Shown here one piece after another: positions 1 through 8,006 of a stretch of 8,006 nucleotides of DNA. A program made the translations under genes and the position numbers. Numbering within the stretch: position 1 is the first letter of the stretch; the number at the start of each line of letters is the position of its first letter. The notes beneath the pieces are model-generated. The model had not been told where the DNA came from. It saw only the letters and a list, made by a program, of their open reading frames with translations, and ran no database searches. The stretch comes from Promethearchaeota archaeon (GTDB taxonomy: Archaea; Asgardarchaeota; Thorarchaeia; Thorarchaeales; Thorarchaeaceae). The DNA lies in NCBI GenBank assembly GCA_027031765.1, contig JALVPN010000141.1:1-8006 (forward strand), in the 5' to 3' direction.

Positions 1-1
1 C

Positions 2-1150
2 CCACAGATCACTATGGATGTGCCACGGGGCGGGTTCGCATACCTCGCAGAAGGGATTGCCGGGGCTGTCAAAGTGCCCGTTGTCGCCTGCAACAGGATA
101 AACAGTGTGATGCTCGCTGAGAGACTGCTGGCACGCGGCAGGGTGCAGCTCGTGGGCATGGCACGCGGCCTCATTGCTGACCCTGCCCTCCCAGAGAAGG
201 CACGCACCGGACGTGGACGGGAGGTGCGGACATGCATCGCCTGTAACCAGGGATGTCTTGACAGGGTGTTCCTTATGAGACCCGTCACCTGCGCGATAAA
301 CCCACAGGCGGGCTTTGAGGAGGAACGCCATCTGGGGCCACCAGGCCGAGGACGTGTGGCAGTGGTCGGAGCGGGCCCGGCAGGCATGGAGGCAGCACGC
401 GTCCTTGCACTCAGGGGCTTCGAGGTCACGGTCTTTGAGGAGCACACACGACCTGGTGGCACGTTGCGCCTTGCGGCAAGGGTCCCCGGCCGCGGCGAGT
501 TCGCAGCCTACGTGGCACATATGTGGCAGGAGCTGGAACGCCTCGGTGTTGACCTCAGGACTGGAGTGTGCGCACAGCTGGCGACCATAGAGGGAGGTGG
601 GTTCGACCATGTGGTATATGCTGCAGGGACTGTTCCAACGGCGCCACCCATTGACGGTGTCGAGTTGCCCCACGTCACCACCGTACAGGAGGCACTCCGC
701 AGTGGGGCCTCCGACCTCGGCATCACCGCCGTCGTTGGTGGCGGGGCCCTTGGCTGCTACGCGGCCCTGTTCCTTGCACGGAGGGCCAAGGCTGTGCACA
801 TCTTTGAGCCCACTGCAATGTTCGGCGCAGGACTCGGCCGCACTTCCCGCTGGGTCATCCTCAAGATGCTCCGTGGACGTGGTGTCGAGTTCCACCCGAA
901 CACAGAGGTCGACTACATCGTGCACCAGTACGTTGCCGTGAAGGACAGGGAGGGCAACGCGTCGCTCTTCCCGGCAGACTCCGTTGTCCTCGCGCACCCG
1001 CCACAGCCACGCGACAGGCTCCTGGACGCACTGAGGGACAGGGGCATCGACGTCACACCGATTGGTTCTGTTACCGAGCCTATGGACCTGCTCGGATGCG
1101 TGCACGACGCGTTCCGTGTGGCCAACAGGCTGGGGACTGATGAAGAATAG
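2..1150 (+). CDS. fadH: 2,4-dienoyl-CoA reductase (FadH)-like / Old Yellow Enzyme-family flavoprotein with [4Fe-4S], FAD and NAD(P)H domains; 5'-truncated by the window edge
   Basis: The frame is open from base 2 (PQITMDVPRGGF...), so ATG 14 is internal. It has the CIACNQGCLD...VTC 4-Cys cluster motif, the VAVVGAGPAGMEAA FAD-binding Rossmann motif, GGTLRLAARVPGRGEF, a second dinucleotide motif VVGGGALG, and GAGLGRTSRW, which resembles FadH GxGLGKTTGW. Stop TAG at 1148-1150. Exact substrate cannot be determined from sequence. Confidence 0.8.
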   Translation, partial: PQITMDVPRGGFAYLAEGIAGAVKVPVVACNRINSVMLAERLLARGRVQLVGMARGLIADPALPEKARTGRGREVRTCIACNQGCLDRVFLMRPVTCAINPQAGFEEERHLGPPGRGRVAVVGAGPAGMEAARVLALRGFEVTVFEEHTRPGGTLRLAARVPGRGEFAAYVAHMWQELERLGVDLRTGVCAQLATIEGGGFDHVVYAAGTVPTAPPIDGVELPHVTTVQEALRSGASDLGITAVVGGGALGCYAALFLARRAKAVHIFEPTAMFGAGLGRTSRWVILKMLRGRGVEFHPNTEVDYIVHQYVAVKDREGNASLFPADSVVLAHPPQPRDRLLDALRDRGIDVTPIGSVTEPMDLLGCVHDAFRVANRLGTDEE

Positions 1151-1192
1151 TGCAGGGGGGGCAGCCTCACACCAGCGCCGTCCGTCCCCCTA

Positions 1193-2421
1193 CTAGGAGT
1201 CCCTGCGTCCCCACAGACCCAGCATGACCGGCAATACGACAAGGACGACCACAGACCCCGAGACTGTCAGTGCTGCTGCCACTGGTGACACCGGTGTCGC
1301 GGGTCTCGGGAAGTTGTCCACCGCGTGGCCAGGGCCCGGAATGATGTACTTGGCACGACCATCGTACGGTGCCCACATGTTCCCTGTCCGGGTGCCGTCG
1401 TCCCACCTGTTGTCCCCGCAGGCATCAAGTGCATTCCCTGCCTGGTTCCAGACGAAGACATTGTCGTAGATACTGTTGCCTGTACTGTCTGCTTCAACAG
1501 CGACCCCATAGAGGCCATTCCTGGTGAGTGTGTTCCCGACCACGGTGACGCCCGTACTCCCAAGGAGCCAGACCCCGTTCCCCGCGTTCGCGGACACGTT
1601 GTTTCCGACCACCTCGGTGTCTGCAGATGCCGCAACCCGGATGCCTGTACCGGTGTTCCCGACAACCACACTGTCGCGCACCCGGCACGCCTGTGTCGAG
1701 GTCAGGAACACCCCCGAGTGCATATATGCCGTGCCTGCCGGCGGGGACGCACCATTGCCGGTCACCTCACACCTGACCACTTCCACCCCACGTGACGAGT
1801 GCACATAGACCCCTGAAGAGGCGCTGTCCCTGACCGACGAGTCCTCGAGCACACAGTTGGCACAGCCCGTAGAGAACACACGCCATTGCCACAGCCCACG
1901 GCCGTGATGTCTGAGAGGGACACGCCCTGGGATGAGACAATGCGCACCCCGTACGTGGAGCCGTTCGCAACAAGACCGCGGACTGTACACTGGCGTGCAC
2001 GCCTGAGCACCACCCCGTCAAGACCGCCGTCCACACGCAGGCCCTCGACAAGGACATTCTGTGCGTTGACCAGTGCAAGACCAGCACCCGTGTCCTGACC
2101 CGCGACCACAATGACGCAGTCGCGCACCTTGAGGTGCAGGCTTGTGTCCGAGACCGAGATGCCGGTACCGTTGGTCTCGATCAGGAGACCCTCGATCAGA
2201 TACGGAGAGGACGGGCTCCCATCACCGGGCCACCCACCCGCTGAGAGCTCGTCGTCCGAAGCGATGACCACAGGCGCATGGGGCACCAGTCCGTCGGCCC
2301 ACCCGGCAGCCGTAGCCGCTGGAGAGGACCGGACACTGCCCCCACCAGGTTGTATGGCACACAGTATGATAAAGGAGAGTACGAGCAGGGCCAGCGGTGG
2401 CCTCAACGATACCCCGGTCAT
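1193..2421 (-). pseudogene. Secreted, C-terminally membrane-anchored parallel beta-helix (NosD/CASH-repeat) surface protein, split by a 2-nt frameshift at about 1876-1881 (true pseudogene or sequence error)
   Basis: The 5' half (ORF 1762..2487, likely start ATG 2421) has a hydrophobic signal segment (RPPLALLVLSFIILCAIQP), an HAPVVI...GWPGDGS..SPYLIEG motif and 22-aa G-V-x-x-x-x-S-x-x-x-x-L repeats. The 3' half (ORF 1193..1990) continues the repeats, then WDDG..GNMW..YDG...Y.IPG....VDNFP and a TM helix followed by basic residues (VVVLVVLPVMLGLWGRR). Each ORF looks protein-like only on its own side of about 1880. Confidence 0.8.
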
Positions 2422-2444
2422 CAACTCACCAGTGGTGGCGGCAG

Positions 2445-2457
2445 TTTTATCCTTTCG
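2445..2457 (-). promoter_or_regulatory. Candidate archaeal BRE/TATA promoter (CGAAAGG-ATAAAA) for the beta-helix gene
   Basis: This is a rare AT-rich patch in a GC-rich intergenic region. ATAAAA lies 24-29 nt upstream of ATG 2421 and is preceded by a purine-rich BRE-like CGAAAG, a spacing that fits a leaderless transcript. The match to the TATA consensus is imperfect. Confidence 0.4.
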
Positions 2458-2515
2458 CGTCGACCGAGCAGTCCCCCAGTCCACCACCTACAGGGTGACA
2501 ACCTACAGCACATAG

Positions 2516-2542
2516 AAAAAATCGGGGGAGGGGAGGTGGGTG
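2516..2542 (-). terminator. Candidate archaeal oligo(T) terminator of the hdr operon
   Basis: The minus strand reads CACCCACCTCCCCTCCCCCGATTTTTT, a pyrimidine-rich tract ending in T6 (A6 at 2516-2521 on +), about 65 nt after the tusA stop. Confidence 0.45.
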
Positions 2543-2585
2543 CTCACTACAAGCAGGCCTCCCTTGGCCGCTCGGGTCCGTCCAA

Positions 2586-2822
2586 CTACTTGACAGACTC
2601 GAAGTAGAGGGCCCACTCCCCGTCGAGGTCTTCAACTGCAATGAACCTGTGCTTGGTCTTGGCCACCTCGCGCTGCACAGACTCCACCGCCGGAGGGTGG
2701 TCTATGAGCACCCGCAGGATGTTGCCCGGCGGCGTCTTCATCAGGGCCTTCTTGGTCCTGAGCGCTGGGTATGGACAGACCTGTCCACGCACATCGAGTT
2801 CGACATCGTAGTCAATAGCCAT
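2586..2822 (-). CDS. tusA: TusA/SirA/YedF-family sulfurtransferase (sulfur carrier)
   Basis: LDVRGQVCPYPALRTKKAL carries the family CPxP active-site motif, followed by G.ILRVLIDHPPAV; about 78 aa. ATG 2822 has a strong GGAGGT SD 8 nt upstream. An alternative ATG at 2846 overlaps the upstream stop (ATGA). Confidence 0.88.
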   Translation of the reverse strand: MAIDYDVELDVRGQVCPYPALRTKKALMKTPPGNILRVLIDHPPAVESVQREVAKTKHRFIAVEDLDGEWALYFESVK

Positions 2823-2830
2823 GTGTCTGT

Positions 2831-2836
2831 ACCTCC
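2831..2836 (-). promoter_or_regulatory. Shine-Dalgarno site GGAGGT for tusA
   Basis: GGAGGT followed by 8 nt and then ATG 2822. Confidence 0.7.
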
Positions 2837-2842
2837 AATGAG

Positions 2843-3883
2843 TCATTGTATGGCCGACCAGAGGAGCCTGTAGGGGTCCCCCGGGTCGTCACCTGATGAT
2901 ACGATACCCATCTGTCTCAGTACGAGCAGGTGATAGAGCACCTGCCCTGTTGGCGCGTCCAGCCTTGCGGCCAGCTCGTCTGCCGTCACAGCACCGACAG
3001 ACCGCAGCTCTCCGATGACGCGCGTCCTGAGGTCCGGTGTTATGTCAGCGGGTCGATGTGAGGCCTTGCGTGCCTGCGCGGCCTCCACCCGGGACAGGTC
3101 CACATCACCTTCCTCGAAGAGACCGGCACCGATGGCCTCCGCAAGCACCTCCTGACCGCGCTCCGTCAGTGCCAGCACCGTCGTGTAGCCCTTCTGGCTG
3201 CCGGAAAAGCCACACGAGAGGTCTGCATGTACGCCAACAAAGTCGGTGCAGTGTTCACAGCTCTTCATCTTCCGCACCTTGCCGTCCCCGTCCGTGTATG
3301 TGTTCGCGGAACAGAACAGGCCGACTTTCAGGACGCGCACTCCCAGCCTGTCCTCGAGGCGTGACACACCCCGCAGCTCACACGGGAGTCCCACGACAGC
3401 CACTTGCTGGCGCCCGGACTTCAAGACACTGACCAGCTCCGTCATCACACCAGACTGTGAGTACCGTGTGCCGGCGAGGGCGAGCACCTCGGACGGGTCG
3501 GTCACAGTCCTCGCCTCCGGCGCGCGTTTCTCGCCCGCAACTGCAACAACGGCACCGACAGTGCCGGAGCGTAGCAGGTGGCCCAGGAGCGTCGTGACAA
3601 AGCCACCGTTCGATGCACGTTCGAGAACCGCCCCGTCGCGGCTCCTCAGAGAGACCGCCTGTCTGACCTCTGGGAGTCCTTCGCCCAGCTGTTCGGGGTG
3701 GGCCTGTGGGCACAGTTCGAAGCACCTGCCGCAGTGCTTCGCCCCACGGTCCAGGATACACCTCCCTGTGAGGTGTGGCACCCCATCGACCATGGTTATC
3801 GACTTGCAGGTACCGGCGCAGAGGCCACAGCCCTCGCATAGGCCGGCACTGATCACCTGTGAATGGAGCAGCTCAAAGCTCAC
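2843..3883 (-). CDS. FrhB/FdhB/FpoF-family flavoprotein (F420 hydrogenase beta-like) with an N-terminal 2x[4Fe-4S] ferredoxin domain and a C-terminal winged helix-turn-helix
   Basis: N-terminal CEGCGLCAGTC and C-x8-CGRCFELCP. FrhB-type motifs: SNGGFVTTLL, AGTRYS, VGLPCE, GLFC, CEHCTDF..HADLSCG..GS.KGYTTVLALTERG. C-terminal TADELAARLDAPTGQVLYHLLVLRQMGIV matches the ELA..L.......V..HL..L...G.V wHTH pattern. The GTG start overlaps the upstream gene by 11 nt. Confidence 0.85.
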   Translation of the reverse strand: MSFELLHSQVISAGLCEGCGLCAGTCKSITMVDGVPHLTGRCILDRGAKHCGRCFELCPQAHPEQLGEGLPEVRQAVSLRSRDGAVLERASNGGFVTTLLGHLLRSGTVGAVVAVAGEKRAPEARTVTDPSEVLALAGTRYSQSGVMTELVSVLKSGRQQVAVVGLPCELRGVSRLEDRLGVRVLKVGLFCSANTYTDGDGKVRKMKSCEHCTDFVGVHADLSCGFSGSQKGYTTVLALTERGQEVLAEAIGAGLFEEGDVDLSRVEAAQARKASHRPADITPDLRTRVIGELRSVGAVTADELAARLDAPTGQVLYHLLVLRQMGIVSSGDDPGDPYRLLWSAIQ

Positions 3884-5129
3884 ATGACCACTCCCTTATC
3901 AGACCGTTCTCGTCTGTCGTGAATGACACCTTCGTGAAATCGTCCGAGGCCTCACCTCGCACTGCACGCACCTCCACCGGCCCCGGGACAGCGTAGGCCT
4001 CATATGGTGCGTCAGAGGCCTTGACGGGCGTCCTGAAACCACCAAAGAAGACATTCGACATCACGTCGTTCCCACCAATGGCACGGGCCTGTGCCACTGC
4101 CTCGCTGTAGCGTTCAAGGTCAGGGGCACCCCTCAGCTCCCTTAGCACGCGCTGGACCTCACGGAGGCGGCCACGGAGGGCCACGGTCTCCGGTGATGGC
4201 TCAATACCGACCGCAGACTCGTAGGCCTCGACAAGGTTCAGGCACACAGAGATCCCGTCCAGCCCGTAGACCGTTGCTGCCAGCTGTGGTGCCTCCTCGA
4301 TAGGACGGCCCACCATGATGTCGGCATGGAGGCTGCCTGCGCTGGGCTGCCGGCCGGGGAGCCTGAATGCTGTCGCCAGCGTGAACCTGAAGAACGTCCC
4401 GACAACATCTACGAGCCCCTCGGTAATCCCGTCAGGGCCGTCGCCCAGCATGTCTGTGGTCCACTCTGACGCCTCTGTGTGGACATCGACATCGGCGGCG
4501 AGAGAGCCGAAGTAGCCAATCATGCTGGCAGACGGGTCTGCAACACTAGGCACGCAGCCCCTGCATGGAGCACCAAAGTCGACACACCGCTGGGCACAGT
4601 CGAGGGACACAACGCCAGAACACGGGATGCCCTGGTTGTTCATGCACTCGGACGGCGCGGGCACTGACAGCGGCCTTACAATCTGCCCCATCCGTTCAGG
4701 CTTCATAGTGCGCTCGCAGGTCTCGCAGAGCGGACGCCGCTCCCCGGGACCGCCATCGAGGGCGGCCTCAAGTTGCTCCACTGATGGGGGACAGCCGTAG
4801 ACCGCGGTGTCGACGTCGATGGTGTCGGCCAGGGCAATGATGTCCGCACCCTTCTGACGGGCAAGACCGAAGACACCCCCGGTCACTGGACACGTACCAT
4901 ACGCAACAAGGATGTCGTAGTCAACACCCTGCACACGTTGGATGTCGTCAGTAGTGGCAGCACCGGTGACGACCAGGACATCCACATGGCCCACCGACTC
5001 GGGCCCTGGCAGGGAGGGCAACAGGCTGTGAGAACGCAGCTCATAGCCGTCGAGGCCACCGACTGCGAGCGTCTGGAATGCACAGCGGTCACAGCCGCCA
5101 AGCTGTAGCACTGCAACAGACCTACTCAA
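3873..5129 (-). CDS. mvhG: MvhG-type [NiFe]-hydrogenase small subunit fused to a vestigial, non-catalytic MvhA-like large-subunit fragment
   Basis: GCDRC, YGTCP..GG and GCPP give the proximal cluster ligands. LCETC, ECMNNQGIPCSG and DCAQRCVDFGAPCRGC give the medial/distal ligands. DVVGTFFRFTL matches the MvhG C-terminal signature. The extension contains GRPIEEAP, IGG...GGF and GEASDDFTKVSFTTDENGLI. The likely start is TTG 5129, overlapping the mvhD stop; the ORF track gives GTG 5156. Confidence 0.85.
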   Translation of the reverse strand: MSRSVAVLQLGGCDRCAFQTLAVGGLDGYELRSHSLLPSLPGPESVGHVDVLVVTGAATTDDIQRVQGVDYDILVAYGTCPVTGGVFGLARQKGADIIALADTIDVDTAVYGCPPSVEQLEAALDGGPGERRPLCETCERTMKPERMGQIVRPLSVPAPSECMNNQGIPCSGVVSLDCAQRCVDFGAPCRGCVPSVADPSASMIGYFGSLAADVDVHTEASEWTTDMLGDGPDGITEGLVDVVGTFFRFTLATAFRLPGRQPSAGSLHADIMVGRPIEEAPQLAATVYGLDGISVCLNLVEAYESAVGIEPSPETVALRGRLREVQRVLRELRGAPDLERYSEAVAQARAIGGNDVMSNVFFGGFRTPVKASDAPYEAYAVPGPVEVRAVRGEASDDFTKVSFTTDENGLIREWSCEL

Positions 5130-5520
5130 CCCTTGCAGCCCCCAGACAGTCCTCACCGTCAGCCTTCGCAGCGACGTCTTCGAAGTCGCCGAGTGCCGTG
5201 TCGCCCTCCGCAGCCCTCGAGGTGTACATCGTCACACAGTCCATACTGTAGCCCATCTCTTGGAGGAACTTCTTCATGATCTTCATCTTCCGCAGCGTGA
5301 CCATGTTCGCGTTGCTGTAGTGACAGGCACCAAAGCAGCAGCCCACCACCGACACGGCCTCTGCACTGTTGTTGATGGCCGTGAGCACCTCCCGGGGGCC
5401 GACACGCCCGGCACACGGTACGGGCACGATACTTATCCGCGGGTCATACTCCATGCGCAGGACGCCGGCAGTGTTCGCAGCCCCCTGGCCACAGTGCTCG
5501 CACATGAACACAACAATCAC
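5122..5520 (-). CDS. mvhD: Hydrogenase/heterodisulfide reductase [2Fe-2S] subunit MvhD (FlpD-like)
   Basis: IVVFMCEHC..AANTAG..RMEY, VPCAGRV and VVGCCFGACHY..AN match MvhD motifs. The GTG start overlaps the hdrA stop (GTGA), with SD GGGGGTGAT 5 nt upstream. Confidence 0.92.
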   Translation of the reverse strand: MIVVFMCEHCGQGAANTAGVLRMEYDPRISIVPVPCAGRVGPREVLTAINNSAEAVSVVGCCFGACHYSNANMVTLRKMKIMKKFLQEMGYSMDCVTMYTSRAAEGDTALGDFEDVAAKADGEDCLGAARVE

Positions 5521-7520
5521 TGTGTATCACCCCCTGTTGCAGCCGCATCGGCGCTCAGCAGCCCGATGACCTCGGCACGCAGCTGGTAGTCCCTGAAGTT
5601 GCGCACCTGAATCGCACCGGTGGGGCACGCTGGCACACACAGACCGCAGCTCTTGCATGCGGCGTCGTTGACCACTGGGAGGCCGTCCTCACCGATGTTG
5701 ACTGCACCAATCGTGCACGTGGCCATGCAGGCCATGCACTTGATGCACAGTTGCGGGTCTATCTCAGCGGTGTCCATCCGCTTCTCAAGGTACCCCTTGA
5801 CCAGTGGCTGTGCAGCGGCTGAGGCAGCACCACCGGCATGGGCAACGGTCTGGGTGATGTCCTTCGGCCCCTGCACCGTGCCCGCAAGGTAGACGCCATC
5901 ACGACTGGAACGCACCGGGCCCATCTTGATGTGGAACTCCTTGGCAAAGCCCTCCTTCACGCGGAGCAGCTGCAGCTTGCCACCGAGCTTGCCGAAGCCC
6001 TTGGGTGCGACCATGCCGGCTGACAGTAGCACCAGGTCAGCCTCGATGGTCATCGGCCTGCATGCAAGTGTGTCCTCGACCTCGACCAGTATCTTCCCCG
6101 TTCTCGGGTCCGGAATGAGCTCTGCCGGCCGCCCCCGGATGAACCTGACGCCACGTTCCTGGGCCCTCTTGTAGTACTCCTCGTAGTGGAGCCCCGGGGC
6201 CCGGATGTCGATGTAGCAGAAGTAGACATCGGTGTCCGGCAGGTGCTCCTTCACCAGCGAGGCGTTCTTGAGGCCGTACATGCAGCAGACGCCCGTGCAG
6301 TACGCGTTGCCCACCTGCTCGTTGCGTGACCCGACGCACTGCACCACGACCACGGTCTTGGGCACCTTGCCGTCTGAGGGGCGGATGATCTTGCCGCCAG
6401 TGAGGGTGGTCGGTGCCATCATCCTCTCGAACTCGAGCTGAGTGATGATGTCTGGTGACTCGTAGTGGTAGGTCACGATCTCTGTGGGGTCGTACTGTTC
6501 GTAGCCCGTAGCAACAATAATCGTACCGACCTCGAACTTCCGCTTCTCCTTCTTCATGGAGAAGTCGATTGCCTCCACCGGGCAGACGGCCCTGCACGAA
6601 CCACAGTCGATACAGTGTCGCATGTCCACGGTGAACACTGATGGCAGGGCCTGTGGGAACGGCTTGTAGACCGCCTTGCGCAGGCCAAAGCCCATGTCCC
6701 ACTTGTTGGGGAGCTCCACAGGACAGACCTCTGCACAGCGCCCACAGGAGGTGCAGTTGTCATGGACGAACCGCGGCTGTGTGGTGACCTCCACTATGAA
6801 GTTACCCATCGAGCCCTCCACATCCGTGACCTCACTGAGCGTGAGCACCTCGATGTCAGGGTGGTTCATCACGCCGTTGAGCAGTGGGCTTATGGTACAC
6901 ATGGGGCACTCGTCAGTGGGGAACGTCTTGTTCAGCATGGTCATGTGACCGCCAATGGACGGCTCACGCTCCACCAGGACCACCGGGATGCCGAGCTCGG
7001 CAACGTCCATCGCAGCCCGCAGTCCCGCAACGCCACCGCCAATCACCATCACGCGCTTCGTCACCGGGATCTTGGTGGTCTCCACAGGCTCTACAAGTCT
7101 GGCTCGGGCAACGGCACCTGCCACCAGTCGTTTCGCCTTGCGGGTAGCCTCCTCCCTGCTCTCTGTCACCCACGAGTCCCACTCACGGATGTTGCACTGT
7201 ACGTGCTTGTGTGGGTTGAGGCCCTTCTCGGCAATGGCCGTGGCGAAGGTCGCCCAGTGCTGCTCTCTTGAACAGGAGGCGACCACGGTGGCTGTCAGGC
7301 CGTGCTCCTCCACGGCCCTCTTCACGAGCTCCACGCCCTGTTTTGAACACATGAACAGGTAGTCTGTGGCGTACTCCACATTGGGGAGGCCCCTAGCAAA
7401 ACGGGCCACCTCAGCCACGTCCACCTTACCGGCGATGTTCTCACCACAGTGGCATACGAAGACGCCCACCCGCGCCTCCTCGGAGGACCCGTCCGCAGCG
7501 GCAGGCCGTGCACCGGTCAC
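5517..7520 (-). CDS. hdrA: Heterodisulfide reductase flavoprotein subunit A
   Basis: RVGVFVCHCG, VIGGGVAG (FAD), SIGGHM..LNKTFPTDECPMC, an inserted ferredoxin (CTSCGRCAEVCP, CIDCGSCRAVCP), QLEFERM, QCVGSR....NAYCTGVCCMYGLKN, GVYLAGTVQGPKDI and a C-terminal ferredoxin (CIKCMACMATC, CKSCGLCVPACP). The start is reassigned from ATG 7673 to GTG 7520 because the extra 51 codons overlap hdrB and the intergenic spacer. Confidence 0.95.
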   Translation of the reverse strand: MTGARPAAADGSSEEARVGVFVCHCGENIAGKVDVAEVARFARGLPNVEYATDYLFMCSKQGVELVKRAVEEHGLTATVVASCSREQHWATFATAIAEKGLNPHKHVQCNIREWDSWVTESREEATRKAKRLVAGAVARARLVEPVETTKIPVTKRVMVIGGGVAGLRAAMDVAELGIPVVLVEREPSIGGHMTMLNKTFPTDECPMCTISPLLNGVMNHPDIEVLTLSEVTDVEGSMGNFIVEVTTQPRFVHDNCTSCGRCAEVCPVELPNKWDMGFGLRKAVYKPFPQALPSVFTVDMRHCIDCGSCRAVCPVEAIDFSMKKEKRKFEVGTIIVATGYEQYDPTEIVTYHYESPDIITQLEFERMMAPTTLTGGKIIRPSDGKVPKTVVVVQCVGSRNEQVGNAYCTGVCCMYGLKNASLVKEHLPDTDVYFCYIDIRAPGLHYEEYYKRAQERGVRFIRGRPAELIPDPRTGKILVEVEDTLACRPMTIEADLVLLSAGMVAPKGFGKLGGKLQLLRVKEGFAKEFHIKMGPVRSSRDGVYLAGTVQGPKDITQTVAHAGGAASAAAQPLVKGYLEKRMDTAEIDPQLCIKCMACMATCTIGAVNIGEDGLPVVNDAACKSCGLCVPACPTGAIQVRNFRDYQLRAEVIGLLSADAAATGGDTQ
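5526..5534 (-). promoter_or_regulatory. Shine-Dalgarno site GGGGGTGAT for mvhD
   Basis: It lies within the hdrA 3' end, 5 nt before GTG 5520. Confidence 0.65.
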
Positions 7521-7581
7521 GTCATGCGCACTGCTCTCCCCGTGGGACTCGCTCCTCTGCTCCTGCCTGTCCTTCTCCTTT

Positions 7582-8006
7582 TTATCCTTCTTCTTCGTCT
7601 TCGTCTTCGTCAAGAGGGGCCGCCTCCAGCTTGAAGTCACTTGCTGTGACCTGGTACTTGATACCGACATCATCCATCCCCATGCAGAAGGCCACGAGCT
7701 GGGAGATGTGGATCACAGGGATGTTGAAGTCGGTCCCGTACTGTTCGTTGAGTGTCTTCTGCCCGCCATCAAACTGCAGGTGACAGAAGGGGCAAATGTC
7801 GATGATAGCCTCGGCGTCGCTCTCGGCAATTGCGGCCATCTTCTCGCCCAGCATCTTCATTGACGTGTCAGCATGAGCTGCCTTGACGCCGCCACCAGCA
7901 CCGCAGCAGGCGTGCTTCCGCCGGTAGTCCACACACTCCACTCCGAGGGCCTCGAGGAAGTCCTCAAGTATGGTCGGGTCCTCGGGGTCGTCAATCTGTT
8001 TGATAT
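7582..8006 (-). CDS. hdrB: Heterodisulfide reductase subunit B, C-terminal part (CCG domain); 5'-truncated by the window edge
   Basis: The frame is open from the window end (IKQIDDPEDPTILEDFLEALGVECVDYRR). CCGAGGGV and DICPFCHLQFD are CCG-domain/non-cubane cluster motifs; IPVIHISQLVAFCMG follows. Stop TAA at 7582-7584. Confidence 0.93.
   Translation of the reverse strand, partial: IKQIDDPEDPTILEDFLEALGVECVDYRRKHACCGAGGGVKAAHADTSMKMLGEKMAAIAESDAEAIIDICPFCHLQFDGGQKTLNEQYGTDFNIPVIHISQLVAFCMGMDDVGIKYQVTASDFKLEAAPLDEDEDEEEG
7588..7611 (-). repeat. Short purine microsatellite (GACGAA)3(GAA)2 encoding the acidic tail DEDEDEEE of HdrB
   Basis: Read directly from the sequence: gac gaa gac gaa gac gaa gaa gaa, just before gga taa. 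Confidence 0.7.

Follow-up and report, generated by a model that had tools for sequence, protein, structure and literature searches.

An Asgard archaeal Hdr operon with a vestigial hydrogenase large subunit fused to MvhG and a putative FrhB-type electron input

What can an Mvh-Hdr operon do once the catalytic subunit of its hydrogenase is gone? Operons like the one described here are usually annotated as 'MvhADG-HdrABC hydrogenase', and the role of Hdr in Asgard archaea, which lack methanogenesis cofactors and are the closest relatives of eukaryotes, matters to models of metabolism in the archaeal ancestor of eukaryotes. The window, i.e. the whole stretch of DNA analysed, measures 8,006 nt and derives from a Thorarchaeota-type Asgard archaeon (Promethearchaeota archaeon, Thorarchaeaceae; assembly GCA_027031765.1, contig JALVPN010000141.1, positions 1-8,006). 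Its features are the following.

7582..8006, minus strand: hdrB, C-terminal part (ORF 8004..7582; CCG domain, 57 bits; TIGR03288, 142 bits)
5517..7673, minus strand: hdrA, long methanogen-type (NCBIfam HdrA2, aa 68-705, 756 bits, below the equivalog cut-off of 1100, so that the protein is a relative and not an equivalog; FAD Rossmann fold; four Fer4 stretches)
5122..5520, minus strand: mvhD, [2Fe-2S] connector subunit (PF02662 FlpD, 104 bits; VhuD, 81 bits)
4347..5156, minus strand: MvhG part of the fusion gene, aa 1-270 (Oxidored_q6; Foldseek match 5odi_E, E 3.7e-12; VIA match 5odc_E, Z 14.2)
3873..4346, minus strand: vestigial [NiFe] large-subunit core, aa 271-427 and stop, without Ni-Fe ligands (VIA, hhalign, profile against PDB)
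2843..3883, minus strand: FrhB-type Fe-S flavoprotein (FrhB_N, 56 bits, and FrhB_C, 70 bits, both above Pfam cut-offs; N-terminal Fer4)
2879-3061, minus strand: winged-helix-like domain of the FrhB-like protein, aa 275-335 (weak matches over aa 275-332, below Pfam cut-offs)
2586..2846, minus strand: tusA, sulfur-carrier gene with a Cys-Pro active-site motif (PF01206, 76 bits)
2516..2521, minus strand: T6 run, candidate archaeal terminator (read from the sequence)

A sequence-only reading had described six co-oriented genes, encoding HdrB, HdrA, MvhD, the MvhG fusion, the FrhB-like protein and TusA; ORF coordinates and Pfam/NCBIfam matches confirm that all six lie on the minus strand and have these identities. 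Among the gene overlaps claimed, those at hdrA/mvhD (4 nt) and mvhG/frhB (11 nt) are found in the ORF coordinates, and frhB and tusA overlap as ATGA. The mvhD/mvhG junction depends on the choice of the start codon, being an overlap of 35 nt if the longest ORF is taken, and a gap of 10 nt if translation begins at the GTG at 5111, the start codon used in the 412-aa database entry. The T6 run is 65 nt past the tusA stop, and a scan for bacterial-type hairpins found no terminator at this site. The operon is cut by the window edge, and a scaffold gap of 10 N occupies contig positions 8007-8016. HdrC, DsrE and a divergent AsnC-type regulator are encoded upstream on the same contig, and the full order is AsnC-type regulator (divergent), dsrE-hdrC-hdrB-hdrA-mvhD-mvhG::vestigial mvhA-frhB-like-tusA. 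We read the window as most of one conserved Asgard operon.

The Hdr and connector subunits resemble those of methanogens. The full hdrB gene extends to contig position 8478 and encodes a 298-aa protein with two CCG stretches, and HdrC carries a dicluster domain, as expected of a methanogen-type HdrABC. HdrA is long and features the FAD domain and the N-terminal, inserted and C-terminal Fe-S domains of the bifurcating methanogen type. Its start may be the ATG at 7673 or the GTG at 7469; the latter, found behind GAGGAGG, is likely the true one, giving a protein of 650 aa. The mvhD gene adjoins that of the small subunit, as in group 3c hydrogenases.

The gene downstream of mvhD (5156..3873, 427 aa) encodes a protein made of two parts. 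The first, marked by Oxidored_q6 at the N-terminus, is a complete three-cluster small subunit of the group 3c type. In the full-length model, residues ~10-270 align to 5odc_E over 235 aa, and twelve cysteines able to bind three [4Fe-4S] clusters (C22, C25, C89, C122, C144, C147, C171, C179, C187, C191, C198, C201) are invariant in 29 sequences. The second part is what is left of a large subunit. Modelled alone, the C-terminal ~155 aa match 15 large subunits and NuoD-type relatives with Z scores of 15.2-9.7, FrhA being the best (Z 15.2) and the next unrelated match scoring 5.5. In the full-length model (pTM 0.84), residues 274-427 again match the core of FrhA (Z 14.4). The same relationship emerges from profiles, which align the stub to the MvhA of the same genome (hhalign probability 92%, E 6.2e-7) and to residues 45-106 of FrhA in the PDB (E 0.007). 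Group 3c large subunits feature two Ni-Fe CxxC motifs, L1 (RxCGxCxxxH) and L2 (DPCxxCxxH). In the alignment to the genome's own MvhA, the Ni-binding RICGIC of L1 is changed to TVYGLD; no invariant Cys or His follows C201 in the 29 sequences, and PF00374 has no match on this contig. The view that mvhA had been replaced in place by a dead remnant is thus borne out, the remnant being a Cys-less core of ~155 aa joined to a full MvhG. The stub is conserved at least as much as the rest (mean column identity 60% vs 53% for the whole protein), and probably serves as a structural cap for MvhG and nothing more, by analogy to the truncated FdhA (ElpA) of Elp-Hdr. The invariance of the MvhG cluster ligands could reflect stability alone.

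Relative to MvhAGD-HdrABC (PDB 5ODC/5ODI, 9SW2), the Asgard operon retains, with gene order unchanged, HdrA, HdrB, HdrC, MvhD and a three-cluster MvhG. The MvhG of this complex is the closest match by structure, and the C-tail motif of MvhG recurs in 9sw2_E. In contrast, the catalytic MvhA is missing except for the fused 155-aa core, and an FrhB-type flavoprotein and TusA/DsrE genes have been added.

The MvhG-fusion family is confined to Asgard archaea, both in the species-representative genomes, where 73 loci were found, one per species, and among 1.84 billion representative proteins (27 matches). Gene order is near-invariant across Asgard genomes, so that a lack of conservation cannot be held against the reading. 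MvhD is upstream in 70/70 loci; HdrA, HdrB and HdrC accompany the fusion gene in 60/60, 56/56 and 53/53 loci, respectively. The FrhB-like gene comes next in all 68 loci scored, and is followed by TusA in 61 of 65. DsrE-type genes are found in 50/65 loci. In contrast, mvhA is absent from all 73 clusters, and no Fdh-type gene was found in the window or related loci. By its gene content, this conserved Hdr operon of Asgard archaea cannot encode a hydrogenase.

The flavoprotein is the candidate for the electron input. The gene after the remnant had been called FrhB/FpoF-type, which its Pfam domains and PDB relatives corroborate. The protein begins with a 2x[4Fe-4S] ferredoxin domain, continues with an FAD/[4Fe-4S] core and ends in a winged-helix-like domain. 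FrhB_N and FrhB_C exceed Pfam cut-offs in 31/31 members, as in F420-reductase modules, and residues C168, C191, C209 and C212, and the motifs SNGGFVT and GTRYS, are invariant in the family. The closest sequence relatives in the PDB are 8riu_B, Fsr and FrhB, the modular F420-reductase subunits being the best matches (E 2e-24); homology to ElpB-type (FdhB/FrhB) flavoproteins is at family level (8rvu_E, E 1e-9). FrhB-like relatives are known as modular F420-reductase plug-ins, anchored by the N-terminal ferredoxin domain (PMC11493965). The F420-reductase subunits of CODH and Fwd of Ca. Ethanoperedens (8RIU/8RJA) and of Fsr (7NP8) share with the window protein the 2x[4Fe-4S] anchor, the FAD/[4Fe-4S] core and a C-terminal extension, but are associated with other complexes, and the window protein has a winged-helix-like tail.

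Two forms of the flavoprotein were distinguished. Most Loki-type orthologues host within FrhB a 485-aa GltD-like NAD(P)H module (Fer4_20 and Pyr_redox_2), inserted exactly between residues 202 and 209 of the short form. The presence of this module points to NAD(P)H as the donor, probably in most Lokiarchaeia. The short Thor-type form of the window, probably ancestral, is ~40-55 residues shorter at the insertion site (aa 202-209) than solved F420-dependent relatives, and features no other recognisable donor site. Homology suggests F420H2 as its donor, the cofactor type also proposed in the sequence-only reading, but gene content does not support this. A search of the genome, which is 95% complete, revealed no CofG, CofH or CofD, and CofH passed its cut-off in none of 18 genomes of the same family; the supply of F420H2 is therefore doubtful, although Mtd and two CofE-like genes are present.

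On these data we lean towards the view that the operon encodes a nickel-free complex descended from Mvh-Hdr, in which the FrhB-type flavoprotein would feed MvhG, MvhD and HdrA and the acceptor would be carrier sulfur. The FAD of the FrhB-type subunit would oxidise a two-electron donor. Electrons would then move through its three [4Fe-4S] clusters, the three clusters of MvhG and the [2Fe-2S] of MvhD to the flavin of HdrA, where they would bifurcate, one branch leading to ferredoxin and the other to the HdrBC site. In Frh, FrhB touches the distal cluster of the small subunit, the end that MvhD uses in Mvh-Hdr. We infer where the FrhB-like subunit docks, and hence that all three MvhG clusters act as a wire.

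The acceptor side was underplayed in the earlier reading, given the carriers encoded. TusA/DsrE sulfur-carrier genes belong to the cluster in nearly all genomes, which suggests a substrate other than CoM-S-S-CoB. From this gene content the substrate of HdrB is most likely sulfur or a disulfide held on the co-encoded TusA/DsrE proteins; CoM-S-S-CoB itself is unlikely. For an Asgard enrichment culture, an Hdr linked to sulfur carriers has been proposed (bioRxiv 10.1101/2025.07.22.663070).

The closest functional analogue, as judged by comparison of subunits, is Elp-Hdr of methanogens. F420H2 as donor and CoM-S-S-CoB as acceptor have been demonstrated for the complex of Methanothermobacter marburgensis (PMC12350162). 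ElpABC-HdrABC and the Asgard operon share a nickel-independent input, a flavoprotein of the FdhB/FrhB type, an MvhD-type connector, and a dead, truncated catalytic subunit as scaffold. The statement that no analogue is known has thus to be qualified, as the principle is the same, the remnant being one of FdhA in Elp-Hdr and one of MvhA here. The two systems differ in that ElpA derives from a formate dehydrogenase (FdhA without molybdopterin) and the Asgard scaffold from a hydrogenase, in that a search of the Asgard genome revealed no genes for F420 synthesis beyond CofE, and in that the Asgard donor and acceptor are predicted from gene content. FrhAGB (PDB 4OMF, 3ZFS, 6QGR) similarly pairs a three-cluster small subunit with FrhB; its FrhA is structurally the closest match to the stub, and its FrhB is related in sequence to the flavoprotein. 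Frh differs in that its Ni-Fe site is active and that Hdr and MvhD are lacking, and it carries electrons from H2 to F420.

Other Hdr systems are linked to sulfur carriers. In FlxABCD-HdrABC of Desulfovibrio, an NAD(P)H-type flavoprotein passes electrons through an MvhD-like subunit to HdrABC, and DsrC has been proposed as the acceptor. Flavoprotein input and a sulfur-carrier acceptor are reminiscent of the Asgard cluster, but the system is bacterial, has no hydrogenase-derived subunits and employs different carrier proteins.

The low potential of the S0/H2S couple, near -270 mV, is unfavourable for an acceptor that has to drive bifurcation from NAD(P)H or F420H2. Such low potentials of sulfur couples speak for the opposite direction, in which the same assembly would run mainly oxidatively, by confurcation. 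HdrBC would oxidise carrier sulfur or thiols, with reduced ferredoxin oxidised alongside, and F420 or NAD(P)+ would receive the electrons by way of MvhD, MvhG and the flavin of the FrhB-like protein, a function closer to sulfur oxidation by sHdr. In CODH and Fwd complexes, FrhB modules reduce F420, and TusA, DsrE, DsrH and DsrE2 genes, which flank the operon in most loci, encode the carriers that serve sHdr systems (PMC11094781, PMC4175335). In these systems, Hdr-type genes are found together with genes for sulfur transferases of the TusA, DsrE and DsrE2/3 types, and sHdrA is short, non-bifurcating and dependent on LbpA. The Asgard HdrA is by contrast long, of the bifurcating methanogen type, and comes with a separate MvhD, an MvhG and an FrhB-like subunit, and no LbpA or other lipoate-binding (GcvH/lipoyl-type) gene was found within 8 kb in the annotated loci L009, L011 and L013. 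We regard the oxidative direction as improbable, yet as the most serious competitor.

Much less credit is due to the possibility that the fusion protein remains part of a hydrogenase, with an intact MvhA from another locus docking in trans to make the complex H2-dependent. The genome does contain HypD and two MvhD-MvhG-MvhA clusters elsewhere, and one of these, C107, may look like a partner in need, as its large subunit stops short of the L2 motif and a VhuU-like peptide is missing from the vicinity. Intact Mvh, which the sequence-only reading had seen as a possible threat to its scheme, is thus encoded, but each intact MvhA adjoins an MvhG and an MvhD of its own. Moreover, the stub is covalently fused and folds as a large-subunit core in the full-length model, and would probably fill the site that a second large subunit needs; the clusters have an FrhB-like gene where mvhA is always missing. 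That the FrhB-like protein, with its weak winged-helix matches, is mainly a redox-sensing regulator, or that the fusion gene, its catalytic site lost, is a decaying relic, neither having a place in a working electron path, is scarcely credible, since those matches fall below Pfam cut-offs, cluster ligands are invariant in both proteins, conservation of the stub is high, 73 species have intact, translationally coupled ORFs, and the operon already has a dedicated AsnC-type regulator.

The favoured reading, a nickel-free complex fed by the FrhB-type subunit, can be extended to an evolutionary scenario that we advance tentatively, as a minority expectation. In an ancestral Asgard enzyme, a group 3c hydrogenase may have become a metal-free wire, made of MvhG and the 155-aa relic, fed by an FrhB-type flavoprotein and serving a bifurcating Hdr that reduces TusA/DsrE sulfur; the short Thor-type form would draw electrons from a source different from NAD(P)H, in organisms without recognisable F420 synthesis. 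Such a donor in such a lineage would imply cofactor scavenging or an unknown substrate.

By naming the likely electron-input module and linking specific sulfur carriers to the complex, the analysis makes both donor and acceptor directly testable. After Elp-Hdr, the operon would be the second independent case in which a catalytic subunit dwindled to a scaffold as electron input passed to an FrhB-type flavoprotein. If the proposed scheme is true, Asgard archaea would share a previously unrecognised, Asgard-wide route to reduced ferredoxin.

Six co-oriented ORFs occupy 8006..2586 of the minus strand. Pfam and NCBIfam matches, together with the ORF calls, bear out the identities given to them in the sequence-only reading:

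minus strand: HdrB, with a C-terminal CCG domain (Pfam/NCBIfam)
minus strand: HdrA, matched by the NCBIfam HdrA2 model (756 bits across aa 68-705)
minus strand: MvhD, matched as FlpD (104 bits)
minus strand: MvhG fusion, 427 aa, its N-terminus a hydrogenase small subunit (Oxidored_q6; VhuG match to aa 203)
minus strand: FrhB/FpoF-type protein, with a ferredoxin domain at its N-terminus, FrhB_N and FrhB_C domains, and weak matches to winged-helix models
minus strand: TusA (Pfam/NCBIfam assignment)

Overlaps measure 4 nt between hdrA and mvhD and 11 nt between mvhG and frhB, an ATGA is common to frhB and tusA, and mvhD and mvhG either overlap by 35 nt or, if the start is the GTG at 5111, are 10 nt apart. 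A T6 run is found 3' of tusA, at 2521..2516. The operon extends past the window on a 12-kb contig, which features a 10-N scaffold gap at 8007-8016, the full hdrB (298 aa, two CCG stretches) and, 5' of it, hdrC and a dsrE-family gene; an AsnC-type regulator is divergently transcribed. The longest hdrA ORF gains a Lys-rich N-terminal extension of 68 aa (7469-7673, minus strand), which runs 92 nt into the 3' end of hdrB. A start at the GTG at 7469, preceded by GAGGAGG, fits the homologues (650-675 aa) better. The assembly (GCA_027031765.1, here G000, with C-numbers for its contigs) measures 2.95 Mb and is 95% complete; GC content is ~62%. The nearest named relatives of the window proteins, at ~50% identity, are from Candidatus Thorarchaeota MAGs. 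The sole public run that contains this DNA is a hydrothermal-vent metagenome, probably its source, and no RNA run containing it was found among the public sequencing runs listed.

The small-subunit part of the fusion retains its ligands. In an alignment of 29 full-length homologues, 12 Cys are invariant (C22, C25, C89, C122, C144, C147, C171, C179, C187, C191, C198, C201), enough to ligate three [4Fe-4S] clusters, the proximal, the medial and the distal; no invariant Cys or His lies beyond residue 201 in the same alignment. For the AlphaFold2 model of the full-length protein (pLDDT 79, pTM 0.84), the best Foldseek match is the MvhG chain in the crystal structure of Mvh-Hdr (5odi_E, E 3.7e-12). 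In the exhaustive structural search, aa 10-270 resemble small subunits (5odc_E, Z 14.2, 235 aa aligned), and aa 274-427 large subunits (FrhA 6qgt_A, Z 14.4; [NiFeSe] 4kl8_L, Z 13.5).

This C-terminal stub is undetected by the Pfam NiFeSe_Hases model. Modelled alone, it finds no Foldseek match at E <= 0.001, nearly all of the weak ones listed being large subunits or NuoD-type relatives. The fold is settled by the exhaustive VIA search, whose 15 best matches (Z 15.2 to 9.7, ~150 residues aligned) comprise only [NiFe] large subunits and their NuoD/Mbh/Mbs relatives, ahead of an unrelated one at Z 5.5. The stub profile matches FrhA aa 45-106 in the PDB (E 0.007), as well as the MvhG C-tail motif in 9sw2_E. 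Alignment by hhalign to the two MvhA proteins of the same genome (probability 92%, E 6.2e-7, 70 columns) places TVYGLD where MvhA has the Ni-binding RICGIC. From the structure, profile and hhalign matches, therefore, ~155 of the ~440 large-subunit residues remain, without metal ligands, and the pseudo-MvhA fused to MvhG recognized from sequence is confirmed. Mean column identity is 60% in the stub and 53% in the whole fusion; a stub no less conserved than the full-length protein argues for a retained structural role rather than for decay.

Fusion proteins are confined to Asgard archaea in the sets searched. A word-indexed protein search returned 48 clusters, the complete ones all 411-431 aa, and all labelled Thor-, Hermod- or Promethearchaeota. 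Only 27 of 1.84 billion representative proteins match the stub profile at E <= 0.001; most are fusion family members or fragments, and the final pair look like genuine large subunits, weakly matched in the L1 region at the detection limit. Scanning one genome per species (185,579 species) identified 73 loci, all in Asgard MAGs. Neighbours were counted by tblastn with the window proteins, in loci with enough flank only:

MvhD, 70/70
HdrA, 60/60
HdrB, 56/56
HdrC, 53/53
FrhB-like gene directly downstream of the fusion, 68/68
TusA after the FrhB-like gene, 61/65
DsrE/DsrH/DsrE2 genes in the locus, 50/65

The synteny proposed as a check thus holds across Asgard genomes, since gene order is conserved in these loci. 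No mvhA was found in any fusion locus. Two arrangements are recognized. Loki-type loci usually read AsnC(-) / TusA-DsrE-DsrE-DsrH-DsrE2-HdrC-HdrB-HdrA-MvhD-fusion-FrhB::GltD-TusA, and Thor-type loci AsnC(-) / DsrE-HdrC-HdrB-HdrA-MvhD-fusion-FrhB-TusA(-DsrE-DsrE-DsrH). A 205-aa ORF 5' of dsrE, which tblastn shows to be conserved across Thor-type loci, was rejected: it is the AsnC-type regulator gene read in antisense. Other features, in the window and elsewhere in the genome, were noted:

1193-2487, minus strand: two overlapping NosD/beta-helix ORFs in different frames (1762..2487 and 1193..1990), at the place after tusA where other Thor-type loci have dsrE-dsrE-dsrH
2-1150, plus strand: C-terminal portion of an Fe-S flavoenzyme of the FadH/OYE type (Oxidored_FMN tail and Pyr_redox_2), convergent with the operon 3' end; its best NCBIfam models score far under their cut-offs
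G000:C222:14749-14976: a second TusA, 72% identical to that of the window
G000:C35:4520-5228: a tandem DsrE-family gene pair

The NosD/beta-helix ORFs look like a single surface beta-helix protein gene broken by a frameshift or an assembly error. The second TusA and the DsrE pair may be the sulfur-relay genes that adjoin the operon in related genomes.

The best solved relatives of the FrhB-like protein are F420-reductase subunits attached to the CODH and Fwd complexes in an ethane oxidiser (8riu_B, 8rja_E; E 2e-24), followed by the F420H2-oxidase domain of Fsr, and then FrhB; the ferredoxin-dependent plant HCAR is a distant relative. The CODH subunit, anchored through an N-terminal 2x[4Fe-4S] ferredoxin domain, continues with a FAD/[4Fe-4S] core and an extension at its C-terminus (PMC11493965), a plan common to the FrhB-like protein. 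Across 31 sequences of the short form found in the window, invariance or near-invariance extends to eight Cys of the ferredoxin domain, four of the core, and the motifs SNGGFVT and GTRYS. Loki-type orthologues (806-822 aa) align with aa 1-202 and 209-334 of the window protein and share its winged-helix-like tail; between the aligned blocks they carry ~485 residues (Fer4_20 and Pyr_redox_2), a GltD/NfnB-type NAD(P)H module. At the site of this insert, the short form is ~40-55 residues shorter than its solved F420-dependent relatives.

Long forms outnumber short ones 56 to 9 in loci with enough flank. A fusion-protein tree, rooted on the canonical MvhG of the same genome, recovers the fusions as monophyletic (100/100). 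The short form is probably ancestral, and the GltD module a later gain, because the Thor-type clade throughout and locus L049, the first branch in the Loki-type clade, feature short forms; branches are long, and the polarity is tentative. Three Hermod/Hod-labelled loci of the Loki-type clade (L042, L048, L081) have a short FrhB-like gene, and a second hdrC-hdrB pair after tusA. No separate GltD-like partner for the short form was found in the genome, as both GltD-like genes (one inside an HdrA-like gene on C109, one on C47) reside in other contexts, with no operon link. The C109 gene (G000:C109:9332-13255) is a 944-codon open frame with a GltD-like NAD(P)H module (Fer4_20 and Pyr_redox_2 type) mid-protein, followed by hdrC and hdrB; the insertion is of the same kind as in Loki-type FrhB-like proteins, but in HdrA.

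An F420H2-like input had been proposed for the complex. The FrhB-type flavoprotein is indeed present, but CofG, CofH and CofD were not found in this 95% complete genome, which makes F420H2, a donor suggested by homology alone, doubtful. CofH scores above cut-off in none of 18 genomes of the same family, and does so in four other Asgard families. Also encoded are Mtd, a methylene-H4MPT dehydrogenase of the F420 type (320 bits; G000:C27:2374-3213), and two CofE-like ligases (C59:13940-14578, C77:18380-19030) in the window's genome; an apparently F420-dependent enzyme thus coexists with no visible route of FO/F420 synthesis. NAD(P)H is a likely donor only where the GltD module exists.

In Frh, FrhB touches the distal cluster. 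Entry of the FrhB-like protein at the proximal end of MvhG is compatible with the invariance of all 12 Cys, which is no proof of it, and a complex prediction for the two proteins, both given as alignments, scored 0.01 (mark 0.32), weighing neither way on binding. On the pattern of Mvh-Hdr (5ODC), Frh (4OMF) and, most of all, Elp-Hdr, a module with this gene set, devoid of the Ni-Fe site, retaining all cluster ligands and conserved in order would take in two electrons at the FrhB-like FAD. These would pass through the FrhB-like clusters, the MvhG clusters and MvhD to the HdrA flavin, where they would bifurcate to ferredoxin and HdrBC. Sulfur or a disulfide, borne by the TusA/DsrE carriers encoded alongside, is the likeliest acceptor. 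Since sulfur couples are low in potential, the complex may possibly run in reverse, in a confurcating or oxidative mode.

Five large-subunit-like genes were found in the genome with PF00374, and HypD is present. C115 carries HdrA-MvhD-MvhG-MvhA and, 19 nt 3' of the truncated mvhA, a 50-codon VhuU-like gene (G000:C115:4907-5059). As the latter provides the second Ni motif, in which a TGA stands in frame (RCYDC-TGA-LSCGAH), C115 probably encodes an intact, selenocysteine-containing split [NiFeSe] group 3c hydrogenase. A second MvhD-MvhG-MvhA cluster (G000:C107:2324-3715) has a large subunit which stops before the L2 motif, with no VhuU-like peptide within 400 nt downstream. Large subunits on C91 and C127 have both motifs, and C12 encodes a Cys-less relative. 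An intact MvhA, named in the sequence-only reading as a threat to a nickel-free complex if it joined this MvhG, thus does exist. Its docking in trans onto the fusion is unlikely, because each MvhA copy has its own MvhG and MvhD, and because the stub, folding as a large-subunit core, would, as judged from its model, occupy the docking place of a second large subunit.

The nickel-free module thus proposed has a counterpart in Elp-Hdr, solved at 2.2 A, in which Mvh is replaced under nickel limitation by ElpA, a truncated molybdopterin-free FdhA, ElpB, an FdhB-type F420H2-oxidising flavoprotein, and ElpC, an MvhD homologue (PMC12350162). The principle is common to both, but Elp-Hdr derives from formate dehydrogenase, the Asgard module from hydrogenase. 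Neither the MvhG::vestigial-MvhA fusion nor the operon as a nickel-free complex was found described in full-text literature searches, which returned a single preprint tying Asgard Hdr to TusA/DsrE; this enrichment study too proposes a TusA/DsrE-carried acceptor, but takes the donor to be a real group 3c hydrogenase (bioRxiv 10.1101/2025.07.22.663070). The operon is rated as belonging with the electron-input modules for bifurcating Hdr. To these the window contributes the Thor-type short form, lacking the NAD(P)H module, along with a rooted tree, a check of F420 gene content, and a count over 73 species genomes.

Follow-up and report, generated by a model that had tools for sequence, protein, structure and literature searches.

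The question raised by this locus is which disulfide is reduced by a heterodisulfide reductase (Hdr) of the methanogen type that is encoded together with a sulfur carrier in an Asgard archaeon. The HdrABC complexes of Asgard archaea rank among the most transcribed energy genes of their hosts, and their substrate is openly called "unidentified" (PMC11291895). The DNA analyzed here (the window) is a stretch of 8,006 nucleotides from a Thorarchaeote genome that is 95% complete. A sequence-only reading of the window had placed a TusA sulfur carrier at the end of an hdr operon and had suggested that HdrB might act on TusA persulfide (TusA-SSH) rather than on CoM-S-S-CoB. The features of the window are as follows.

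2517..2522, minus strand: candidate archaeal oligo-T terminator, a run of six T about 65 nt past the tusA stop, read from the sequence
2586..2822, minus strand: tusA, closing gene of the operon; product a sulfur carrier of 78 aa; Pfam TusA; catalytic Cys in VCPYP
2843..3883, minus strand: FrhB/FdhB-family flavoprotein; Pfam FrhB_FdhB_N and FrhB_FdhB_C; N-terminal ferredoxin motif and C-terminal winged helix-turn-helix
3873..5156, minus strand: MvhG-like iron-sulfur small subunit with a C-terminal extension; Pfam Oxidored_q6 only, residues 39-133
5122..5520, minus strand: MvhD, [2Fe-2S] connector subunit; Pfam FlpD, E 6e-30; NCBIfam VhuD, E 1e-22, score under the equivalog cut-off
5517..7673, minus strand: full-length HdrA, bifurcating flavoprotein with ferredoxin domains; NCBIfam HdrA2, E 3e-227, score under the equivalog cut-off
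7582..8006, minus strand: 3' part of hdrB, catalytic subunit with two CCG motifs; Pfam CCG; the gene runs on to contig position 8478

The longest tusA ORF spans 2586-2846 on the minus strand. Translation probably begins at the second ATG, position 2822, as this codon is preceded at 8 nt by the Shine-Dalgarno site GGAGGT, lies 20 nt downstream of the frhB-like stop codon and yields a protein in the size range of its relatives (76-78 aa); the alternative first ATG overlaps the frhB-like stop as ATGA. The 78-aa product matched the Pfam TusA family (PF01206) with an E-value of 1.7e-21 and 76.2 bits (cut-off, 28.6), and its motif GQVCPYPAL holds the catalytic cysteine. Cys16, Pro17, and Pro19 were invariant among 16 orthologues, and the catalytic cysteine was retained in the 66 copies of the "down" TusA clade, to which this Hdr-linked protein belongs, as well as in 44 "up" copies. 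The AlphaFold2 model (pLDDT 90.5) showed a beta-alpha-beta-alpha-beta-beta topology with the cysteine just before helix 18-29, and it superposed on YeeD/TsuB (8j4c, 8k1r) with TM scores of 0.89-0.91 and on E. coli TusA (3lvj) with 0.84. The family match, cysteine motif and fold model thus bear out that a TusA sulfur carrier closes the operon. A second tusA copy of the same genome is located beside dsrEFH on contig C222, and the dN/dS between the two copies is 0.10. A search for longer TusA proteins found none fused to any Hdr subunit or to another protein, a null result that carries little weight.

The operon reads dsrE-like, hdrC, hdrB, hdrA, mvhD, mvhG-relic fusion, frhB::wHTH, and tusA, with an Lrp/AsnC gene in divergent orientation. 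Its start falls outside the window on the 12-kb contig, where the DsrE-family gene comes first and is followed by hdrC. A 205-aa ORF ("unk205") upstream of dsrE (contig 9478-10095, minus strand) was rejected as spurious, the real gene being the Lrp/AsnC regulator on the opposite strand (9530-10063). The six-T run downstream of tusA may mark the end of the operon as a candidate terminator; a scan for bacterial-type signals (sigma-70 promoters, hairpin terminators) yielded nothing usable, such models being ill-suited to archaea. HdrB carries the motifs CCGAGGG and CPFCHLQFD and matched the methanogen HdrB chains 8rvu and 5odc with an E-value of 5e-87. HdrA residues 68-705 align to positions 1-640 of the HdrA2 model, and the first ∼65 residues of the longest hdrA ORF overlap hdrB in a different frame, the real hdrA start probably lying downstream of the hdrB stop at 7582. 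Together with the separate MvhD, these features confirm the assignment, already made from the sequence alone, to the canonical methanogen type.

The electron-input arm deviates from that of an active hydrogenase. The large [NiFe] subunit MvhA is missing from the operon, and the NiFeSe_Hases matches of the genome lie on other contigs. The 427-aa MvhG-like fusion gave weak matches to VhuG and FrhG and contains the small-subunit domain only, no [NiFe] large-subunit Pfam match being found in its C-terminal extension. This fusion served as the marker for the operon type; just 13 clusters matched it at E<=1e-30 among 1.84 billion proteins. The adjacent FrhB-like protein is likely the F420H2-oxidizing input subunit; its helix-turn-helix matches are weak, and its NCBIfam FrhB/FpoF matches are under cut-off.

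Linkage of the sulfur-carrier genes to this operon was counted over related Asgard loci with sufficient flanking sequence (n = 70 for the downstream side). A same-strand tusA was present downstream in 66/70, and the frhB-tusA gap was 15-53 nt in all 66. Every one of the 44 loci with both flanks contained at least one tusA (two in 39 of them), and a dsrE gene was found upstream in 52 of 52. The "down" TusA clade, found in 85 species genomes, all of them Asgard, was seen only beside this operon (frhB upstream in 66/66, hdrA in 56/57). Within the home family, 8 of 86 genomes have a "down" TusA, each beside Hdr genes, and four have TusD/DsrE orthologues, all four being Hdr-bearing; with such a restricted distribution, TusA and DsrE are not housekeeping proteins. 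The position of tusA varies: it closes the operon in the Thorarchaeote, lies upstream in divergent orientation in G329 and G323, and precedes dsrEFH in the sister genera G312, G313, and G321; a cluster has up to five sulfur carriers. Hence, the linkage outlasts gene rearrangement, and tusA almost never parts from this Hdr operon across Asgard archaea. A sulfur relay bound to one operon type names a concrete candidate for the substrate, and the near-constant linkage therefore makes carrier-bound sulfur a testable one.

The same operon was also found in a cultured methanogen, Methermicoccus shengliensis, a correspondence that is new here. The FrhBG-HdrA2B2C2 locus of this species has the same gene order throughout: two dsrE genes come first, FrhB ends in an HTH, and tusA is last. 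The proteins share 63% (TusA), 59% (HdrA), and 51% (HdrB) identity with those of the Thorarchaeote, and the HdrA is sister to the Thor clade. Mis-binning behind the label "Methermicoccaceae" was considered and rejected, because assemblies of M. shengliensis carry the operon flanked by methanogen genes, and the HdrA sits on a long branch of its own. The complex has been read as an F420H2:CoM-S-S-CoB reductase, with tusA and dsrE unmentioned (Kurth et al., 2021; PMC8630106). In the RNA data of that study, covering two strains and four substrates, the levels of Amam_01016 (tusA) to Amam_01024 (dsrE) move together and the flanking genes do not follow them (PMC8630106 Table S2); operon RNA is high in M. 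shengliensis ZC-1, with abundance ranks of 46-480. The sequence-only reading had named, as a case that would speak against it, a tusA missing from most syntenic copies or transcribed on its own; the Asgard counts, the short frhB-tusA gap and the joint RNA levels in M. shengliensis point the other way. As a methanogen, M. shengliensis possesses CoM and CoB.

Gene content was evaluated across the Thorarchaeote genome. MCR_alpha (mcrA) and ComA were not found in it, although positive controls were detected, and the window itself holds no mcr or com genes, as the sequence-only reading had stated. Nor were DsrC/TusE, YeeE, rhodanese, or sulfite reductase found in this genome. It harbors three cysteine desulfurases, two CofE genes and three GcvH-family genes, the last all on other contigs. 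The only MnmA-family match was a 21-bit N-terminal fragment; with TusE/DsrC missing and no clear MnmA, the housekeeping TusA-TusBCD-TusE-MnmA relay for tRNA 2-thiouridine is incomplete. Among the families that had been named for such a genome check, MCR_alpha, ComA, and rhodanese were thus not found, and cysteine desulfurases and a DsrE-family gene are present. That the sulfur relay and Hdr are functionally linked, as the sequence-only reading implied, is well supported by the downstream tusA counts, the operon-restricted clade, the M. shengliensis RNA, the DsrE gene that opens the operon and the dsrEFH genes after tusA in sister genera, and also by the presence of cysteine desulfurases in a genome without DsrC, rhodanese, or YeeE.

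The substrate pocket of HdrB bears on the nature of the oxidant. The CoB/CoM-pocket residues Arg14, Arg201, Arg240, and Phe233 (5ODR numbering) were taken from PMC13261682. The Thorarchaeote HdrB keeps Arg14 and Phe233 and has Lys at position 201 and Gly at 240. Among Asgard orthologues, Arg14 is present in 66/66, Lys or Arg at 201 in 64/66 and the tunnel residue Phe233 in 65/66; Arg240, one of the two ligands of the CoB phosphate, is missing in all 66. The HdrB of M. marburgensis, a genuine CoM-S-S-CoB reductase, has Val at this position, so the loss of Arg240 is weak evidence. Every cluster cysteine that was checked is conserved in 66/66, in two CCG domains for non-cubane [4Fe-4S] clusters, and the identity to CoM-S-S-CoB reductases is 50-55%. 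Judged from their sequence, the retained residues would suit a small anionic disulfide in a narrow channel better than the cysteine of a folded protein. The lack in TusA of a flexible arm such as that of DsrC or of lipoyl-LbpA likewise speaks against TusA-SSH as the substrate. Docking through an acidic HdrB tail and a basic TusA was rejected, as the tail is not conserved and both TusA clades are equal in charge. Because HdrB retains most of the CoB/CoM-pocket residues, the part of the sequence-only reading in which HdrB turns over TusA-SSH can be suggested only as a conjecture.

The operon was compared with characterized complexes. With HdrABC-MvhAGD and ElpABC-HdrABC (PDB 5ODC/5ODR, 8RVU, 9SW2; PMC12350162), it shares both CCG motifs of HdrB, the full-length HdrA and the separate MvhD. 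It resembles Elp-Hdr further in that the input arm includes a flavoprotein of the FrhB/FdhB type and, where an active hydrogenase would be, a relic subunit that is catalytically empty; the Thorarchaeote relic, however, derives from MvhG/MvhA and not from FdhA. It differs from the methanogen complexes in its host, which is without MCR and ComA, in the loss of Arg240 from the CoB site, and in the fixed TusA and DsrE genes, which have not been described for them. The sHdr-LbpA systems of Hyphomicrobium, Aquifex, and Sulfolobales (PMC11094781, PMC4175335) are likewise Hdr-type complexes tied genetically to TusA and DsrE-family sulfur transferases, tusA being linked to 302 of 397 shdr clusters (PMC11094781). 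Their short sHdrA, lack of MvhD, two HdrBC pairs in the order hdrC1B1A-hyp-hdrC2B2, adjacent lipoate-binding LbpA and oxidative function in sulfur oxidizers have no counterpart in the Thorarchaeote operon, which has an HdrA of ∼650 aa with ferredoxin domains, MvhD and a single hdrCB pair. DsrMK(JOP) offers a precedent for a non-cubane CCG-domain subunit, the HdrB/D-like DsrK, that reduces protein-bound sulfur, namely the DsrC trisulfide, which arrives through a relay of TusA, DsrEFH, and DsrC (PMC10861901). DsrC, which has a flexible C-terminal arm, was not found in the Thorarchaeote genome, and DsrK is membrane-linked and non-bifurcating.

The version in Loki relatives (MK-D1 DSAG12_01139-01151, Lokiarchaeum ossiferum, Nerearchaeum) has orthologous hdrCBA, mvhD, mvhG-relic, frhB, and tusA genes and shares the "down" TusA clade. 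In the Loki cluster, tusA-dsrEFH-dsrE2 and the Lrp gene precede the core, and FrhB contains an inserted NAD(P)H module of the GltD type. The Thor form differs in that only one DsrE-like gene, with the motif VCGxC, is present, FrhB is FrhB::wHTH, the Lrp gene is divergent, and one TusA also stands at the head of dsrEFH. RPKM values for DSAG12_01139-01151 in MK-D1 are ∼180-350, a genome-typical level that is uninformative on regulation.

We propose a nine-gene module in which tusA is co-transcribed as the final gene and the Lrp/AsnC regulator is divergent; it would encode an electron-bifurcating, flavin-based Hdr that is independent of hydrogenase. Judged by the homologous Mvh-Hdr and Elp-Hdr structures, electrons would enter at the FrhB-like flavoprotein, from F420H2 in the Thorarchaeote, since its genome has two CofE genes, and from NAD(P)H in the Loki relatives, whose FrhB carries the GltD insert. 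They would pass through the MvhG relic and MvhD to the flavin of HdrA and be split there, one branch reducing ferredoxin and the other passing via HdrC to HdrB, whose two non-cubane clusters would cleave an S-S bond. This bond may be that of a persulfide on TusA or DsrE, of a polysulfide or of a mixed TusA-S-S-DsrE species; the carriers may be loaded, for example, by the cysteine desulfurases of the genome, and cleavage would yield H2S and free carriers. Reaction direction and a direct docking of TusA on HdrB are putative in the same way as the oxidant. With potentials near −260 mV, persulfides and polysulfides may not be oxidizing enough to drive the reduction of ferredoxin from F420H2 or NAD(P)H. 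We consider cleavage of sulfane sulfur supplied by the operon's own carriers, by a bifurcating Hdr free of hydrogenase, to have somewhat less than an even chance of being correct. The idea of carrier-bound sulfur as an Hdr substrate is not new: a 2025 preprint already proposes that Asgard Hdr reduces TusA/DsrE-bound persulfides (10.1101/2025.07.22.663070), and a view that ties TusA/DsrE to sulfur-oxidizing sHdr systems only needs updating accordingly.

A different substrate would fit the pocket residues. HdrB may reduce a small-molecule (hetero)disulfide, CoM-S-S-CoB in Methermicoccus and a low-molecular-weight thiol pair in Asgard archaea, with TusA and DsrE supplying sulfur for making the thiol or clearing adventitious persulfides and polysulfides from it. 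The conserved Arg14, Lys/Arg201, and Phe233 and the close match to methanogen HdrB are consistent with this, as is the expression of the operon in a methanogen whose HdrB2 keeps Arg14, Arg201, and Arg240; the field itself speaks of an "unidentified heterodisulfide" (PMC11291895). Such a thiol pair, however, finds no candidate biosynthesis genes in the cluster, the genome search recovered neither MCR_alpha nor ComA, Arg240 is gone from all Asgard copies, and neither the number of sulfur carriers per cluster nor the dedicated TusA clade would have a specific reason. We regard the small disulfide as unlikely, though a serious contender. If the many Fe-S clusters of the complex were instead what the carriers serve, TusA and DsrE would be maturation or housekeeping donors (for Fe-S or non-cubane clusters, or for tRNA and cofactor thiolation) that are merely co-regulated with hdr. 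TusA is known as a general sulfur hub fed by cysteine desulfurases, the E. coli IscS-TusA complex (PDB 3lvj) being among the fold matches, and the genome has three such enzymes. Canonical methanogen Hdr operons, however, mature without a dedicated TusA, and the sparse, always Hdr-associated occurrence in the home family and the incomplete Tus pathway argue further against a donor role, which appears improbable.

The complex may also run in the oxidative or confurcating direction, with carrier-bound sulfane sulfur or sulfide oxidized as in sHdr, or with reduced ferredoxin and a thiol pair reducing F420 or NAD(P)+. TusA and DsrE3 feed the sulfur-oxidizing sHdr (PMC11094781), the authors of the MK-D1 work regard Asgard Hdr complexes as confurcating, and a second hdrC-hdrB pair after tusA in a few Loki loci (L067, L071, L090) recalls the sHdr order. 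This direction is nevertheless very improbable, as HdrA is of the full-length bifurcating type with MvhD, no LbpA gene was found in the cluster, the GcvH-family genes being elsewhere, and the hosts are anaerobic fermenters in which the analysis identified no high-potential acceptor. It is scarcely credible that the TusA-like and DsrE-like proteins handle selenium instead of sulfur, for selenoprotein subunits of Hdr or Mvh. The best NCBIfam match of TusA is indeed the selenium-metabolism protein YedF, but this match (E 8e-11) is below cut-off and spans the generic TusA domain only. Several Asgard lineages encode HdrA as a selenoprotein, an in-frame TGA occurs in some DsrE-like genes of Thor, and the TusA and TusD transcripts of M. 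maripaludis rise 4.5 log2-fold under selenium depletion; the Thorarchaeote HdrA and MvhD, however, read through without an in-frame TGA, and the nearest solved relatives are thiosulfate and sulfur carriers.

Extended beyond this genome, the reading in which HdrB cleaves carrier-supplied sulfane sulfur would mean that, in Asgard archaea and one methanogen family, the "heterodisulfide" of a bifurcating Hdr is sulfane sulfur from a dedicated TusA/DsrE relay, cysteine or polysulfide sulfur being the high-potential sink that pays for ferredoxin reduction; this is offered tentatively, as a proposal more apt to fail than to hold. The M. shengliensis copy provides a practical cultured system in which the Hdr substrate can be tested. 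If the proposal is wrong, the true substrate must still explain up to five accompanying sulfur carriers. If it is true, cysteine and sulfur turnover would be tied to ferredoxin reduction in Asgard archaea, which bears on hydrogen-sulfur syntrophy models of the origin of eukaryotes, and a new type of sulfur-dependent electron bifurcation would exist in the closest prokaryotic relatives of eukaryotes.

The source genome is 2.95 Mb in size and 95% complete, and the window forms the first 8006 bases of the 12,027-base contig C141. The features present on this contig are as follows:

Window 2-1150, plus strand: C-terminal two thirds of an OYE/FadH-type Fe-S flavoenzyme (E 2e-82)
Window 1193-2487, minus strand: overlapping ORFs 1762-2487 and 1193-1990, both matching NosD/right-handed beta-helix models
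Window, minus strand, in gene order: hdrB 3' end, hdrA, mvhD, MvhG-like fusion, FrhB-family gene, tusA
Window 3873-5156, minus strand: MvhG-like iron-sulfur small subunit fused to a C-terminal extension, 427 aa
Window, minus strand, between the fusion and tusA: FrhB-family protein, 346 aa, with a C-terminal winged helix
C141 9530-10063, plus strand, outside the window (locus L003): Lrp/AsnC-family regulator, divergent from the dsrE-like gene

Both this gene order and a match to Pfam PF01206 (E 1.7e-21) agree with the sequence-only reading that tusA is the final gene of a methanogen-type hdr operon. Beyond the window, the operon continues with the remainder of hdrB, hdrC and a DsrE-family gene, whose product is ∼117 aa from the second ATG and carries a VCGxC..RG motif shared by ≥95% of the 30 homologues compared. 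With the DsrE-family gene at the front and tusA at the end, the module has a sulfur carrier as its first and as its last gene. The Loki clusters hold an orthologous Lrp/AsnC regulator, placed after dsrE2 and before hdrC, making it a conserved member of the module; a 205-aa ORF upstream of dsrE, overlapping the real Lrp/AsnC gene on the opposite strand, was rejected as spurious. In the annotated HdrA ORF, the ∼30 lysine-rich residues at the N terminus (window 7582-7673, minus strand) are an out-of-frame reading of the HdrB acidic tail (..DEDEDEEEG), and translation of hdrA probably begins at a GTG or TTG downstream of the hdrB stop.

The likely start codon of tusA, judged from sequence, is the ATG at 2822, which lies 20 nt past the frhB-like stop with GGAGGT 8 nt upstream and yields a protein of 78 aa (relatives, 76-78 aa) with its catalytic cysteine within VCPYP. 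A structural model built on 16 orthologues showed the TusA fold (pLDDT 90.5), superposing most closely on YeeD/TsuB (TM 0.89-0.91) and also on E. coli TusA as solved in complex with IscS (TM 0.84). A T6 run ∼65 nt past the tusA stop, the sole terminator-like feature, is a candidate terminator of the operon. The genome harbors a second tusA (contig C222, 72% identical) with dsrE, dsrF and dsrH directly after it; the two copies differ by a dS of ∼1.8 with a dN/dS of 0.10, indicating that purifying selection maintains both.

The two beta-helix ORFs, of which 1762-2487 corresponds to the N-terminal and 1193-1990 to the C-terminal part of the model, look like one surface protein of ∼430 aa with a frameshift near 1870-1990, reflecting either pseudogenization or a fault in the assembly. 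The flavoenzyme, resembling 2,4-dienoyl-CoA reductase, BaiCD or bilirubin reductase, is convergent with the beta-helix gene.

The linkage of tusA to this operon type was evaluated across Asgard archaea with the MvhG-like fusion as marker, for which ∼80 of the phylum's 400 species genomes have a full-length orthologue. Seventy-six marker loci were fetched, and their six-frame ORFs were labelled with profiles seeded from this operon. The co-occurrence check suggested earlier did not refute the link: among these related genomes, which do not represent independent events, 70 loci had ≥4.1 kb of downstream sequence, and at 66 of them a same-strand tusA followed the frhB-like gene, separated by 15-53 nt in 66/66 (median 34 nt), and loci with both flanks carried at least one tusA in 44/44 and two in 39/44. 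Wherever the upstream flank was long enough (52 loci), at least one dsrE-family gene was found. Of the four loci that seemed to be exceptions for tusA, three keep it close by, namely, divergent and upstream of the operon (G329), on a contig ending in hdrC (G378) and beyond an insertion (one Loki genome); the fourth is locus L047 (genome G164). As evidence, a linkage that has outlasted several kinds of rearrangement outweighs static synteny. The post-frhB TusA forms its own clade (support 99/96), separate from the TusA heading dsrEFH in Loki clusters. A search for this clade in 185,579 species genomes gave 85 carriers, every kept locus being from Asgard records; the frhB-like gene lies upstream in 66/66, and hdrA is present in 56/57. 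In the home family, TusA of this clade occurs in 8 of 86 genomes over six genera, beside Hdr genes in all eight, and in the one genome seemingly lacking the marker, the contig simply stops after hdrA. Only 4/86 home-family genomes, all four Hdr-bearing, have TusD/DsrE orthologues.

Variations of this arrangement were also observed. Three Loki-type loci (L067, L071 and L090) have an frhB-like gene without the GltD insert and a second hdrC-hdrB pair after tusA, recalling the hdrC2B2 order of sulfur-oxidising sHdr. In MK-D1 (Promethearchaeum syntrophicum, NZ_CP042905.2, ∼649-669 kb; L097), the tusA-dsrEFH block adjoins, on its other side, a second, divergent cluster, hdrC-hdrB-hdrA-mvhD-ferredoxin (DSAG12_01134-01138), which places the sulfur relay between two Hdr operons. 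In two home-family genomes, DsrE-like ORFs (G318:C13:19031-19384 and G319:C24:23655-24002) contain one in-frame TGA each and are possibly selenocysteine-containing Thorarchaeia proteins.

Each gene search of the source genome included positive controls, and any absence holds only within the 95% completeness. On that basis MCR_alpha and ComA were not found, extending genome-wide, for these two genes, the earlier statement that the window lacks CoM/CoB and mcr genes, and the host is not a methanogen. DsrC/TusE, YeeE/YedE and NIR_SIR sulfite reductase were likewise not found in the 95%-complete genome. Among the accessory sulfur genes named by the sequence-only reading, DsrE genes and three cysteine desulfurases (two SufS-type, one NifS/IscS-type) were found, and rhodanese was not. 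The MnmA family is represented by a single 21-bit fragment, and the host is without Tus tRNA-thiolation partners; TusA could be loaded from cysteine. There are two CofE (F420 ligase) genes, and the [NiFe] hydrogenase large subunits lie on contigs other than C141. None of the three GcvH/lipoyl-carrier family genes (contigs C40, C100 and C101), one of them inside a 326-aa open frame, is near the operon.

The DsrE-like homologues include one named by NCBI from Methermicoccus shengliensis, a cultured methanogen, which contains a complete Thor-type operon (GCA_013330515.1, L206:10001-17183) in the order dsrE, dsrE, hdrC, hdrB, hdrA, mvhD, MvhG-like fusion, FrhB with HTH and tusA, flanked by typical methanogen genes. 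The identical layout is present on two Methermicoccaceae metagenome contigs. Identity to the source-genome proteins ranges from 35% (FrhB) to 63% (TusA), and in the HdrA tree the Methermicoccus pair forms a long branch that is the sister group of the Thor clade. The marker family is tiny, with 13 clusters at E ≤ 1e-30 among 1.84 billion representative proteins. Kurth et al. named this operon FrhBG-HdrA2B2C2, a putative ferredoxin-dependent F420:CoM-S-S-CoB oxidoreductase, leaving its tusA and dsrE unmentioned (PMC8630106). In their Table S2, RNA levels from Amam_01016 (tusA) to Amam_01024 (dsrE) vary in step, a pattern from which the flanking Amam_01015 and Amam_01025 depart, with operon ranks of ∼440-1240 for strain AmaM (four substrates) and 46-642 for strain ZC-1 (two substrates) (PMC8630106). 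These data are the only expression evidence that tusA is co-regulated with an operon of this type.

HdrB matched methanogen HdrB (E 5e-87) with all cluster cysteines kept. In 5ODR, the CoM sulfonate contacts the backbone at Gly46 and Gly198, Arg201 contacts the CoB carboxylate, Arg14 and Arg240 contact the CoB phosphate, and Phe233 packs on the alkyl chain (PMC13261682). Across 66 Asgard orthologues, Arg14 is present in 66/66 and Phe233 in 65/66, position 201 is occupied by Lys in 61 copies and by Arg in three, and Arg240 occurs in none; at 240, the genuine HdrB of M. marburgensis carries Val, and Methermicoccus HdrB2 keeps Arg14, Arg201 and Arg240. Hence, the pocket is changed, yet still apparently fit for a small anionic ligand. 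Such a form, as read from these residues, counts against simple docking of folded TusA-SSH and leaves room for a small disulfide, polysulfide or thiosulfonate-type species.

The main rival explanation, that the HdrB substrate is a small-molecule disulfide, accords with this pocket form and with an Asgard paper that still assigns Hdr an "unidentified heterodisulfide" (PMC11291895); we consider it rather unlikely. The best single reading, to be held tentatively, is that HdrB may reduce sulfane sulfur delivered by the carriers. A 2025 preprint proposes in a figure legend that Asgard Hdr reduces TusA- and DsrE-bound persulfides (10.1101/2025.07.22.663070), and the MK-D1 paper listed the orthologous genes, with the carriers uncommented. 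TusA/DsrE relays feeding an Hdr-like enzyme are established for sulfur-oxidising sHdr (PMC11094781, PMC4175335); however, sHdr combines a short HdrA with two HdrBC pairs and with LbpA, all three lacking in the source-genome operon. DsrK acting on the DsrC trisulfide is a precedent for a CCG-domain protein reducing protein-bound sulfur, although the partner DsrC was not found in the 95%-complete source genome.

New here are the Thorarchaeial architecture of the operon, the family-level joint presence/absence of the TusA clade and Hdr, the comparison of HdrB pocket residues and, with the RNA levels of its genes, the Methermicoccus operon. A functional tie between the sulfur relay and Hdr is well supported.

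Follow-up and report, generated by a model that had tools for sequence, protein, structure and literature searches.

A conserved winged-helix tail on the FrhB-like subunit of an Asgard Hdr-type operon

An FrhB-like flavoprotein encoded by an Asgard archaeon ends in a domain that resembles the winged helix-turn-helix of gene regulators, which raises the question of what such a domain does on an electron-transfer subunit. A sequence-only reading of the locus had offered several answers, among them a redox-sensing enzyme-regulator and, as its third option, a repurposed docking domain. We analysed the stretch of DNA that holds the gene (the window), which is the first 8,006 of the 12,027 bases of contig C141 from a 2.95 Mb genome that is 95% complete. 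Relatives of the window's proteins carry the label Candidatus Thorarchaeota, and we refer to the window's protein and its close relatives as the Thor type. A literature search for FrhB with a winged helix, or with Thorarchaeota or HdrA, returned no description of the fusion. A winged helix serving as a docking piece of an HdrA-type complex has precedent.

A winged helix behind an FrhB-like core

The open reading frame at positions 2843-3883 of the minus strand encodes a 346-residue FrhB-like protein, the last 63 residues of which form the tail. Residues 284-346 plus the stop occupy 2843..3034 (minus strand), with codon 284 beginning at base 3034 and the stop codon finishing at 2843, and these are exactly the limits that had been given for the domain earlier. 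When residues 270-346 were scanned alone against Pfam, DprA_WH was matched with 25.0 bits (cut-off 22.9), HTH_20 with 24.1 bits, under its cut-off of 27, and HTH_5/ArsR with 21.7 bits, under its cut-off of 22. The NCBIfam model for the ArsR/SmtB HTH (NF033788) matched with an E-value of 9.7e-6 and 25.3 bits, where the cut-off is 55. Judged by these profile scores, the tail is related to the ArsR/SmtB regulators (PF01022, PF12840, NF033788), yet it stays under every ArsR threshold.

AlphaFold2 predicted three helices (residues 285-296, 301-308 and 312-324) and a two-stranded wing (328-333 and 336-344) that ends the protein at residue 346; the tail reached pLDDT 84-94 as part of the full-length model and 93.8 when modelled alone. 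Foldseek matched this model to MarR, ZitR, ArsR-like and Z-alpha winged helices in the PDB (TM 0.8-0.87), and VIA gave Z-scores of 11-12.8 between residues 280-346 and MarR/ArsR/Z-alpha winged helices. The Pfam and NCBIfam signals, AlphaFold2, Foldseek and VIA thus bear out the proposal of an ArsR-like winged helix-turn-helix with a β-hairpin wing and, at the level of a predicted structure, confirm the fold, which relatives conserve (see below). The linker (residues 271-290) was predicted with pLDDT 87-91 and the whole protein with pTM 0.83, so we read the tail as probably packed rigidly on the core and not freely tethered. ArsR-type dimerisation helices flanking the tail are absent from the AlphaFold2 model; since the protein ends after three helices and a wing, the model would leave no room for ArsR helices α1 and α5. 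Z-alpha-type nucleic-acid binding was considered and rejected, as the Asn and Tyr with which PKZ Z-alpha contacts Z-DNA align with Ile and Leu of the tail in a profile alignment.

The FrhB-like core comprises residues 1-283 (3035..3883, minus strand) and contains an N-terminal 8-Cys ferredoxin-like part (residues 9-62), FrhB_N (78-147) and FrhB_C (~160-262). It belongs to the FrhB/FdhB family according to both Pfam models, FrhB_FdhB_N (PF04422; 55.9 bits, cut-off 22) and FrhB_FdhB_C (PF04432; 70.3 bits in two stretches, cut-off 23.3). Its fold matches F420-dependent members of the family, with VIA Z-scores of 32.4 to 8riu_B and 29.9 to 8rja_E over residues 1..280, and of 23-25 to FrhB (4CI0, 6QGR) over residues 67..290. 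The best structural matches, 8RIU_B and 8RJA_E, are F420-oxidoreductase subunits of Ca. Ethanoperedens and share the N-terminal ferredoxin-like part with the core. However, these two proteins and FrhB end at the equivalent of residue ~280, and they hold ~50 residues absent here, which in HMM alignments with 8rja_E, 8riu_B and Fsr are missing between the IGLFC motif and C209. Indeed, 8riu_B, 8rja_E, Fsr, FrhB, FdhB (7bkb_E) and ElpB (8rvu_E) align to residues 1..~280 only, and the earlier remark that characterised FrhB, FdhB and FpoF proteins carry no winged helix holds for every solved homologue examined.

The protein scored 88.6 bits against the NCBIfam equivalog for FrhB (TIGR03289, cut-off 331.5) and 74.4 bits against that for FpoF (NF040616, cut-off 475), which makes it a member of the superfamily and not an FrhB or FpoF orthologue. 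A search of the 95%-complete genome gave two CofE-like genes but no CofG, CofH or CofD. Because of the failed equivalog cut-offs, the ~50 missing residues of FrhB_C, the absent CofG, CofH and CofD, and the NAD(P)H-type module of longer orthologues (see below), we consider the label of F420 enzyme unsafe for this protein.

The operon and the distribution of the tail

The gene, here called frhB-wH, is part of a conserved operon, dsrE-hdrCBA-mvhD-[nickel-free hydrogenase relic]-frhB-wH-tusA, which is tightly packed on the minus strand of the window. The window begins to cover this operon within hdrB, whose C-terminal part lies at 7582..8004 (PF02754 CCG) and whose gene extends past the window to C141:8478. 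HdrA follows at 5517..7673 (NCBIfam HdrA2, 756 bits over residues 68-705); its first ~65 residues form a Lys/Glu-rich extension missing from its relatives (627-678 aa), and its true start probably lies further in. Next come an MvhD/FlpD-type [2Fe-2S] adaptor at 5122..5520 (PF02662, 104 bits) and, at 3873..5156, a [NiFe]-hydrogenase small-subunit-like Fe-S protein (PF01058, 46.2 bits) that is fused to a C-terminal half without an assigned domain. This last protein, which we call the relic, also gives weak VhuG/FrhG/frhA matches. It is 412 aa long in the database, where its start lies 15 codons further in, and has 48 relatives of ~411-431 aa, all from Asgard archaea; its open reading frame overlaps the start of the FrhB-like gene by 11 nt. 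The TusA sulfur carrier (2586..2822; PF01206, 76.7 bits) begins 21 nt past the frhB-wH stop, with a GGAGG 9 nt ahead of its ATG, and its CPxP cysteine is conserved. All of these genes are on the minus strand. Upstream of the window, contig C141 continues with HdrC and a DsrE/DsrH-like gene, and then with a divergent regulator of the Lrp/AsnC family. A winged helix fused to an electron-transfer subunit that is encoded with HdrA, MvhD and HdrBC was found in the window, on the contig and in relatives.

All 24 aligned full-length relatives (45-62% identical overall) carry the tail, and R286, L320, L322, Y338 and W342 are invariant across them, so the tail is not a chance feature. Of 400 Asgard species genomes, seven, all from the window's own family, have the short form of the protein (open frames of 350-393 aa, E <= 2e-23), and open frames of 811-839 aa with a C-terminus matching the tail profile occur in at least 29 further genomes. 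The long Asgard orthologues of FrhB-wH (806-839 aa) are deep-branching. Two of them, P0240 and P0241, share the N-terminus of the short form and hold, within the FrhB fold, an inserted Fer4_20 + Pyr_redox_2 module (GltD-like, NAD(P)H-type), which sits exactly where the short form lacks the ~50 residues of the solved homologues. Their tail is homologous to the Thor winged helix (hhalign probability 84-95%). Their operons consist of a divergent AsnC gene followed by TusA, DsrE, DsrE, DsrH, DsrE2, HdrC, HdrB, HdrA, MvhD, the relic, the long FrhB with its winged helix and TusA, and this is the same system as the operon of the window.

Around 30 more distant FrhB relatives adjoin HdrA-MvhD in other Asgard archaea, Archaeoglobi and Desulfobacterota. 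In place of a winged helix, these proteins have a short basic tail at their C-terminus, and we found no relic near them and no tusA within ~8 kb. The comparison shows that the winged-helix tail is confined to the FrhB lineage accompanied by the relic and TusA, a co-occurrence that may stem from one ancestry instead of functional coupling. When the tail profile was searched globally, no matches were conspicuous other than the window protein and two fragments; the rest were generic ArsR/HTH_20-type domains, so no informative stand-alone relative emerged.

DNA binding by the tail and control of the operon

The sequence-only reading had named two outcomes that would count against a regulator, namely the lack of a winged-helix fold, or an acidic domain without DNA binding. 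The fold is predicted, and the domain is acidic in all 24 relatives, with net charges of -1 to -7 and pI values of 4.5-6.3; free-standing ArsR-like matches of the tail profile carry +1 to +15. The wing loop is rich in Asp and Asn and in the window protein reads GDDPGDP, with three Asp and no basic residue. The net charge and the acidic wing argue, as far as residue composition can tell, against specific DNA binding by the tail, and a local basic patch may be compatible with a small domain that is acidic overall. Helix 3 of the tail, the recognition helix, retains a Tyr-His pair. The front of this helix (residues 312-316) reads TGQVL, PEKVH, PDDII, SDKVL and PSDIF in five organisms that have a promoter motif in common.

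This motif, the near-palindromic 10-mer AACGATTGTT, was found in five Thor-type promoters with 5 mismatches in total, compared to 7-10 for the best motifs in 60 shuffles. On contig C141 it lies at about 9486-9496, in the intergenic DNA between dsrE and the Lrp/AsnC gene. The strict pattern AACRATYGTT had a promoter match only in loci L001/L007, scanning 12 promoter or intergenic stretches for simple inverted repeats revealed nothing that they share, and the paired ACATTTATTTAC elements resemble TATA regions, one for each of two divergent promoters. A Lrp/AsnC regulator adjoins the operon in 5/5 loci with upstream sequence, this contig included. It is ~54% identical overall, Cys-rich with invariant cysteines, and its recognition helix SVATVSKRV is near-invariant in the four organisms that could be aligned. 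An open reading frame upstream of dsrE at L126:2079-2696 (minus strand) was discarded as an antisense artefact on account of its odd composition and its lack of a Pfam match; the real gene at these positions is the Lrp/AsnC gene on the opposite strand. Given the near-invariant SVATVSKRV, the adjacency in 5/5 loci and the variable front of the tail's recognition helix, the motif is best assigned to the Lrp/AsnC regulator. This divergent regulator is the most likely controller of operon transcription, and any redox or sulfur sensing would more plausibly be its task, since its cysteines are invariant.

The trigger enzymes PutA, BirA and archaeal RbkR unite catalysis and DNA binding within a single polypeptide and are the model behind the regulator idea. 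Their DNA-binding domains are basic and dimeric and have demonstrated operators, whereas the tail is acidic and without dimer helices, and several features argue against the likeness. As a trigger enzyme, the FrhB-like subunit would bind the DNA of its own operon via the winged helix, tuned by the redox state of FAD/Fe-S or by incorporation into the complex. The ArsR/HTH_20-like sequence, the MarR/ArsR-like fold, the homology of the tail to genuine DNA-binding ArsR domains and its conservation over long evolutionary times would all fit this, as would the operator-like look of the motif in the five Thor-type promoters. Furthermore, another archaeon (L017/L029) has an FrhB-like protein with a basic TrmB-like winged helix and a coiled coil, and the HdrA-MvhD fusion of the same operon has a basic N-terminal ArsR-like domain (wH::HdrA::MvhD of L029, net +6). 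However, a tail that is net negative in 24/24 relatives, with an acidic wing and no dimer helices, speaks against it, as does the variation of residues 312-316 among organisms with a common motif, for which the adjoining Lrp/AsnC protein with its almost unchanged SVATVSKRV is a simpler reader. If the input arms lie at opposite ends of a dimer, by analogy with Mvh-Hdr and Elp-Hdr (PMC12350162), two tails would also be ill-placed for one palindrome. On these grounds the redox-sensing enzyme-regulator proposed earlier is not upheld, and a trigger enzyme is in our view unlikely; that it keeps some weight is owed to the kinship of the tail to DNA-binding domains, to the Tyr-His pair and to the basic L017/L029 fusions.

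A docking module and its alternatives

The repurposed docking domain fits the observations best of the options proposed earlier. We give about an even chance to the explanation that the tail is a docking or structural protein-contact module, not binding DNA, in the input arm of an Asgard-specific Hdr-type complex. Such a complex would contain DsrE, HdrC, HdrB, HdrA, MvhD, the nickel-free hydrogenase relic, FrhB-wH and TusA. The FrhB-like core would be its electron-input subunit, with FAD and three [4Fe-4S] sites expected by homology, and electrons would run from this core through the three clusters of the relic to MvhD and on to HdrA, like those from ElpB/FdhB. The tail would hold the FrhB-like subunit against a neighbour (the relic, HdrA or MvhD) or might instead be a landing site for a partner protein, like the winged helix of BamF with BamI. 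This explanation is supported by the retention of the tail in the deep-branching 806-839-aa orthologues within the same operon, and by the ~30 FrhB relatives that are without relic or TusA and also without the tail. The acidity, the D/N-rich wing, the absent dimer helices, the confidently predicted linker, the Lrp/AsnC neighbour and the precedents of BamF and DsrD support it as well. A complex prediction with four chains (FrhB core, relic, TusA and tail), run without controls, scored below the mark and speaks neither for nor against binding.

The closest precedent is BamF of the class II benzoyl-CoA reductase of Geobacter metallireducens, in which cryo-EM revealed a winged helix-turn-helix that contacts BamI (preprint, bioRxiv 10.64898/2026.04.10.717634). 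Here too, going by the description of BamF, an electron-transfer adaptor of an HdrA-type bifurcating complex bears a winged helix that touches a subunit and not DNA; BamF, however, is bacterial and MvhD-type, whereas our tail sits on an FrhB-like flavoprotein. Among PDB sequences, neither a long MvhD nor a BamF chain was found; the MvhD chains there measure 129-141 aa. DsrD is likewise a small winged helix, associated with a redox enzyme of sulfur metabolism. Early suspicions held it to be a regulator, yet it acts on DsrAB as an allosteric activator, and in Bilophila it is fused to the C-terminus of DsrB (PMC8794893). It is Lys-rich and binds DNA non-specifically (PMC8794893), in contrast to the acidic FrhB-wH tail, which has no DsrD-family sequence signal. 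The overall architecture also recalls the Elp-Hdr complex, where HdrABC is fed by an FrhB-family subunit together with an MvhD homologue and a scaffold that is catalytically dead (PMC12350162), and both ElpB and FdhB (Elp-Hdr and Fdh-Hdr-Fmd; PDB 8RVU, 7BKB) are FrhB-family FAD/Fe-S subunits that feed HdrABC via MvhD. The part of the scaffold is played by ElpA in Elp-Hdr and by the relic here, the latter derived from a [NiFe] hydrogenase and not from formate dehydrogenase. ElpB and FdhB also differ in that they have a C-terminal ferredoxin domain, lack a winged helix and use F420H2.

Within the Asgard archaea, a 256-aa form of MvhD, common in one large family, has a similar C-terminal ArsR-like winged helix (hhalign 96.9%, E 1.8e-10) in 9/9 loci checked, so winged helices are found on more than one electron-transfer subunit of Hdr-type complexes. 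These MvhD tails are the best non-FrhB matches to the tail profile among the 400 Asgard genomes; they differ in their carrier subunit and in a net charge of -3 to +4. They score ~38 bits, a value that many free-standing ArsR-like domains of the global library equal or exceed, and since many unrelated ArsR-like domains score alike, the scores do not support a specific common origin of the Hdr-associated winged helices. Other Asgard Hdr/hydrogenase subunits bear basic winged helices that resemble DNA binders (L029, net +6, and the FrhB::TrmB-like fusion), an observation that counts against docking.

Two further explanations leave DNA aside. The tail might recruit TusA and/or DsrE-type carriers, or act as a DsrC-like presenting arm, and so bring protein-bound sulfane sulfur to the HdrB active site. 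What makes this plausible is the tight linkage of tusA, which lies 15-35 nt directly downstream of frhB-wH in 13/17 loci from both the short and the long subfamily, together with a Cys within the last four residues of 8/8 long orthologues. TusA, at 76-78% identity among Thor relatives, is also more conserved than FrhB-wH, the operon starts with DsrE/DsrH genes, and the tail-less FrhB relatives are those without tusA nearby. However, adjacency by itself is weak evidence, four loci (L002, L010, L011 and L080) have no downstream tusA, Cys is missing from the tail of the window protein and of most Thor relatives, and a Pfam scan of the protein (E<=1) gave no DsrC or DsrD signal; we regard a sulfur-carrier dock as decidedly unlikely. 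A fuller version, to which we give a still slimmer chance, makes the tail the carrier-handling arm of a new Asgard protein-persulfide/polysulfide reductase. There it would dock TusA, the C-terminal Cys of the long orthologues would carry sulfur in DsrC-like fashion, and HdrB would reduce the sulfane sulfur with electrons arriving via the FrhB-like subunit and the relic. The tail could also be an inherited remnant that merely stabilises the fold, without a specific partner or ligand. It does evolve faster than the core (mean column identity 49% versus 66%) and its surface residues vary, but 24 short and 8 long orthologues show no case of its loss, truncation or frameshift, and the five invariant residues of the tail likewise make a mere remnant very improbable.

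Among the many Hdr-type complexes that Asgard archaea encode, this analysis defines one conserved system, in which DsrE/TusA carriers, HdrCBA and MvhD occur together with a nickel-free hydrogenase relic and with an FrhB-like subunit that ends in a winged helix. It sets this enzyme subunit apart from its likely regulator, the Cys-rich Lrp/AsnC protein, to which the conserved operator-like motif is assigned. A winged helix on a redox enzyme need not be a gene switch, and other Asgard fusions in the same enzyme family do resemble DNA binders. If the tail docks TusA or assembles the input arm, it would offer a handle on what the complex reduces, a target that bears on models of Asgard hydrogen and sulfur metabolism.

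The FrhB-like core and its long orthologues

The short FrhB-like family, which includes the protein encoded at window 2843-3883 on the reverse strand, lacks approximately 50 residues that all solved F420-dependent homologues have; the site of this deficit falls at residues ~192-208 (window 3250-3310, reverse strand). The long Asgard orthologues of 806-839 residues, among them those at loci L077 (8239-10707) and L078 (8289-10709), carry a GltD-like module (Fer4_20 plus Pyr_redox_2), and its insertion point is exactly this site. The two forms also differ at the end of the winged-helix tail, where all eight long orthologues (L077, L078, L089, L091, L096, L098, L101 and L102) have a cysteine among their final four residues, whereas the Thor short forms mostly have none. 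For the cofactor itself, CofG, CofH and CofD were not detected in the genome holding the window, in which two CofE-like genes scored above the cut-off.

Neighbouring genes in the window

The [NiFe]-hydrogenase small-subunit-like protein (window 3873-5156, reverse strand) contains all three cluster-binding cysteine groups. Fused to this part is a C-terminal half of ~200 residues, which gave only a faint frhA-like match and in which no large-subunit metal motifs were found; the length of the protein, 411-431 residues, is kept among Asgard archaea. The HdrA reading frame begins with ~65 residues rich in Lys, Glu and Ser (window 7479-7673, reverse strand) that are missing from its relatives of 627-678 residues, and translation probably begins close to the VGVFVCHCG motif instead. 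The NosD/beta-helix surface protein (window 1193-2487, reverse strand), which ends in a hydrophobic C-terminal anchor, is split into two overlapping frames (1762-2487 and 1193-1990), probably by a frameshift or an assembly error.

A divergent Lrp/AsnC regulator and a promoter motif

Outside the window, the same contig encodes a divergent Lrp/AsnC regulator beside the operon (contig 9530-10063, forward strand; 2131-2664 in locus L126). Four cysteines (C86, C122, C137 and C138) are invariant in this protein and its recognition helix is nearly so; the protein is a candidate sensor of redox state or sulfur that would regulate the operon. Five Thor-type loci share a conserved near-palindromic motif, AACGATTGTT, in the stretch that separates dsrE from either the regulator gene or tusA: at contig ~9486-9496 (L126 ~2087-2096), at L007 2436-2447, and in the L002, L009 and L010 promoters. 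In the window's contig and L007, dsrE starts 8-18 nucleotides downstream.

Winged helices on other Hdr-type subunits

The genome holding the window has seven MvhD-like and many HdrB-like genes, and therefore encodes several Hdr-type complexes. Elsewhere, L086:1453-2220 (reverse strand) encodes a 256-residue MvhD that continues through a helical linker into an ArsR-like winged helix at its C-terminus, and eight more loci (L087, L088, L095, L097, L099, L104, L106 and L107) have such a protein; HdrA-like genes flank these genes. Within one large Asgard family, the tail profile hits two ~260-residue frames, ~3.8 kb apart, in some of the genomes. The operon at L029:1715-10343, also found at L017, encodes, in this order, an ArsR-like (DUF7347) winged helix fused to HdrA and MvhD; MvhG; a [NiFe] large subunit; FrhB fused to a TrmB-like winged helix with a coiled coil; and an MvhD-Fer4-FrhB fusion. 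Since both winged helices of the L029 operon, the DUF7347-type on HdrA and the TrmB-like on FrhB, are basic, this operon offers a better candidate for a DNA-binding enzyme.
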